DNA of 64,000 bases, taken from assembly GCA_963835585.1 (NCBI GenBank), contig CAWIGF010000001.1:34184-98183 (forward strand). Direction: 5' to 3'. Below, in pieces: positions 1 to 64,000 of this stretch; within the stretch, counting starts at the first letter, position 1, and every line of letters starts with the position of its first letter. This DNA comes from an uncultured Candidatus Woesearchaeota archaeon. Lineage in GTDB: Archaea > Nanobdellota > Nanobdellia > Woesearchaeales > UBA10107. A program made the position numbers and the translations under genes. The notes under the pieces were generated by a model, which was given only the letters and a program-made list of their open reading frames with translations, had not been told where the DNA came from and made no database searches.

Positions 1-10
1 CAACAAATGA

Positions 11-850
11 ATGGAAGACATAATCAAAAAAGCGATTGAAAAAATCAAGACCAAGAAATGGAAGAACTTAGATGAAGATATAATAAAAGAAAAAGTAACA
101 GAATATCTAACGAAAAATCCAAAAATCAAAATAAATGAACTCAATGAGAAGAGCTCTGAGTTCAAAAAAATAATAAAATTCGTGAAACAGCAACTACACA
201 GACCATATGGCGCATTCCAATCGGATATCTCTAAAAGAAACAGGTTGTTTGAGAGATTAAAAGAGAACATAAATGACGAGGAAATAAAGAGAGAAATTCT
301 CTTGACTCATTCCTCGACGAGGGAACGGCTCGATTTCTATGACGAATTAAAAAAAGAATTAAGCCAATATATAGAGGGAAAAACAATTCTTGATATCGGC
401 TGTGGCCTGAATCCTCTAGAATTCGATGAAAATGAAATCATTGCAGTTGAATTCAACAAGGAAGATATTGATTTATTGAATGAATATTTCAAATTGAGAA
501 ACAAAAGAAGCAAAGCAATACTTTTGGACCTGAATAAGAAAGAAAATATGGAGAAATTGAAAAACATAAAGACAGATACTGCCTTTGCCTGGAAATTATT
601 CGATATCCTTGGCACAAAAATAACAGAGAATATCGTAAAAAGCATCAACGGATGCTATCTAATCGCAAGCTTTTCCACCAAAACATTGGGAAACAAGCGA
701 ATGAACGTCCCGCGAAGAGTCGGATTCCAGAAAATGCTCAGAAGGCTAGATCTTGGGTACAAAACGACACAAATAGGGAATGAGATATTCTACATCATTG
801 AGCTCAATAACGTCTCAAATGACCATAAAATGGCTTTAAACCCAACCTAA
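11..850 (+). CDS. Putative class I SAM-dependent methyltransferase
   Basis: Glycine-rich SAM-binding motif DIGCGLNPL followed by acidic residues in the 279 aa ORF. Substrate unknown. Confidence 0.45.
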   Translation: MEDIIKKAIEKIKTKKWKNLDEDIIKEKVTEYLTKNPKIKINELNEKSSEFKKIIKFVKQQLHRPYGAFQSDISKRNRLFERLKENINDEEIKREILLTHSSTRERLDFYDELKKELSQYIEGKTILDIGCGLNPLEFDENEIIAVEFNKEDIDLLNEYFKLRNKRSKAILLDLNKKENMEKLKNIKTDTAFAWKLFDILGTKITENIVKSINGCYLIASFSTKTLGNKRMNVPRRVGFQKMLRRLDLGYKTTQIGNEIFYIIELNNVSNDHKMALNPT

Positions 851-962
851 GCCAAATACATAAGCTTATAAACTAGCCCAATAGTATATACTATAGTATA
901 CAATAACGTACTTCTAGTATAGTTATGCAGTATAACTAATTGAGAACGGGTGAATAAATACC

Positions 963-1127
963 ATGGGTTTTAACGAAGGAAGACGAAACAGTTTCGGACC
1001 TCGAGAAATGCACAAGGCAACTTGCGCAGATTGCGGTAACGAATGTGAAGTCCCATTCAAACCAGCAGAAGGCAGACCAGTTTACTGTCGAGACTGCTAT
1101 CCAAAACACAAGAAACCACAATTCTAA
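963..1127 (+). CDS. Small zinc-ribbon protein with a CxxC-x17-CxxC motif (54 aa)
   Basis: Not in the ORF track because it is under 60 aa. Translation from the sequence: MGFNEGRRNSFGPREMHKATCADCGNECEVPFKPAEGRPVYCRDCYPKHKKPQF, with two CxxC pairs. AT-rich promoter-like region with palindromes upstream. Confidence 0.55.
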   Translation: MGFNEGRRNSFGPREMHKATCADCGNECEVPFKPAEGRPVYCRDCYPKHKKPQF

Positions 1128-1293
1128 GATAATATCAAGGAATTACTGATTTTTTGTCTATTTTTTATTTTTACTTTATTTCTAAATTGTTATTGCATAA
1201 AAAAGGGATAAGCACTTGTTTATCTTTGCAATGACCAATTTAAATTATTTATTTCTTAGCGCAGCCTGTGCATAGGAAAGCACAAACTTTTTA

Positions 1294-1959
1294 ATGCCTG
1301 ATTCACGCGTAATCACAATGATACCTTCATTCATCACTTGGTTTGTGAATTACTTTCTTCACCTGGACCAGCATCTTAGTGTACTGATAAGCACTTATGG
1401 AGCATGGGTCTATGCCATTCTTTTTGCTATCATATTCTGCGAGACGGGGCTTGTTGTGACGCCGTTCCTTCCAGGAGATTCATTGATTTTTGCCATCGGG
1501 ACGTTCGCGGCTATCGGTTCCTTGAAAACTTCGTTTATATTTTTCCTGCTTTTCATAGCCGCAATTGCAGGAGACAACGTCAATTACTGGATTGGAAGAT
1601 TTGTTGGCCCAAAGGTATTCAGGAGCAAGAAATCAAGAGTATTCAACATAGAATACCTCCACAAAACGCATAAGTTCTATGAAAAATACGGCACAAAGGC
1701 AGTAATCATAGCAAGATTCATGCCCATCATACGAACATTCTCGCCTTTTGTTGCAGGAATAGGAAAGATGGAATACGGCAAGTTCTTCGGGTTTGACTTT
1801 ATTGGAGGTTTGGCGTGGGTCAGCCTATTCTTGTTCGGTGGTTATTTCTTCGGCAACATTCCTATCGTCAAAAACAATTTCGAGTGGGTCATTGTTGGAA
1901 TAATTATCCTGTCATTGCTTCCTGCGATAATTACATACATAAGAAACAAGAGGAAATAA
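1294..1959 (+). CDS. dedA: DedA/SNARE-associated family membrane protein
   Basis: Motif VVTPFLPGDSLIFAIG, multiple transmembrane segments, 221 aa. Confidence 0.8.
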   Translation: MPDSRVITMIPSFITWFVNYFLHLDQHLSVLISTYGAWVYAILFAIIFCETGLVVTPFLPGDSLIFAIGTFAAIGSLKTSFIFFLLFIAAIAGDNVNYWIGRFVGPKVFRSKKSRVFNIEYLHKTHKFYEKYGTKAVIIARFMPIIRTFSPFVAGIGKMEYGKFFGFDFIGGLAWVSLFLFGGYFFGNIPIVKNNFEWVIVGIIILSLLPAIITYIRNKRK

Positions 1960-2231
1960 TCATTATGCATCAGCGCCAGATCTTCTATTTATGACGGTAA
2001 TTTTTGAGTAAGGCGTTTGGTGTTTCTTATATTCATTTTCATCGGGATTTTTATTATGTGTTTGTAAAAGTGAATTTTCTATCTTAGACATTTCATACGA
2101 TTCAGATAAGGATACCATCGAAAACATATCAATTAAGCCAGTAGCCTTGATTTCAGAAATGACTTTGTTCAGGATTTCTTCGATATGGACGTCAAGAAAA
2201 CACTGCGTTGTTGAGTTATTTGCATCAATCA

Positions 2232-3299
2232 TTATTTCTTTTTCTTATGTGCCGAATGTTTTTTCCCTGCCTTGTGCTCATCCTTTTCTTCCTTGTGCAA
2301 GAAAGTTATTTTCTGATGCAGCTTGGCAATATTTTCCCTGTTGATGCTGTTCTTGATCAGGGTATATGCGGTAAATATAGAAATCAGGGCAGCCGCTATC
2401 GAAGCTACAAACAAAAGATTGTTCTTTATCGCACTACCAAGAGATGTCTGGGGTTTTTGGGAACTCATCAAAGAATCACTTATATCACTAAGTCTTGTTT
2501 GTATGACTGCCATCGTCGCGACAGCTGATTGATAATCACCGTTGATCAACGATGTCTGTGCATTTGCCAAATAAGTCGACACTTCCTGAAGGTCGTTCGC
2601 CACAAAATCGCTGACAGTATATCCATTGTTCTTCTTATCATCATATTGCTGTGTAAGAGAATTATATTGTGTGTTTAACTGCGTAAGATTGAGATTCAGC
2701 TGGGTTGCGTTGTATGTCTGAACCTGTTGCTGTGCTTGTGCGGCTACTGATACCTGGCTCACAAATCTATTCAATAAAACACCATTGGATGAAACCTTGA
2801 TAACAAGATCAATCTGACCTGATTTGGTTATGTTTGTGTTCACGAACACATAATCTTTGTCTCCTGCGACAAGTTGCTGGATTGGTATCGCGCTTATTGT
2901 TTCGACACCATCCCCTGATATGTCCGCGCTGATGTTGCTCAAATCGACAGTTCCTGTATTCCTGAACAACACATTGATTTCGCTAACGCCTTGCGTAGTA
3001 TCGGCTGGCGCCATTTTGTCAAGAGTTAATCCTATTGTGCATACAAATCCCGGATCATGACAATTCATGTCTTGGCAAACAACACAGCCTTTATCGCATT
3101 CATTTGCATTGCATGTAATTTGAGGAACCTGACTCTGTTGTGAAGATGATTCATTAGAAACAGAACTTTGATTGCTGACAACAGTCTCGTTTATATGTGT
3201 GACGTTCGTATTTGCCTGCGTTGCATTTGTATCATTATCCGCATGAACCAACGAGAACAATGCCAGCAGAACGACAAAAAACACAAGTGAGCGCTTCAT
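2232..3299 (-). CDS. Secreted or surface-anchored hypothetical protein
   Basis: N-terminal signal peptide (MKRSLVFFVVLLALFSLVHA), many N-X-S/T sequons, Cys-rich segment, C-terminal transmembrane helix plus a basic tail. Confidence 0.5.
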   Translation of the reverse strand: MKRSLVFFVVLLALFSLVHADNDTNATQANTNVTHINETVVSNQSSVSNESSSQQSQVPQITCNANECDKGCVVCQDMNCHDPGFVCTIGLTLDKMAPADTTQGVSEINVLFRNTGTVDLSNISADISGDGVETISAIPIQQLVAGDKDYVFVNTNITKSGQIDLVIKVSSNGVLLNRFVSQVSVAAQAQQQVQTYNATQLNLNLTQLNTQYNSLTQQYDDKKNNGYTVSDFVANDLQEVSTYLANAQTSLINGDYQSAVATMAVIQTRLSDISDSLMSSQKPQTSLGSAIKNNLLFVASIAAALISIFTAYTLIKNSINRENIAKLHQKITFLHKEEKDEHKAGKKHSAHKKKK

Positions 3300-3344
3300 A
3301 TAATTTTGTAAAAGTGTTCAATTTAAAAACCTTACTAATAAGAT

Positions 3345-4100
3345 TTAATAACCGAACCAGAAGAATTGCCTGTACCCGAAGAACTTGTTGGTGTACACCA
3401 TCTCTGTCACGTTTTCGTTGTATGAAACGACTCTTGATTTATTCACGTAAATGTAATCAGTCACGTTCTTGAGTTCTTGTATCTGGTGAGGAACCTGCTG
3501 TATTGCATATGTAATTGGTTCCAAATAGAAGCATTTCTCCCTGTGTGGAGGAGTAGACGTTTGCAACGAGCAAGAGATCGTGTCTGAAGGAGCAAGTGAA
3601 AGTGACCAGTTGAATATTGTACTTGAATACGCATCAATAGTCTTTTCTTCGTCAGATCCATCCTCAACATTTCCGTTTCGTGTGTACTGAAGGTGGAAAA
3701 TGAAATCTCCTGCAATATCCTCTTGATTTGTCACATTGAACGTGCATATTCCCATGCTCTGCCCGTTCTGGACATTTTGTGTATAGGCCGTTGTGAATGT
3801 GTAGTTGTAATTCATCTGCTCGCATCGAGTAGGTCCGTATGGCGTCTTTTCAGTCGTGTATGTTGTCTCAGTCACTTCTTTCTCGACGACGATTGGTTCC
3901 TGCGTCAAATATGTCTGCGTTTGTTGCTTTGTAACTTCGACAACCTGTGAACTCGCATACGCAGAAGTTAAAACATAAAGTATCACAATAACGACAATCC
4001 ATAAAATGATTCGTTTGAGCGGAGAATTACGCGAAGGAATTTTCCTGTTGTCTGACTTGAATTCAGGTTTTTTTGCGTTTGATTTTTTTGATTGCGCCAT
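3345..4100 (-). CDS. Membrane-anchored hypothetical protein
   Basis: Basic N-terminus followed by one transmembrane helix (ILWIVVIVILYVL) and an extracytoplasmic domain with sequons. Confidence 0.45.
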   Translation of the reverse strand: MAQSKKSNAKKPEFKSDNRKIPSRNSPLKRIILWIVVIVILYVLTSAYASSQVVEVTKQQTQTYLTQEPIVVEKEVTETTYTTEKTPYGPTRCEQMNYNYTFTTAYTQNVQNGQSMGICTFNVTNQEDIAGDFIFHLQYTRNGNVEDGSDEEKTIDAYSSTIFNWSLSLAPSDTISCSLQTSTPPHREKCFYLEPITYAIQQVPHQIQELKNVTDYIYVNKSRVVSYNENVTEMVYTNKFFGYRQFFWFGY

Positions 4101-4158
4101 GTGAAATACCTATATGACTGAGTAAATGTCAATATTTAAGCTTTTTGTAACACCTTGT

Positions 4159-4707
4159 TTATATATCCACAAATACTCTGTGCTTCTCAGTGCCTTCCAG
4201 CTCAAGGAGAATTCGCTTGATTACAATTTTCTCCGGATCGGGCATCAACTTTATTCTAGCCTTCAAATCCGCAAATGACTCGAACGGCTTTCCTCTTCGT
4301 TCTTCGATTATCTCCCACATGTGTTTTTTTCCGAGACCAGGAAGCAATTCAAGCTGGTGCATCCTTGTTGTCAAAGGTTGTGCCTGGTTGAAGAATGCAA
4401 CAAATCTTGGCTCGTTCTTCTGAACGATATCTTTGATCACGAACTCAAGTTCGGAACGTGCCGTCCCTGTCAACTTGTCCAGATTTATCTTTCCTATTAT
4501 GTGATGTATCTTGTCCCGTTTTCCTTCGCCGATGTAAATTTCCTCTAATGGCTGTAAGAAAATATCTTTTTTTGGAACTAATTCAAGAAGCGTAAAATTT
4601 TCCAAGCCCATGGCTTGCACTATTGGAGTCTTCTTGTGACTCGGGCGCATATCGTTCGGATATCCGTTTTTCAAAAAATCCAATACTATTGCTTTTTCTT
4701 CCTTCAT
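4159..4707 (-). CDS. DUF655/COG1491-type predicted nucleic-acid-binding protein (OB-fold plus HhH)
   Basis: 182 aa. Position directly downstream of rpoF and rpl21e is conserved in archaea. Contains an HhH-like LLPGLGKK motif. Confidence 0.55.
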   Translation of the reverse strand: MKEEKAIVLDFLKNGYPNDMRPSHKKTPIVQAMGLENFTLLELVPKKDIFLQPLEEIYIGEGKRDKIHHIIGKINLDKLTGTARSELEFVIKDIVQKNEPRFVAFFNQAQPLTTRMHQLELLPGLGKKHMWEIIEERRGKPFESFADLKARIKLMPDPEKIVIKRILLELEGTEKHRVFVDI

Positions 4708-4724
4708 GATCGGACATTCTCTCC

Positions 4725-5075
4725 TTACTTTTTGAATTCTTTAATGACATCTGCAATCTTAGTTATGTTTTCGTTCGTTATCGTTACTGAATATGCGCTT
4801 AACACCAATTTTACATCTTCAGGATCAGCAGGAAGCACATCAAGCAACTTAGATATGTGCTCTGGCTTTAGTCTGGAAATGGCAAGCGCCTCTATTTTTT
4901 TCTTGAGCTCGTCTGCTTGCTTATGGCTGAGCTTCGCAAACTTTTGCAAGTACTCTTCTGTCTTGACTGCACGGAATCCCAATTCACCGTCACGTGCCTT
5001 GATATCCGCTAATGATTTCTGCAAATCATATATGCTGATTGGTTCCTCGTTTGTTATCTTGACGTTCATGATCAT
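4725..5075 (-). CDS. rpoF: DNA-directed RNA polymerase subunit Rpo4/F
   Basis: 116 aa. Central helical region (EYLQKFAKLSHKQADELKKKI) resembles archaeal RpoF. Conserved rpl21e-rpoF gene order. Confidence 0.7.
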   Translation of the reverse strand: MIMNVKITNEEPISIYDLQKSLADIKARDGELGFRAVKTEEYLQKFAKLSHKQADELKKKIEALAISRLKPEHISKLLDVLPADPEDVKLVLSAYSVTITNENITKIADVIKEFKK

Positions 5076-5368
5076 GCACCTTGGTATTTTCTCAAATGGA
5101 CTGGATGTACAATGAGGCTCTTCTTTTTTCCCATGTCCTGGATCTCAACGACATAGCATCGACCCTGCATGCCAGTGACCTTTGCTGGTTTTGCATGGAA
5201 TCGCCTGAAATACATGCCGCCGTGAATTGCCGGTTCTGCCTTAAGCAGGACCTTGTCCCCCTTGGCAAACTTCTGAAAGTATCTTGTGAGACTGAACTTG
5301 CCCCTATTTCGCGGAGCCTTGCCTAATATGTCCCGTGTTTTTTTCCTGCTTCCACCCATTCGTTTCAT
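5072..5368 (-). CDS. rpl21e: 50S ribosomal protein L21e
   Basis: 98 aa basic protein with L21e-like signature (GDKVLLKAEPAIHGGMYFRRFHAKPAKV). Stop/start overlap with rpoF. Confidence 0.85.
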   Translation of the reverse strand: MKRMGGSRKKTRDILGKAPRNRGKFSLTRYFQKFAKGDKVLLKAEPAIHGGMYFRRFHAKPAKVTGMQGRCYVVEIQDMGKKKSLIVHPVHLRKYQGA

Positions 5369-5692
5369 GATTTCTCTCCCTGTAATATCTAGCGACTTAA
5401 ACTACCCCTCTTTAAAAAGGATACGTACCTGTATTTATAAAAATAACGATTACATCGCTTTAAATAGTTTTCTATGGTGTTTTTAGACATAATACTAAAT
5501 AAAAAAACATCCGAAAAGACGCGAATTCCTGTTTGAATTCAGGAGCGATGATTCAAGAAACACACCTTGTTTGAATCAAAACAAATGGTGCGAAAAGTTT
5601 CGACTGAAAGAGTACGAAACGAAGACTCAAAATTCGTTTAGAAACATTTATATATTAAGAGAGGCACATTTTTTTAAAGACAAGGAGGAAGT

Positions 5693-6112
5693 TTGGGCAT
5701 GAGCATATTCCATAAAATTAAAAACAAATTGACTGGCGATTCTGATTTTGAAATTCCTGAGGAAGTTGACAAGGATTTCCTTCATGTCGATTCTGAACAA
5801 CCAAATAGCAAGGCAAAAGTGGTTTTGCGACCTTATATTCTTGAAGATTTTGACGATGTAAAACCAATCCTTGACTCATTGAGAGAGGGTTACACTATTC
5901 CTTTGATAAATATAAGACCTCTAAAGGACAAAGATCTTGTCGAATTGAAGCGAGCAATAAACAAATTGAAGAAAACATGCGATGCAATCGAGGGAGATAT
6001 CGCAGGATTCGGAGAAGACTGGATCGCAGTTGTTCCCGCATTCGCTCAAATCTACAGAGAGAAGAAGGAATTGCCTGTCGCCGAGAAAGCTGAGCGATAC
6101 GACAGATACTAA
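5693..6112 (+). CDS. sepF: SepF-like cell division protein (DUF552)
   Basis: C-terminal core (VVLRPYILEDFDDVKPILDSLREGYTIPLINI ... DIAGFGEDWIAVVP) has typical SepF topology. ftsZ is present in the window. Confidence 0.55.
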   Translation: MGMSIFHKIKNKLTGDSDFEIPEEVDKDFLHVDSEQPNSKAKVVLRPYILEDFDDVKPILDSLREGYTIPLINIRPLKDKDLVELKRAINKLKKTCDAIEGDIAGFGEDWIAVVPAFAQIYREKKELPVAEKAERYDRY

Positions 6113-6199
6113 TTTTTCTGAAAAATTTTATTTGACAGAAATTGTCATGATAATTTCCTAATCACAACTTTTATAAATTTAATTCTTGGTATTTCGCTT

Positions 6200-6751
6200 A
6201 TGGCAGACGAAGAACCTGAAGTATTGTCCGGACAACCGTGTCCTTTCTGTCACCAGAGCACGCTTACATTAACTGAACAAAAAAAAGAAATCCCTTACTT
6301 CGGAGAAGTCTATGTATTTTCCATGAGCTGTGAGAACTGCAAATACCACAAAGCGGACTTGGAATCTGTTCAGAATCATGAACCGACGCGATTCACTCTT
6401 GAAGTCTCGAGCGAGGAAGACATGAACATACGGATCGTAAAAGCATCAAGCGCGACTGTAAAAATTCCTCACGTCGTCACAATAGAGCCGGGAGAAGCTG
6501 CCAACGGATACATAACAAATGTGGAAGGGCTGTTGAAGCGAGTGAAGTATCAGATTGAAACCGCTCGGGATGCTGCAGAAGAAGATGAGGAGATCACTAA
6601 AGCAAAGAATCTTCTTAAAAAATTAGGCAGAGTAATGTGGGGACAGGAGAAAATAAAGATAATACTTGAGGATCCTGCTGGAAACTCGGCAATCATTTCT
6701 GAGAAAGCTGTCAAGGAACCTTTGAAAGGAAAGAAAAAAGAAGAATCATAA
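6200..6751 (+). CDS. ZPR1-type zinc-finger protein
   Basis: Two CxxC pairs (CPFC ... CENC) followed by a ZPR1-like beta-rich domain, 183 aa. Confidence 0.65.
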   Translation: MADEEPEVLSGQPCPFCHQSTLTLTEQKKEIPYFGEVYVFSMSCENCKYHKADLESVQNHEPTRFTLEVSSEEDMNIRIVKASSATVKIPHVVTIEPGEAANGYITNVEGLLKRVKYQIETARDAAEEDEEITKAKNLLKKLGRVMWGQEKIKIILEDPAGNSAIISEKAVKEPLKGKKKEES

Positions 6752-6763
6752 TCTCTAATTAAA

Positions 6764-6847
6764 GCGGGATTGCCGGAGTGGTCTAACGGGCGCGATTCAG
6801 GGTCGCGTGGCTTAGTGCCTTCGCGGGTTCGAATCCTGTGTCCCGCA
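6764..6847 (+). tRNA. tRNA-Leu(CAG), class II with long variable arm
   Basis: Hand-folded. Acceptor GCGGGAT/GTCCCGC, 3-bp D stem, anticodon stem CGCGA/TCGCG with loop TTCAGGG, long variable arm, T loop TTCGAAT. CCA not encoded. Confidence 0.75.
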
Positions 6848-6887
6848 TCAATACCTTTAATAATTAGAACATAGAAAAATGATTTAC

Positions 6888-6971
6888 GCGGGATTGACAG
6901 AGTGGTCAAATGTGCTTGGCTAAGGACCAAGTGGCTTAGTGCCTGCGCAGGTTCGAACCCTGCATCCCGCA
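6888..6971 (+). tRNA. tRNA-Leu(TAA), class II
   Basis: Hand-folded. Acceptor GCGGGAT, anticodon stem CTTGG/CCAAG with loop CTAAGGA, T arm GCAGG-TTCGAAC-CCTGC, 3' end ATCCCGCA. Confidence 0.75.
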
Positions 6972-7042
6972 TCGCACTATAAGTTACATGCGGCAGAAAA
7001 TAGCACTGGTTTGGAGTTATGGGTCAGTGCATGCATCCCGCA
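6972..7042 (+). repeat. tRNA-Leu 3'-flank unit ending in a second copy of the tRNA 3' terminus (GCATCCCGCA)
   Basis: Sequence ...ataagttacatgcgg..agcactggtttgga..gcatcccgca. A homologous unit follows repeat copy 2 at 10114-10184. Confidence 0.6.
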
Positions 7043-7132
7043 CGATTTATAAATCTTGGTTTTACTTTTTTCTAAATGCCAAAATCACAAAATATATAAA
7101 TACCAATATATTGGTATAAACATACCAAATAA

Positions 7133-7732
7133 ATGGTTAGCATGATAACAGACAAGAAATTGCGAATATTAAGCACATTCGGTCTCCAAGAAGTCCTGAC
7201 GTTCAAGGACATCAAGAAGCGGGCAAAGCAGAAGTCTAACAACGCCATACAGCTTGCTTTGAAAAACTTCATGAAACAAGGCATCATAGCGAAGCGCCAT
7301 GCAGGCAACGTATTGCTATATTCTCTTAATGCTGGCAATAGCACGGCACAGGCATACCTTGAAGTATTGAACAATGAGAAGATTTCATCATTACCTAAAG
7401 AAGCATTCATAATACAAGACAGGCTCTTGAAGAAGACAGCATTATTTATTCTGCTGGTCTTTGGAAGCTATGCGAAAAAAACAAACACCAAAACATCTGA
7501 CATTGATGTTGCGGTCATAACCGAGCAAAAGAAAGATATCGCTCCAATCTTGGAGACAATCAAACGACAAGAACTGCGACACATCGATTATCATATATTT
7601 ACGCAGGATGAATTCATAAGCATGCTTCATGAAGACCAGGAGAATCTTGGAAAGCAAATCTATAAAAACTGCCTAATCGTCTATGGGTACATCCCTTACA
7701 TCAATCTGGTGAGCAATGAAAGACATCGCTAA
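7133..7732 (+). CDS. Minimal nucleotidyltransferase (MNT) with N-terminal winged-helix domain; toxin-antitoxin-type component
   Basis: Nucleotidyltransferase motif GSYAKKTNTKTSDIDVAVI. Overlaps the downstream HEPN gene. Confidence 0.75.
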   Translation: MVSMITDKKLRILSTFGLQEVLTFKDIKKRAKQKSNNAIQLALKNFMKQGIIAKRHAGNVLLYSLNAGNSTAQAYLEVLNNEKISSLPKEAFIIQDRLLKKTALFILLVFGSYAKKTNTKTSDIDVAVITEQKKDIAPILETIKRQELRHIDYHIFTQDEFISMLHEDQENLGKQIYKNCLIVYGYIPYINLVSNERHR

Positions 7733-8195
7733 ACTATATTTGCAACGTGCAGAGAATGAACTGGCCGCGGCAGAGATATTGTATACCATTTCCAGTGATG
7801 CAAAGATTCAGAAAGAGCAGTTCAAGCTTGAAGAAAATTTTACATTTTATAGTGCGGTCATAAGTCATGCATACTACTCCATTTTCTATGCTGCAAAAGC
7901 AATCCTTGCAGAGAACAACATAAATACAACTGCTCCTGAAGTCCATAAGAAGACGCTTGATGCATTTGAAATACATCTTGTTAAAACGGGAAAACTTGAC
8001 GTTGACTTGCTGAAAATCTACAAGGAGTTAGTTGTCAGGGCCGATGATCTCTTAGGAATCTTTTCTTTGGAAAAAAAGAAAAGAGGAGAATTCACATATC
8101 AGAAATTGCCGCAGGCGAACAAGGAACCGGCAAAAGAATCGTTCGACAATGCATCGTCGTTCTTCAAGAACATCAGGAAAGTCCTTATTGGCTGA
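7716..8195 (+). CDS. HEPN domain protein, partner of the upstream MNT
   Basis: All-helical 159 aa protein. Overlaps the MNT gene by 17 nt, the classical MNT-HEPN pair arrangement. Confidence 0.65.
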   Translation: MKDIAKLYLQRAENELAAAEILYTISSDAKIQKEQFKLEENFTFYSAVISHAYYSIFYAAKAILAENNINTTAPEVHKKTLDAFEIHLVKTGKLDVDLLKIYKELVVRADDLLGIFSLEKKKRGEFTYQKLPQANKEPAKESFDNASSFFKNIRKVLIG

Positions 8196-8210
8196 TTTTT
8201 AATTAATCTA

Positions 8211-8402
8211 ATGGAGCAGACTAATGCATGCTACTTAATGGATAATGTTTCCTGTGAGTTCATACCAAGAAGATTCAGAAGGCGCTCTCATATTGTTACG
8301 TTTAAACTCAACGAAAAAGAATTCTTGCTATTAGAAAAACTGGCTCCACACGGCGAAAAATCATCTTATATCAGGGAGAGGGTTTTTCAAACAATTTCTT
8401 AG
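8211..8402 (+). CDS. Small ribbon-helix-helix-like protein
   Basis: Beta strand IVTFKL followed by two helices (EKEFLLLEKLA..SSYIRERV). 63 aa. Confidence 0.35.
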   Translation: MEQTNACYLMDNVSCEFIPRRFRRRSHIVTFKLNEKEFLLLEKLAPHGEKSSYIRERVFQTIS

Positions 8403-8423
8403 GGTAGGGCAATATAAAAAAAA

Positions 8424-9197
8424 TTAGGAAGTTTTCTCGACTGTGTGGATATTGATATTTGCACCTGCTGTTGGAGAATATGATGCAGGGATAGTTATAT
8501 TCGTTCCCCATTGTGCATATGAGATAAGCCCAGAATTATCAAAGCAGAATGTCTGTGTCATGTTGGAATACATGCCTTCATAACACGTTCCAAATCGTGT
8601 ATCATTGTGTGTTTCAAGTGTTTCGAGTTGAATGGAATTCAGGAATGATGACGTTTCATTCTTTACAGATGTATCAATGTTGGGAGGCATTTCTTGAACA
8701 CATGAGGGCGGAGCTTCTGTTGAATTGAATGAGCATCCGCAATCATAACCAAATGTTTTATCAGTACAATCGGGGCTTTGTGGATCCCGAACTACGGAAG
8801 GCAGGCATACAGATGATGTCATCAAATCATATGTGCAAAGTCCATTATTTTTCTCATATATTATGTTCTGTTCTCTGCTCTCATCAGGAAACCCGTTGAA
8901 ATAAGAATACCGTTCTTCGAAAGCGGAGATTTGGTCGTTAGTAACTTCTATTGAAATTATTGATTCATCGTCGATATTTGTAGAACCAGATCCGAATGGT
9001 TCCCATTCACGGATGTATTCCCTCATTTCATAGTTGCTCACATAATTAGATGGCGATATACTGAGTGCAAGTTGTAAATTAGAAAGCATTGTCGAGTCTA
9101 TGGAACGTGTACTTACGTTCTGGCTTGCAATAGGGATTATATTTGTTTGGGTGCAAGCCATCAAGAACAACACAGCAATGAGAAATAATCGTTTCAT
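8424..9197 (-). CDS. Secreted Cys-rich hypothetical protein
   Basis: Signal peptide with lipobox-like LFLMAC, Cys-rich middle region, sequons. Confidence 0.45.
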   Translation of the reverse strand: MKRLFLIAVLFLMACTQTNIIPIASQNVSTRSIDSTMLSNLQLALSISPSNYVSNYEMREYIREWEPFGSGSTNIDDESIISIEVTNDQISAFEERYSYFNGFPDESREQNIIYEKNNGLCTYDLMTSSVCLPSVVRDPQSPDCTDKTFGYDCGCSFNSTEAPPSCVQEMPPNIDTSVKNETSSFLNSIQLETLETHNDTRFGTCYEGMYSNMTQTFCFDNSGLISYAQWGTNITIPASYSPTAGANINIHTVEKTS

Positions 9198-9261
9198 ACA
9201 ATGCCATCACTGAACACATTATATAAAAGTAACGGCAGTTTGTAACTGCTAAATCTGAGCA

Positions 9262-9343
9262 AAAACCACAAGATATAAAAACTCCAGCACAGTCCATATC
9301 ATTGAAATAAACCATTTATAGCCTTTGGTGGTTTATACTTATG
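9262..9343 (+). repeat. Repeat copy 1 of the ~100 bp cassette-boundary repeat (lacks the tRNA 3' core)
   Basis: Sequence aaaaaccacaagatataaaaactccagcacagtccatatcattgaaataaaccatttatagcctttggtggtttatacttatg. About 95% identical to copies at 10011 and 11304. Confidence 0.8.
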
Positions 9344-9393
9344 AGCCAATTCTATTCTCTAAAAATAGAAAAAATCATCAAGATATCAGCGAA

Positions 9394-9705
9394 TTATTTC
9401 ACTTCAAGAACAATATGTTTCACATCAGGAACAGAAAGAAATATTTCTTCTCCTTTCTTCAAATCAAGGCTATTAACCACATTGCTGTTGAAATAAATTC
9501 CAAGTCGTTTTCCAGATAATTTGACGATTTTTTGTTTTATTTTAAGCGGACCTTCGCGCAGTTCTGAAAGAACTTTCTGGGATGAAGATGGTTCAAATTC
9601 GAAATAATTGCAGTTAGAACATTGATAGCTAATTGCTTTCTGTGAAGCTCCGTGTACAGCGACTTCTACTTTTCTCAATTTATTTCCGCAGTTTGGGCAT
9701 TTCAT
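9394..9705 (-). CDS. Zn-ribbon plus AbrB/MazE-like protein (putative antitoxin or regulator)
   Basis: N-terminal CPNC...CSNC zinc ribbon. C-terminal swapped-hairpin-like segment EEIFLSVPDVKHIVLEV. Adjacent to the 70 aa gene. Confidence 0.4.
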   Translation of the reverse strand: MKCPNCGNKLRKVEVAVHGASQKAISYQCSNCNYFEFEPSSSQKVLSELREGPLKIKQKIVKLSGKRLGIYFNSNVVNSLDLKKGEEIFLSVPDVKHIVLEVK

Positions 9706-9707
9706 AT

Positions 9708-9920
9708 TCAGTTCACCTTTTTTGCATTTATGACAATTAGTGTATTTTTTCTGATTTCGAATAGTATATAATATTCGCCATCTTCAATCTCATATTTTGT
9801 TCCCTTTTTTCTCGGGTTTTTCGTCTTGAATATGATTTCTACGACTTTACTCCAAGGAACATCAGTGGCATGATGCTCTAAATAGTGTTCGCCTGGTTGT
9901 ATGCCTGTAAAATAAATCAC
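9708..9920 (-). CDS. Small RelE-fold-like protein (DUF4258-like?), putative toxin
   Basis: 70 aa. Precedes the Zn-ribbon/AbrB gene by 2 nt on the same strand. Palindrome gtactacacttttgtagtac lies in its promoter region (about 9925-9945). Confidence 0.3.
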   Translation of the reverse strand: MIYFTGIQPGEHYLEHHATDVPWSKVVEIIFKTKNPRKKGTKYEIEDGEYYILFEIRKNTLIVINAKKVN

Positions 9921-10010
9921 GTCAACACCGTACTACACTTTTGTAGTACATTATACTATATAAAACTTGTGTTTTTCTTAAGTTGCCAAGTTAATGTCAG
10001 TTTTTTGCAA

Positions 10011-10184
10011 AAAACCATAAGATATAAAAACTCCAGCACAGTCCATATCATTGAAATAAACCATTTATAGCCTTTGGTGGTTTATACTTATGGGCTGGTT
10101 CCTGCATCCCGCATCATACCATAAGTTTAATGCGGTGGAAAGTAGCACTGGTTTGGATTTATAGCCCGGTTCCCAGTCGTCGCA
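10011..10184 (+). repeat. Repeat copy 2, ending in the 13 nt tRNA-Leu 3' core CCTGCATCCCGCA (10101-10113), plus a downstream degenerate tRNA-3'-like unit
   Basis: Same ~100 bp unit as copies 1 and 3. The following ...agcactggtttgga...cccggttcccagtcgtcgca parallels the flank at 6972-7042. Confidence 0.8.
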
Positions 10185-10229
10185 TAATTTTTGAACAGTT
10201 GCTTTTTTAGAAATTTCGTTTGTTAAGGA

Positions 10230-10793
10230 TCAAGAAAAAGTAGTTTCTTTTTCTACGACAGAATCAATTGAAGTAACAGGAACTATTTGCGAAGAATTTC
10301 TTTTCTTCTGGTACCATTTATATCCAGATTTAAATCCAGGAATTGCATATTTTCTTGAGATATAAATCACATAATAGCTTACTGCAGCCCAGCCACTGAT
10401 ATCAAAACATATATCTGCGGCATCATGCAAAAAAGTAATTCTTATGGCATCTGGCAAGTGCCGCACATAGTCGAGATTTCCAACAAGTAATTTTACAGCG
10501 GGTTCTACTATATTATCAATAGCATACTCTTCTGCTTTCTCGAAAGCTTTTGTATAACGTGCGCTAAATGCGGCAGGAAGCATACCGACTTTAAGCAAAA
10601 TCGCCGGCAGTCCATGAACTGGACAACCAAGCGCATGGAGCGCATCAACTCGTATGGTTGGTAGACCAAGACGCCTAGCTACACTTCCCACAAGACCGAT
10701 CTTCTTTTTTTGAGCATCATGATTAGTTTCACATGCCGATATGTGTATATGTTTTTCTGCCATCATAAATCGGAAAGAAGACACACGCGACAT
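10230..10793 (-). CDS. Hypothetical protein with locally elevated GC, divergent from nikR
   Basis: 187 aa. Codon usage is visibly more GC-rich than surroundings, which suggests horizontal acquisition. No confident family assignment. Confidence 0.4.
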   Translation of the reverse strand: MSRVSSFRFMMAEKHIHISACETNHDAQKKKIGLVGSVARRLGLPTIRVDALHALGCPVHGLPAILLKVGMLPAAFSARYTKAFEKAEEYAIDNIVEPAVKLLVGNLDYVRHLPDAIRITFLHDAADICFDISGWAAVSYYVIYISRKYAIPGFKSGYKWYQKKRNSSQIVPVTSIDSVVEKETTFS

Positions 10794-10919
10794 ACAACGA
10801 AGGAGTCAATCGCCAACATATGTGTCAACTTAAACATTGAAACAAGTTAATAATATTTAATGCTTTTCTTAATAACAAATATGGATATGTTTATAAAAGA
10901 GTTAATAATACAATAAAGC

Positions 10920-11303
10920 ATGACAATCATCAGCATGTCATTAAATGATAAGCTTCTTGCCGAATTGGACAAAATAGAAAACGAAGCAGGATTCTCCGGC
11001 AGAAGCGAGGTAATTCGAGCAGGATTGCGTCTATTGATGCAGGAACGCAAAGAAAAATCCAAGATGAAAGGACGTATAGATGCTGTTTTGCTCGTCATAC
11101 ATCATGACAAATATTCGGAAGAAGTTTCTGCGATACGGCATAAGTACCAATCGCTAATCAAGACACAAGTCCACAACCATGTCGAAAATCATAGGTGTCT
11201 TGAAGTGTTCATTCTCCATGGAGATGCGAATGCAGTACTCAAACTCGAGGAAGAATTCCAAACAAATAGAAAGATGGAACTAGTTAGATTGATAACAGCA
11301 TGA
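10920..11303 (+). CDS. nikR: NikR-family nickel-responsive transcriptional regulator
   Basis: N-terminal RHH (SMSLNDKLLAELDKI..GRSEVIRAGLRLL). C-terminal metal-binding domain with His cluster (VIHHD, VHNHVENHRC). Collinear with E. coli NikR architecture. Confidence 0.75.
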   Translation: MTIISMSLNDKLLAELDKIENEAGFSGRSEVIRAGLRLLMQERKEKSKMKGRIDAVLLVIHHDKYSEEVSAIRHKYQSLIKTQVHNHVENHRCLEVFILHGDANAVLKLEEEFQTNRKMELVRLITA

Positions 11304-11406
11304 AAAACCACAAGATATAAAAAATCCAAGACAGTCTATAACACTAAAATAAACCATTTATAGCCTTTGGTGGCTTATACTTATGGGCTGGTTCCTGCAT
11401 CCCGCA
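11304..11406 (+). repeat. Repeat copy 3, ending in the tRNA-Leu 3' core CCTGCATCCCGCA (11394-11406)
   Basis: About 88% identical to copy 2 over roughly 100 bp. Confidence 0.8.
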
Positions 11407-11620
11407 CTCCTTTTAGATCTTAGTATTACTTTACGAATAAATTGCACAAAATGTAGCGAAACAAAATTTTTCTGAATCCATCAACAATGGTTTTGTTTTC
11501 TTGGAAAAATACCATAAAATCTTGATGCATACGTATTATCCTTACAATATACTCAATAGGGTGTATATTGATAATGCTTATCAACAATAGGGCACTACGT
11601 GCTTTATTGGGGGGAAAACA

Positions 11621-12115
11621 ATGTCACTAAAAGAATACATGCAAAAAAAGAAATCAACATTAACTGCAATCGTTCTCGGGGCGATGATTGCCGGGTGCTC
11701 GCAACAAAACACACCAACCACGCCAGCTCCAGACGGAAACCAATTGGTCGGCGGTGCCGGAACTCCTGCAATCAATGTGAGCTATGTGCCCCCGATCGGA
11801 AATGGCAACAATATTACTGGAAAGGTCAATCATGTAATCCCTAACAAGACAATAATAACCGGGTACATATACGTGCCAGGTGAAAACTGGTGGATAAAAC
11901 CTTACGCCTCACCACCATACTGGACAATAAACCATGACGGTTCATTCAGTTTCCCTTATGATACAGGAGGAATTGATCAAGAAGCGACGACAATCGAACT
12001 TTATCTGCTTCCGTTAGCTAACGAATCACAAATACCTATCGTTGAGTATGCAATCAGCCCACCTGATATGAGCGGCGTTGGAACTGAAGCGCAGACAATA
12101 ATAAGCAGACAATAG
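11621..12115 (+). CDS. Putative lipoprotein
   Basis: Signal peptide with lipobox-like AGCS. Gly/Pro/Asn-rich. Elevated GC. Confidence 0.45.
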   Translation: MSLKEYMQKKKSTLTAIVLGAMIAGCSQQNTPTTPAPDGNQLVGGAGTPAINVSYVPPIGNGNNITGKVNHVIPNKTIITGYIYVPGENWWIKPYASPPYWTINHDGSFSFPYDTGGIDQEATTIELYLLPLANESQIPIVEYAISPPDMSGVGTEAQTIISRQ

Positions 12116-12125
12116 TAGGCAAAAT

Positions 12126-13124
12126 ATGTCAATGCTGAACGGGCTTGAAAGAAAAGTGATAAGAGGGTTGGCAGCCATCGTTCTTGGTTCCGGTCTTGTC
12201 ACTGCAACGATAAATTGCAGCGGCAAACCAACAAGTTTTCCAAATTCAAGCAAGCCAACTGCGACTCAAACAAACACTATCACAAGTACGCACACCGTAA
12301 CGAACACACCCACTGTAACTCCCACACCAATAACAGTTCCTCCTCCCGGATATAGTTTAGTCTGGAGCGATGAATTCGACGGAGCAATAGGAAGCGCACC
12401 GAACGCAAGCAACTGGACATACGACATAGGCAACGGGACCAACGGTTGGGGAAACTTTGAGTACGAGAACTACACAAACAGCACAGACAACGCCCAGATA
12501 ATCTCGGATCCTAATGCAACTGATGGAAAAGCACTTGCGATAATCGCGAAAGATACTATGCCCGGAAGTTCCAATTACATCCAAGTGGGAAGGTACACGT
12601 CCGCACGGCTAAAGACGGCAGGGTTGCAACAGTTCCAGTATGGACTTCTCGAAGCAAGGATACAACTGCCATACGGCGATGGGATATGGCCAGCTTTTTG
12701 GACGCTAGGGAATGATTACACTACCGGAACGGTATGGCCTAACTGCGGTGAAATAGATATCATGGAAAATTTTGGAAATGCATCTCAGCAATCGATAAAT
12801 CACGGCTCGATGCACGGACCAGGATATTCAGGAGGCAATGCGCTAACAAGCACATATGCTCTTCCTAATGATCAGGTGTTCCATGATGGTTATCATCTCT
12901 TTGCCGTCCAATGGCAGCAAAATGAAGTCCAGTTTTACGTGGACAACATATTGTATGAAACTCGCACTCCTGCCGATATTGGCTCTAACGCATGGGAATT
13001 CAACGAACCATTTTTCTTGTTGCTTAACACCGCGGTTGGCGGAAGCTGCCCGGGAAGTCCAGACCCTTCAACATCATTTCCGCAGACGATGAAAGTTGAT
13101 TATGTAAGATTTTATCAGAATTGA
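12126..13124 (+). CDS. Glycoside hydrolase family 16 (beta-1,3-glucanase/laminarinase-like) with signal peptide and Thr/Pro linker
   Basis: GH16 catalytic motif GEIDIME. WSDEFDG near the domain start. Thr/Pro-rich linker TPTVTPTPITVPPP. Elevated GC. Confidence 0.8.
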   Translation: MSMLNGLERKVIRGLAAIVLGSGLVTATINCSGKPTSFPNSSKPTATQTNTITSTHTVTNTPTVTPTPITVPPPGYSLVWSDEFDGAIGSAPNASNWTYDIGNGTNGWGNFEYENYTNSTDNAQIISDPNATDGKALAIIAKDTMPGSSNYIQVGRYTSARLKTAGLQQFQYGLLEARIQLPYGDGIWPAFWTLGNDYTTGTVWPNCGEIDIMENFGNASQQSINHGSMHGPGYSGGNALTSTYALPNDQVFHDGYHLFAVQWQQNEVQFYVDNILYETRTPADIGSNAWEFNEPFFLLLNTAVGGSCPGSPDPSTSFPQTMKVDYVRFYQN

Positions 13125-13147
13125 TTTGCCAATATTATTTTATTACA

Positions 13148-14392
13148 TCACTTTCTAATTCTTGCTGCATTCGCATGAGCTTCAAGTCCCTCAAGCGTTG
13201 CTAATTGCTGCACGATGCCATATAATTCACCAGTGATTGCTTCTTGATTCGTCGCTATCTTCACAAAATTGAAGACGGACAATCCACCAGTGTATCGAGC
13301 GCATCTGTTTGTTGGCAGTACGTGATTTGTTCCGCTCGCGTAATCTCCAAGCGCCGTCGGAGTTTCTCCCAAGAACATAGAGCCATATTCAGTGAATCTC
13401 GGTTTGAGCTCATCGACATCTTCCAGCATGAGTTCCAGATGCTCGGGAGCATATCTGTTCGCTACATATGCTGCTTCACTTATGTTATTTACAAGTATTA
13501 TGTTGCCGTTATCCAAAGATTTTCTTGCTATTTCAGCTGTCTTCGGTCCCTGTAGTTGCTTTTCTAATTCGTCTTGCACTTTTTGTATCAATTTTTCTGA
13601 TGTTGTTATCAAAATGGGTTTTGCGTCTGATGCATGTTCCGCCTGCGCAAGAAGATCTGCCGCTATGTATTTGAAATTCGCTTTCTCATCCGCTATTATT
13701 ATGATTTCGCTTGGTCCTGCGATGAAATCAATACCTACTCTTCCGTACACTTCCTTCTTTGCAAGATTTACGTATTTGTTTCCCGGACCGACGATGAGAC
13801 TAACCGGTTCGATGGATTCGGTTCCGTATGCCATCGCCGCTATGGCCTGTGCACCTCCGACTCTGTATATCGTGTCGATTCCTGCTATTTTTGCTGCGGC
13901 CAATGTCAGAGGATGCACATCTCCATCATGGCTTGGCGGAGAGCATACTACAAGTTTTTTTACGCCAGCGACTTTTGCAGGAATTCCTATCATGAGCGCA
14001 GTGGAAAGCAGGGGATAATTGCCCCCAGGGATATAGCCTCCAACAAAATTAATTGGAGTGATGCTCTGTCCCAGACGAACTCCCTTGTTCTCAATCTCGA
14101 AGCTCTTCAATTGCCGCATCTGTTTTTCAGAAAAAGCCTTTATGTTCGCGGCTGCCGTGTGTATGGCCGTAGATACCCCGGGATCAAGCGTGTTTAAGGC
14201 ATGCGCGATTTCTTTCTCGGAAACCTTGATGTCAGGAAGATCAACATTGTCAAATTGTTTGGTATAATTCCTTACAGCACTGTCTCCATCTTGTCTCACA
14301 TCAGCTATTATTCTCTTGACTAACTCAGATTCTTCAAGTTCCTGGGAATCAAAAAAAGATTCTCTCAGTTCACTACACTTTACAACTTTCAT
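13148..14392 (-). CDS. hisD: Histidinol dehydrogenase
   Basis: Motifs GPGNKYV, DFIAGPSEIIIIAD, EHLEL. Start assigned at MKVVKC. The ORF track extends 9 codons upstream to 14419. Confidence 0.85.
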   Translation of the reverse strand: MKVVKCSELRESFFDSQELEESELVKRIIADVRQDGDSAVRNYTKQFDNVDLPDIKVSEKEIAHALNTLDPGVSTAIHTAAANIKAFSEKQMRQLKSFEIENKGVRLGQSITPINFVGGYIPGGNYPLLSTALMIGIPAKVAGVKKLVVCSPPSHDGDVHPLTLAAAKIAGIDTIYRVGGAQAIAAMAYGTESIEPVSLIVGPGNKYVNLAKKEVYGRVGIDFIAGPSEIIIIADEKANFKYIAADLLAQAEHASDAKPILITTSEKLIQKVQDELEKQLQGPKTAEIARKSLDNGNIILVNNISEAAYVANRYAPEHLELMLEDVDELKPRFTEYGSMFLGETPTALGDYASGTNHVLPTNRCARYTGGLSVFNFVKIATNQEAITGELYGIVQQLATLEGLEAHANAARIRK

Positions 14393-14641
14393 TTTCCAAG
14401 AACCTCTTTTTTGATGCAATCCAGTACACTAGGTATTTTATAAAGGTATGTCCGATGGAAACACAGTCATCCTATAAGAAATATATAACAAATACTAAAT
14501 ACTTCCAAATCAATACTATCTGTGGGGTGTGTAACATGAAAGAGCTATCGCGTTTCAAGCTTGAAGACTTGAAGAGTGAAGTAGAGCTGATGAAAAAGCA
14601 GATGTACCAGGAAAAGTACGGCAAAACACGAGATAAGAAAA

Positions 14642-14824
14642 TTATTTAGGGACAATCTTTAATTTCTTGCTAAGGCCGTCGCTGAGCCTGACTACGTCGT
14701 ATTTCTTTATTCCCTGGGAATCCGCCCACTTTTTGGCATTTTCCTCAGTCTTGAAAGTCCTCGGTCTCTTGGCCCTGTGCCTTCCCCGATGGACCAGTTG
14801 TGGTTTCTTGTGTCCTATACCCAT
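14642..14824 (-). CDS. Small basic protein (60 aa, from MGIGHKK)
   Basis: TATA-like ttataaa about 25 nt upstream. Highly basic N-terminus (HKKPQLVHRGRHRAKRPR). Function unknown. Confidence 0.3.
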   Translation of the reverse strand: MGIGHKKPQLVHRGRHRAKRPRTFKTEENAKKWADSQGIKKYDVVRLSDGLSKKLKIVPK

Positions 14825-14905
14825 ATCTGTTCTAGAAAATAGGCCATTTATAAAGGTTGTCATTGACAAAAATTTATAAGAAAGCATGTAAAAGCAGTCC
14901 TGAAA

Positions 14906-15241
14906 TTGGAAGATTACACAAAAACGCAAACAAAGGAAGTAAGATACAGAAATATTCCGCTTCCCGTTGGAAAAGTTCCCCGCAATCTTGGATTTGCAAA
15001 AGCATACATCGACAATGTAGTTCCAAAGCTTTATTCAGTTTTCAGAACAAGAAATTTGAATAAAATACGGCTGGTTGCAAGAAAAATCGCATACTCCGAT
15101 GTCGACCTGGTTGCGCGAGCTAGCGAAGAACCTGATGCTTCATACCTTGAAGGAATATTAAGAATGAAGCCGCCCACGGCAAAACGCCTTGGAAAGATTC
15201 TTGTAAAGAATTACCATGTCCACTTCAAAGAAGCCAAATAA
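14906..15241 (+). CDS. Hypothetical protein
   Basis: 111 aa ORF with no recognisable motif. Confidence 0.3.
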   Translation: MEDYTKTQTKEVRYRNIPLPVGKVPRNLGFAKAYIDNVVPKLYSVFRTRNLNKIRLVARKIAYSDVDLVARASEEPDASYLEGILRMKPPTAKRLGKILVKNYHVHFKEAK

Positions 15242-15242
15242 A

Positions 15243-15971
15243 TTACTTCAGTTTGTTTATCCTTCCAAAATAATATACATCCTTGTTTTCTACAATGAAT
15301 ATCTCGAAGTTCTGCATTTTCAGCAAAGGACTTAGGAAATTTCCCTGCAATACATCAGTTCCCTCAGTCAACAGATTCATCGATGGAATGACTATCAAAG
15401 TGCGTCCCTTGTACTTTCCTTTCAGGAAACATTTGAATTTCTCCGCCTTCCTTTCTTCGCGCAATGTTATCGCGGGATGCTCATGCCCCATTATTATCGT
15501 CTTTATCTTTTTAGGCATCTCGGGAACATGATCGCCGTGCACGAACAATATGTCTCCTGAAGAATATTCTTTCACAATCTCTAAATTTCTTTTCTTCGCA
15601 ACAGGACCGAGCATAGGATCGTGATTGCCCTTCAACATGATTATTTTTTCGCAGTGCTGCGAGAGATAATCAAAGAATCTTAGCAAATCCCTCCACTCCT
15701 GTTCTGATATCCTTCCGAATTCGTGCTTTAGATCTCCAGTAATCAGTATTGTCTCAGGCTTCACCTTGGAGAATATGAAATCGAAGTGCTCCAGGAGATC
15801 CTTCAGATGAAATTTTGGGACTAATGTGCCCCTCTTCTGATGTTCTTCCTCTATTCCAAGATGTATATCAGAAATCACAAGCAGCTTCTGCCGTCTTAGA
15901 TAGAGCGAAAGGTCGACTATTTCTATGCCTTTTATTATTTCCATTGCAATATTCATGTCACTTTTATGCAT
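15243..15971 (-). CDS. Calcineurin-like metallophosphoesterase (ICC-like, COG1407-type)
   Basis: Motifs ISDIHLG, TGDL, GNHD, GHEH in canonical order. Confidence 0.7.
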   Translation of the reverse strand: MHKSDMNIAMEIIKGIEIVDLSLYLRRQKLLVISDIHLGIEEEHQKRGTLVPKFHLKDLLEHFDFIFSKVKPETILITGDLKHEFGRISEQEWRDLLRFFDYLSQHCEKIIMLKGNHDPMLGPVAKKRNLEIVKEYSSGDILFVHGDHVPEMPKKIKTIIMGHEHPAITLREERKAEKFKCFLKGKYKGRTLIVIPSMNLLTEGTDVLQGNFLSPLLKMQNFEIFIVENKDVYYFGRINKLK

Positions 15972-16033
15972 TTAAAGGCTATGCTTTTATTCAAAGGTAA
16001 GCTTTATAAAATGACCAATTATTCGCTGTCCAA

Positions 16034-17530
16034 ATGACAGGAATCACATACTATAGCACAAACGACAAATCGAAAAGGGTCAATTTCAAGACAGCCTTAC
16101 TTACAGGACAGCCGGATGATTATGGCCTTTACATGATTCCAAGATCAGAAATTCCAAAAATCCCTATTGAAAAAATACAAGAAATGCCCAATAAAACGTA
16201 TGCCCAGATTGCATTTGATGTTTTAAATCCTTATCTTCAATCAGAAATTTCTCGAAAAGATCTGCGTGAGTTGCTCAGGGATGCATACAGTAGAACCATC
16301 ATTCCGACGTACATCCGAAAGATTGATTACAAGACGAATGTCATGTGGCTTTCGCAAGGTCCGACATACTCATTCAAGGATTACGCAGCACGGTTCTTCG
16401 GAAGAGCGCTAAATTATTTCTTAGAAAAGGAAGACAAAAAAAAGACTGTTTTAGTGGCGACAAGCGGAGATACAGGAGGAGCAGTTGCCGATGCGCTTTG
16501 TGGCTTGCCCAGTGTAGATAATATAATTTTCTTTCCAAAAGATTTGATAAGTCCTGGTCAAAGAAGACAGATGACTACCTTACGCAAAAATATATATGCA
16601 TTTGAAGTCAATGGTAATTTCGACGTCTGCCAGGCTCTCGTCAAGAATCTTCTTGGGGACAGAGAATTTGCAAGAAATACATTTGGAGATTATGACAGGA
16701 TAACTTCCGCGAATTCCATAAGTCTTGGAAGGCTGCTTCCACAGGCAGTATACTCTTTCTTTGCATATTCACGGGTTTCAAAAGGAGATCCCATATTAGT
16801 TAGCATACCATCTGGAAATTTTGGCGACATGATGGGAACGGTCATAGCAAAAGAAATGGGGTTGCCAGTAGAAAAGATTGTCTGTGGTGTAAATGAGAAC
16901 ACGGAATTTCCTGAATTCCTCAAGACATGAAAATATGAAGTTAGACCTTCAAAAAAATCTCCTTCATCAGCAATGATTGTCGCTCATCCTAGCAATTTAG
17001 CGAGACTGATTGATTTCTACGGCGGACACATGTTTGACAAAATACATCCAGTTACAAAAAAACCTGTGCGAAAGGGTATTATTGACAAGATGCCCAATAT
17101 GAAATCAATGAGAGAAGATATTTTCTCTGTCGGAGTTGACAATAATCAGCACTACAAGACAATGAAAGAAGCGTACTATCAACACAACATCGTCCTTGAC
17201 CCCCACGGAGCAGTCGCATGGCGGGCACTTGAAATATTCAATTCAACAGGGCCCCAAAAGATAAAGAACTTTTACAGATTTCTCAAAGGAGAATATGAAC
17301 GGCATTCAGTGATATATGAAACGGCTCATCCTGGAAAATTTCCAGAGGATATCAAAACAGCTATTGACTTATCTGTTATTATTCCTGAGAGGATGAGGGA
17401 GCAAGCGAAATTAGAAGAAAGATTGTACTCGATCAAAAGCAATCCCCAGGAAACAGAAAACGGATTAGAGCCAAGCGATGAACAAATAAATGAAGTAAAG
17501 AACAAGATAAGAGAGCTAAAATTAAAATAA
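16034..17530 (+). pseudogene. thrC: Threonine synthase interrupted by one in-frame TGA at 16928-16930
   Basis: ORFs 16034..16930 and 16973..17530 are in the same frame and jointly collinear with long-form ThrC. The N-terminus resembles E. coli ThrC and SIPSGNFGD is conserved. Only one TGA separates them. Confidence 0.7.
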
Positions 17531-18220
17531 TTTCTTCAAGATATCTATTGTGAATAAGAACGTCGCATGTGCCTGCTCTTTCGAAGGCTGGAAAGGAGAT
17601 TGCTTTTTATGAACAGAAAATATTCTCACATTATTGATGAGATGAATCTGCTGCGTCAGAGAAGGATCTATCTCTATGCCTGATTCCCTTAATTTGGATA
17701 TTATGTTTCCCAACCCTATTCCTGGACTGGTTTCAAGCAGGTCTTTTCCAGTCGCGTCGAAATATTTCCTGTGCAAGGCAGTCTCAAGAACTCTTGCGCA
17801 AAGAATCATCGAAGATCTGAACGCGCCGGCATTGAAACATTTTTCAACTTCCGCAAGATCGAAGAACACATCATCGCGTATTTCAGAGGGAAGGTTCAGC
17901 GATAATGACGCTGATTTTGCGTCCGTCTGCTCTTGTTTCGGGATGGACAAGGCTCCGACAATCCCCAGCATGCCTTTCGAATCCCCTTTGACAAACATGC
18001 TTTCGAGTTCCACCACTTTTTTCTTTATCTCATCATCAGAATCTATTGTAGCTTCCTTTATTTTATTAAGATTGTTCTTGATGATTGTCCTGTAATAATC
18101 GCCCCTCTGATCTTTGTAGTCAAGGACCTTCTTTTTTGCAATGGATGATACTAAAGAAATGTTGTGATTCAATACTGCAATAAGCGCCATTTTCAGGTCT
18201 TCTATCGGATCAAAGCTCAC
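17522..18220 (-). CDS. Hypothetical protein
   Basis: 232 aa, helical. No confident family. Confidence 0.35.
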   Translation of the reverse strand: MSFDPIEDLKMALIAVLNHNISLVSSIAKKKVLDYKDQRGDYYRTIIKNNLNKIKEATIDSDDEIKKKVVELESMFVKGDSKGMLGIVGALSIPKQEQTDAKSASLSLNLPSEIRDDVFFDLAEVEKCFNAGAFRSSMILCARVLETALHRKYFDATGKDLLETSPGIGLGNIISKLRESGIEIDPSLTQQIHLINNVRIFSVHKKQSPFQPSKEQAHATFLFTIDILKKLF

Positions 18221-18254
18221 GAAACATCATGAAGCAAAGCAGTATTTAAAGGTT

Positions 18255-18992
18255 ATGAAGAGGGCAGGTAACAAAATATTTAAAGAAAGTTACAAGAATA
18301 TATGCATGAAAAGAATATTACTAGTGCTATTGCTTCTTTTGATTCCTTTTGCATATGCCCAGAAGAATCAGAACGATTCCATACTGCAGGCACAGAAGGC
18401 AAATCTTGATTTCCACGCTGCAACGTTCATATCTGAAATGGACAACATAATACAGTTCGCGGCATCAAACAACATAACAACCGATGACCTGAATAAAACC
18501 GAATCAGACTTTGAAACTAATCTTCAAAAAGGACTGGGCAGCCAAACAACAGCTGATCTTGCCGCGATAAATTCAGAAATGAAGACATCCGCGAATGACT
18601 TTGTAAATGAGACAGATATTCTGCTGGGCAGTTATTCGTATGAAATAAACACAGTTGCATTGAAATTCTCCGATAATCAAAATAAAATAATAACTGAAAA
18701 AGAACAAGCTGCGGTATTGGCGGACAAAGGAGTGCTAAAAGATGCATTTGACCAGAAAATACAAGACCTGACTGCAGAAATTAATAGTAACACAGAGAAA
18801 GGCAAGAGCAGCGTCATTGCTAATTATCTTCTTGGAAAGTTCAAGGAGCAGGAACAGAGCATAGATTCTATGAACGTAACAATATCAGGACAGCCGACAG
18901 CAAACTTCATTACGAGCTTATTTTCTGTAATAAGTCAGAAGTTCACGGAAATAAAAGCATATTTTGAGACAAACAAAGTAGGTGCAAAATAA
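18255..18992 (+). CDS. Secreted hypothetical protein
   Basis: Signal peptide ILLVLLLLLIPFAYA. Asn/Thr-rich. Confidence 0.45.
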   Translation: MKRAGNKIFKESYKNICMKRILLVLLLLLIPFAYAQKNQNDSILQAQKANLDFHAATFISEMDNIIQFAASNNITTDDLNKTESDFETNLQKGLGSQTTADLAAINSEMKTSANDFVNETDILLGSYSYEINTVALKFSDNQNKIITEKEQAAVLADKGVLKDAFDQKIQDLTAEINSNTEKGKSSVIANYLLGKFKEQEQSIDSMNVTISGQPTANFITSLFSVISQKFTEIKAYFETNKVGAK

Positions 18993-19273
18993 TGAGACGT
19001 AAAATTATTCTCATTGTTGTGTTGGCAATCCTTGTTAGTGCGTGTACAACTGTCGATCTGAGCAAAGTGAAAAGCATTGAAACAATTGCTGCAAATGACA
19101 CTGGAAAAGTCATATCACAAGTGCAGAATAGTTCTATTGTAAATACAACCCAAACAATAGTATCCAATGTTGAAACTGACGTAAATCAGGGATCAAACTA
19201 CGATACGCCAAGCATAGTGACCAGCAGGATACTGAATGAAGTTGACACAGGAAGCTTCGGTGACATAAAATAA
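18992..19273 (+). CDS. Small putative lipoprotein
   Basis: Signal peptide with lipobox VSAC. Stop/start overlap with the upstream gene. Confidence 0.4.
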   Translation: MRRKIILIVVLAILVSACTTVDLSKVKSIETIAANDTGKVISQVQNSSIVNTTQTIVSNVETDVNQGSNYDTPSIVTSRILNEVDTGSFGDIK

Positions 19274-19705
19274 ATGGATCACATCGCAATAATGAAGAAG
19301 TCGTGGGGGCTTACCGAAAAGATTCTTTCCGGGAAAAAGAAAGTAGAATCTCGATGGTATAAATTCAAACATGCTCCTTGGGATAAAATCAAGAAGAATG
19401 AAACCATTTACTTTAAGGATTCTGGAGAGCCAATCACAATAAAGGCAAAAGTTGAAAAAGTCATCCAAATTCCAAACTTGACCAAGAATAAAGTCAATGA
19501 AATTTTATTGAGATATGGGGAAAATGATGGACTCACGCAAGATCAGCTTCCTAAATTCTTCGAGATTTTCAAGGACAAGAGATATTGCATGCTTATTTTC
19601 CTCAAGAATCCGCAAAAAATAAAGTTATTTACAATCAATAAGAAAGGGTATGGCATTATGAGCGCATGGATCTCAGTAGACAACATCAAAAAAATAATCA
19701 ATTAA
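19274..19705 (+). CDS. ASCH (PUA-like) domain protein
   Basis: N-terminal MKKSWGLTEKILSGKKKVESRW is typical of the ASCH fold. Confidence 0.6.
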   Translation: MDHIAIMKKSWGLTEKILSGKKKVESRWYKFKHAPWDKIKKNETIYFKDSGEPITIKAKVEKVIQIPNLTKNKVNEILLRYGENDGLTQDQLPKFFEIFKDKRYCMLIFLKNPQKIKLFTINKKGYGIMSAWISVDNIKKIIN

Positions 19706-22700
19706 TCTCTTTGTTCGCCCTTATCAGGAATTTTATCAACTCATCGGGCCATACTTTTGGTATTGCTCCCTTTAGAAGCTCATCAAGCCACTTCTTGAAT
19801 GAGATGTGGAATGCCTTCCTTTCTCCTGCAATCAATCTCCTGATTTCATAGACTATGTCTGCATCCAGCTTTACTTTTCTTGTGACCTCGTTCAATTGCT
19901 GGTTCAGGAAATCCTCTTCCCTGCTTATTTTCTTACTAGGAGTTATTCCAAGCCTTGTGAAAATGAAATTTCTCAGTTCTGGAGACCAGCTCTGCTCTAT
20001 TTCTTTCTGGTATCTTAGAATACCGCGCTTCAAATCATCTCTTGGTTCATATACTGGATCATCAATCATCCTGAACATCTCTTCCTTTGAATTTCCAGGA
20101 ACATGCTTTAGATATCTCACAGCCATCTTCAACTGACCTTCTTTGCTCTCCATCTCCCTTCTTCTCTTTTCCTCGACATTCTTCCAGAATTCGTTATAAT
20201 CTATTTTTTGCAGTTTTCCCTCCGGCTTTAATCCGCGCTTCATTTCTATTGAAGTTATGACCTGCTCGTGCATTCGTTTCAGGAATTCCATCCTGTCTTC
20301 AACTCGCAAAACATCCAGATAACCCTGCAAGACAAGCATGAACGAAAATGGAGATGGGACGTTTGTCGTTATCTCCTGTATCTTGACTTTCTTGTCGTGT
20401 ATCCATTGCAACACTAATTTCGCGTTATTTACATCCATCAAGTCTTCAAGAACTTCACGCCTTGCTTCTTTTAGGATTGGAAAATCTTCTGAAATCCTCT
20501 TAACTGCCTGCAACAATATCATCGAACTGACCTGCTGCCTTCCGACTCTTCTGCTTTTCCCCTTGTAAGTTCCCAATATCATTAATGCACGGGCTGCGCA
20601 ATGCCTAAATCTTCTCTTAAGAATCTCAGTTTTTTCCAATGCAGCCTTCATAAGCTCCTCAAACCTTTCTGATTTCAGCAATTCAAAAGCGCGGACAGCC
20701 TGTATGGGATGCATTGATGCTATGTAGAATCCATTATCAGAAATTCCAATCTCTACATCCCTGTGCTGTATCTTTGAAATCACGTACGCAACGGCCCTTG
20801 CCAGGCAGTCATTTACGCGCCTTCCGTACAAAGTATGAAACACCGCATATTTCTTTCCGCCTTCATCGTAATGTTCAATTAATAATTTACTTGAAGTTGG
20901 TATTATCGCAAATTCAAACTGCTCCTTGAAATATTCATAGATTGCTTCCGCGGCATTGTCATCTACGTACAAATAATCGTTGATGAACTTCAGAATCTCG
21001 TTCTTGGTCTCTTTTTTCGCGAAATGCTCCTGCATCAGTTTCCTGAACCTTCCTATCTCGTTTGCCAGATCAAAGCTTAACGGAAGGCTTTCGGAATACC
21101 AGCTTGGAACTGTTGGTCTTCTTCCAGTGGCAGCCACAACTCGCGCAACCATTCCTGATGCATTCCTGAACTCGTATGTATTTCCTCCCAACAGGAAAAC
21201 ATCTCCTGTTTTCAATTTCTCCAGAAATCCTTCATCAATGGAACCGACAACGATATCTCCAACTTTCACAGAGACTCCGGACTCGGAAGGTATCGTGCCT
21301 ATGTTTGTCATGTATATCACGCGCGCCATCATTCCTTTCTTTCCTATCATTTTTGTTTTAGGATCGTACCAAATCTTAGCATAGATGTGCCTGTCTTCCA
21401 ATGAGGCATATTCTCCAGCAAGATATGATATAATCTGGTCGAAATCTTCTCTTTTGAGATTTCTATAGCAGTAACTTGAGGTTATCATCTTGAAGAGATC
21501 TTCAACATTAATCATTTCCTCGAGAGCAATTCCGAATATCTGCTGGGCTAGAACATCAAGAGCATTTTCAGGAATATGCAGCCTGTCTATTTTCTTTTCC
21601 AACGCAGATTTCAACAACACAGAACATTCAACCAGATCATCCCTGTCCATGACGATTATCCTTCCCTTGGTTGTATCATGCAGACGATGTCCGGATCTTC
21701 CAATTCGCTGCAGGCATCTTGCAACAGATTTCGGGCTTCCCAATAAAATAACCAAATCTATGAAGCCTATATCTATTCCAAGTTCTAATGAGGTAGAACA
21801 GACTACACATTTTAATTTTCCTTCTCTTAAATTCGATTCCAGCTGGGTCCTGTGCTGTTTCGACAGAGAGCCGTGATGGGCCCCTATATTCTCAGAATAA
21901 TTCTTTGGAAATCTTGTCTTAAGATGATGGACAACACGCTCCGTGCCTGATCTTGTGTTAGTGAAGATAAGTGTTGTCTTGTGCTGCTGGATAAGTTTGT
22001 CGATTAACGTGTAGGTTTCGTTGCTTACGGTGTTGTAATCGGTTGAAATGAGATTTTTTACTGGGCTTATGACCTGCAAATCAAGTTTCTTTATGCTCGG
22101 AATATCTACAACTTCGCAGCTTCTTCCATTTCCTACCAGGAATTTCGCAACTTCATCCAAAGGTGCAACAGTAGCGGACAATCCTACGCGTGCCATGCTT
22201 GGGCTTAATCTCTGCAACCTTTCCATAGAGATGCTAAGATGAACGCCTCGCTTGTTCTCTGCCAATGCATGTATCTCATCCGCAATAAACCAATCGACGC
22301 GCTTGATGTGCTCTATAAATTTTATAGACGACAGCATTATTGCCAATGACTCAGGAGTTGTTATGAGTATGTGCGGAGAGTTTTTGAGCATCGCCGATTT
22401 TTCTGACTGCGTCGTGTCTCCTGTACGCACTGCGACTCGTATTCCGAATTTCTTTCCAGTCTGCTCTTCCATCTCATGCAACGGCTCAAGCAGATTTTTT
22501 TGGACGTCATTGTTCAGTGCCTTCAAAGGAGAAATGTAGACGACATAGACCTTGTCTTCCAATATTTTTTTTTCGCTGCAGTCTATCAGATGATTAAGAA
22601 TTGATAGAAAGGCCGTCAACGTCTTACCGGAACCGGTACTTGCAGAAACTAATATATTCTTCCTTGAATTTATGTCTATGATGGCAAGCTTTTGCGGATC

Positions 22701-22802
22701 CGAGAACGTCTTGAACTTGTTCCTGAACCAATTCGAAACGATAGGGTTCAATGTAGAGAAGATAGAATCATCTGTATCCGGCTTTTGCTTATATGTTATC
22801 AT
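19698..22802 (-). CDS. lhr: Lhr-like large ATP-dependent helicase (DEAD/DEAH superfamily 2)
   Basis: Walker A STGSGKT near the N-terminus, DExH box IADEIH, 1034 aa with long Lhr-type C-terminal extension. Confidence 0.8.
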   Translation of the reverse strand: MITYKQKPDTDDSIFSTLNPIVSNWFRNKFKTFSDPQKLAIIDINSRKNILVSASTGSGKTLTAFLSILNHLIDCSEKKILEDKVYVVYISPLKALNNDVQKNLLEPLHEMEEQTGKKFGIRVAVRTGDTTQSEKSAMLKNSPHILITTPESLAIMLSSIKFIEHIKRVDWFIADEIHALAENKRGVHLSISMERLQRLSPSMARVGLSATVAPLDEVAKFLVGNGRSCEVVDIPSIKKLDLQVISPVKNLISTDYNTVSNETYTLIDKLIQQHKTTLIFTNTRSGTERVVHHLKTRFPKNYSENIGAHHGSLSKQHRTQLESNLREGKLKCVVCSTSLELGIDIGFIDLVILLGSPKSVARCLQRIGRSGHRLHDTTKGRIIVMDRDDLVECSVLLKSALEKKIDRLHIPENALDVLAQQIFGIALEEMINVEDLFKMITSSYCYRNLKREDFDQIISYLAGEYASLEDRHIYAKIWYDPKTKMIGKKGMMARVIYMTNIGTIPSESGVSVKVGDIVVGSIDEGFLEKLKTGDVFLLGGNTYEFRNASGMVARVVAATGRRPTVPSWYSESLPLSFDLANEIGRFRKLMQEHFAKKETKNEILKFINDYLYVDDNAAEAIYEYFKEQFEFAIIPTSSKLLIEHYDEGGKKYAVFHTLYGRRVNDCLARAVAYVISKIQHRDVEIGISDNGFYIASMHPIQAVRAFELLKSERFEELMKAALEKTEILKRRFRHCAARALMILGTYKGKSRRVGRQQVSSMILLQAVKRISEDFPILKEARREVLEDLMDVNNAKLVLQWIHDKKVKIQEITTNVPSPFSFMLVLQGYLDVLRVEDRMEFLKRMHEQVITSIEMKRGLKPEGKLQKIDYNEFWKNVEEKRRREMESKEGQLKMAVRYLKHVPGNSKEEMFRMIDDPVYEPRDDLKRGILRYQKEIEQSWSPELRNFIFTRLGITPSKKISREEDFLNQQLNEVTRKVKLDADIVYEIRRLIAGERKAFHISFKKWLDELLKGAIPKVWPDELIKFLIRANKEIN

Positions 22803-22863
22803 TCAAGTACGCTAATGACAGTAAAAACTAATTAAGAAGTAATATATAAGGATTGTGACGGGA

Positions 22864-23184
22864 TTATTGGCCTTCTAGATTTTTCTGAACAATGGCAACT
22901 AGTTCTCTTGCCATGATGCAGTCATCAAATAAATATTCATGTCCAAGTTGTTCTTCAATCGTTTTTGGATCGACACCGACTCTCCTTATTGCACCATAAA
23001 CGCTGTTTTTTGTACTTTCTCCAGGAGCATAAACTCCGGAACCATGCCTGCCGCCATCAGTAAATATGCAATTAAGACACTGACTTTCAATAGCTTGACG
23101 TGAACCGGCGTTTTGATAAATTAAAGCCAATTCTCTCTGAAATTCACTAATTTTCTGTTCTATTGTTTTTTGTTCGTTTGTCAT
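22864..23184 (-). CDS. Small Cys-containing protein (MTNE/CLNC family, paralog A); last gene of the 11-gene operon
   Basis: 106 aa. Starts MTNE and carries CLNC and a later Cys, as does the adjacent paralog. Confidence 0.5.
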   Translation of the reverse strand: MTNEQKTIEQKISEFQRELALIYQNAGSRQAIESQCLNCIFTDGGRHGSGVYAPGESTKNSVYGAIRRVGVDPKTIEEQLGHEYLFDDCIMARELVAIVQKNLEGQ

Positions 23185-23185
23185 T

Positions 23186-23503
23186 TTATTCTCCTTGCAC
23201 TTTTTTCAAAAGTCCTTTTTTGTTTAAAATGTCTGCAACAACATAAAATAAATCATCTTTACCAATACATCCAGAAAGGTTGTTTGTTCCAAACCGCGCA
23301 TCTAATCTGTACGAATTTATTTCTTCTCTCGTTACACCGAGATTATTCAGCTCTATCAATACACCAAAGTATTCTTCTCTATTTTGAAGTCTGCGTTCTT
23401 CACTTACACAATTAAGACAAAAATCAGTATAATCTGTCGCCCTAATCAACCCCTCTAATTGCTCTCTTACTTCTTTTCTGTCCATGTATTTTTCGTTTGT
23501 CAT
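23186..23503 (-). CDS. Small Cys-containing protein (MTNE/CLNC family, paralog B)
   Basis: 105 aa. Same N-terminus and same Cys spacing as 22864..23184. Confidence 0.5.
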   Translation of the reverse strand: MTNEKYMDRKEVREQLEGLIRATDYTDFCLNCVSEERRLQNREEYFGVLIELNNLGVTREEINSYRLDARFGTNNLSGCIGKDDLFYVVADILNKKGLLKKVQGE

Positions 23504-24234
23504 TTTTCATCACTTTTTTGTTTTATTTGATACAAAGAAAAATCTCCTAACTGAAGACCTTTGTCTGATTTTATTCTCTTTTCTTTAACAATTACCAATC
23601 CATATTTATCAACGTGTGTTGCAGGGTCATTTTCTTTTCCAGCGAAATGAAAGTACGGAGTAATATATATGCTATCTTCATCAGCAAAATGAGTTCTTAG
23701 TTCTTTGAGAAATTGTTTGAGCGTATTCGTTCCGCCAAGCATACTTTTTCTCAACATTTCGTCCTTGAAAATACTTTTTCCAAAATTTTTGGCCTCTTCA
23801 GGGAAGAATGGATGATTAAAAACAATTATGTCATATTTTCCTTGAATATTTTCAAATAAATTACTCTTGTATGTCTTGCAGATCTTACTCAAATTATGTC
23901 TTCGTATGTTTTCTTGCGTATTTTTGATTGCGTTTGGATTTATATCGCTAAAATCAACATATTTTGCACCATATATAGCCATAACAAGCCCCTGAGTTCC
24001 AGCACCGCATCCAACATCAAGACATGTTTTTCCCAGATACAAATCTTTATTTTCATATAAATATTGCGCAAGAAGAACTCCTGAACTCATAATATCCGAG
24101 GCAAAAACGCCGCGTTCAATAATTAAATCAAGATCTGGATTTTTATCAAGCACAATTTTGCAGGTAGTAGTAGATCTATTATGCCTCTCTAGTTGTATCG
24201 CAACTTGTTTTTTCTGCGCTTCAGTTAATTTCAT
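23500..24234 (-). CDS. SAM-dependent methyltransferase, small-domain (MTS) type with NHPF motif (RsmC/HemK-like)
   Basis: Motif I LDVGCGAGTQG. Motif IV IIVFNHPFF (NPPY-like). 4-nt overlaps with both neighbours. Confidence 0.7.
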   Translation of the reverse strand: MKLTEAQKKQVAIQLERHNRSTTTCKIVLDKNPDLDLIIERGVFASDIMSSGVLLAQYLYENKDLYLGKTCLDVGCGAGTQGLVMAIYGAKYVDFSDINPNAIKNTQENIRRHNLSKICKTYKSNLFENIQGKYDIIVFNHPFFPEEAKNFGKSIFKDEMLRKSMLGGTNTLKQFLKELRTHFADEDSIYITPYFHFAGKENDPATHVDKYGLVIVKEKRIKSDKGLQLGDFSLYQIKQKSDEK

Positions 24235-24605
24235 TTTACCTTCTCCTTTTTTCTCATACGCTTCATCAGTATTCTCGCAATTTTACGTCTCTCTAGTTCT
24301 TTGACAACAAAATCAGCCAATTTATCTCCTTCTAAGATAGCGATTGGTTTCTCATTTCTGTGATAAGCATTTGCATCAACATATGCTTCAAGTTTATCGA
24401 GTTTATCTCCTGTTTTGACATCTGATTCTTTTATGTACCCTTGTCTAATGTGTTCTTCACTAAGACACCATGCATCCTCGTTCTTAATAACGGGAATCAT
24501 AGCATCTTCAGGAGAATCGGCTTTAATGAATCCCTTCAAAAGATTTTGATATGCACCAATACAACCATAAGTTCGTATTCTTTCAACGACAAAATATTCA
24601 TTCAT
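24231..24605 (-). CDS. Hypothetical protein with basic C-terminal tail
   Basis: 124 aa. ATGA overlap with the upstream gene. C-terminal KRMRKKEKVK. Confidence 0.45.
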   Translation of the reverse strand: MNEYFVVERIRTYGCIGAYQNLLKGFIKADSPEDAMIPVIKNEDAWCLSEEHIRQGYIKESDVKTGDKLDKLEAYVDANAYHRNEKPIAILEGDKLADFVVKELERRKIARILMKRMRKKEKVK

Positions 24606-24913
24606 TTTTGTGCTTCCTTTTCGTTTTTCCCGAAATCAAGGTAATCCTTATTTATTCTTTTTTCTAACTCATCATACCAGAAACATTTCCCGACCTGTAT
24701 TTTATTTATTGGAAATTTACGTTTGAGCTCATTCAGCGAATCGTATAATATATGGAGACAGATAGTGTTTTTTTCATTTCTGTCTTTCTCCATATTGCAC
24801 ATATCTTCCAGAGAAATACTGATCGAGGCGCATATCCTCAGAATTTCCTCTACTTGCCTTTTTGTATAAATTGGTTCGGTTGAAAATGTGAACCTCATTT
24901 TATTTCCCCTCAT
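24602..24913 (-). CDS. Hypothetical protein
   Basis: 103 aa. Overlapping start and stop codons within the operon. Confidence 0.45.
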   Translation of the reverse strand: MRGNKMRFTFSTEPIYTKRQVEEILRICASISISLEDMCNMEKDRNEKNTICLHILYDSLNELKRKFPINKIQVGKCFWYDELEKRINKDYLDFGKNEKEAQK

Positions 24914-25283
24914 TCTTCAAGATATAGTCAAGCGTTACATACTTGTCTGGACTGTCCATAAATTTATCATCACCAATCGATACGTTTACATCGCCACGTT
25001 TCAAATCAAGATAATGTCTTTCCACTCCATTTCCGGAAAACACTTGATGATTTCCAAAACAGTAATACCCAGTACGTTGTCTGAATTCATTTTCTATGAA
25101 TTCGGAAATGTCACTTGGAGTTTTATCTTTAAATTTGAAATTAACAGAAAATTTATGATAATTGACATTTATTTTTGTTTCAGGTTTCAGTTCGGACAAT
25201 ATGCTTTGAACCTCTGAAAAATCAATTTTTTCATCAAACACTTTCTTTCTTTTATCAATCCAATTTGAAATTGTTCGCATCAT
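24900..25283 (-). CDS. Hypothetical protein
   Basis: 127 aa. Overlaps neighbours. Confidence 0.45.
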   Translation of the reverse strand: MMRTISNWIDKRKKVFDEKIDFSEVQSILSELKPETKINVNYHKFSVNFKFKDKTPSDISEFIENEFRQRTGYYCFGNHQVFSGNGVERHYLDLKRGDVNVSIGDDKFMDSPDKYVTLDYILKNEGK

Positions 25284-25591
25284 TTTCTTTCTCCAAATCG
25301 AGTTGGCAATTGCTGCCCGTTCGTTTCGACATCAAATGCGCTACTCATTCCTTCGTAATTTCCTTGTTTGTCATAGATTATTTTCTGCGTTCCTTTTCCA
25401 AACCTAGTCAATGCAACATAATAATCTCCTTCGCGTACTTGTGCAAAATCAAAATGATTGCTATTGCAGTAGTTCCTCAACATATCCAAATTATGCAGTA
25501 TTCCTTTAGGAAAACCAAGAGGCACAATTATTATTTCACTGAATTCTGCTTTTTGCTTTGCCTCTTTTGCGAGTTCCTCAAGGTTTTTCAT
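25280..25591 (-). CDS. Hypothetical protein
   Basis: 103 aa. ATGA overlap. Confidence 0.45.
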   Translation of the reverse strand: MKNLEELAKEAKQKAEFSEIIIVPLGFPKGILHNLDMLRNYCNSNHFDFAQVREGDYYVALTRFGKGTQKIIYDKQGNYEGMSSAFDVETNGQQLPTRFGERK

Positions 25592-25606
25592 TTTTGTTCA
25601 CTTCAT

Positions 25607-25750
25607 TTATCTTCTGATGTTTCTATAAGCAAAAACTTTATTTTGAACGGGAAGATAGTTTTGCCTTACTGTTCTGTACTTATCTTGCGGTTTCTCGTAA
25701 TTTTTTACAATTTCCGTAAGTGGTTTTTGCAATGTTTCCTTTGTTTCCAT
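25607..25750 (-). CDS. Small ORF (47 aa) within the operon, not in the ORF track
   Basis: Translation: METKETLQKPLTEIVKNYEKPQDKYRTVRQNYLPVQNKVFAYRNIRR. GGAGAAAC sits 4 nt upstream of the ATG. Fills the only gap in the operon. Confidence 0.35.
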   Translation of the reverse strand: METKETLQKPLTEIVKNYEKPQDKYRTVRQNYLPVQNKVFAYRNIRR

Positions 25751-25770
25751 TTTGTTTCTCCGCTAAACAC

Positions 25771-26010
25771 TCATTGATTAGATTTGAAAAGTTCGCTTAC
25801 TTTCTTAGTGAGATCGACTACGTTCACTCCGAATTCTTCTCTTTCTTCTTTTGACAGAGAATCATATTGCGGCATGTATTCCCCAAAAAACTGAAATGCC
25901 ATGCTTCTTACATAAACGCGATGTGTATTGAAGTATTCTCCTGCACTGATTCTTTTATCTAAGTCAACAAATTTCTCGCGAAGTTGCTGTGGTGTTAATT
26001 TATCGCTCAT
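25771..26010 (-). CDS. Hypothetical protein
   Basis: 79 aa. GGAGG 6 nt upstream of the start. Confidence 0.45.
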   Translation of the reverse strand: MSDKLTPQQLREKFVDLDKRISAGEYFNTHRVYVRSMAFQFFGEYMPQYDSLSKEEREEFGVNVVDLTKKVSELFKSNQ

Positions 26011-26020
26011 CTTTTCCTCC

Positions 26021-26629
26021 TCAGAACCTCGCCATTATCGATGGACCTATGTTGCATTTAGGTTTTGTTCCATCTGCGAAGTTTATGTCCAATCCCATAG
26101 ATAGTGTATATTTTCCGATATCCACTCCAACTCTGTTCTTGGATACTCCAGATTTGTTTCCGTTGTTTGCAATATTAATCAAGGATGAATCTGATATGTC
26201 AAGTTTAACATCGCCAATCTTTGGCTTGTAAACTATCATTGGATCTATCTCTACTACGTCATGCGTGCTTGCTGTTGCCTGCACATATCCGTAGAGATTT
26301 CCTTCTGTTTGCTGTGCGAAAACTCCAAGTCTTGGAAGAATTCCAAATGCTGTTGGTGCTTGAAGTTCAAGTGTAGGACCCAAGTCCTTTCCATACATGA
26401 CATCAAAGCAGTAGGCATAGCTATCGTTGAGATTTCCTTTATAGTCAAAGACTGGCTTTGCCTCAGTCAAGAGAAGTATGTCCTCAATCTTGTTGTTTGT
26501 CTTCAAATCGATAAAAGCAGTATTGTTTCCAGTAAGTACTTCTATCGAGTTTCCTGCGTACACAGGAGTCGCTATCATCACCAATCCGAATAATGTATTT
26601 TTTATTGTGTTTTTCATTTTGTCCCCCAT
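26021..26629 (-). CDS. Secreted beta-rich hypothetical protein; first gene of the operon
   Basis: Signal peptide LFGLVMIATPVYAGNS. TATA-like tttaatattta upstream. Confidence 0.5.
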   Translation of the reverse strand: MGDKMKNTIKNTLFGLVMIATPVYAGNSIEVLTGNNTAFIDLKTNNKIEDILLLTEAKPVFDYKGNLNDSYAYCFDVMYGKDLGPTLELQAPTAFGILPRLGVFAQQTEGNLYGYVQATASTHDVVEIDPMIVYKPKIGDVKLDISDSSLINIANNGNKSGVSKNRVGVDIGKYTLSMGLDINFADGTKPKCNIGPSIMARF

Positions 26630-26678
26630 TAGTTACTATTTTCAAGTAGAGAATTAATCAGTTTAATATTTATCTGAT

Positions 26679-27650
26679 ATGAATGATATTAATAATATCA
26701 ATTTCAATAAATTTATATATAAACAAACCATAAAAACAGCCATGGAAAGAAAGCTAATCAAACAAGGGCTTGGAGGCTATACTATCTACCTGCCAAAGGA
26801 ATGGGTCACAAAAAAAGGCCTTAAAGGAGGAGACAAAGTTACAATAGACGAGACAGATACCACTTTGACAATAGGCAGCCAGGTGAAAGGAAAGAAGGAA
26901 CTGACCATAAACATAGACAACCAAAACAGAAAGAACGTGAGAAACCTGCTCACTCATGCATACAGGAGAGGATTTGACAAGATTCGCTTGACGAACATAG
27001 ACCCAGGTGTTTTGAAGGAAGCTCAATTTGCCGCGCAGAATCTACTTCTTGGCATGGAAGTCACGGAACATACAGATAAATCATGCACGCTCGAGAATAT
27101 ATCTGAACCGACCGAAGAGAAATATGAAGTCATGTTGAGGAGAATATTCCTGATAATAAAAGAGATGCAGAATATCACCATAAACGATTTCGCAAATTAT
27201 TCTTTCATTCATATCAACGAAATCGAGACATTGCGAGACCAGGAAGACAGATATATCTTATTCTGCAGGAGAATCCTTACAAAAGAGAAGATAGAAAGAA
27301 AATCCATCCTGGAGTGGGAACTATTCACATTCCTTATGCACATAAGCCATTCGACGTATTATCTGTATAAATATGTTGCAGAGAATAAAATAGAGAAGGA
27401 TCCTTCTCTGGCAATAGTGAATGATATCACAAAATACTTCGACATGTTCTATAATGCTTATTTCAACAAGGACATCAAGTTAATTCATGACATAAACAGG
27501 ACAAGAGATGAATATTACTTGAAAAAACTGCCAAAACTGATAGAAAACGGAAAAAATGCTATGATTTATGCATCAATTAGAGAGATATTCAGGTTGATTC
27601 AGATTGGAACGAGCCCGATTCTCGCTGAAATAATTGAGACATCATTTTGA
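26679..27650 (+). CDS. AbrB/SpoVT-domain transcriptional regulator fused to a PhoU-like helical domain
   Basis: Swapped-hairpin motif LIKQGLGGYTIYLPKEWVTKKGLKGGDKVTI followed by about 230 aa of helices. Divergent from the operon. Confidence 0.5.
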   Translation: MNDINNINFNKFIYKQTIKTAMERKLIKQGLGGYTIYLPKEWVTKKGLKGGDKVTIDETDTTLTIGSQVKGKKELTINIDNQNRKNVRNLLTHAYRRGFDKIRLTNIDPGVLKEAQFAAQNLLLGMEVTEHTDKSCTLENISEPTEEKYEVMLRRIFLIIKEMQNITINDFANYSFIHINEIETLRDQEDRYILFCRRILTKEKIERKSILEWELFTFLMHISHSTYYLYKYVAENKIEKDPSLAIVNDITKYFDMFYNAYFNKDIKLIHDINRTRDEYYLKKLPKLIENGKNAMIYASIREIFRLIQIGTSPILAEIIETSF

Positions 27651-29486
27651 TCGTTCAAATCTCTCCTTAACTTCATCGTATTTCTCTTTAGAATGTTCTT
27701 TTGCGTCTTTTAGAGTGGCCAATTCAACGTCATCTATTTGTTCTTTTCCCATCGCATATGACAGCCAAGTTTTTATGAATTCACTGTCTTTTTGATTTAT
27801 ATTGCTTGCATTAATGTAATTGGCAAATTTTGGGCCTTTCTCTTCAACTGCTTCCGCGTAAGCAGGCAATCCAATTCTTGCAATAGTCAGTGCTTTTTCC
27901 AAATCAACATAATTTATTTTCTTATCTGTCGCCCTATTTGCATAAACGCTGCTTGAATCTTTAATTTCGCCTGCACTAAGTCCATATTCAATGGATTTCT
28001 CGGGCATTGCAAATTCTGGCGGGACCTGAGAAGTTCCGATTGCGTCATGAGGACCGTATGATTGCCACATTTGATATTGTGCATCAGTAATCATCCCATT
28101 CCTATCCATATAAATTCTTTCGACTTTAGCTGCTTTTTCATATGCATCCAATAAATTTTCAATGTATTTTTTCCCTTCGGATGACATTCCCACGAACAAA
28201 CTTGGAGGTCCTTCGAACATCAATCCCAAATATCTTGGATGGGAAGGAATGTTCTCTTCACTATAGACAAAACTAATTGGCTTTTGATCCGTATTCGGCG
28301 CCGGCATATAGATCGCTCTTGATGGATTTGAAGGCATAGAAACATTGGTTGAAGTTTGAATGAATTTCCCCCAAGCCCATAGGATTGCTATGGCAGCAGC
28401 AGGATACCCAAACATTCTTAATTTCTTTGCCATCTGTTTGGACAAATTCATGTTTTCTCTTATTTTCTGTAGTTCGCTCTGCAAGCGCTCTCCATCGCAT
28501 TGTCTCTTATCAGGATCAATATTTAGCGCTTTTTGAATGAAAGACCTAAGTTGCCTAGGAACGTTCTTTTTTATCTTTTTGTTAATTTTTTTAACAAATT
28601 CTTCTCTGTAGTCCTCATCGTTTTCCAGTTTCTTGTTCAATTCAATCAACGTGCTCTCAGGATTATCACCCTTCCTCAATTCGTCTTCAAGAATATATTC
28701 TCCCGAGAACATCCTGTACATCAATGAACCAAATGACCAGACATCAGATTCCTTCGTCGGTTTCGAAGAACATGATGCGCATTCTGGTGCTCTTGTACAT
28801 ATTTCTCCCATATTGTCCCTAGGAGATCCTGTTCTTCCGAATATGCTTTGCGACGTTCCTAAATCATTGATGAACCAGTGACCATATTTCTTTTGCACAT
28901 TTGCTGGCTTCAAATCACCATGGACCCTCTCATGCTTTTCATGGATTTCAGCTAATCCGGTTGCAATATCTGTTGAAATCTCGAGAATATCATCTAGTTT
29001 AAGTGATTTGTTATTTAATGATAACCTGAAATCATCACCCTCTTTCTCTCCTAATTCCTCGGCAAGATCATTCTCATAAACATCCATGACGATATAATTA
29101 TTTCCAAGTTTATCTTTTCCATACGATCGCGGAACGACATTTGAACAAGGAATAAGTTTTCCTGCTTCATTTTTTACAATTTTCTCCATGTTTAGTTTTC
29201 TGTGTTTCATTTGCCTTTTGGCCAATTCTGTTGGAGCAAGAATTTTCAAAGCGACATCCATATCCAAAGTATTATCATGTGCTTCACATACAACTCCCCA
29301 TTGTCCTTCTCCCAAGAATTTTGTTAATTCGTATCTGTCATCGCTGAATTTCCTAATGCCCCTTTCTTCTAATTTATCAAGAGCATATTTTATTTTACTT
29401 CCATCTCTTTCTGCTTCCCAATCATTTAATAGATGAGTTTCCTTTAGTTCTGTTTGTTTCTTTTCTGAAACTTCGACAGGCGTCAT
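27642..29486 (-). CDS. Eukaryotic-like Ser/Thr protein kinase with transmembrane segment and C-terminal extracytoplasmic domain
   Basis: GEGQWGVV (Gly loop), VALKIL (Lys), HGDLKPANV (catalytic loop), DLGTSQ (DFG-like). Hydrophobic FGYPAAAIAILWAWGKF segment followed by about 240 aa. Confidence 0.8.
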   Translation of the reverse strand: MTPVEVSEKKQTELKETHLLNDWEAERDGSKIKYALDKLEERGIRKFSDDRYELTKFLGEGQWGVVCEAHDNTLDMDVALKILAPTELAKRQMKHRKLNMEKIVKNEAGKLIPCSNVVPRSYGKDKLGNNYIVMDVYENDLAEELGEKEGDDFRLSLNNKSLKLDDILEISTDIATGLAEIHEKHERVHGDLKPANVQKKYGHWFINDLGTSQSIFGRTGSPRDNMGEICTRAPECASCSSKPTKESDVWSFGSLMYRMFSGEYILEDELRKGDNPESTLIELNKKLENDEDYREEFVKKINKKIKKNVPRQLRSFIQKALNIDPDKRQCDGERLQSELQKIRENMNLSKQMAKKLRMFGYPAAAIAILWAWGKFIQTSTNVSMPSNPSRAIYMPAPNTDQKPISFVYSEENIPSHPRYLGLMFEGPPSLFVGMSSEGKKYIENLLDAYEKAAKVERIYMDRNGMITDAQYQMWQSYGPHDAIGTSQVPPEFAMPEKSIEYGLSAGEIKDSSSVYANRATDKKINYVDLEKALTIARIGLPAYAEAVEEKGPKFANYINASNINQKDSEFIKTWLSYAMGKEQIDDVELATLKDAKEHSKEKYDEVKERFERSK

Positions 29487-29732
29487 GGCGCATCCTCCAA
29501 TATGTCGATTGTTACCTTGACCAATGTTTTTGGCTTAAGATGCTGCTCAAGAACTCGTGGAACTACTATAATCGACTGTGAGCCGTGCTTGGCTACTTTC
29601 TTCGTTATGATAAACTGCTTTTCCCCCATTTTATACATACGGTATGTATGGGTTATTTATATATTTTACTACTTTAAAGAAGTAACAAAACAACCGAAAC
29701 ATTTATAATCTATAAATTATAATATATGAAAT

Positions 29733-29939
29733 ATGACAACATCAATAGCGGTTAAGGAAGAAACAAAAGATATGCTTGAGCAGGTAAAAGAAGAGCTTAA
29801 CTCACCTAATTTTGACGACGTAATCAGGACACTGATTGCAAAAACAAAAAAACCTGAAAAATCTATGTATGGAGCCGGCGGGAAGATGCCGTTGAAAGAA
29901 ATATTGAAAGACCTGAGGGACAAAAGTGACAGATACTAA
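29733..29939 (+). CDS. vapB: VapB-type antitoxin
   Basis: 68 aa, upstream of and overlapping the PIN gene. Confidence 0.6.
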   Translation: MTTSIAVKEETKDMLEQVKEELNSPNFDDVIRTLIAKTKKPEKSMYGAGGKMPLKEILKDLRDKSDRY

Positions 29940-30297
29940 ATGCCTTGATTCGTCAGCATGGCTTGCATATTATTTTGCGGAAAGCATCGAAATGAAAAAC
30001 ATAATCGATTCGGAATCATCAATTGTCACGTCATCGATTTCGCTCTTTGAGATAAAAAAACGCCTTAAAAAAGCAAAAAAAGACTATGAAACATTCCTGA
30101 CTTTCTTGAAGAAAAGGAGTTCTGTCATAATTGCACCAGGGATTATTCTTGCAGAAAATGCAGCGGATGTATCTATCGATCATGGACTTGGAGCTGTTGA
30201 TTCATTGATTTATGCTACAGCGCAATTTGCCGATGCAGAATTGATAACGGCAGACAATGATTTCAGGGAATTGGACAATGTCAAGATAATATCATGA
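29926..30297 (+). CDS. vapC: PIN-domain toxin VapC
   Basis: Acidic residues in PIN positions (CLDSSAWLAYY at the N-terminus; DSLIYATA; ITADNDF). Confidence 0.75.
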   Translation: MTDTKCLDSSAWLAYYFAESIEMKNIIDSESSIVTSSISLFEIKKRLKKAKKDYETFLTFLKKRSSVIIAPGIILAENAADVSIDHGLGAVDSLIYATAQFADAELITADNDFRELDNVKIIS

Positions 30298-30575
30298 AAA
30301 AGGCTGCAAAATATTGGTCAGGAAGAGTAACTACAGAAAGCAATTCGCTTGATCTGGAACAGGGAGTCTTCACGAAGTCAAGTCCTCGTGCAATCGCCAT
30401 GTCATTGAAACGCTCTGCAGAAGAAAGCGCAAGAAAAAAAACAGATTCGTTCCGTTCAGCCATGTCTATGCTGAATTTCTACATCAACCGAGCTGGAAAG
30501 AACATCTCTGCGAACAGAAAAAAAGTGCTTGAGAAAGCCAAAGACGAATTAAGAAAACTGTTCAAGCGAGATTGA
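30294..30575 (+). CDS. DUF3175-like small protein
   Basis: Segment RSAMSMLNFYINRAGKN. Confidence 0.35.
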   Translation: MKKAAKYWSGRVTTESNSLDLEQGVFTKSSPRAIAMSLKRSAEESARKKTDSFRSAMSMLNFYINRAGKNISANRKKVLEKAKDELRKLFKRD

Positions 30576-30580
30576 AAAAT

Positions 30581-31234
30581 TCAAAAGGAGAAATCCTGCT
30601 CTTCGCTCAATGATGCTTTCTGTTTCTCTAGTTCGAAGATATGCTTGCATAATCCGTCATATTTCTTGTTCGCAGCAGGTGAATTAAACAAGGAATTATT
30701 TACTATGAACTCAACAGGATCTTTGTTTTCAATTAATATCGAATCTATGTGGTTTGTTCTTCCGGGAAAAGAATATTTTCCTTTAATTGAAGAATTATCA
30801 TCCTTCGCATAAACTTCTACATCAGTACTTGGAAATCCTGCATTTAGTCTAATGGCTCGATAAAGTGGAGCGTTAGTTGCGAAAGAAAGCAATCCTTCTC
30901 CAATTCTTGCGCCAAGATTCGAGTTCTTATCTTGAGAAGCGCCAATGTCGTTGCGTTGGGATATTTTCACATGAGGTGAATCATATATCATAAGGTTATG
31001 TTCCTTATGCTGCAGAACACCGACAGAAAGAACATTAACTATAACCCATCCAGCAAAAGCCCCAATCAATGGATTTTGTTTTTTCTTTTTCTTTCCTGCA
31101 ACATATCCAAAATAAACAGGAAGGGATATTGTCGCTGCTGCGGCGTGCGCAAGACCTATACCGAAACCGTATGCAAGTGATTTATATTTTTCAGAAGAGG
31201 TAATGGGTGTCTCCACACCAGGTATGTTATCCAT
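30581..31234 (-). CDS. Membrane hypothetical protein
   Basis: Two N-terminal transmembrane helices, then a soluble domain. Confidence 0.4.
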   Translation of the reverse strand: MDNIPGVETPITSSEKYKSLAYGFGIGLAHAAAATISLPVYFGYVAGKKKKKQNPLIGAFAGWVIVNVLSVGVLQHKEHNLMIYDSPHVKISQRNDIGASQDKNSNLGARIGEGLLSFATNAPLYRAIRLNAGFPSTDVEVYAKDDNSSIKGKYSFPGRTNHIDSILIENKDPVEFIVNNSLFNSPAANKKYDGLCKHIFELEKQKASLSEEQDFSF

Positions 31235-31309
31235 GCTTCATCGAAATATAACATGTATATAAGATTGACTGCCAAAACCTTTATAAAGAAGCACTAGAGC
31301 AAAAGAACC

Positions 31310-31753
31310 ATGGAGATTATACACAGTGTTAATCCAAATGAACTTATCAAAAGGCTTGCGCAGGAGCTACAAAACAAGGCTGAATGCAAACCTCCAGTAT
31401 GGGCCAAATTCGTAAAGACTGGCACTCACAAAGAGAGGCCGCCGATGGACGAAAACTGGTGGTACCAAAGATTGGCAGCAATTCTTAGGACAGTATATAT
31501 TCAAGGTCCTGTCGGCGTGAACACGCTAAGGACAAAATATGGCGGAAGAAAAAACATGGGCTATCAGCCTGAAAGATTCAAAAAAGGTTCAGGAAACATA
31601 GCAAGAAAAAGCCTTCAGCAACTGGAAAAGGCAGGATTGATCAAACATGTCCAGAAAGGATTGTACAAAGGCAGAGTCGTTACTCCTGCTGGAATGAAAT
31701 TGCTTGAATTAGTAGCGACGCAGATATCAACAGAGGCAAAGAAGACACAATAA
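31310..31753 (+). CDS. rps19e: 30S ribosomal protein S19e
   Basis: S19e signature (PPVWAKFVKTGTHKERPP..WWYQRLAAILR). Confidence 0.85.
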   Translation: MEIIHSVNPNELIKRLAQELQNKAECKPPVWAKFVKTGTHKERPPMDENWWYQRLAAILRTVYIQGPVGVNTLRTKYGGRKNMGYQPERFKKGSGNIARKSLQQLEKAGLIKHVQKGLYKGRVVTPAGMKLLELVATQISTEAKKTQ

Positions 31754-31926
31754 TGGCAAGATACATGACTTCAGGAAGGAAAATGAAATTAGCCAAAGAA
31801 GGGCGAAGGACAAGATGGGCTCCTTTCTGGATCATACCCAAGATTTTTGGAAAAACAAGGAGAATCCATCCAGGAAGAAAGACATTTGTAAAAAGAAGCT
31901 GGAGAAAGACAAAATTAAGGAAGTAA
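31753..31926 (+). CDS. rpl39e: 50S ribosomal protein L39e (57 aa, not in ORF track)
   Basis: Translation MARYMTSGRKMKLAKEGRRTRWAPFWIIPKIFGKTRRIHPGRKTFVKRSWRKTKLRK. taATGg overlaps the S19e stop. Confidence 0.65.
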   Translation: MARYMTSGRKMKLAKEGRRTRWAPFWIIPKIFGKTRRIHPGRKTFVKRSWRKTKLRK

Positions 31927-31927
31927 A

Positions 31928-32431
31928 ATGGCAATATTAGAACGAACATACATAATTCCGTTGCGAAAGCAGGTGAATAAATCTCCTAGATACAAGAGAG
32001 CGAAGAAAGCAGTGAGTACAGTGAGAATATTCCTTGAAAAACACATGAAGTCCAAGGACGTGAAGATTGGCGAAGTGTTGAACCGCGCTATGTGGGAAAA
32101 CGGGATAAAGAATCCGCCTGGCAAGATCAAAGTAACTGTAACGAAAGATGATAAAGGCATTGTCAAGGCAGAATTGTTCGGACACCAATACATCGAGAAG
32201 AGAAAAGAAGTAAAACAGGAAAAATCAAAATTAGAGCAGCTCAAAGAGAAGATAACTGGAAAAGAAGAAGTTGCAAAGGAAGAGCACAACAAAGAAGCGA
32301 TAACACACGTTCCTCAGGAAGAGCATAGCCATGAAGGACACGATAATTCCAAGGAACTAAAATCAACAACAGAAAAAGAACGAAAGGTGGCGACCGGAAC
32401 TCAACAGGCGCACCACAAGAACAAGAATTAA
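31928..32431 (+). CDS. rpl31e: 50S ribosomal protein L31e with Lys/Glu-rich C-terminal extension
   Basis: N-terminal 90 aa L31e-like (RTYIIPLRK..VRIFLEKHMK). Followed by about 75 aa of charged low complexity. Confidence 0.8.
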   Translation: MAILERTYIIPLRKQVNKSPRYKRAKKAVSTVRIFLEKHMKSKDVKIGEVLNRAMWENGIKNPPGKIKVTVTKDDKGIVKAELFGHQYIEKRKEVKQEKSKLEQLKEKITGKEEVAKEEHNKEAITHVPQEEHSHEGHDNSKELKSTTEKERKVATGTQQAHHKNKN

Positions 32432-32466
32432 TTCTTACTGCTCAAAAACCCATACGAGAGTGTAAG

Positions 32467-33459
32467 ATGAGTGAATTACCATTTGAAACAATCAAGAGAA
32501 CTGTTCTGATAAAGAAAGAAACAGAGACATCTGGAAAATTTGGAATCAATCCCGAAGAAAGGCCGATAGAAAAACTAATAGAGTACGGGGTCGTAAACAT
32601 AGACAAGCCTGCCGGCCCGACGAGTCATCAAGTTTCTGCATATGTTAAGCAAATCCTTCACATCAACAAAGCCGGACATTCAGGAACGTTGGATCCTAAC
32701 GTTACCGGGGTGCTTGCTGTTGCTCTCGGAAGAGCGACCAAAGTTGTCCAAGGACTTCTCACTGCAGGAAAGGAATATGTTTGCATAATGCATCTTCATA
32801 CTCCAATTTCCGAAGAACGCATAAGAAAAGCAATCGAAAGTTTTTTGGGGACAATATCGCAATTGCCTCCGTTAAAAAGCGCAGTGAAAAGAGAAGTACG
32901 CGAGAGGGACATATATTACATAGATATTCTCGAGATTGACGGCCAGGATGTTTTGTTCAAGGTCGGGTGCGAGGCAGGAACATACATAAGAAAATTATGC
33001 ACTGACATCGGGAAGAAATTGGGGACGAATGGGCACATGGCCGAGCTTAGAAGGACAAAAGCAGGCCCGTTCAACGAGAGCACGCTCGTCACATTGCAGG
33101 AGCTGCAGGATGCTTACATATTCTGGAAGGAAGACAACAACGAGAATTATTTGAGAAAATGCATACAGCGCATAGAAAATGCTGTTGCGCATCTTCCAAA
33201 AATGTGGATTTCCGATTATGCGGTGGATTCTTTGTGCCACGGATCCGCATTGAACGCTCCAGGTGTCGCAAAGCTCGAAAGCGAGATAAAATACAACGAT
33301 ATCGTTGCAATAATGACATTGAAAGACGAGCTTGTCGCGATAGGAAAGGCAAAGATGAACTCGAACGAGCTGATGATGAAGGAAAAAGGAGTTTGCGCAT
33401 TAGTTGATGCCGTGTTCATGGAACCCGGAATATATCCGAAGATAATAAAGAAAGATTAG
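32467..33459 (+). CDS. cbf5: tRNA/rRNA pseudouridine synthase Cbf5 (TruB family, H/ACA RNP catalytic subunit) with PUA domain
   Basis: Motif GHSGTLDPNVTGVL (catalytic Asp). C-terminal PUA-like region. Confidence 0.85.
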   Translation: MSELPFETIKRTVLIKKETETSGKFGINPEERPIEKLIEYGVVNIDKPAGPTSHQVSAYVKQILHINKAGHSGTLDPNVTGVLAVALGRATKVVQGLLTAGKEYVCIMHLHTPISEERIRKAIESFLGTISQLPPLKSAVKREVRERDIYYIDILEIDGQDVLFKVGCEAGTYIRKLCTDIGKKLGTNGHMAELRRTKAGPFNESTLVTLQELQDAYIFWKEDNNENYLRKCIQRIENAVAHLPKMWISDYAVDSLCHGSALNAPGVAKLESEIKYNDIVAIMTLKDELVAIGKAKMNSNELMMKEKGVCALVDAVFMEPGIYPKIIKKD

Positions 33460-34031
33460 ATAAGTGTTTTTTGGGAAAGTTCTCCCTTGACGATGGCCAT
33501 GTCCTTCTCCCATTCGACGATAAGATTCCTGTTGTAAATTATAGCTGCCGGATGGAACAATGGGATCAATTTTATCTTCATTCCGTCTATTTCAATCATC
33601 TTTACCTTTCCGTGGACCGTTGTAATTCCTGGCTGCTTGTCCATAAGATCAGGATTGCAACCTGCTAGGAAGAATTTTGTCGCATAATTCCCCAAAGAGC
33701 ATATTACTTTCGGCTTCATTTCCCTGATTTGCTTCATCAGCCAAGGAGTGTGTGCTTTTATTTCATCTGGCAACGGATCCCTGTTCTCAGGAGGCCTGCA
33801 CTTCAGGATGTTTGTTATGTATATATCATCAAGACCTAATCCAACTTCGGCAAGAAGCTTGTCAAGGTTCTTTCCAGCTGCGCCAACAAATGGAAGTCCT
33901 TGCTCATCCTCGTTTCTTCCTGGCGATTCGCCCACGAAGAGTATGTTTGCATGCAAATTTCCTTTTCCAATGACGATATTCTTGCAATTCTTGCATATTT
34001 CCGTGTTTTTTGCCAGCTCTATCTCGTCCAT
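33456..34031 (-). CDS. udg: Uracil-DNA glycosylase superfamily protein (family 4/5-like)
   Basis: Motif FVGESPGRNEDEQGLPFVGAAGKNLDKLL, and HP near the C-terminus. Confidence 0.75.
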   Translation of the reverse strand: MDEIELAKNTEICKNCKNIVIGKGNLHANILFVGESPGRNEDEQGLPFVGAAGKNLDKLLAEVGLGLDDIYITNILKCRPPENRDPLPDEIKAHTPWLMKQIREMKPKVICSLGNYATKFFLAGCNPDLMDKQPGITTVHGKVKMIEIDGMKIKLIPLFHPAAIIYNRNLIVEWEKDMAIVKGELSQKTLI

Positions 34032-34113
34032 TCATACATTTACATGAAAAAGGTATAAAAACATTACCAAAAAATGATTAGAAAATGCTGCCGTTCCAGG
34101 CAGCTTCAAGGAT

Positions 34114-34185
34114 TTATCTCCTTTTCTTTGATTTTCTTCGTTTGGACTTCTTAGAAGCCTTTCTTTTTGCTCTTTTCTTAGCCAT
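34114..34185 (-). CDS. Tiny highly basic peptide (23 aa), possibly L41e-like
   Basis: Translation MAKKRAKRKASKKSKRRKSKKRR. GAGGTGA 8 nt upstream of the ATG. Confidence 0.25.
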   Translation of the reverse strand: MAKKRAKRKASKKSKRRKSKKRR

Positions 34186-34439
34186 TTGTTTTCACCTCAC
34201 GAAAAAATATTTCGTGTAATGCACGTTAATTATCCGAAGTATAAAAACATTTTCATTTCTTGTGCTGTTAGGTTAAAGGGATCTATTTAAAAAAATAGAA
34301 AAAAAGAGGAATTATTTTTTCCCCCAAAAATCAATAAATGCACTTACAACAAAACCAACTGCGGCTATGCCACAAGGTAAAGCTGCTGGTGGAAATGCTA
34401 CTGATGCACCCACCATAGTTACTGCGGCAAGAATCTTGT

Positions 34440-34751
34440 TTGTTCCTTTTTCAGTTTTTGATTCCATTAAATTCACCCCCAGAGATTATAGCTGAAATAA
34501 GTGTTAATAAAAGAATCGAAAACCGAAAGTTTTATTACTATGTATTGCTATGTAAAACCATGCAAGATGAAAATGTAACTGCAAATTTTGATTCTGTTTT
34601 TATTAAAAAAGTAGTAAAATCACGAGGGAGTTTTGTTATTTGGATTCCAAAAGATGAAGCAGAATTTTTACAAATTAAAGAAAGTTCATTTTTGAGAGTT
34701 GGATTAAAAAAACTTGAAAAAGAAAAAGATTTAAAAAAAGAAGGTTACTAA
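34440..34751 (+). CDS. Hypothetical protein inside the transposon
   Basis: ORF of 103 aa. The true start may be the internal Met (MQDENV). Confidence 0.3.
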   Translation: MFLFQFLIPLNSPPEIIAEISVNKRIENRKFYYYVLLCKTMQDENVTANFDSVFIKKVVKSRGSFVIWIPKDEAEFLQIKESSFLRVGLKKLEKEKDLKKEGY

Positions 34752-34957
34752 AATGTCTATAGAGGTGATATTTTTGTCAGAAAAGGGTGTGACCGGTGGT
34801 CATAATTTTAATGCCCCTTTACTATTTACGAGTGAAGATATTAGCATAAGATTTATATATATGTTAAAATTACCTCTATTGTGGGGGATGCAGTTTTAGT
34901 CAAAAAAATAACTCCACATGACAGAACTATCCACTTCGCTTTCACGAACAAAAAAAC

Positions 34958-35031
34958 TGGGCGTCCGCCGAGATTTGAACTCAGATCTTCGGCGTACAAG
35001 ACCGAAATCCTACGATTGGACGACGGACGCC
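34958..35031 (-). tRNA. tRNA-Thr(TGT)
   Basis: Hand-folded on the minus strand. Acceptor GCGTCCG/CGGACGC, anticodon stem TCGGT/GCCGA with loop CTTGTAC, T arm CTGAG-TTCAAAT-CTCGG, followed by CCA. Confidence 0.65.
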
Positions 35032-35049
35032 ATATTTATTCGAAAAAAG

Positions 35050-35123
35050 TAGGCGGCAGGGGACTTGAACCCCCGATCTCCAATTTAGCGGACTGGCGAT
35101 CTATCCAACTAATCTAGCCGCCC
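35050..35123 (-). tRNA. tRNA with apparent GCT anticodon but class I architecture (short 5 nt variable loop)
   Basis: Minus strand: GGGCGGC-TA-GATT-AGTTGGATA-GATC-G-CCAGT-CCGCTAA-ATTGG-AGATC-GGGGG-TTCAAGT-CCCCT-GCCGCCT-A. C at position 33 is unusual. Confidence 0.5.
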
Positions 35124-35386
35124 TTTTTCTTTTTTTCAGGAATTTAGAATCAACTCTAAATCCCCCATTCACTCGTCGCGTGAGCTACTTAAACATTTTC
35201 ACACATCGGTTCGTGCAAATAATCCCTACTGGTTTGCCCTCGCCGAATCGGCGAAACTATTTTTGTGAATTGTGATACTCGTGAGTTGTGAATAGGCAAA
35301 CAGTAGGCGTTTCGTTTAGAAATCGCCATGCTGTTTAAGCATTTTTTGCTTGAAAATATAAAATCATACTGAATTCAAAAATGTTT

Positions 35387-36307
35387 CTAATTATTCTTTT
35401 TGACATAATCCCGACAAAACTTCTGTTCAGAAGCCAATCTAATCAAACCCAACCACCTATTCTCGCCTGTTTCAAGTCTTAATCCTGCTAATTCGCAAGG
35501 AACTCTTCCTGTTGTTGTGTGAGCTTCAATAAAGTTATGCTGTAAAACAATTCCCTGCATTAAAATAGGAGCTGACCAAAGCGCTTTTAACGTTCTAAAA
35601 TTTCTTACTCTGTCTTTTATCTTGCTGAAAACTGTTTCAATTCTAACATTATGAACTTTTGATTTTCTGACATTATTTACTCTATGTTCTACCTTAAGTC
35701 TTGAGCCACCATGGTCAACACGTGTTGCTCTATTAGAAGAGAAAATTCTTCTCATGGCTTTTGGATAGAATAATGCGGCATCAGTTTGAATATATCTTGG
35801 CAATCCATTCTTTGTTGTCTTTTTTAAGAAATCTACTGCTTCCTCAACATTGGCAGTAATGCTATAGTGTATTCCTGAAATAAATCTCGTTCCATAATCA
35901 ATAGCACACCAAAATTTATCTTTTCTGCCTTCGCAGTCCAATTCGGTTTCATCGGCATAAAAATTACCTTCAAGAATTGGTTTTAAGTTATCAGTATATT
36001 TCTGAACTTTCAAAACATACTTTCTACACCAATCCAATACGCTTACATGAGAAGCATTATGTGGGTAATGCCTTCTGAAATGATTTCTTACTTTCCTGCT
36101 TGAAAGATTGCTGAAATAAAGGTCTATGCCGTCAGTAATCTTTTCAGGGCTATTTCTCATTCTAAAGAAACCATCATCTTTTACAAAAGCAGTTTTACAA
36201 GATTTACATTCATATCTCTGTATTAAACCCCTATTCTGTGTCTTTCTCATTCCTCGTTTCTTTATGTCTTTGCTTTGACATTTTGGGCATTTTGTTTGGT
36301 TTTCCAT
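35387..36307 (-). CDS. DDE transposase with N-terminal C2C2 zinc finger (IS1595/IS1-like)
   Basis: N-terminal CPKCQS...CKSCK. Central and C-terminal acidic residues. 306 aa. Sits inside the IR-bounded element with 8 bp TSD. Confidence 0.75.
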   Translation of the reverse strand: MENQTKCPKCQSKDIKKRGMRKTQNRGLIQRYECKSCKTAFVKDDGFFRMRNSPEKITDGIDLYFSNLSSRKVRNHFRRHYPHNASHVSVLDWCRKYVLKVQKYTDNLKPILEGNFYADETELDCEGRKDKFWCAIDYGTRFISGIHYSITANVEEAVDFLKKTTKNGLPRYIQTDAALFYPKAMRRIFSSNRATRVDHGGSRLKVEHRVNNVRKSKVHNVRIETVFSKIKDRVRNFRTLKALWSAPILMQGIVLQHNFIEAHTTTGRVPCELAGLRLETGENRWLGLIRLASEQKFCRDYVKKNN

Positions 36308-36414
36308 GTTATATACCTTATTAGTATATTATTATATAAGTATAGCTTATATATAAATCTTACGTTTCTAGTAATATACGAAAGATTTATATACCATATT
36401 AGTATATATGATAT

Positions 36415-36565
36415 TATGGGATTAATAGAAATAAAGCAAAAAGGCTTTAAATGTGAACGTTGTGGTCACGAATGGGTACCACACGACATAAAGCAAGAAC
36501 CAACAGTATGCCCAAAATGTAAGTCACCTTATTGGAATAAACCAAGACAAAAGAAAAAGGATTAG
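36415..36565 (+). CDS. Small zinc-ribbon protein (49 aa) translationally coupled to the DNA methyltransferase
   Basis: Translation MGLIEIKQKGFKCERCGHEWVPHDIKQEPTVCPKCKSPYWNKPRQKKKD. Its stop is immediately followed by the methyltransferase ATG. Confidence 0.45.
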
Positions 36566-37336
36566 ATGAAAACAGAACACAAGATAGTTTACGGGGATTG
36601 TTTAGAAGAATTAAAGAAACTACCTGATGAATCAGTAGACTTGATTTTTGCAGATCCACCTTATGGACTAGCAAAGAAAACAGGATTAGACTCACCATAT
36701 AGCAAACACGTAACGCTTCAAGAAGCATGGGATATTTTTTCAAAAGATGATTTTTTTAAATTTAATATAGAATGGATAACAGAATGTTGGCGAGTTTTGA
36801 AGCATGGTGGCAGCTTCTGGGTATGTGGTTCATTCCATAATATTTACCAACTAGGATTTATTTTACAGCATTTAGATGCTAAAATAAATAATAGCATTGT
36901 TTGGTTTAAGCCAAATGCACAGCCAAATATAACATGCAGAATGTTCACAGAAAGCACAGAGCATTTAATATGGGCTGTTAAAAATCATTCCAAAACAAAA
37001 TGGACATTTAACTACGAAGATACCAAAAACAAGATTTTTGATAGCATAAATCCAAAAGGAAAACAAACTAGAAATGTCTGGAGTATTGCTCTTACATCGC
37101 CAAAAGAAAAATGGGCAGGAGTTCATCCCACACAGAAGCCGATTGAATTACTCAGAAGGATTATTTTATCATCTTCAAAACCAAATGACTTAGTTCTTGA
37201 TCCTTTTGTCGGCTCTGGCACAACTTCTGTAGTGGCTAAACTGCTTGGGAGAAATTCAATAGGTATAGACAATAACAAAAAATATCTAGAGATAGCAAAG
37301 AAAAGACTAGCACAGGAAACTTTACTTCTTAGGTAA
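36566..37336 (+). CDS. Type II DNA methyltransferase, beta-class (N4-cytosine or N6-adenine)
   Basis: Motif IV DLIFADPPYG precedes motif I VLDPFVGSGTT (beta-class order). Confidence 0.85.
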   Translation: MKTEHKIVYGDCLEELKKLPDESVDLIFADPPYGLAKKTGLDSPYSKHVTLQEAWDIFSKDDFFKFNIEWITECWRVLKHGGSFWVCGSFHNIYQLGFILQHLDAKINNSIVWFKPNAQPNITCRMFTESTEHLIWAVKNHSKTKWTFNYEDTKNKIFDSINPKGKQTRNVWSIALTSPKEKWAGVHPTQKPIELLRRIILSSSKPNDLVLDPFVGSGTTSVVAKLLGRNSIGIDNNKKYLEIAKKRLAQETLLLR

Positions 37337-37855
37337 TGGAAGCCCTAGAAATTCCAATGGTAATTCTTCAAAGAAATAATGACAATCAACTGATTTAATA
37401 TATTCTAAAACATCTTTATATTCCGCTGATTTAAACCATTTGCTTAAAATATAAACATATTCAATCTTAATTCCTGTATTTGAAAATAGTTTAATATATT
37501 CCTTCTTTTTAAAATCGCAGGTTTGTAGCTTTTCATCAACAGATCCTGCAACCTCTTGAAACTTCATTTCTATTATGAAAAGAGTCTTAGCTGAAAGAAC
37601 AAAGATTGTTTCATCAGGTAGAAGTTTTTTTGAAAGTCTTGACTTTGCATCATAAATTTTCAATTTAAGACCTAACAACACATCATATACTTCATGTTTC
37701 TTGTAAAATGAAGCAATTAATTTATCATTAAAGAATAAGTCATTTCCAGCAACTTTATACCCATTCAATTTACTAAAAACAGTTCTAAGGTCTAATCTTT
37801 GCTCAAATTTTAATCCAGACAGGGTATTTGATCCCCCTTCACCACCACTAATCAT
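37322..37855 (-). CDS. Putative type II restriction endonuclease (PD-(D/E)xK-like)
   Basis: Convergent with the methyltransferase, 15 nt 3' overlap. PD..ExK-like PDETIFV...IIEMKFQ. Confidence 0.5.
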   Translation of the reverse strand: MISGGEGGSNTLSGLKFEQRLDLRTVFSKLNGYKVAGNDLFFNDKLIASFYKKHEVYDVLLGLKLKIYDAKSRLSKKLLPDETIFVLSAKTLFIIEMKFQEVAGSVDEKLQTCDFKKKEYIKLFSNTGIKIEYVYILSKWFKSAEYKDVLEYIKSVDCHYFFEELPLEFLGLPLPKK

Positions 37856-38099
37856 ATTTAAGCAAAAGAATAAGAACTATTTAAATAGATCCCTTTAACC
37901 TAACAGCTCATCATTTCTAAAATTTTTGTGAAAAGTTTTTTTAATTTCTACAAAACAAAACATCGTGACAAAAAAAAGTTTAATAAAAAAATATCTCGTC
38001 GTAAAATAAATGAAATAAAATTAAAAAAACAAAATTCACTTTTTGAATGTGATTTGAAAATACGAGCATTTAAAAATAAACAACACAAAATAAGAAAAT

Positions 38100-38627
38100 A
38101 TGAAAGTACAGCAAAAGAAACCAAACAAAGTAAAAAAATGGTTCTTGGCGATAGGAATCGCTATAATCTTCGTATTATTCGTGAATTATGCAATATCTGC
38201 TGTGTTTAACCAGCCGGATTACAATAAATATTGCAAACCAAGCGCACAACCAGTCATCAATCAAGGTACAAACGACACTTGCATAGCAAATGGCGGACAA
38301 TGGATAGAAACAAATTCTAATGCATCACAGCAGCCAACAGGATACTGCAATTCCGATTTTGTTTGCGGAAATCAGTACAATTTAGCCCAAACTGCCTACG
38401 ATAATGCTGCATTCATCACAAAAATAATCGCTGGATTGATCGGATTGGTTCTTGGTGTTGCGATTGTTGTTGAAAGCGTCAGCGCAGGATTCCTTCTTGG
38501 AGCTGTCATTAATCTGTTCTTTGCAACGGTGCAATATTGGGACAGGTTCAGCAACATTATCAGAGTGATAATACTTGGCGTTGTGCTTGCTATATTGATA
38601 TGGGTGGGTTACAAGAAAATCAAATGA
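38100..38627 (+). CDS. Membrane protein with Cys-rich ectodomain
   Basis: N-terminal transmembrane helix, Cys-rich region, three C-terminal transmembrane helices. Confidence 0.5.
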   Translation: MKVQQKKPNKVKKWFLAIGIAIIFVLFVNYAISAVFNQPDYNKYCKPSAQPVINQGTNDTCIANGGQWIETNSNASQQPTGYCNSDFVCGNQYNLAQTAYDNAAFITKIIAGLIGLVLGVAIVVESVSAGFLLGAVINLFFATVQYWDRFSNIIRVIILGVVLAILIWVGYKKIK

Positions 38628-38788
38628 AACAATCAAAGTTTATTCAAGGTTTAGTTCTTTTTATGATTGTTTTGCTAATCGCTAATATGGTTCTTTTTGC
38701 ACTGAAAAAGATATCAGTTTTGCTGTTTTGGGTGATAATAGTCATATTCGCCGTTGTTGCATATTCTGGGTTGTTGAAGAAGAAATAA
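38624..38788 (+). CDS. Small two-transmembrane-helix protein (54 aa)
   Basis: ATGA overlap with the upstream gene. MKQSKFIQGLVLFMIVLLIANMVLFAL... Confidence 0.4.
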   Translation: MKQSKFIQGLVLFMIVLLIANMVLFALKKISVLLFWVIIVIFAVVAYSGLLKKK

Positions 38789-38923
38789 TGCCTTAAAATA
38801 TCTCTAGTGGCGGTTTTATGCTAGTTTGTTTAATTACTTAATAGTAGTAACAAATAGAAAGGTTTATATAGGAGTAGTACCTTCCAAGGTATATGCCCGT
38901 TTAAGAGGCAAAGAGGACTTAAA

Positions 38924-39448
38924 ATGAATGTAGAAAACGAAACAAGACAAAATCTGACTGAAATGGTCGCTATTGGTGATGCTCACGTTACTTACATAAC
39001 AGATAAAGATGGAGAAAAACTCCCTTCATATATGATAGCGATAAGGAAAGAACAGGATATCATCGGCATAGGTGGTTTCAAATGGAAAGAAGTCTGTGTC
39101 TATGGTGTTTCTGACAATATTCGTGTCTCAGAATCCATTGCAGACAAATTTTTCAAATCAAATACACCTTCATTAAATCGAGTCCGGTATGAGCCAGGGG
39201 AAGGAAATCCTTTCCTATCGATTCAAAGATATTCCATAAATACAGTACGTAACCCTGTCGTTTTGAGTGAACAGATAGAACAAAAACTTGCAAGACAGAC
39301 TGAAAAAGACACCGTTTCATATCAGAAAGCATTGAAAGAATATGAGATAAATCAACGAGAATTGGAACAAGTGCTGGCTCAATACGCAAACGAACTGAGG
39401 AAAAATCCAAAAAACCATTTCCGCAAAGTGCGGCAGCAGCATAGGTGA
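38924..39448 (+). CDS. Hypothetical protein
   Basis: 174 aa soluble protein. Confidence 0.4.
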   Translation: MNVENETRQNLTEMVAIGDAHVTYITDKDGEKLPSYMIAIRKEQDIIGIGGFKWKEVCVYGVSDNIRVSESIADKFFKSNTPSLNRVRYEPGEGNPFLSIQRYSINTVRNPVVLSEQIEQKLARQTEKDTVSYQKALKEYEINQRELEQVLAQYANELRKNPKNHFRKVRQQHR

Positions 39449-39455
39449 ACAAACA

Positions 39456-39866
39456 ATGAGCACATACTACAAAGGGAAAAACCTAGAACAATACGACAAT
39501 ACAAAAGTTTCATTGAACAAAATAGCATTTGGAACAGGAATAGGCATGCTCATAGGAATTGCATATTTAGGAATAACAAATTCGAACAGATTAACTAACA
39601 AATGGGGAAAACTTCCATACGCCGTTCAGCAGCAGACAATACGCCAGCACGCTAATGCAGAAAGACCAATGCAGACAGGATGCCCTGACTCGATTGATGC
39701 GAACATCATATTAAACAACATAATCATGAAAAATATCAACAATACAAAAGAGGCAAAAAAACAGTGCCTTGAGTATCTAACAAATATTGAGCCATGCGTC
39801 GGGAAGAGCGACATTACGCAAAGCAACATAGATGATATGATAAAAACAGTCAACTCACTCAAATGA
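39456..39866 (+). CDS. Membrane-anchored protein with KLPYxVQQQxIRxHAN motif (paralog 1)
   Basis: N-terminal transmembrane helix then NKWGKLPYAVQQQTIRQHANAE. Confidence 0.45.
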   Translation: MSTYYKGKNLEQYDNTKVSLNKIAFGTGIGMLIGIAYLGITNSNRLTNKWGKLPYAVQQQTIRQHANAERPMQTGCPDSIDANIILNNIIMKNINNTKEAKKQCLEYLTNIEPCVGKSDITQSNIDDMIKTVNSLK

Positions 39867-40093
39867 ACACACATTATCCAGTAGACAATCTCGAAAACAG
39901 ATATTTCATGAAACAGCCGAAACTATCGCCGCTTGAGAAAACAGTTCTTGTGGCAGGCGTATTAATAGGTGGTGTTATTCTTTATGCAGGCATAAAGCAA
40001 TCAGAAAAACTTGTAGATAATTGGAAAAAACTCCCATATTCTGTTCAGCAACAGGCAATTCGCGATCATGCGAACAAAGATTTCAACTATTAG
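39863..40093 (+). CDS. Short paralog of the upstream gene
   Basis: Transmembrane helix then NWKKLPYSVQQQAIRDHANKD. ATGA overlap. Confidence 0.45.
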   Translation: MNTHYPVDNLENRYFMKQPKLSPLEKTVLVAGVLIGGVILYAGIKQSEKLVDNWKKLPYSVQQQAIRDHANKDFNY

Positions 40094-40130
40094 ATAATGT
40101 TTATAAACTTCTTTTCTCATTCTTTTTGTT

Positions 40131-40520
40131 ATGATTGTAATTCCTGTCAAGTTCACATCCGTCGTCATACAAAAATATGCAAGAGACAGCATAACAATCA
40201 GGATTAATTTCACTGATGGTTCAAAAGAGAAGTTCATCGACAAGGATCTAAATTCTGATTTTAACACAGAGGAGCTTACTGAACAGATAATAAGCGAAGT
40301 GAGAAAAATCGCGAAAGAAAACAACGCGAAAACAGGAACAAACTTTCTTGACGACATAGTGATGGTGAGATTTGAGCATGACGAGGAAGAACTCCCTGAG
40401 CGACTCAATAATGCGTTAAGGCGAGTAAAAGAAGAGATAAGAAGAACCACTGGCGCAAAGACGTCAACAAACTACCTTCAAAACATCGCAAACATACAGG
40501 GAGCAAAATTCCAGATATAA
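40131..40520 (+). CDS. Hypothetical protein
   Basis: 129 aa. Confidence 0.4.
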   Translation: MIVIPVKFTSVVIQKYARDSITIRINFTDGSKEKFIDKDLNSDFNTEELTEQIISEVRKIAKENNAKTGTNFLDDIVMVRFEHDEEELPERLNNALRRVKEEIRRTTGAKTSTNYLQNIANIQGAKFQI

Positions 40521-40524
40521 GAAA

Positions 40525-40692
40525 CTATTCCCTGCTGTCAGAAGTAAACTCATCAAGGAGCTCACCAGCTGTTTTTTGCCGCTCAACGGTTTCACGCTTG
40601 TTGCAGTACGGACAAATCTTTGGAGGCATGCTCTTATTTTCCCCTTTTGGGGTAAAAGAATATCCGCAGTTCGTGCAGTTAAATTTTACCAT
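40525..40692 (-). CDS. Small zinc-ribbon protein (55 aa, not in ORF track)
   Basis: Translation MVKFNCTNCGYSFTPKGENKSMPPKICPYCNKRETVERQKTAGELLDEFTSDSRE. Confidence 0.4.
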   Translation of the reverse strand: MVKFNCTNCGYSFTPKGENKSMPPKICPYCNKRETVERQKTAGELLDEFTSDSRE

Positions 40693-40777
40693 GTAAATAC
40701 ATATGTTGTTTTATTTATAAACATTTTGAAAGCAATTTCCCAGTAAATTTATAAAGAAATGAGGAGACAGAGACACC

Positions 40778-42211
40778 ATGAAGATAGACATCAATTCTAA
40801 TAAGGGAGTATTGGTGCTTCCCGTTTATTCTGAGAAGGGAAAACTCTGCTTTTTTGACGACAAAAAGAACAAAGAAGTGAAAGAAAAAGCAAAAAGCGAA
40901 GCAAAGTCATATAATTTTGAAGGAAAGAAGGAAGAACCATTGTTTTTCAAGATTGGGAATGAAAAAATCCTTTTGATTGGATTGAAGGAACGATACGAAG
41001 CAGAGGATTTAAGGCGTTCCTATTCTGTTGTCTGCAGAACTCTCAAGTTAAAGAAGGAAAGCATTGCAACAATTGAAGTTCCTCTTGAAAGCGAGACAGA
41101 AATAAAGGCAATTGTCGAAGGACTTGATCTTACGGATTATAAATTTGACAGATATATCAGGAAAAAAGAGGAAAAGGACGTTGAATTGAGCATTTCTCTT
41201 GATGTAAATAAAAAATTCACAAAAATAATAGAGGAAACACTGCTTGTCGACAGGAACGTCAAATTCGTGCGAGACATCGTCAATGAGAACTCAAACATAA
41301 TAATTCCAGAGAGACTTGCGGAATATGCTTCTGATTTCGCGAAAAAACACAAATTGAACATCAAAATCCTTGATGAAAAACAAATACAGAAAGAAGGATT
41401 GAATTTGCTCTGGGCTGTCGGCCAGGGCTCGCATCATCCGCCACGATTGGTAATTGTCGAGTACAATGGAAATCCACAATCAAAAGAAATTATTGCGCTA
41501 GTCGGAAAGGGCATAACGTTCGATACAGGAGGAACAAACCTCAAGCCGGCTGGTTCCAAGATTGAAGAAATGAAAGAGGATATGGCAGGAGCCGCTGCCT
41601 GCATGGGAGCATTCATGACCGCAGTCGAGTTTGGGATGAAAAAGAATCTGATTTTGGTAATGTCCTGCGCAGAAAACTCAATTTCTGGGCATTCATGCAA
41701 GCCAGGAGACCTCTTTGTCTCATACTCGGGAATTGGAGTTGAGATAGGAAATACGGACGCTGAAGGAAGATTGGTGTTGGCGGATGCAATAGGCTACGTT
41801 CAGAAGAATTACAAGCCAACAAAAATAATCGATTTAGCAACATTGACCGGAGCAATACTCATCGCTCTTGGAAAAACGCTCATTGGATTGTTTGGAAATG
41901 ACGAAAAATTATTAGAACAACTATTCAAGGCAGGAGAAGTTACCGCTGAGCGAACCTGGAAATTACCAATCTATGACGAGCACAGGGATGAGATGAAAAG
42001 TAAATTTGCGGACATAAAAAACAATGGCCCAAGAGAAGGCGGCTCAATAACCGGAGCTGCATTCATCGAAAGGTTTGTAAATGAAGGCATTAAATGGGCA
42101 CACCTTGATATAGCTGGCGCAGTGAGAGGCGAAAAAGACCTGTTTTACGTCCCTGAAGCTGCAACTGGAAAGGGAGTCAGGCTTCTTCTTGAGTTCTTGA
42201 AAAATGATTAA
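40778..42211 (+). CDS. pepA: Leucyl aminopeptidase (M17 family)
   Basis: Active-site motif NTDAEGRLVLADAI. 477 aa. Confidence 0.85.
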   Translation: MKIDINSNKGVLVLPVYSEKGKLCFFDDKKNKEVKEKAKSEAKSYNFEGKKEEPLFFKIGNEKILLIGLKERYEAEDLRRSYSVVCRTLKLKKESIATIEVPLESETEIKAIVEGLDLTDYKFDRYIRKKEEKDVELSISLDVNKKFTKIIEETLLVDRNVKFVRDIVNENSNIIIPERLAEYASDFAKKHKLNIKILDEKQIQKEGLNLLWAVGQGSHHPPRLVIVEYNGNPQSKEIIALVGKGITFDTGGTNLKPAGSKIEEMKEDMAGAAACMGAFMTAVEFGMKKNLILVMSCAENSISGHSCKPGDLFVSYSGIGVEIGNTDAEGRLVLADAIGYVQKNYKPTKIIDLATLTGAILIALGKTLIGLFGNDEKLLEQLFKAGEVTAERTWKLPIYDEHRDEMKSKFADIKNNGPREGGSITGAAFIERFVNEGIKWAHLDIAGAVRGEKDLFYVPEAATGKGVRLLLEFLKND

Positions 42212-42923
42212 ACACAAAGAACATCACAGAACAAAAACTGGAGAAAATCTTCGTGATTTCATCCTTGGTGCACAGGATGGCATAGTAAATATTCTCGGCT
42301 TGGTTCTTGGCGTCGCATCTGCGACATTGAGTTCGAAAGTGGTAATAATTTCTGGGCTTGCAGGATTGTTTGCCGAATCCATATCGATGGGAGCTGTCGC
42401 ATTCACTTCATCTACCGCTGGGCGTGATTTCTACAGGCGCGAGATGATAAGAGAGAAGCATGAAATGAAAACAATTCCTCATGCTGAGCGAGATGAGATA
42501 AGGGAGATCTACAGGGAAAAAGGGTTCAAGGGAAAAGAACTTGAAAGTATTGTCTCCACAATAACATCAAACAAGAAAGTGTGGTTGAACACAATGATGA
42601 CAGAGGAACTAGGATTGTCCAAGAAAACTTATGAAAATCCCGTATCAAGTTCGTTGTTCGTTTTGCTGGCAACATTGATTGGATCGGCAATACCTCTCAT
42701 CGCATTCTTTTTACTGCCTGTAAAACAAGCAATACTTACATCGGTTGTGATAAGCGCGATTGCTTTGTTCGCAATGGGTGCAGTAAAAGCCAAGATAACT
42801 ATAGGCGACTGGAGAAAGACAGGAGTTCAACTGCTGATCATAGGATTGACTTCAGCAGTCCTGGGTTTCGTATTCGGTTTGCTGATCGGACATCTATTTG
42901 GAGCTTCACCAATCATCGGTTGA
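42204..42923 (+). CDS. VIT1/CCC1-family iron/manganese transporter
   Basis: N-terminal GAQDGIVNILGLVLGVA plus C-terminal transmembrane helices. Confidence 0.65.
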   Translation: MIKHKEHHRTKTGENLRDFILGAQDGIVNILGLVLGVASATLSSKVVIISGLAGLFAESISMGAVAFTSSTAGRDFYRREMIREKHEMKTIPHAERDEIREIYREKGFKGKELESIVSTITSNKKVWLNTMMTEELGLSKKTYENPVSSSLFVLLATLIGSAIPLIAFFLLPVKQAILTSVVISAIALFAMGAVKAKITIGDWRKTGVQLLIIGLTSAVLGFVFGLLIGHLFGASPIIG

Positions 42924-43536
42924 CGTTTTCTTCAAATGAACTAGCAAAAATAGGCGTCAAGACATAAAGAATCACATTATAGATTATCCATAAAGATTTT
43001 GTGAGCGTGAAATATCCCTTGAATCTTAGAATTGTCTCGGCAACCTCGTGTTTTTTTGCATGGAATACACAAGGATATGTTTTGCATTCTGGAATAATCA
43101 ACGAAAGCGCCTTCATGACCCTTGGCATATGCCAGTACTCGGCAACAACAAGTATTGAAGATATTTTGTACTGCCTTATTATTTTTCTAAGCTCAAATAT
43201 CTCCGTATAAGTATCAGTTGCGCCAAATGAACCAGGAATGCAATGAAGAATTTTTGAGCGTGGAATTTTAGAAGCATCTGTTATTTTAAATTTCAATTCC
43301 ATCTCCTTCTTCCACAATCCTTTGAATGCTTCAGAGAATACAATAAATGATCCTTGCTTTTTCTTGAACCTGGAAACTGCAACATCAACTCCTTGTTTTC
43401 CAAAAATTGTCAATCTTGACCTATCTTTCGACAATGCAAGGGAAGGAACATAGATTGCATCAACCTTATTCGAAGAAGGACGTGCATATTTTCTAGGAAT
43501 AAAATCAAACAAAAAAGAAAAGAAATCAGAAAGCAT
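42913..43536 (-). CDS. Hypothetical protein (possibly DUF218/YdcF-like)
   Basis: 207 aa. Weak resemblance only. Confidence 0.3.
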   Translation of the reverse strand: MLSDFFSFLFDFIPRKYARPSSNKVDAIYVPSLALSKDRSRLTIFGKQGVDVAVSRFKKKQGSFIVFSEAFKGLWKKEMELKFKITDASKIPRSKILHCIPGSFGATDTYTEIFELRKIIRQYKISSILVVAEYWHMPRVMKALSLIIPECKTYPCVFHAKKHEVAETILRFKGYFTLTKSLWIIYNVILYVLTPIFASSFEENVNR

Positions 43537-43540
43537 ATTC

Positions 43541-44122
43541 TCAGTAATATCTTCGCTTTCTGTTTGCCATCTTGCTTGGTCGCATTTTTTCAGCTCCCTT
43601 GCCCTTGTTCAACAAACCTCTGCTTCTTTTTGCAGATGAAGTAAGTCCTCTGAATGGTCTTCCACGGTGAACGTCTTTTGTTATCCATGACAGACGAGGA
43701 TCTGACTTGATCGCAGGATGAGAAACATCTACCATGATGACTTCATACCATAAATAATGTCCATCTTTCGCAACTTCATATGAATTCAAGACCTCGCAGT
43801 TTGGATAGTTCTGAAGTGCTCGCTGTTCGGCGATTGTCTGATAGTTGAGAACCAATGATTTTCGTGTCGTCCATTTTTTCGAACGTCGTCCTGCGGAAGG
43901 AAGTGGCTTTCTATGTCCGCCTCGCTGCACTCTTTGACGTACGACAAATATTCCTTGCTTTGCTCTATATCCCAAAGAACGCGCTCTGTCAATTCGTGTC
44001 GGCCTATCCAGCTTGACTGTTGCCGGCTCGCTTCTCCATTGTATTTTTCTTGCCTTCATCAAATCAGGCATTGAGTCTGTGGGTTGTGTCCAGAGATCTC
44101 TAACGTATTTGTACATTGACAT
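43541..44122 (-). CDS. rpl15e: 50S ribosomal protein L15e
   Basis: Signature MYKYVRDLW...RIDRARSLGYRAKQGIFVVRQRVQRGG. Confidence 0.85.
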   Translation of the reverse strand: MSMYKYVRDLWTQPTDSMPDLMKARKIQWRSEPATVKLDRPTRIDRARSLGYRAKQGIFVVRQRVQRGGHRKPLPSAGRRSKKWTTRKSLVLNYQTIAEQRALQNYPNCEVLNSYEVAKDGHYLWYEVIMVDVSHPAIKSDPRLSWITKDVHRGRPFRGLTSSAKRSRGLLNKGKGAEKMRPSKMANRKRRYY

Positions 44123-44308
44123 TGTGTGCCTCCATTGTTTTCATTCCCTCCTAAGATTCAAGGAAGCAAATCCTCACATCTCTTGGGAGTATACAATACA
44201 TAGCGGGAATATGGCCTGTTTATAAATATTGCCTTTAATGACTGCCTAGTAGTTGTAAATCTATTTATAAAAAACCTCTCCGATACTCTCAGGGGGTAAT
44301 AAAAAGAG

Positions 44309-45163
44309 ATGGACAGGGAATTCCTTATTGGCGTCGAGGTTACAAGCAAGACTATTACCGCAGGCCTTGTTGATCTAAGCGGGAAGATAGTCAAAAAAAT
44401 CTCACTCCAGACGGAACTTTCAAAAGGGAAGAAAAGAGTCATAGATAACATATCATCCGCCATCAACAAAATAAAAAAGAACAAGATTCTCGGCGTCGGC
44501 GTCTCATTGCCAGGTGTCGTAAACAGAGAAAAAGGCATGGTAATAGATTCTCCGTTCCCGGGTTGGAGCGGATTGACTTTGAAGAAACTGCTTGAAGATC
44601 AAGTTCATACACCTGTTTTCATTGAAAATGAAGGTAGGTGTTTTGCGTTGGCCGAGTACAAATGCGGTACGTTCAAGCGGACAGAAAATGCAATTGGTGT
44701 CTTATTCAACGAGTCAATAAGTTCTGGTCTGATCATTGACGGTAAGCTGACAAAAGGTTCCGCATGTGCAGCAGGATGCCTCAGTCATTCCATTGTTGAT
44801 AACAAGAAAGGAAAGCTCGAGGACGTTGCTTCGCCAAGCTCCATTGAACGATTATTCAAGGAGAAGACAAAAAAGGCAAAACAAATTTCTGAGATTGTAA
44901 CAATGGATAAGGATAAGAACGCAAGGGAAATCCTTTCGGCTGCCGGGACGCAATTTGGAGCAACCATGGCCCATCTTGTCAATGCGTTGAATCCTGAATT
45001 GATTATTGTCGGCGGAGTCTTGGCACGATCCGAGACATTCATGGAAGCCACGCAGCGTGCTGTGCTCAGCAAATCGAACGAAATTTGCGGAAAGCGCGTC
45101 AAGCTCATCGGATCAAAATTAAATGACTCGGCAATACTTGGTGCCGCAAGCATCGTCACCTGA
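44309..45163 (+). CDS. ROK-family sugar kinase/regulator-like protein
   Basis: N-terminal actin-like ATPase fold (IGVEVTSKTITAGLVD), Gly-rich loops, Cys cluster ACAAGC. Confidence 0.6.
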   Translation: MDREFLIGVEVTSKTITAGLVDLSGKIVKKISLQTELSKGKKRVIDNISSAINKIKKNKILGVGVSLPGVVNREKGMVIDSPFPGWSGLTLKKLLEDQVHTPVFIENEGRCFALAEYKCGTFKRTENAIGVLFNESISSGLIIDGKLTKGSACAAGCLSHSIVDNKKGKLEDVASPSSIERLFKEKTKKAKQISEIVTMDKDKNAREILSAAGTQFGATMAHLVNALNPELIIVGGVLARSETFMEATQRAVLSKSNEICGKRVKLIGSKLNDSAILGAASIVT

Positions 45164-45571
45164 TTAGAATAATTTCTGAACTGTATTCCTTGTTTCTTTC
45201 ATGACATCTGATGGTAATTTCTTTCGCTTCCACTCATCCAAGCCATCCCCCTTGAATCGAGGAATCACATGAGCATGCGAATGCATCACGAACTGCCCGG
45301 CTGCCGCCTTGTTGTTGATTCCAATGTTAATCCCGTCCGCATTTACTGCCTTTTGCACAACCGATGATGTTTTTTTTATCAATGACATCATATCGCGGGC
45401 AAGCTCATCAGGAATGTCAAAAATATCGCTGTAATGTTTTTTTGGAACAACAAGACAATGCCCCCTGTTAACGGGATTCAAATCCAGAAAGACTATAAAA
45501 TTTGATGTTTCATGAACGAGGTCCGCAGGAATTTCCTTGTTAATTATCTTGCAGAATATGCAGTCGACCAT
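45164..45571 (-). CDS. HIT-family hydrolase
   Basis: Histidine triad HSHAHVIP. Start set at MVDCIFCKI. The ORF track extends upstream to 45667. Confidence 0.75.
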   Translation of the reverse strand: MVDCIFCKIINKEIPADLVHETSNFIVFLDLNPVNRGHCLVVPKKHYSDIFDIPDELARDMMSLIKKTSSVVQKAVNADGINIGINNKAAAGQFVMHSHAHVIPRFKGDGLDEWKRKKLPSDVMKETRNTVQKLF

Positions 45572-45644
45572 GCAATAAAGCAAGGATAAATTATATATAA
45601 GCATTTCCATCAAATTTATATAATCAGTTCTTCGAACTAGAAAC

Positions 45645-47351
45645 ATGGACAAAATCAAAAAAGACATACGAAAATTTGCCTTATTGAACGGCTCGAAATT
45701 TGATTATGTCAATCCAGGTTCTGTTATTTCTGCGTTGATTGCCGAGCATCCAAGCATAAAGAAGAACATGAAAGAAGTCCAGACAATGATGAAGCCCATC
45801 ATTAATGAAATCAACAAGATGAGCAAGGATGAACGCCTGCAAGAATTGAAAGATGTCGCTCCTGAACTGCTGGAAGAAAAGAAAGTCGAGAAGAGAGAAG
45901 GATTGAAGGATTTGCCGAACGTCAAGAGGGCAGTTGTGGTGAGAATTGCACCGTCTCCATCGGGGCCGCTGCACATAGGACATAGCTACATAACTGGACT
46001 CAATTACCAATACAAACAGCAATACAAGGGAAAATTAATCTTGAGAATTGAAGATACGAATGCGGACAACATTGATCCTGATGCATATTCAATGATACCT
46101 GAGGATGCAAACTGGCTTACTGAAAATGGGATTGACTCAATCATCATCCAATCAGACAGAATGGATTTGTACTACGGATATATACTGCGACTTATCGAGG
46201 AGAATCACGCATATGTATGCACATGCGAAACAGAAGTGTTCAAGGAAAAACTCAGCAAGAGTACACCTTGCATGTGTAGAAATCTTTCTGTGGATGAACA
46301 ACTTAAAAGATGGGGTAAAATGCTGTGTGGTTACGATGAGGGAGAAGCGGTACTAAGATTCAAATCTGACATTCATCATAAAAATCCTGCAATGAGGGAT
46401 TTTCCGTTGGCACGCATAAATCTCTCCGAACATCCAAGAAAAGGAGAAGAGTACAGAGTATGGCCTTTGATGAATCTTGCAGTCGCAATTGATGATATGG
46501 AAATGGGAGTGACGCATGCAATACGCGGAAAAGATCATGCAGACAACGCGCTGCGCCAGGAAATGATTCACAAAGTGCTCAAAGTAGATACTCCTGAATC
46601 AGTTTCAGTTGGGAGAATAAATTTTGAAGGATTCGATTTGAGCACGACACAAACCAAATTGAAAATCAAGGAAGGAGAATATGACGGATGGGACGACATA
46701 AGATTGCCTTTCCTGCAGTCATTCAAACGAAGAGGATATCAGCCAGGAGCATTAAGGAAGTTCGCTGTTTCGTTGGGAGTAACACAGACAGACAAGACTG
46801 TATCCCAGGAAGAATTCATGAAATCGTTGAATTATTTCAACAAAGAAATAATCGATCCTGTTGCAAACAGGTATTTCTGTGTGAGAAATCCTGTCGTGAT
46901 CACGATCAAAAACGCGCCGGAACTAGAAATCGAGCAGGATTTGCACCCCGACAACAAGAAAGGCGGGAGAAAATTCAAGACTAACCAGAATTTCTATATC
47001 GAGAAGGATGATTATGATCAATTGCAGAACGGACAGCTCGTCAGATTGATGGGTTGTTTGAACTTCAGGGTAATCAAGAAAACCCCAAAGGAAAATATGT
47101 TTGAATTTGATTCAAAAGAATATGGAATATTCAGGGATGATGCAAGCAAGGACAAGAAACAAATTCACTGGCTGCCACAGGATCAGAGCCAACTTACAAA
47201 AATAAAGATAAAATTAGAAGACAATACTGATGTTGATTGTTTCGCGGAGAAGGGAGTTGAGAACGTTAAAGTAAATAATGTTGTTCAATTCGAACGGTTT
47301 GGTTTCTGCAGGTGCGATTCAAAGAATAGTTTCTGGTACGGGCACAGATGA
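45645..47351 (+). CDS. gltX: Glutamyl-tRNA synthetase, archaeal/eukaryotic type
   Basis: HIGH motif SPSGPLHIGH. Class I fold. 568 aa. Confidence 0.85.
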   Translation: MDKIKKDIRKFALLNGSKFDYVNPGSVISALIAEHPSIKKNMKEVQTMMKPIINEINKMSKDERLQELKDVAPELLEEKKVEKREGLKDLPNVKRAVVVRIAPSPSGPLHIGHSYITGLNYQYKQQYKGKLILRIEDTNADNIDPDAYSMIPEDANWLTENGIDSIIIQSDRMDLYYGYILRLIEENHAYVCTCETEVFKEKLSKSTPCMCRNLSVDEQLKRWGKMLCGYDEGEAVLRFKSDIHHKNPAMRDFPLARINLSEHPRKGEEYRVWPLMNLAVAIDDMEMGVTHAIRGKDHADNALRQEMIHKVLKVDTPESVSVGRINFEGFDLSTTQTKLKIKEGEYDGWDDIRLPFLQSFKRRGYQPGALRKFAVSLGVTQTDKTVSQEEFMKSLNYFNKEIIDPVANRYFCVRNPVVITIKNAPELEIEQDLHPDNKKGGRKFKTNQNFYIEKDDYDQLQNGQLVRLMGCLNFRVIKKTPKENMFEFDSKEYGIFRDDASKDKKQIHWLPQDQSQLTKIKIKLEDNTDVDCFAEKGVENVKVNNVVQFERFGFCRCDSKNSFWYGHR

Positions 47352-47806
47352 AGAATAACAAATTATGAAGAGTATTATAACAAATTATGAAGAGTATTGC
47401 CTGTCAGGTTGTCGAGTATAATTCGGCTGATTACATCTAAGATATATCTCGTTTAAATGCTGAGTATCTACAGGTCGCGTTTCATTTGAATCAGGTATTC
47501 TTTTATAATTCGAAGAAGAAGAGAATAAATGAAATAATCCCGAAAGCGTGTCTGACAGAACAGGCTTCTTTCCTAACCGAGCAGTCAAGTCCATAACTTC
47601 ACCTTTGTTCGCCTTGGGTAAGGCTAATACTGATTTAATTATCAAATCTATATAAATATTCTGATTCCTCACCACCAACAAGGGACAATATTATTCATTT
47701 TATAAATATCCTCGAAACATTTTTAAACAGAAATGGCCTAAATAAGCGTTATAGGCGTTTAAAACGCATAATAAGCGTTTTTGACAAAAAATGAGAGGTG
47801 CTAAAA

Positions 47807-47977
47807 ATGGGAGATAGTTTGGTTGTAAAGGCAAAGATCAAAGACGAGGCCAAGGGATTTAATGTTTCTGGAGATTTCGCTGATGCTTTGAGTGAAAAAG
47901 TGAGCAAAGTTATCAAAAAGGCCTGCGAACGAGCCGAAGCAAACAGCAGAAAAACAGTTATGGCAAAAGATCTGTAA
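47807..47977 (+). CDS. Small histone-fold-like protein (56 aa, DUF1931-like?)
   Basis: GAGAGGTG upstream. C-terminal RKTVMAKDL resembles the RKTI..EDI end of archaeal histones. Palindromic ataagcgtt...aacgc operator-like repeats upstream. Confidence 0.3.
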   Translation: MGDSLVVKAKIKDEAKGFNVSGDFADALSEKVSKVIKKACERAEANSRKTVMAKDL

Positions 47978-47989
47978 AAGATCTTTTAC

Positions 47990-48517
47990 TTATTTTTTTA
48001 ATTCTCTTAGCTTTTCCTTTGACGCAGAAATTCTCTCCTTGATTCTTTCCAATAGTGATTCAGGATATGAAGGATTATCTTTCAGTTCATAGTATTTTGC
48101 CTCAAGTGCGTATAATTTGTCTTCCATTTCCTCAACCAAGGATGGCTTTATTTCCTCATTGAGTTGTTCTTTCAATGATTCTTCGTTTACTTTCTTCCCA
48201 ACCTTTTCCAATAACTCGTTTAATTTCTGTATTTTCAAATCGAGCTCTTCCTCTTTTTTCTTCAATTGTGCATGTGATTCATACTCTTTTTTAGATATTC
48301 TAGAAACGCCCAGTTTCTTGTCAAGCATAATTGATATGTGTTTCTCCAATTTTTCTAATTCTGCGGAAATTACTGATTTTTTCGGAGATTGCGCAGCAAC
48401 AATCCTTATCTTCTGCAAATAACCACGCAATTTATCCCGAGAAATTTGCTGCTCGTTGACTTTTTTGGCAGCAAGAGAAAGATTGTAAAAAAGTTTTTTC
48501 ATTCCAGGATGCATCAA
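47990..48517 (-). CDS. Coiled-coil protein
   Basis: 175 aa, heptad-rich, Glu/Lys-rich. Confidence 0.4.
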   Translation of the reverse strand: MMHPGMKKLFYNLSLAAKKVNEQQISRDKLRGYLQKIRIVAAQSPKKSVISAELEKLEKHISIMLDKKLGVSRISKKEYESHAQLKKKEEELDLKIQKLNELLEKVGKKVNEESLKEQLNEEIKPSLVEEMEDKLYALEAKYYELKDNPSYPESLLERIKERISASKEKLRELKK

Positions 48518-48529
48518 TTACCTCGGTAA

Positions 48530-49105
48530 TTACTTAATCAACCCACCAAACATCCCTTTCTTTTCATCTCTTTTGGGAGGCATTGGTGGTGCTGGTGGCA
48601 TCGGCATGCTCATACCTTGTGAAGGTGATTGTGGAGGCATTCCCCCTAGTGGTGGAAGACGTGGAGAAGTGGGTGTATTTTGTTGTTGCGGAGCGGCCAT
48701 TGCTGGACGTTGCATCGGTTGCTGTTGCGGTCTCATCTGAGGAGGTTGCTGCGGTCTTGGTCTCTGCTGTTGCTGTTCTTTTGCGGAAACCATATCGGCA
48801 ACCGCCAAAATTCCTTTAGCTATCTTTTGGTTTTGATCCGAAAGATCATCAAGCCTTTGCTCTATCGGCTGTATTCGCTTGGCAATGACGTCCGACTCCC
48901 GTTCCTCTGCTTTCATTTGATCAGAAGCCTCTTTGAATATTTCAATTAGCGTCTCCATGTTATCATTCAGTTTATCTATGCTTTCCTGGAGAGACTTTCC
49001 GGATTTGGTTCCACCAAGAGGATTTTTCTTTAAGTAATCAACATCCTGTTTGAGCTCAGAAACTTCCTTCGAACTAAGGAGAGTATATTCGTCATCAGCC
49101 ATCAA
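48530..49105 (-). CDS. Coiled-coil protein with Pro/Gln/Met-rich low-complexity C-terminus
   Basis: N-terminal coiled coil. C-terminal PRPQQPPQMRPQQQPMQRP...PMPPAPPMPP. Confidence 0.4.
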   Translation of the reverse strand: MMADDEYTLLSSKEVSELKQDVDYLKKNPLGGTKSGKSLQESIDKLNDNMETLIEIFKEASDQMKAEERESDVIAKRIQPIEQRLDDLSDQNQKIAKGILAVADMVSAKEQQQQRPRPQQPPQMRPQQQPMQRPAMAAPQQQNTPTSPRLPPLGGMPPQSPSQGMSMPMPPAPPMPPKRDEKKGMFGGLIK

Positions 49106-49188
49106 TCCACCTCTTTGTTAGAGTGAATTTAGGCTTGATTTCTTTATAAAGTTTGCGCAGAAAAGCCCTTAAACCGCGTTAAAACAAG

Positions 49189-49656
49189 TTATTGGGAAGA
49201 GGACCCATTTTCTTCGATTAGCCTATTCTTGTTATTTTCAGAAGGAATCACTTCAGAAATTTTGCAAGTCGCGAATCCCTTTGTTTTTTCATCATTTTGC
49301 AATACAAATGAACCGTTATAGGCAAAAGAACTGCCATTTTCTGTTTGATGCGTCTCGATTGGATCACCAAAATTGTAATCAACTCGGCCATGTGGAGACA
49401 TTACAAGAAATTCCAAACTTTCGTCAGAAAGATTTCCCAATAGGACCAAATCTGAATCACAAGAATGGCATGAAGCCTTTCCTTTGCATGCAACTGTACC
49501 CTGTATTCTTTTATTGTTGAATAGTTTGTAAAAATTTCCGGAATAAGCCATCCGTATCCCATGTGAATTTGACTCAACTTCAATTTTATATTCTGTTCTT
49601 GATGGTTGTCTGTGACATGAACCTGAACTGTAACACACTTTAATTCCCCATATCAT
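49189..49656 (-). CDS. Hypothetical protein
   Basis: 155 aa. Cys/His-containing. Overlaps the thermosome stop. Confidence 0.35.
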   Translation of the reverse strand: MIWGIKVCYSSGSCHRQPSRTEYKIEVESNSHGIRMAYSGNFYKLFNNKRIQGTVACKGKASCHSCDSDLVLLGNLSDESLEFLVMSPHGRVDYNFGDPIETHQTENGSSFAYNGSFVLQNDEKTKGFATCKISEVIPSENNKNRLIEENGSSSQ

Positions 49657-51288
49657 CCATGTTCATTGGCTTTTGCATCGGCTGGTTCTGTCCTGACGCA
49701 ATAACATCATCGATTCTCAGAATCATCTCGGCAACTTCCGCTGCGGAGGAAACAGCCTGCGTCTTTATTTTCAACGGTTCAATTATTCCTTCGTCCCATG
49801 CATCAATTATTTTTCCGGTGAACACATCGATTCCTGCCCATTTGACCCCTTTGTCATGGGCAACTTTCAGATCTGTAAGGACATCAATTGGATCGAGCCC
49901 CGCATTTTCCGCGAGCGTTATCGGAATGATTTCCATCGCATCGGCGAAAGCGAGTACTGCCAACTGCTCCCTGCCGCTCAACGAAGTAGCGAATAATCGC
50001 AGGTTTCGTGCAACTTCAACTTCGCATGCTCCTGCACCTGCGACAACTCTTCCTGATTTTATTGCAGCGACCAAGTCACCTATCGCGTCTTCCATTGCCC
50101 GCTTAACTTCCGCGACAATATGCTCAGTTCCTCCCTTAACTAGAATCGTTACTGACTTTGACAAGCTTGTGCCGCTCACGTACGTTACATTATCATCTCC
50201 CATCTTCCGTTCCTCGACAATTTCTGCATATCCCAAATCGGATGAGCTCAAGTCAGAGAGCTTTGTTACAATCGCTGCTCCTGTTGCTCTCGCTAATTTT
50301 GCCATGTCCGATTTCTTTACCCTTCTGCATGCATAAATGCTATGCTTTGCGAGATAATGCTGAGCCAATTCATCTATTCCTTTCTGACAGAACACAACAT
50401 TGACATGCAATGAGGACAATTTGTCGACCATTTCCTTTATGATCCGTTCCTCAGTCTCTAGGAACGAGTGCAGTTGCGATGGGTCCGTGATTTGTATTTT
50501 CGCTTCTATCTCAGTATTCTTTATTTCAAGAGCAGAATCAATCAATGCTATCTTCGGATTTGCCAGTTTCTGGGGCATTCCGGAATGAACTTTTTCCTTG
50601 TCGAGAATAAGACCCTCAATTATCTCTGAGTCCTCGACACTATTCCCTATCTTCTTCTCTATCGCGATATCGTCGCGCTCGATGACAAAATTTCCTTTTT
50701 CATCTTTTTCAATGACTTTTATAAGTGCCTTCAGGCACAGCAGGGAAAGTTTTTCTTTCGCAACCTCTGCCCCCTTTCCAGTCATTGCCGTCAATGCTAT
50801 CTTCTTCAATAAATCAAGATTTCGCTCGTCAATATGCTCGGAAATATTCCTCAATATAATCTGCGTTTTTTCCTCCGCAATCCTGTATCCCTTTACAATG
50901 ATGGTTGGATGAATATTTTTGTCGAGAAGAGTTTCTGCCTGTTTGAGCAATTCTCCTGCAAGAACAGCTGCCGTCGTCGTTCCGTCTCCAACAACTTCTT
51001 CCTGTGTCTTCGCAACTTCGACAAGCATTTTTGCGGCTGGATGATCCATCTGCATTTCCCTCAGGATTGTCGCGCCATCATTCGTGATGGTGATATCCCC
51101 AAGCGCGTCAACAAGCATCTTGTCCATTCCTTTTGGACCCAATGTTGTCCTGACTGTTTCCGCTACTAACTTTGCGGCCGCAATATTATTTCTTTGGGCA
51201 GACCTTCCTGTGGTCCTGGTTGTGCTTTCAGGTAGAATGAATATTGGTTGAACGTCTTTAGCCATCTTTCCCTCAATGAGTACGCTAA
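49640..51288 (-). CDS. ths: Thermosome (group II chaperonin) subunit
   Basis: N-terminal [13 protein letters not shown]... and motifs [15 protein letters not shown], long collinear match. Own TATA (tttataaata) about 20 nt upstream of the ATG. The ORF track fuses it to the upstream transposase. Confidence 0.9.
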
Positions 51289-51324
51289 CCACCCTATCCT
51301 TATTTATAAAGGTTATCATGGTCA

Positions 51325-52141
51325 GGCTCTGTCCTAAAAGTCGGTAAAGCCAAGAAAATAAGTTATGGCAGACTAGCCGCAAATATACTTCTGTGCGGAT
51401 TGTCCGCACAGTTTTGGAGCTGACACTAGCTCCAAACTTGCGTTTTATACTGCTGTTGCTTGATTCAACAAGCGATCTTCGATGATACGTTCTCAATCGA
51501 TACTGCCTCGCCATTTTCTTACGATAACGACCTCGCTTTGCGTTCTTTTTCGCTGGAACCATGAGCACCATGTTGTGCTCATGCGCAAACTTGAACAAAT
51601 ACTCGGCAGAATATCCTTTGTCTGCCACAGCAATCCTCGGATTACTGTTTTTTAAGAGAAATTTCGCATCCTTGATGTCGTGTGCTGGAAGCACACGAAT
51701 CTTCGCAGCGCAGAATTTCTTTTTTCGCGTGTCGAATGCTGTGCTTAGTTTGATGGGAATACAAGGGAAATTCCCGTCGATGCGCTTCAGATAATGATAG
51801 CTCGGATTTGTCCTCGACAAACCTGTGCTGTCGATGGCAACGAGATGCGAGTTGCCACAAGTTATGCTCAATATTTTCTGCCAGAAAGCTGTATCGAGTT
51901 TTGCAGCGGTATACTGCAACGCTGATTTGCTTGGGCATCGTATGCCAAGCAAATCGCAGTGTTCCCGGACCCTGCGATAGGACAATCTGCAATATGCCTT
52001 GATGATCAGTGCGTGCAAATGCTCCAGAAATTCATACGTCTTCGGTCCGAAATGGTGCAGCCATCTCGGACAGCCCAATCTCCTCAACAAACGCTTAAGT
52101 TTTTGTATTAGTTTTGTTTCTTTTCCCATGTGGGGGTTCAC
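51325..52141 (-). CDS. IS5-family DDE transposase whose ORF lacks a stop inside the element
   Basis: N-terminal HTH-like region. DDE-like residues in IDSTG, ADKGY, ESSNSSIKR. The ORF runs through the terminal repeat and in frame into the thermosome gene, giving the 833 aa track ORF. Confidence 0.7.
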
Positions 52142-52214
52142 TCCCCACCCCAGAACAGCCTAGCGGCTGTCTGGGTTATTAGTTTTATGAATTACAGAGA
52201 TTTAGGACAGAGCC
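51325..52214 (-). mobile_element. IS5-family insertion sequence (about 890 bp) with 14 bp terminal inverted repeats and 9 bp target duplication TCATGGTCA
   Basis: Left end GGCTCTGTCCTAAA (51325-51338). Right end TTTAGGACAGAGCC (52201-52214). Direct repeats at 51316-51324 and 52215-52223. Confidence 0.75.
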
Positions 52215-52262
52215 TCATGGTCAATAAAGCTTAAATATATCCCTCCGAAAAAGAGAAATCCT

Positions 52263-53141
52263 ATGGGGAAAAACTCAGTACTTTCCAATATTGTTATCAA
52301 ACAAGAAGAAGAAAAAATCACAGCACATGCAGACTATATGCCACTTCGTATTGATTCCGAGAACTTCGTTCGTCTTACACATGATCGAAATCCAATCCAC
52401 TACAAACTTCCTATATGCAACGAGGCAATTGCTCCAGGGTTCATGCACACGACAGCTGCGTTGGCATTGCTCTCAGAAATCATGCGTAATGATAATGACC
52501 ATTTCCCCAGATACTGGATTCAAGAAGTTAACATGAATGGTGTGGTCATTACAGGTATTCCACACAAAACGGAGACGACATTCGACCCAAAAAATAAGAT
52601 ACAGATTTCAAACATCTTAAATCCAAAGAATAGTGTGCAATGCAGCATTAAAAATTCAGGCTACGATATATGGCAAGACATTCCTTTACCATCCGCAACC
52701 CTCATACATCAGGATCACATAGAAATCCCAGACGAATCAGTACTTTCAGATTTTGGAAGCATACTAAATCCGAATCTCAACGGCATGCAAACTCCATTCT
52801 ATGCGCTCGCTTGTGCATCATCAGTTGTCTTCTCCGCGATAGATGCCAAAAAAATACGTAATCCTGCACAAGAAGTGATGAACATGTATGCTAGTCAGCA
52901 CATTCAAACAGATATGGAAACTCTAAAATCCATAAAAAAAAGCATGACACTGGATTTTTACCTCTCTGAACCAGACAAGTTCGGCGTAATCTCTCCTTCG
53001 ACGATAGATATGTGCGTCATAGGAAAAAATGAGAACGGAGAGGTGGCATACATCGTCTCTGCGCCGCTAGCATTCAAGGAAGAAGCCCGCATGATGAAGT
53101 TGATAAGACGGTATTTGAAGCAGATAACGCCCACGCAATGA
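52263..53141 (+). CDS. MaoC-like/hot-dog fold protein (tentative)
   Basis: MaoC-like segment DRNPIHYKLPICNEAIAPGFMHTT. Confidence 0.35.
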   Translation: MGKNSVLSNIVIKQEEEKITAHADYMPLRIDSENFVRLTHDRNPIHYKLPICNEAIAPGFMHTTAALALLSEIMRNDNDHFPRYWIQEVNMNGVVITGIPHKTETTFDPKNKIQISNILNPKNSVQCSIKNSGYDIWQDIPLPSATLIHQDHIEIPDESVLSDFGSILNPNLNGMQTPFYALACASSVVFSAIDAKKIRNPAQEVMNMYASQHIQTDMETLKSIKKSMTLDFYLSEPDKFGVISPSTIDMCVIGKNENGEVAYIVSAPLAFKEEARMMKLIRRYLKQITPTQ

Positions 53142-53207
53142 AGCGATGATTTCCTGTCTCAAAAGATACATGCTCCTTTCATTCAGAATTGTTATAAATT
53201 AGCGTTT

Positions 53208-53795
53208 ATGTTTCAACACATGCAAAAACCAAAATTCATGCAAAAACCAAAATTGGAATTACCGAATGATCCATATTCTCTCATAGACAATAAGGGCGGA
53301 ATACATCCCTATTACTTATCGCAAATGTATATTCGCATCCATAAAACAATAGCAGAAAAAATTGGAGAAGAAACTCTTCAACACAGATTGTTCTTCGAAA
53401 ATGACAAGAAAAAAGATGATTATCATTTTAAATTAAGCAAGCAATATAAAAAATATTTTTATTGTGCACTAAAAGACAAGAAAATAAAACAAGAACTTGC
53501 CTCTCTGCCAAACATAGAAGCGATTCTTTCCATAATAGGAAATGCAACGTCCGGACATCTGAAAGACAACAAGAAAAAATACAATGCATTGGTTCACGAA
53601 GCAATTCAAAATTATTCCTTTCCAAGCGAAACACATCCAAATGAAGGACAATCAGAAGCAGGCGAGCACAACAGTTTAGTATCATGGAAGGGGGTCAGAA
53701 AAATAAAATTCAATACAAAACCTAGAAAGATAACTGAATTACTGCAAAGATGCGACCCAAAAAACAATCCAGATCTGAAGAAACAGTATGAATAG
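53208..53795 (+). CDS. Hypothetical protein
   Basis: 195 aa, Lys-rich. Confidence 0.35.
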   Translation: MFQHMQKPKFMQKPKLELPNDPYSLIDNKGGIHPYYLSQMYIRIHKTIAEKIGEETLQHRLFFENDKKKDDYHFKLSKQYKKYFYCALKDKKIKQELASLPNIEAILSIIGNATSGHLKDNKKKYNALVHEAIQNYSFPSETHPNEGQSEAGEHNSLVSWKGVRKIKFNTKPRKITELLQRCDPKNNPDLKKQYE

Positions 53796-53927
53796 AATGT
53801 CTCATATATTTTTTCTATATTGAAAATAATTAGCAAAAATCAACAGCAACGTTTATAAACAACCCCTATAACAAAAGGAATAAATCTTCTATTCTGGTTT
53901 AAATCGGAAGTAGAGGGGTTTCGAAAA

Positions 53928-54611
53928 ATGGTTCAAGTGAAAAAAGGCGATTTCATCGAAGTTGAATACACAGGCAAGGTAAAAGAGGATAATTTTGTTT
54001 TCGACACGACATCGGAAAAAATCGCAAAAGAAAAAGGAATTTTTAATCCATATGCATCATACGGCCCAACAATAATCTGTGTTGGAGAAGGTCAGTTGCT
54101 GAAAGGACTCGACATCAAGATACAGGGCAAGGAAATCGGAAAAGAATACGAATTTTCATTAAGCCCAGAAGAAGGATTTGGAAAGAAATCAGCGCAGTTG
54201 CTGAAACTAATTCCTGCAAGCGCATTTAAGAAAGGAAATACGCGACCAGAAATCGGCATGCAAGTCGAGGTTGATGACCAAATTGGCGTGATAAAAACAG
54301 TTACTGGCGGAAGAATCGTTGTAGATTTCAACCATCCACTGGCAAGCAAAGATCTTGAGTATACAATCAAGATTAACAAACTAGTTGTTGATGATGCAGA
54401 AAAAATAAAATCAATGGTTTCATTGACGCTCAACCTGAACAAGAGCAAGATTGACGTTACCATCCAAAATGGAAAAGCAACGGTAAAGACACTCAAGCTT
54501 CCTGAAATATTCCACAAGGAACTTTCAAAGAAAATAATGACAGTTGTTCCTACCATTAAGGAATTAGTTTTCGAAGAAACACCTCAGAAAAAAGAGGAAA
54601 AGAAGGTTTAA
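53928..54611 (+). CDS. FKBP-type peptidyl-prolyl cis-trans isomerase (long archaeal type)
   Basis: Begins VKKGDFIEVEYTGK..VFDTT. Insert-in-flap region. C-terminal extension. Confidence 0.8.
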   Translation: MVQVKKGDFIEVEYTGKVKEDNFVFDTTSEKIAKEKGIFNPYASYGPTIICVGEGQLLKGLDIKIQGKEIGKEYEFSLSPEEGFGKKSAQLLKLIPASAFKKGNTRPEIGMQVEVDDQIGVIKTVTGGRIVVDFNHPLASKDLEYTIKINKLVVDDAEKIKSMVSLTLNLNKSKIDVTIQNGKATVKTLKLPEIFHKELSKKIMTVVPTIKELVFEETPQKKEEKKV

Positions 54612-54662
54612 ATAGAAGGAACCACTGAAATTGTCATTAACCCTTAAGAGGTCAGACGACAA

Positions 54663-55751
54663 ATGGACACTACCATAAACACAGTAAGTCAACAAGAAAG
54701 ACATTCTGATAGCGATGCAGAACTGGAAGCATTCATTTCAAAACAGCAGGCATCTATCAAAGTCATTGGTGTCGGTGGTGGCGGAAATAATACAATCAAT
54801 AGAATGAGTGAAGTCGGGATTAAAGGTGCCGAAACAATTGCGATAAACACCGACGCCCAGGATTTGCTTTACACGACCGCTGATAAAAAATTACTGATTG
54901 GAAAAGAAATATCAAAAGGACTTGGTGCAGGCTCGATACCGAAAATAGGAGAGGAAGCGGCACGAGAGTCCGAAAATGAAATCAAAAGAATGCTAAGCAA
55001 TGGCGATATGGTTTTCATAACATGCGGCCTTGGAGGAGGAACAGGTACAGGTGCAGCTCCTATTATTGCGGAAATAGCAAAAAAGATGGGAGCATTAACT
55101 GTTGGTGTCGTGACACTCCCTTTTTCAATGGAAGGAAGCAGGAGATTTGAAAATGCAACCATCGGTCTCGAAAAATTAGAAAATATTGTTGATACGCTCA
55201 TCGTAATACCTAATGACAAGTTGCTGGAACTAGCTCCAGATTTGCCATTGCACACTGCATTTAAGGTTGCCGATGAAATATTGACAAATGCAGTTAAGGG
55301 AATTGCAGAATTGGTAACGAAAGCAGGACTGGTCAATCTTGACTTCGCGGACATAAGAACTGTAATGGGCAACGGCGGAGTTTCGTTGATTGGAGTCGGA
55401 GAAGCAGACGGAGATAACAGAGCACAGGAGGCAGTTGAAAAAGCTGTTCACAACCCATTGCTTGACGTTGATATTGCAGGAGCAACAGGAGCTTTGATCA
55501 ATGTATCAGGCGGCCCTGATATGACATTGGACGAGGCTCGTAAAATAGTTGAGACTGTCTCAGAGACGCTTGATGAGGATGCAAGAATTATCTGGGGAGC
55601 TCAGATATCAGAAGATTTAACAGGAGTAGTTCGCGCATTATTGATAATCACAGGAGTGAAATCAAGCCAAATCTTTGGACCTATGAAAAAAGTATCCAAG
55701 GAAAAGAGAAGAGAAATCGAAAACGAGCTCGGCATTGATTTTGTTGACTAA
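54663..55751 (+). CDS. ftsZ: Cell division GTPase FtsZ
   Basis: Motifs GVGGGGNN and [10 protein letters not shown] (tubulin signature). Confidence 0.9.
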
Positions 55752-55753
55752 AT

Positions 55754-55948
55754 ATGGAAGAAGGTCAGCAAAAAGCAACAATGATGCAGAGATTGAAGCG
55801 ATTTTATCATGAGTGTGTTCGTGTCCTGACAATAACCAAGAAACCAGATGGCACTGAGTACAAGACCATTGTCAAAGTATCAGGGCTCGGCATTGCGTTG
55901 ATTGGTTTGATAGGATTCATCATACAGATGATAAGCCAAGTATTGTAG
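55754..55948 (+). CDS. secE: Protein translocase subunit SecE/Sec61-gamma
   Basis: 64 aa with a single C-terminal transmembrane helix. Conserved position upstream of spt5 and rpl11. Confidence 0.7.
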   Translation: MEEGQQKATMMQRLKRFYHECVRVLTITKKPDGTEYKTIVKVSGLGIALIGLIGFIIQMISQVL

Positions 55949-55955
55949 GAAGACT

Positions 55956-56435
55956 ATGACAGAAGCAGAACAAAAAACAACAATTTACGCTGTACGAACA
56001 ACAGCAAACAGGGAAGACCAGGTAATGGATTTCTTAGAAAGCAACATAAAGAAAAAGAAGCTTGGTGTCTTCTCAATAATACACCCTCACGGCATGCGAG
56101 GATACATTTTCGTTGAAGCACTTACGAGGAGCGACGCGGAACAGGCGACACAAGGAATCCCTTACGCACGAGGAATCCTCGACAAGGAAGTGCAGATGAA
56201 AGAACTGGACCATATGTTCGAACAGGCTCCTTCCGAAATGAACATTCAGAAGAACGATATTGCGGAAATCATATCAGGAACATTGAAAAGGGAGCAATGC
56301 AAGGTTCAGCGAGTCGATCCCGTGAAAGGAGAGGTCGTTGTCGTGCTATTGGATGCGGCAGTGCCAATCCCAATCACATTGAAAATGGATGCGATCCGCG
56401 TAATCAGAAGAGAAGGCGAAGAAGACAACAAATAA
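55956..56435 (+). CDS. spt5: Transcription elongation factor Spt5 (NusG homolog)
   Basis: NGN domain (IYAVRTTANREDQV) plus KOW (GEVVVVLLDAAVPIPITLKMDAIRVI). Confidence 0.85.
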   Translation: MTEAEQKTTIYAVRTTANREDQVMDFLESNIKKKKLGVFSIIHPHGMRGYIFVEALTRSDAEQATQGIPYARGILDKEVQMKELDHMFEQAPSEMNIQKNDIAEIISGTLKREQCKVQRVDPVKGEVVVVLLDAAVPIPITLKMDAIRVIRREGEEDNK

Positions 56436-56450
56436 ATTTTTATTTTAGGA

Positions 56451-57386
56451 CTATTTCTCAATGTATATGCAATGACTATATTCTTTTAATATTTCTTCAA
56501 CTGGTTTTAATCGGGCTCCATCTATTCTTTTTATTCTCATCGGATTAAAATTACTCTTATGTGGATTGAACGGCTCTCCGTCGACAACGAAACATGCCTT
56601 GAAATGCTCTTTGAAATAATCCCGCACATCTTTGTTATTTGGATAATATCCATATGCGTATGCCCAATATTTAGGAGCGGGAATTCCATGTTTCTTGAAT
56701 TTTTCCAGAAGGGGTTCGACTTCTGCCCTTGCTTGTTCAACTGTTGCGTTTCGCAAGCTGCAATGCTTTGTTCCATGTCCTTCGATAGTTATATTTAGTT
56801 CTGAAAACTCTTCGAGAATTTCATCGAGACGGGTTTTAGAAGTACCAAGATTTTCATAAGGAGATGAGACAAAGAAAACTGCAGCCCTTCCGAAATCTTT
56901 GTGTACCTCAGTGAAATTTTTGTAAACTTGTATAAATTCTGGATTCTCAATACAATCGTCTACAGACAATACAACAGGCTTCTTTCCTTTCGGTAAATGC
57001 ATCGTGCCGTTGACTGCGTCGTCAAGAGGAACAAGGAAGAAATCATCCCGATATAAATAAGACAACATTGCCTCAAAGACCGGCTCAGTAAGGTGATTTC
57101 TTGCGCCTGGTTCTAATGAATGGTATATCGAATGAAAAAGCAATATTGGAATGAATCCTTCGTTTTCGCATTTTATGTGCGATGTCTGGGCAGGAGAAGA
57201 AATTTCTTTTGAAACCATAGCGGGAGTTGATTGTTGGAGAGGGACATCTGGCAAATATATCTGAGGTTTGGAAAAACCGATTGGTGTAGGTGTGTCGACA
57301 AGAGATGGAGTTGGTGTTTGTGAGAATAGTTGTGCAGAAGAAAGTATACTCGCTGCCAATAGTCCGCTAATGACTGTTTTTTTCAT
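56451..57386 (-). CDS. Secreted hypothetical protein (possible polysaccharide-deacetylase-like fold)
   Basis: Signal peptide. PILLFHSI and DD segments. Low confidence on family. Confidence 0.3.
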   Translation of the reverse strand: MKKTVISGLLAASILSSAQLFSQTPTPSLVDTPTPIGFSKPQIYLPDVPLQQSTPAMVSKEISSPAQTSHIKCENEGFIPILLFHSIYHSLEPGARNHLTEPVFEAMLSYLYRDDFFLVPLDDAVNGTMHLPKGKKPVVLSVDDCIENPEFIQVYKNFTEVHKDFGRAAVFFVSSPYENLGTSKTRLDEILEEFSELNITIEGHGTKHCSLRNATVEQARAEVEPLLEKFKKHGIPAPKYWAYAYGYYPNNKDVRDYFKEHFKACFVVDGEPFNPHKSNFNPMRIKRIDGARLKPVEEILKEYSHCIYIEK

Positions 57387-57492
57387 GACGAAACGTCCAA
57401 AGAACCTCCCTTATCATATTGTTCGACGAGATATTTAAGCCTTATTAACGCCAACAGCAATCTTTATAAATTAACCATAAGACCAAAACATC

Positions 57493-58269
57493 ATGGCAAA
57501 GCAAACAGTTGAAGCTATGATTGCGGGCGGCAAAGCTAGCGCATCCCCTCCACTTGGACCAGCTCTTGGACCTACAGGACTCAACGTAGCTGAAGTCATA
57601 AAAAAAATTAATGAAAAAACAATAGCATTCAACGGTATGCAAGTGCCAGTAAAAGTAGTTTTTGATCCTTCTGATAAAACATTTGACATAACAGTTGGAA
57701 CTCCTCCTGCAAGTTCATTGCTGAAAGGAGAAGGTAAGATCGAATTGGGTTCCGGTTCCGCGAAATTGGACAAGGTTGCAGATTTACGAATAGAACAGAT
57801 AATCAAGGTCGCAAAGATGAAGGAAGATTCTCTCGCAGGACGAACACTCAAAGATAAAATAAAGGAAATCATTGGAACATGCTTGTCTATGGGAATTTTA
57901 GTGCAAGGAATGGACCCAAGAGACGCTATCAAGGCGGTAAATGCAGGAAAATATGACGCTCAGATCAAAGCAGAGAAGACAGAATTGACAGTTGAGGAAT
58001 TGAAAGCAATAGATGAGGAAAAGAAAAAACTCGCTGCAGAGTCGGAAAGACGACATGCACAAGAAGAGGCAAACGCAAACCAGATCATGAAGGAAATGGA
58101 AGGCAAGCCAACATCCACAATAAAGGCAAAGATGATAGAAGTGGGAATTTCGCGAATGGTTATCGACAAATTGCTCGGTCTTGGAAAAGCAGCAGCTGCG
58201 CCAGGAGCACCGGGAGCACCTGCACCAGCGGGCGCAAAACCAACTGCAGCAGCACCTGCTAAGAAATAA
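57493..58269 (+). CDS. rpl11: 50S ribosomal protein L11 with about 95 aa Ala/Pro/Lys-rich C-terminal extension
   Basis: N-terminal L11 signature (SASPPLGPALGPTGLNVAEV). C-terminal AAAPGAPGAPAPAGAKPTAAAPAKK. Confidence 0.85.
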   Translation: MAKQTVEAMIAGGKASASPPLGPALGPTGLNVAEVIKKINEKTIAFNGMQVPVKVVFDPSDKTFDITVGTPPASSLLKGEGKIELGSGSAKLDKVADLRIEQIIKVAKMKEDSLAGRTLKDKIKEIIGTCLSMGILVQGMDPRDAIKAVNAGKYDAQIKAEKTELTVEELKAIDEEKKKLAAESERRHAQEEANANQIMKEMEGKPTSTIKAKMIEVGISRMVIDKLLGLGKAAAAPGAPGAPAPAGAKPTAAAPAKK

Positions 58270-58414
58270 TTATCTTCTTTTAATCAGATATTTTTGTTTA
58301 GTTCATATCCTTTCCTGAACCGAAACCTTTCTCTAAAAATATAAGTATATTTATAAGTATTTATATAAGATAATAGATATATATTTAAATAAGCATATAA
58401 ATAAGTATAAAAAT

Positions 58415-58579
58415 ATGACCGAACTCAAACGAAAGCTCTACAAGAGAGGCAGCTCGTACGAGACGACAATCCCCATGCCGTTGCTTTTCGCACTGGACAA
58501 GAAAAAGAAGCACAATGTTGTTTTCAAATTTGACAATCAAAGAAACAAATGGTATATAGAATTCGAGGAAGTGAAATGA
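58415..58579 (+). CDS. Small AbrB/SpoVT-like protein (54 aa)
   Basis: Translation MTELKRKLYKRGSSYETTIPMPLLFALDKKKKHNVVFKFDNQRNKWYIEFEEVK. The beta-CASP RNase ATG lies at 58576-58578 and the stop at 58577-58579, so the two ORFs overlap in different frames. Confidence 0.4.
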   Translation: MTELKRKLYKRGSSYETTIPMPLLFALDKKKKHNVVFKFDNQRNKWYIEFEEVK

Positions 58580-59835
58580 AACTTATTTTCCACGGCGGAG
58601 CGAAAGAAGTCGGAAGGAGCTGCATAGAGATAAATTCAGGAAAGAGCAGATTCCTGTTCGATGTCGGGGCAAAACTAGGAATGGAGACAGAATACCCTAC
58701 AATTCCAAATAAAATCAAAACAATTGATGCAACGATTATCACTCATGCACATCTGGATCATTGCGCAGGATTGCCGTACATGAACAAGCAAGGACTTGAC
58801 TGCCCGATATTCATGACGGAGGGCACGAGAGAGCTCGCAAAAATACTCATCAAGGATTTCATGCACGTTGAATCGCTGACAAGCGTTCCTCCTTACACAA
58901 AGGACAATATGTTTTCTGCGTTTTCAGAGTTCCATTCAAAACCATACAGACAAAGATTTCAGATCAAGGATGCAAATTTCATGTTCTTTGATGCGGGACA
59001 CATACCAGGAAGCGCAATAGTCGTCATAGAGACTGAAGGAAAGCGCCTCGCATATACTGGAGATATCAACATGACACCTACAAGATTGGTACAGGGAGCC
59101 GATCTTCATATTGGAGAGATTGACGCACTAATCATAGAAACAACATACGGGGACAGGGAACATCCGGATAGAACGCAGACAGAAAATGATTTTCTAAATA
59201 AAATAAAAGAAACAATCAAAAGAGGAGGAAGCGTATTCGTTCCTGTATTCGGAGTGGGAAGAGCACAGGAGATTTTAATGCTGCTCAATACGCAAAAGCT
59301 TAACGCTCCCATATACCTAGACGGCATGTCACGGGATGTTACTGATCTTATTATCCAAAACAATTGGTGCAGAGACGTTGGCGCATTAAAGAAAGCAAGA
59401 GACAACGCAACATATCTGAGAGGAAGGCAGGAACGGAAAGACGCGCTAAAGCAACAAGGAATATTCGTGACAACATCAGGTATGCTCACAGGAGGTCCAA
59501 TCCTTGAATATCTGAAAGAAGGATATGGAGACAAGAAAAATTCCATTTTGCTTACAGGATATGTGATTGAAGGCACCAATGGGCGATTATTAATGGATGA
59601 AGGATCCATTTTCCTGGAAGGGAAAAAGGTCAAGGTGAAAGCGGAGTACACACAATACGACTTTTCAGCTCACTGCGGATTAGATGAACTGAAAGAAACA
59701 ATCCAGAAACTCAATCCAAGAAAATTAATCCTTCTGCACGGCGATGAATCAGCATTGCAGAACATGGCAGAGGAACAAAGAAAGAAAGGTAGAGAAGTAT
59801 TCATCCCAGGAATAGGGGACGAAGTTTACATTTAG
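58576..59835 (+). CDS. Metallo-beta-lactamase/beta-CASP family ribonuclease (aRNase J/aCPSF2-like)
   Basis: HxHxDH motif ITHAHLDHCAG. Beta-CASP region. About 420 aa. Start set at MKLIFHGG. Confidence 0.8.
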   Translation: MKLIFHGGAKEVGRSCIEINSGKSRFLFDVGAKLGMETEYPTIPNKIKTIDATIITHAHLDHCAGLPYMNKQGLDCPIFMTEGTRELAKILIKDFMHVESLTSVPPYTKDNMFSAFSEFHSKPYRQRFQIKDANFMFFDAGHIPGSAIVVIETEGKRLAYTGDINMTPTRLVQGADLHIGEIDALIIETTYGDREHPDRTQTENDFLNKIKETIKRGGSVFVPVFGVGRAQEILMLLNTQKLNAPIYLDGMSRDVTDLIIQNNWCRDVGALKKARDNATYLRGRQERKDALKQQGIFVTTSGMLTGGPILEYLKEGYGDKKNSILLTGYVIEGTNGRLLMDEGSIFLEGKKVKVKAEYTQYDFSAHCGLDELKETIQKLNPRKLILLHGDESALQNMAEEQRKKGREVFIPGIGDEVYI

Positions 59836-59853
59836 ACAAAAAGAGGTGTTGAC

Positions 59854-60192
59854 GTGAAAGATAGGTTTAAGGAATTTTTGGAAGATCTGAACTACAACGA
59901 GCTTCTTGACCTACAAAAGAGCGTAAAGGACAAGGATTCGGACATACGGAAAGTTCTTGACAATCATGTTGATGTTGTCGAGCGAATGAATGCCCGAGTC
60001 TGCGCAACATGCGGGAACCAGCTCCTTCCGAATAACACCAAGAACCTTGTCCTCCATTTCGGCCCGGAGGATTTCAAGAAGAAGGCATCGTTCTGCGCAT
60101 TTGATTGCCTGGAATTCTTTGTCGAGCAATTGAAAGCAATGGAGAACAAGAAAGAGAAAGACAAGAAAATATATGGAAGATATACCAAATAA
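59854..60192 (+). CDS. Hypothetical Cys-containing protein
   Basis: CATCGN...CAFDC. Confidence 0.3.
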   Translation: MKDRFKEFLEDLNYNELLDLQKSVKDKDSDIRKVLDNHVDVVERMNARVCATCGNQLLPNNTKNLVLHFGPEDFKKKASFCAFDCLEFFVEQLKAMENKKEKDKKIYGRYTK

Positions 60193-60790
60193 AACATTAT
60201 CAGTGATTGTCGGCATGGCACTTGTTGTATCTGTAATAGGGATGTTCAGTTTGTCTGATCATTTAAATCTAATAACAGGATTCGGAACTACGGGAACTGC
60301 GCAAGTCAATATCACAAAATCAGCTATCCTAAATGTTACTCAGCCTACGATGGATTTCGGAAACGGAACTATTTCCCCTGGCGCTAATTGCGTCATGTCA
60401 TCGCTTGACGTGTCAAGAGATCCCAATAATTGTTTCACTGCATCAAACGGCTTGAAAGATGCCACTAACAGCAGTTTCCATGCGCAGAATGTCGGAAACG
60501 TTGCATTGAATGTAACGGTAACTGATCTTTATTCAAATGCATCCGCGTTCTGGGGCGTTAATGGCGGAAACTACACATTTGAGTGCTTAGACAATGTGAC
60601 AAACAATGGTGCATCCGGGGAAGTAACAACATGGACGACGCCAAATTCCACTGCTCCACTGAAATGTTCACTTTACCTGAACTCAACATACTTGCAGAAC
60701 GAGTTCTTGTTGGCAATAAATATTTCGATCCCAACGACAGCATACGGTTTCAAGAACGACACATGGACATTCACAGCAACTCAGGCTTAA
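60173..60790 (+). CDS. Secreted or surface hypothetical protein
   Basis: N-terminal hydrophobic segment LSVIVGMALVVSVIGMFSL. Many sequons. Confidence 0.4.
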   Translation: MEDIPNKTLSVIVGMALVVSVIGMFSLSDHLNLITGFGTTGTAQVNITKSAILNVTQPTMDFGNGTISPGANCVMSSLDVSRDPNNCFTASNGLKDATNSSFHAQNVGNVALNVTVTDLYSNASAFWGVNGGNYTFECLDNVTNNGASGEVTTWTTPNSTAPLKCSLYLNSTYLQNEFLLAINISIPTTAYGFKNDTWTFTATQA

Positions 60791-62403
60791 TTCTTATTAG
60801 AATATTTCTTAAGGCTCATCTGTCCCTTTCTTTTTGTCTCGTTGATTCCTTCCATTTTATCACCGACTTGTTCCTTGACAGTTCTAGCCACGGATTCTCC
60901 CAATAATTGCTTTAATGTTCCGAAATCGATTTTCTTCACATCTCCCAAATCCTTGATACCGTTGTTGAACATTTTTCTCGCTCGAACCCTTCCTATTTCC
61001 TTTAGTTGCAAGAGTGTTAGCAGTTCCTCCTTGGCTCCGTATTTCATTCTTAGCCTGAGTTTGTTGAATTCTTTCGCGAACTCATGATGCTCGTTCATTT
61101 TTGCAAGCTCATGCCACGAATACAGCAGCCAGTCGGCAACATCTAGTTTTGCCCTGGATTCTCCCGGACGCACATCAAAATTCTCGAGCATGTACTCATC
61201 ATCCTTCTCGTCCATCCATTCCATGAAAAACTGCGTAGTCTTGATTGAATTAAGGAAATCATCGTATTCAGGCTCGAACATATCAGGTTCTTCCGTAAGA
61301 AGCTCGTCCTCGTGCTCAACGACCAATGCGGTGTACTCATTATTCTCTCTGGATTTGACATTGAGAAGAGGCCTCATTTCGAGCGTGTCTGAAATCATCT
61401 GGATTAGTGCAAAGGTGGTGTGCATCTTTGCCCCAAGTCCCTCGAGCAATTTGTGCGCGGTCAATGGATCTATGTACAGCTGTGCAACCCTCCTCCCTAT
61501 TTCTGTCGCATGGATTGCATCGTTTTGCATCTCATCCGCGGATACAAAATCACTTTGCTTTGTTTTTATGAACTTGAATTCGCTAAGGAGGCGTATCATC
61601 TTGTCGATGATCGTCTCAAGTTTCTTCATGTCCTCGAACTGATGCGCCCAGAATGTTTTCGAGAAAAAATTGAGAAGTTCCTTGCGCGATGACACGAATC
61701 CTGATGCAATCAAGCTGAGAACATATGTCCTTAGCACGGGTTCGACTGCGAGCTTTGACGTTATGTTCTCCGGTTCGCCATGCACGTAACGATCAGTGAT
61801 TTCTTCCCTCTCTTTTTCAGTGGATGTGATAACAATGCTTTCTCCTTCCGTATCGTATTTTGGCCTTCCTGCCCTGCCTGCCTGCTGCAGATATTCCAGG
61901 ACAGGAATGTAATTATATCCTCTCTGGCTGAATCTCTTCACATCCCTAATGATTGTCCTGAATGCCGGAAGATCGACTCCTGCTGCCAATGTCGGAGTAG
62001 CGCATATTATTTTTATTTTTCCGGTCCTGAAATTATCTTCAATTAATTCCTTCTGTTTTGATGCCAGTCCCGCATGATGGAATGCTATCTGATATTGCAC
62101 AAGTTCCGCAAGCTTCTCGCACTGCCTTGTCGGTTTGCTCAATACATGAAGAATAGTATTGCTTAATTCTGGATTTGTCTTTTGGTGATTCTTTCTGAGA
62201 AATTTGACAATGTCTTCCGCAACTTTTTCGGCAGATCTTTTTGCGTTCACAAAAACCAGTGCCTGCTTGCTCTTTTCCAACGTGTCTAGAACGACATTGA
62301 CGACATCTTCGTTTGTCTTTTCAGGAATGGTGAAGGACTTAGTCATTTCTTGCGATGATCTCCAGCAATAACGGAAATTCCTTGTATTCGGATCCTTTTT
62401 CAA
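60787..62403 (-). pseudogene. hel308: Hel308/Ski2-like helicase lacking the N-terminal RecA1 ATPase domain
   Basis: The protein begins within RecA2 (ALVFVNAKRSAEKVAEDI...). Helicase C motifs IICATPTLAAGVDLP and QQAGRAGR, then WH/ratchet/HLH domains. No Walker A or DExH box. Confidence 0.65.
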
Positions 62404-62899
62404 GATTGAAATGTCCCTGCCCTTTTTTCACGATCAGCTCCCCTCCTAATTGCTTGGATAGATATTGCGCATGCTCGAGTGGACAATATGGATCATTATC
62501 AGAATGTATGAATATGAATTTCTTTGCATGTTTTTTTATTTTCTCAAAGTCAAACTTTTCTTCGAACAATCCATCAAGACTTTTCTCTCCAAGATTGTCT
62601 TTGAATGATCCTACTAGGATACACGTGTTGACAACAATGTCTTTTGGAAGGTGCTGCAGTAATCCAAGAATTGCAACTGCTCCTGAAGAATGCCCTATTA
62701 TGAACGAATCAGAATTGAATTTCCATTCTTTGTTTTTAAAAATGAATTCATTGTATTTTTTTATGTTTGGTGCATCTGCACCAGGCAAGTCCGGACTCCA
62801 TACTCTCCAGCCTTTCTTCTTAAGTTCTGTTTTCAGCCACGGGAACCAATTTCCCTGAGATGAACTTCCTGTTCCGTGGAGTATGAGTGCATTTTTCAT
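62339..62899 (-). CDS. Alpha/beta-hydrolase fold esterase-like protein
   Basis: Nucleophile elbow GHSSGA, plus a downstream Asp and His. Confidence 0.55.
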   Translation of the reverse strand: MKNALILHGTGSSSQGNWFPWLKTELKKKGWRVWSPDLPGADAPNIKKYNEFIFKNKEWKFNSDSFIIGHSSGAVAILGLLQHLPKDIVVNTCILVGSFKDNLGEKSLDGLFEEKFDFEKIKKHAKKFIFIHSDNDPYCPLEHAQYLSKQLGGELIVKKGQGHFNLEKGSEYKEFPLLLEIIARND

Positions 62900-63339
62900 A
62901 AATTCTCCAACAATTTGCTGATTATCTTTTGTTTAAGCTTCTCAGAAATTTCAATATTTCCTTCCCTGTCGTAGTACTGCCCAAATTTGGAATCCGAGAA
63001 TTTTGTTCCATCAATTACGACATCATGATCGTAACGAGGAAGGAAATGCCAATGAACATGAGGTTGTGGTGGGTTTTCTTTGTATGCGTCATTCATCAAA
63101 CAAGTCCAATTGAACATAGTAGCATCAAATGACTTTTTCGTAGCATTTTCAAGTTGCTTTGCTATCCCGAAAAAATCCAAGATCTCATTTTGCTCAAGTT
63201 CAGAAAGATTTCCACAGTGTCTTTTCAAAACAACAATACACCTGCCAAGCTGGCTTTGATTCATTCCAAGAAGAATGTTCCAGTACTTTGTTTCTTTTAT
63301 GAAATTAATCTTTTCTTTCTTGCAAAATATACATGCCAT
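62896..63339 (-). CDS. HIT-like protein
   Basis: HVHWHFLP histidine triad variant. ATGA overlap with the esterase. Confidence 0.55.
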   Translation of the reverse strand: MACIFCKKEKINFIKETKYWNILLGMNQSQLGRCIVVLKRHCGNLSELEQNEILDFFGIAKQLENATKKSFDATMFNWTCLMNDAYKENPPQPHVHWHFLPRYDHDVVIDGTKFSDSKFGQYYDREGNIEISEKLKQKIISKLLENL

Positions 63340-63377
63340 GTTGTTTTGTGTTTATTTTCCATTTAATAAAGCTAATG

Positions 63378-63695
63378 CCGGGTTGTCCTTTGCTAAAAAA
63401 GTGGTGCGCCCCCCGTGACTTTCAGTGAACTCATTTCTGAGTCCGACGTTTGAACACGGGACCGTTATCGGTGTTTTGTAACACTCTCGATGTCTAGCCT
63501 TGCTGAGCAAGGATATCAGTTTCACTTCCGCTTACTTTCGCACGGCGGAACGAGTGCTCCATTGCCCCGCATCCCGCAAGCATTTGCGGGGAGCAGTCCA
63601 GGCTAAGCTAGGGGCGCACGTTAACAAGAAGGAAGTAGCTCATTTTTAAAGGTTTCCTATAAACCGCAGTACCAAAACCCACAGGACAACCGCGT
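63378..63695 (+). ncRNA. GC-rich structured RNA of about 320 nt, candidate SRP RNA (7S)
   Basis: Local GC far above the genome background. Terminal helix GGTTGTCCT (63381-63389) pairs with AGGACAACC (63683-63691). Alu-like GUGGUGCGCC and UGUAAC near the 5' end. Helix-8-like GAAGGAAGUAGC in the 3' half. Confidence 0.45.
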
Positions 63696-63732
63696 GTGAG
63701 GCTTATAAGTCATAAATTCTATTTATTCTTGA

Positions 63733-64000
63733 TGACGAAAGTATTTACAAAAGAACAAATCAAAGAAATACGAGAGATTTATCTTCGTTTGAAATCAGTA
63801 CACAAAGTAAGTAAAAAACTTCATATCTCAATAAGCACTGCATACAAATATGCTGGTGATTTAGCTCCGCACCAAAACATCATAACTTCATTAAAAACAA
63901 AGAATGAGCGATTAATTGGTATTTATGTTGGATTGTGGATGGGAGATGGAACGCAATTTTATAATGGTCGTTTCAATATTAAAATTTGTAGTAATAAAAA
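63733..64000 (+). CDS. LAGLIDADG-family homing endonuclease with N-terminal HTH (partial, runs off the window)
   Basis: Segment LIGIYVGLWMGDGT is a LAGLIDADG motif. N-terminal HTH-like KEQIKEIREIYLRLKSVHKVSKKLHISISTAYKY. Confidence 0.5.

Follow-up and report, generated by a model that had tools for sequence, protein, structure and literature searches.

The tRNAs of Thermoproteales and Cyanidioschyzon merolae carry bulge-helix-bulge (BHB) introns in the D-loop, anticodon stem, variable region and T-loop, and in multi-intron tRNA precursors a protein splicing endonuclease removes the introns, with strict and relaxed motifs coexisting (PMC4033280, PMC3728597). Reviews put the highest number of introns in a single archaeal tRNA gene at three (PMC4033280, PMC3728597); in DPANN archaea, disrupted tRNAs are suspected and poorly catalogued (PMC5829648). 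Phage T4 encodes SegB, a GIY-YIG homing endonuclease whose free-standing gene lies among clustered tRNA genes (PMC2330249). Fungal mitochondrial mobile ORF elements consist of an endonuclease gene and a duplicated host-gene 3′ end, as at Allomyces atp6 and Glomus atp6, atp9, cox2 and nad3 (PMC3630166).

We analysed a 64,000-nt stretch of woesearchaeal DNA (the whole of it hereafter termed the window) and conclude with good confidence that it holds, near one end, a tRNA-Ile(GAU) gene with five BHB introns and, adjacent to it, an endonuclease cassette of a kind that lives at tRNA-Ile and tRNA-Asn 3′ ends. As in Thermoproteales and C. merolae, canonical and non-canonical introns and strict and relaxed motifs occur in one precursor; unlike those tRNAs (maximum three introns), this one has five, in a DPANN host. 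The endonuclease gene resembles SegB in standing free between tRNA genes, in neither intron nor intein, and in a presence/absence polymorphism between relatives that suggests inheritance with the flanking tRNA region. In contrast to SegB, it encodes a putative LAGLIDADG endonuclease with a helix-turn-helix (HTH) domain, resides in a cellular archaeal chromosome, and belongs to a family that lies antisense to the tRNAs, usually with an 18-nt overlap with the tRNA 3′ end. With the archaeal enzymes I-DmoI and I-Tsp061I it shares a two-motif monomeric fold and catalytic acidic residues, but these enzymes sit in rRNA BHB introns and have no N-terminal HTH, whereas the window protein is free-standing beside tRNA genes. 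Several related loci (L015, L026, L013, L002 and the scar at L118) combine a replacement 3′ end with a far-side relic, as fungal mobile ORF elements do; here, however, the host gene is a tRNA rather than a protein-coding gene, the ORF is antisense, and the window cassette lies between two complete tRNAs with no relic seen.

The predicted tRNA-Ile(GAU) gene and its introns

The segment stands out by its composition, as first noticed: GC content is 0.52-0.545 over 63400-63699 (200-nt windows) against a window mean of 0.392, with a peak of 0.62 at 63477-63653 (100-nt windows). The original prediction, a structured RNA of about 320 nt akin to signal recognition particle (SRP) RNA, was right that a structural RNA gene is present at the site. 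From its sequence, the GC-rich segment is a tRNA-Ile(GAU) gene on the minus strand; it has a TATA box of its own, encodes the CCA, ends at a T6 terminator and is interrupted by five BHB introns. Its parts are as follows, promoter and terminator being read directly from the letters.

63643-63650 (minus): TTTAAAAA, the tRNA-Ile gene's TATA box, 25 nt ahead of tRNA position 1
63402-63617 (minus): pre-tRNA-Ile(GAU) gene, 216 nt including the encoded CCA (63404-63402); six exons, five introns
63562-63597 (minus): intron 1, 36 nt, D-loop after G19; relaxed BHB
63521-63550 (minus): intron 2, 30 nt, position 30/31; strict hBHBh′
63492-63513 (minus): intron 3, 22 nt, canonical position 37/38
63465-63485 (minus): intron 4, 21 nt, position 43/44; HBh′ motif
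63419-63448 (minus): intron 5, 30 nt, T-loop, position 59/60; strict hBHBh′
63395-63400 (minus): T6 run, an archaeal-type terminator, directly after CCA and one C

Removal of the five introns in silico yields a 77-nt perfect cloverleaf that ARAGORN identifies as tRNA-Ile(gat) with all stems paired: stems of 7, 4, 5 and 5 bp, a 7-nt anticodon loop, G18G19 and UUCAAAU. The unspliced genomic sequence is called by neither ARAGORN nor the Rfam tRNA model, a miss to be expected of standard models when a gene has five introns. The spliced product is identical at 68 of 77 positions, ungapped, to each of the intron-free syntenic tRNA-Ile genes of two related loci (L119 and L121), and comparison with 13 relatives revealed compensatory changes in 13 of the 21 stem pairs. 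The AAACCTTTAAAAA box and its 25-nt spacing recur in loci L010 and L011, where the BRE/TATA box is conserved.

All five introns have a 4-bp central helix (3/4 in intron 3) between two 3-nt bulges. The motif of intron 1 is weak, with central helix GCCU/GGGC and bulges GGA and AAU, where the central helix is joined by 1 bp only; its removal restores a D-loop, AGCCUGGUG, the same as that of intron-free relatives, and the partial gene of L011 has an insertion at the same position. Intron 2, whose complete central helix (4/4) is flanked by an outer helix of 2 bp and an inner one of 5 bp, occupies a position that also holds introns in L010, L008 and L015. Intron 3 has an inner helix of 6 bp and, once intron 2 is removed, an outer helix of 5 bp formed by the anticodon stem; most relatives have an intron at 37/38 with the 3′ end ..AGAC. 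Intron 4 (central helix 4/4, inner helix 5 bp) ends in CCGAUAA, as do introns in L008 and L015. An alternative boundary of intron 4, giving the variable loop AGGUC, was rejected for one giving CGGUC on account of BHB geometry and the intron-free orthologues; CGGUC is the variable loop of intron-free L119. Intron 5 combines a complete central helix (4/4) with an outer helix of 7 bp and an inner one of 2 bp, and has counterparts at 59/60 in the tRNA-Ile of L008 and in the neighbouring tRNA-Asn.

By analogy with the established archaeal pathway, the tRNA splicing endonuclease would excise the introns and the RtcB ligase would join the exons to give a standard 77-nt tRNA. Five introns in one archaeal tRNA gene exceed the published maximum of three, and a literature search, incomplete in coverage and so not proof of absence, turned up no archaeal tRNA described with four or five introns. 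That such a gene escapes Rfam and ARAGORN shows why DPANN tRNA sets look incomplete.

A LAGLIDADG-HTH protein family at tRNA 3′ ends

An ORF had been placed just downstream of the proposed RNA, and indeed begins at 63732, 32 nt past the end then assigned to that RNA. It encodes, as originally reported, an HTH, which is N-terminal, and a LAGLIDADG motif (GIYVGLWMGDGT at 63918-63953). The features around it, of which its TATA-like box was read from sequence, are listed below.

62339-62899: hydrolase gene, which with the HIT gene forms a separate insertion; in relatives the helicase gene directly follows tRNA-Ile
62896-63339 (minus): HIT-family gene, downstream of tRNA-Ile and outside the element
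63362-63370: TATA box of the HIT gene
63381-63392 (minus): CAAAGGACAACC, motif copy 2, beyond the tRNA terminator and some 10 nt ahead of the HIT gene TATA box
63680-63691 (plus): CACAGGACAACC, motif copy 1, some 10 nt ahead of the ORF TATA box and starting 52 nt before the ATG; exact match
63702-63709 (plus): CTTATAAG, the LAGLIDADG ORF's TATA-like box, 22 nt ahead of the ATG
63732-64000 (plus): 5′ part of the HTH-LAGLIDADG gene, with the HTH at about 63750-63863 and the first LAGLIDADG motif at 63918-63953

The ORF runs 532 nt past the end of the window. Extension of the contig, proposed with the original prediction, recovered it whole and intact in a longer contig (L001, 8808-9608, minus strand) as a 266-aa protein with a second LAGLIDADG motif; the two motifs read GLWMGDG and GLILSDG. 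Asp72 and Asp173 are invariant in 42 sequences, as are G-D-G, other motif residues and two lysines. The AlphaFold model (pLDDT 94.3) contains the alpha-beta-beta-alpha-beta-beta-alpha fold twice. Foldseek ranks as its best counterparts TliVMA (an intein endonuclease), I-DmoI (target TM about 0.7) and I-Tsp061I, with a probability of 1.00 to I-DmoI, I-Tsp061I and intein endonucleases; WhiA is also among the fold matches. Sequence identity to I-DmoI and I-Tsp061I is only 12-16%. The window protein has no match to the PF14528 profile at E<=1, and 32 of the 42 relatives match it at E<=0.01. Sequence and model together indicate that the ORF is a genuine LAGLIDADG protein, intact, monomeric and double-motif, with an extra N-terminal HTH. 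We found 48 homologues, all metagenomic, and 20 homologous loci in Woesearchaeota/Nanoarchaeota genomes among 185,579 species genomes. Viral contigs gave one weak partial match, and we judged the family not to be viral.

Nearly all loci, 29 by count, have the ORF converging on a tRNA-Ile(GAU) or tRNA-Asn(GUU) gene. In 13 of the loci listed (12 distinct) it overlaps the tRNA 3′ end by exactly 18 nt, which places the ORF stop codon antisense to T-loop positions 55-57. The order varies between Asn-Ile-ORF in some loci and Asn-ORF-Ile in others; in the window genome the ORF lies between tRNA-Asn and tRNA-Ile, both complete. The family, apparently mobile as judged from these sequences, adjoins the 3′ ends of tRNA-Ile(GAU) and tRNA-Asn(GUU) in DPANN archaea; a literature search, of partial coverage and not proof of absence, found no report of such an endonuclease-tRNA arrangement.

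The TATA-like box upstream of the ORF has the same layout in nine loci, and its 22-nt spacing from the ATG fits a leaderless mRNA. In 15 of the 29 loci listed (13 distinct), the motif occupies -50 to -57 relative to the ATG. In empty-site relatives it lies between the tRNA-Ile 3′ end and the TATA box of the helicase gene, and its presence at these cassette-free promoters marks it as a host element rather than a cassette-specific end. A further match at 10617 (1 mismatch), inside a protein-coding ORF and at chance-level frequency, was discarded.

A metagenome scan anchored on the HIT protein yielded 80 loci with no LAGLIDADG gene and no upstream tRNA-Ile; HIT adjacency is therefore not conserved and provides no empty-site test. 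The helicase protein, used as anchor instead, recovered syntenic empty-site loci. In three syntenic relatives (helicase 68-71% identical) the Asn and Ile genes are free of introns and stand 8-14 nt apart, and the ORF is absent, which bears out the suggestion that the free-standing gene could mark a mobile insertion, although the structural RNA beside it is not SRP RNA as then supposed. The same site is occupied in the window, L010 and L011, empty in L119 and L121, and scarred in L118, where the ORF is missing but the tRNA 3′ end is present in duplicate alongside a degenerate, inverted copy of the motif; the empty-site genomes and the occupied L010 and L011 are equally far from the window. Beyond the ORF, relics of tRNA 3′ ends were found in L015 (16/17), L026 (16/17), L013 (12/17) and L002 (11/17). 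The tRNA 3′ end is duplicated on both sides in L015, L026, L013/L023, L002 and the L118 scar, and no duplication was seen in the window, L010 and most others; the search for such relics was negative or at chance level in most loci, the window included, where no tRNA-Asn 3′ end relic is recognisable. Decayed ORF copies are found in L017, L026, L032, L034 and L035. The empty sites, scar, relics and decayed copies point to a mobile, free-standing homing-endonuclease cassette.

Of the competing explanations, the strongest, in our view unlikely, is that the LAGLIDADG-HTH protein is a domesticated WhiA-like regulator that binds CACNGGACA upstream of TATA boxes, both that of its own gene and that of the HIT or helicase gene, and no longer moves. 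WhiA, a bacterial regulator derived from a LAGLIDADG endonuclease, likewise joins a LAGLIDADG scaffold to an HTH, and appears among the fold matches; for the window protein, the conserved promoter-proximal motif could be a binding site. For the ORF and for the host gene next to it alike, the motif keeps a fixed place some 10 nt ahead of the TATA box. Within the window clade the ORF is 56-61% identical between members and neighbouring host genes 42-79%; that the ORF has stayed intact over such host-gene-like divergence fits long vertical inheritance, possibly with a host function. WhiA, however, has lost the catalytic residues and has a C-terminal HTH, whereas here the HTH is N-terminal and both catalytic Asp residues, with others including the two lysines, are kept in all 42 sequences. 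The patchy distribution (20 DPANN loci in 185,579 species genomes), with empty sites, a scar and pseudogenes in close relatives, and the conservation of the motif in genomes without the protein also argue against a regulator.

It is improbable that the ORF is, or recently was, inside a giant T-loop (59/60) BHB intron of the tRNA, the present layouts being rearranged derivatives. The relic in L015 keeps a T-loop intron 3′ end before its 3′ exon (..CTCGGAAAG followed by TCTCAGCGGGGCCA), 59/60 introns occur in the ORF-flanking tRNAs of the window clade, and the closest structures are archaeal intron- and intein-encoded enzymes; yet the ORF is antisense to the tRNAs in all loci but L033 (the sole exception, where tRNA-Ile lies upstream on the ORF strand), and wherever a tRNA was recovered among the loci examined it was complete without the ORF. 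The window ORF itself has neither an intron nor an intein location: it is free-standing and antisense between two complete tRNA genes.

Other readings of the GC-rich segment

There is very little probability that the five-intron tRNA-Ile is a decaying pseudogene, with the real tRNA-Ile(GAU) gene elsewhere in a genome of which 64 kb plus 13 kb was inspected. An unprecedented intron number and the weak BHB motif of intron 1 would suit such decay, but none of the 21 stem pairs is broken, the loops keep their conserved nucleotides, promoter, CCA and terminator are undamaged, every intron keeps its BHB core, and the gene occupies the orthologous position of the relatives' tRNA-Ile gene.

The SRP reading had tied itself to an Rfam assignment. 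The region was assigned to no family, and the reading is thereby refuted on its own terms: at gathering score the whole window held no SRP, RNase P or intron family, at E<=10 positions 63250-63800 had no SRP (RF01857), RNase P or group I/II intron match on either strand, and at E<=1 the longer contig L001 had no SRP, RNase P or intron match. These searches returned chance snoRNA and sRNA matches only. The other ground named for refutation, a broken ORF or one short of its second motif, does not hold here. The strings taken for SRP motifs, backed by no covariance model, have other origins: GUGGUGCGCC reads antisense to the tRNA 3′ end with its CCA, and GAAGGAAGUAGC antisense to the leader between the tRNA TATA box and the tRNA 5′ end. 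The segment matches archaeal SRP RNA (RF01857) in its originally proposed length and in being GC-rich in an AT-rich genome, but differs in having no model match on either strand and in lacking, on one transcript, helix 8 with its GNAR loop and internal loops and the Alu-domain loops. Folding as one 323-nt RNA gave z = -1.9 for the plus strand and z = -3.2 for the minus strand, both weak and uninformative; a plus-strand RNA receives no support from it.

The perfect complementarity between GGTTGTCCT (63381-63389) and AGGACAACC (63683-63691), described as a 9-bp terminal helix, is real and sits within a 27-nt inverted repeat (70%). It is not an RNA helix: we rejected that interpretation for two inverted copies of the promoter-proximal motif in two divergent promoters, those of the LAGLIDADG ORF and the HIT gene. 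What actually closes the RNA is its acceptor stem, in which 63404-63412 pairs with 63611-63619. For RNase P RNA, CR-I/CR-V and the P4 pairing were sought by eye on both strands, with no consistent partner strand. On the longer contig, Rpr2, an RNase P protein, is encoded at a distance of 3.7 kb. A structured RNA of about 320 nt on the plus strand (SRP RNA, RNase P RNA or, as also suggested, another ribozyme) can be set aside despite the short SRP-like strings and the nearby Rpr2 gene, for no covariance model matches at E<=10 on either strand, the plus strand folds no better than shuffled sequence, and the five-intron minus-strand tRNA-Ile(GAU) with its promoter and the motif copies accounts for every nucleotide.

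Proposed movement of the cassette and the tRNA introns

Returning to the mobile cassette, we propose a small unit of about 1.1 kb, consisting of motif, TATA box and ORF, with the endonuclease as cargo, whose site in Woesearchaeota/Nanoarchaeota is the 3′ end of tRNA-Ile(GAU) or tRNA-Asn(GUU) on the opposite strand. The enzyme would cut cassette-free alleles near the tRNA 3′ end or near the helicase-promoter motif, and repair would then copy the cassette in. At the tRNA-Ile site, a replacement tRNA 3′ end would arrive with the cassette and the old 3′ end would stay behind as a relic; the new promoter now used by tRNA-Ile may likewise have been brought by the cassette. The HTH would bind the CACNGGACA motif, for targeting or autoregulation, with CACNGGACAAC as the candidate form of its putative binding site. 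Against this model, a cut target located entirely within the tRNA would persist in alleles that already have the cassette.

For this new family of LAGLIDADG-HTH proteins, which resides at the 3′ ends of two particular tRNA genes, nature offers alleles of every state: occupied, empty, scarred and decayed. The HTH tethered to a LAGLIDADG core may also serve as a scaffold for long-site nucleases.

A more speculative matter is whether the cassette has a causal connection with the number of introns in the tRNA genes beside it, and we think such a link doubtful. It could arise in two ways. BHB introns in tRNA-Ile and tRNA-Asn may confer immunity, as they would break the enzyme's DNA site and leave the mature tRNA unchanged; an idea of Randau and Soll, as cited in PMC4033280, is that disrupted tRNA genes impede mobile-element integration. 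Alternatively, the introns may hitch-hike, spreading between genomes in the co-conversion tract of the cassette. The origin and spread of archaeal tRNA introns thereby become testable, as introns that either block cleavage by the enzyme or travel with it.

Exon co-conversion from a common donor was considered and is unsupported, since the window exons are no closer to the occupied L010 (64/74) than to the empty L119 (68/77). Introns and cassette occur together: tRNA-Ile(GAU) has one to five introns in 24 of 25 cassette-associated genes versus 0 of 4 cassette-free ones, and within the window clade the occupied loci have two introns in tRNA-Asn and one to five in tRNA-Ile, the empty loci none.

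Identity and structure of the tRNA-Ile(GAU) gene

The segment at 63400–63699 is GC-rich, as the original prediction held (0.52–0.545 in 200-nt windows versus a window mean of 0.392, with a peak of 0.62 at 63477–63653). Its interpretation as an SRP RNA is refuted: Rfam yielded no relevant family, SRP, RNase P and introns included, in the whole window at the gathering score or in 63250–63800 at E ≤ 10, and the segment is a minus-strand tRNA gene. RNase P RNA, suggested as an alternative, and intron-type RNA were likewise missing from Rfam scans of the window and of L001, a longer contig that overlaps the window end (no relevant match at E ≤ 1). Because L001 encodes the RNase P protein subunit Rpr2 (5981–6286, 3.7 kb from the tRNA cluster), RNase P RNA is expected elsewhere. 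Folded as one RNA, the plus strand did not outperform shuffled sequence (z = −1.9), and the minus strand did so only slightly (z = −3.2).

Querying the segment against the loci of 48 homologues of the adjoining LAGLIDADG protein yielded short matches downstream of the open reading frame (ORF), which are 5′ ends of intron-bearing tRNA genes on the opposite strand. The window gene was read from the sequence after this pattern, and its predicted introns were recovered by a scan for bulge-helix-bulge (BHB) geometry (4-bp helix between two 3-nt bulges, cut after the second bulge base; hBHBh′, strict form).

Features of the tRNA-Ile(GAU) gene
63650–63643, minus strand: TATA box TTTAAAAA, 25 nt upstream of the tRNA 5′ end
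63617–63402, minus strand: tRNA-Ile(GAU) gene
63597–63562, minus strand: intron 1, 36 nt, in the D-loop after G19; central helix GCCU/GGGC only, plus 1 bp
63550–63521, minus strand: intron 2, 30 nt, at 30/31; strict hBHBh′
63513–63492, minus strand: intron 3, 22 nt, at 37/38; 3/4 central pairs, 6-bp inner helix, anticodon stem as outer helix
63485–63465, minus strand: intron 4, 21 nt, at 43/44; HBh′
63448–63419, minus strand: intron 5, 30 nt, at 59/60; strict, 7-bp outer helix

The acceptor stem is GCGCCCC..GGGGCGC with discriminator A, and CCA is encoded, followed by C and T6. ARAGORN made no call on the unspliced DNA and identified the spliced 77-mer as tRNA-Ile(gat) with all stems paired. 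Spliced tRNA-Ile sequences from 13 loci gave a cloverleaf in which 13 of 21 pairs show compensatory changes. The spliced product aligned without gaps to the intron-free syntenic tRNA-Ile(GAU) of two sites that lack the ORF, L119 and L121 (68/77 identical to each), and this alone, without the BHB rule, fixes all ten splice junctions; its D-loop is that of L119 and the variable loop CGGUC is also the same. Together, these data show the identity, strand and exon–intron structure of the gene, whose transcript would be spliced by the archaeal endonuclease and ligase.

Positional homologues of introns 2, 3, 4 and 5 are present in distant family loci, intron 1 is also found in L011, and the intron 4 3′ end CCGAUAA is common to the window and two of the distant loci, L008 and L015. 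A maximum of three introns is known for archaeal tRNA (PMC4033280) and for tRNA of Cyanidioschyzon (PMC3728597), and we found no report of an archaeal tRNA with four or five introns in the literature that could be searched; the window tRNA-Ile is a new extreme of multi-intron archaeal tRNA. DPANN tRNA sets are incomplete, probably through undetected disrupted genes (PMC5829648). A further hidden multi-intron tRNA in these archaea, tRNA-Lys(UUU) with introns of 28 and 21 nt, immediately precedes a HIT homologue on an unrelated metagenome contig (L049 3372–3494, plus strand).

The LAGLIDADG–HTH protein and its coupling to tRNA genes

The ORF starts at 63732 (plus strand) and its product carries an HTH and GIYVGLWMGDGT, as originally predicted. 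Exact-protein look-up of the neighbouring HIT gene retrieved L001 (13.9 kb; 100% identity over the 391-nt overlap), and this extension supplied the full endonuclease gene, encoding 266 aa with a second motif, GLILSDG. Pfam returned only a weak HTH for the window protein; 32 of 42 relatives matched PF14528 and some HTH_38. The motif aspartates D72 and D173, the G-D-G cores and two lysines were invariant in 42 sequences. The AlphaFold model (pLDDT 94.3) shows an HTH-bearing protein whose two-motif LAGLIDADG fold is intact: an N-terminal domain of three helices is joined by a lower-confidence linker to a double alpha-beta-beta-alpha-beta-beta-alpha core. Best Foldseek matches were the archaeal intein/intron endonucleases TliVMA, I-DmoI (target TM about 0.7) and I-Tsp061I, with WhiA ranked lower. 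We infer endonuclease activity, a homing mechanism and a target site for this protein. The genome collection contributed 20 loci, exclusively from Woesearchaeota, Nanoarchaeota or DPANN bins with similar labels, and the viral contigs searched held none.

A spliced-alignment search of 29 loci showed family-wide physical coupling of the ORF to tRNA 3′ ends. The ORF is convergent with tRNA-Ile(GAU) in most loci, and with tRNA-Asn(GUU) in L013, L019 and the window clade (including the window, L010 and L011). The tRNA and ORF ends overlap by exactly 18 nt in 13 listed loci (12 distinct); the stop codon is thereby antisense to T-loop positions 55–57, and the shared C-terminal sequence ..LKYGPxxI to the acceptor strand. 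The window ORF stops 1 nt from the 3′ end of a tRNA missed by both ARAGORN and Rfam:

L001 8675–8806 (about 64534–64665 in extended window coordinates, past the window end), plus strand: tRNA-Asn(GUU) with two introns, one beside the anticodon loop (about 38/39) and one strict BHB at 59/60

The setting resembles that of T4 SegB, an endonuclease gene in a phage tRNA cluster (PMC2330249).

Empty, scarred and decayed loci

Three syntenic loci, reached through close homologues of the window helicase gene (68–71% identical), share the L001 gene order: UPF0113, a 409-aa gene, Rpr2, three further genes, a Dph2 fragment, a 140-aa membrane protein, a gap and the helicase. The Dph2 (diphthamide synthase) homologue consists of small consecutive ORFs of about 90–100 aa instead of one gene (L001 7647–8221; also in L010, L011 and L118–L121), a split kept in all six relatives. 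The L119 and L121 gaps contain tRNA-Asn without introns, a spacer of 8 nt and tRNA-Ile with CCA, likewise without introns, followed by the motif CACAAGACAAC or CCACAGGACAAC, a TATA box and the ATG of the helicase; tblastn detected no LAGLIDADG gene there (E > 2). L118, with a 14-nt spacer, bears a scar: full tRNA-Ile, about 60 nt to a degenerate inverted motif, the tRNA 3′ end again, and the native motif with the helicase promoter. The six genomes are about equidistant from one another (membrane protein 37–46% identical, Dph2 fragment 64–83%).

Relic tRNA 3′ ends lie just past the ORF promoter in L015 and L026 (16/17; 0/300 shuffles), L013/L023 (12/17) and L002 (11/17), an architecture like that of fungal mitochondrial mobile ORFs, which supply a replacement 3′ gene end (PMC3630166). 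Decayed ORF copies carry a stop codon (L017) or frameshifts (L032, L034), or are fragmentary (L035) or truncated (L026). The cassette (motif, TATA box and ORF) follows tRNA-Ile in L002 and L005 and is flanked by tRNA-Asn and tRNA-Ile in L010, L011 and the window. Presence and absence, scar, relics and pseudogenes are thus all shown, and together match the life cycle expected for a homing endonuclease gene, supporting the mobile insertion suggested originally. Two points speak against a purely selfish ORF: within the window clade it and the host genes have diverged to roughly the same degree, and a target wholly inside the tRNA would persist in occupied alleles. The cassette is a new variant of free-standing homing-endonuclease gene, tied to tRNA genes.

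Cassette-associated tRNA-Ile genes had introns at 24 of 25 loci (0 to 5 each) and four cassette-free ones (L118, L119, L121 and L088) had none, in a small sample of loci that are not phylogenetically independent. Within the window clade, the two tRNAs flanking the site have introns where it is occupied and none where it is empty. Exon similarity gave no sign of co-conversion from a common donor, and we regard the unexplained correlation as a candidate reading, not a finding.

The promoter-proximal motif and neighbouring genes

Of 29 listed loci, 15 (13 distinct) have the motif CACNGGACA(A/T)C, which begins 50–57 nt ahead of the ATG and about 10 nt upstream of the TATA box; diverged copies occur in others. 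The motif is a host promoter-proximal element, because in cassette-free genomes it precedes the helicase gene with unchanged spacing to the TATA box. The cassette carries an inverted copy.

Motif copies in the window
63381–63392: native copy, now preceding the HIT gene
63680–63691: cassette copy, preceding the ORF

These copies bracket tRNA-Ile, and GGTTGTCCT (63381–63389) pairs with AGGACAACC (63683–63691) over 9 bp, within a 27-nt inverted repeat (70%); the complementarity originally noted is real, and reflects two inverted motif copies instead of an RNA terminal helix. The inverted pair recurs in L010, and in L002 around its relic. As to the motif's putative role, the HTH may bind it, for targeting or for autorepression; among homing endonucleases, autorepression has a precedent in I-TevI. 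Its CCAGTG core is tandemly duplicated in L015 (GACCAGTGACCAGTGG, about 2830–2850) and upstream of the ORF in L028 (TGTCCAGTGTCCAGTG).

HIT and alpha/beta-hydrolase genes (62339–63339, minus strand) separate tRNA-Ile from the helicase in this genome only; in L010 and L118–L121 the helicase follows tRNA-Ile directly. Relative to those loci, the two genes are a second insertion at the same spot, and what was the promoter motif and TATA box of the helicase now drives them. The helicase (60787–62346, minus strand; 519 aa) is the C-terminal part only of a Hel308/Ski2-like protein (Helicase_C, HTH_61, domain 4) without the DEAD/RecA1 domain, a short form widespread in Woesearchaeota (7675 matches, E ≤ 1e-30); the L005 homologue contains an intein with its own LAGLIDADG domain. 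Elsewhere in the window, a 75-nt tRNA (35049–35123, minus strand) is called Ser(GCU) by ARAGORN but lacks a long variable arm, and its position 33 is C, not U. A ribosomal protein L11 homologue (57493–58269, plus strand; 258 aa) has a long charged, Ala/Pro-rich C-terminal extension, which is unusual for L11.
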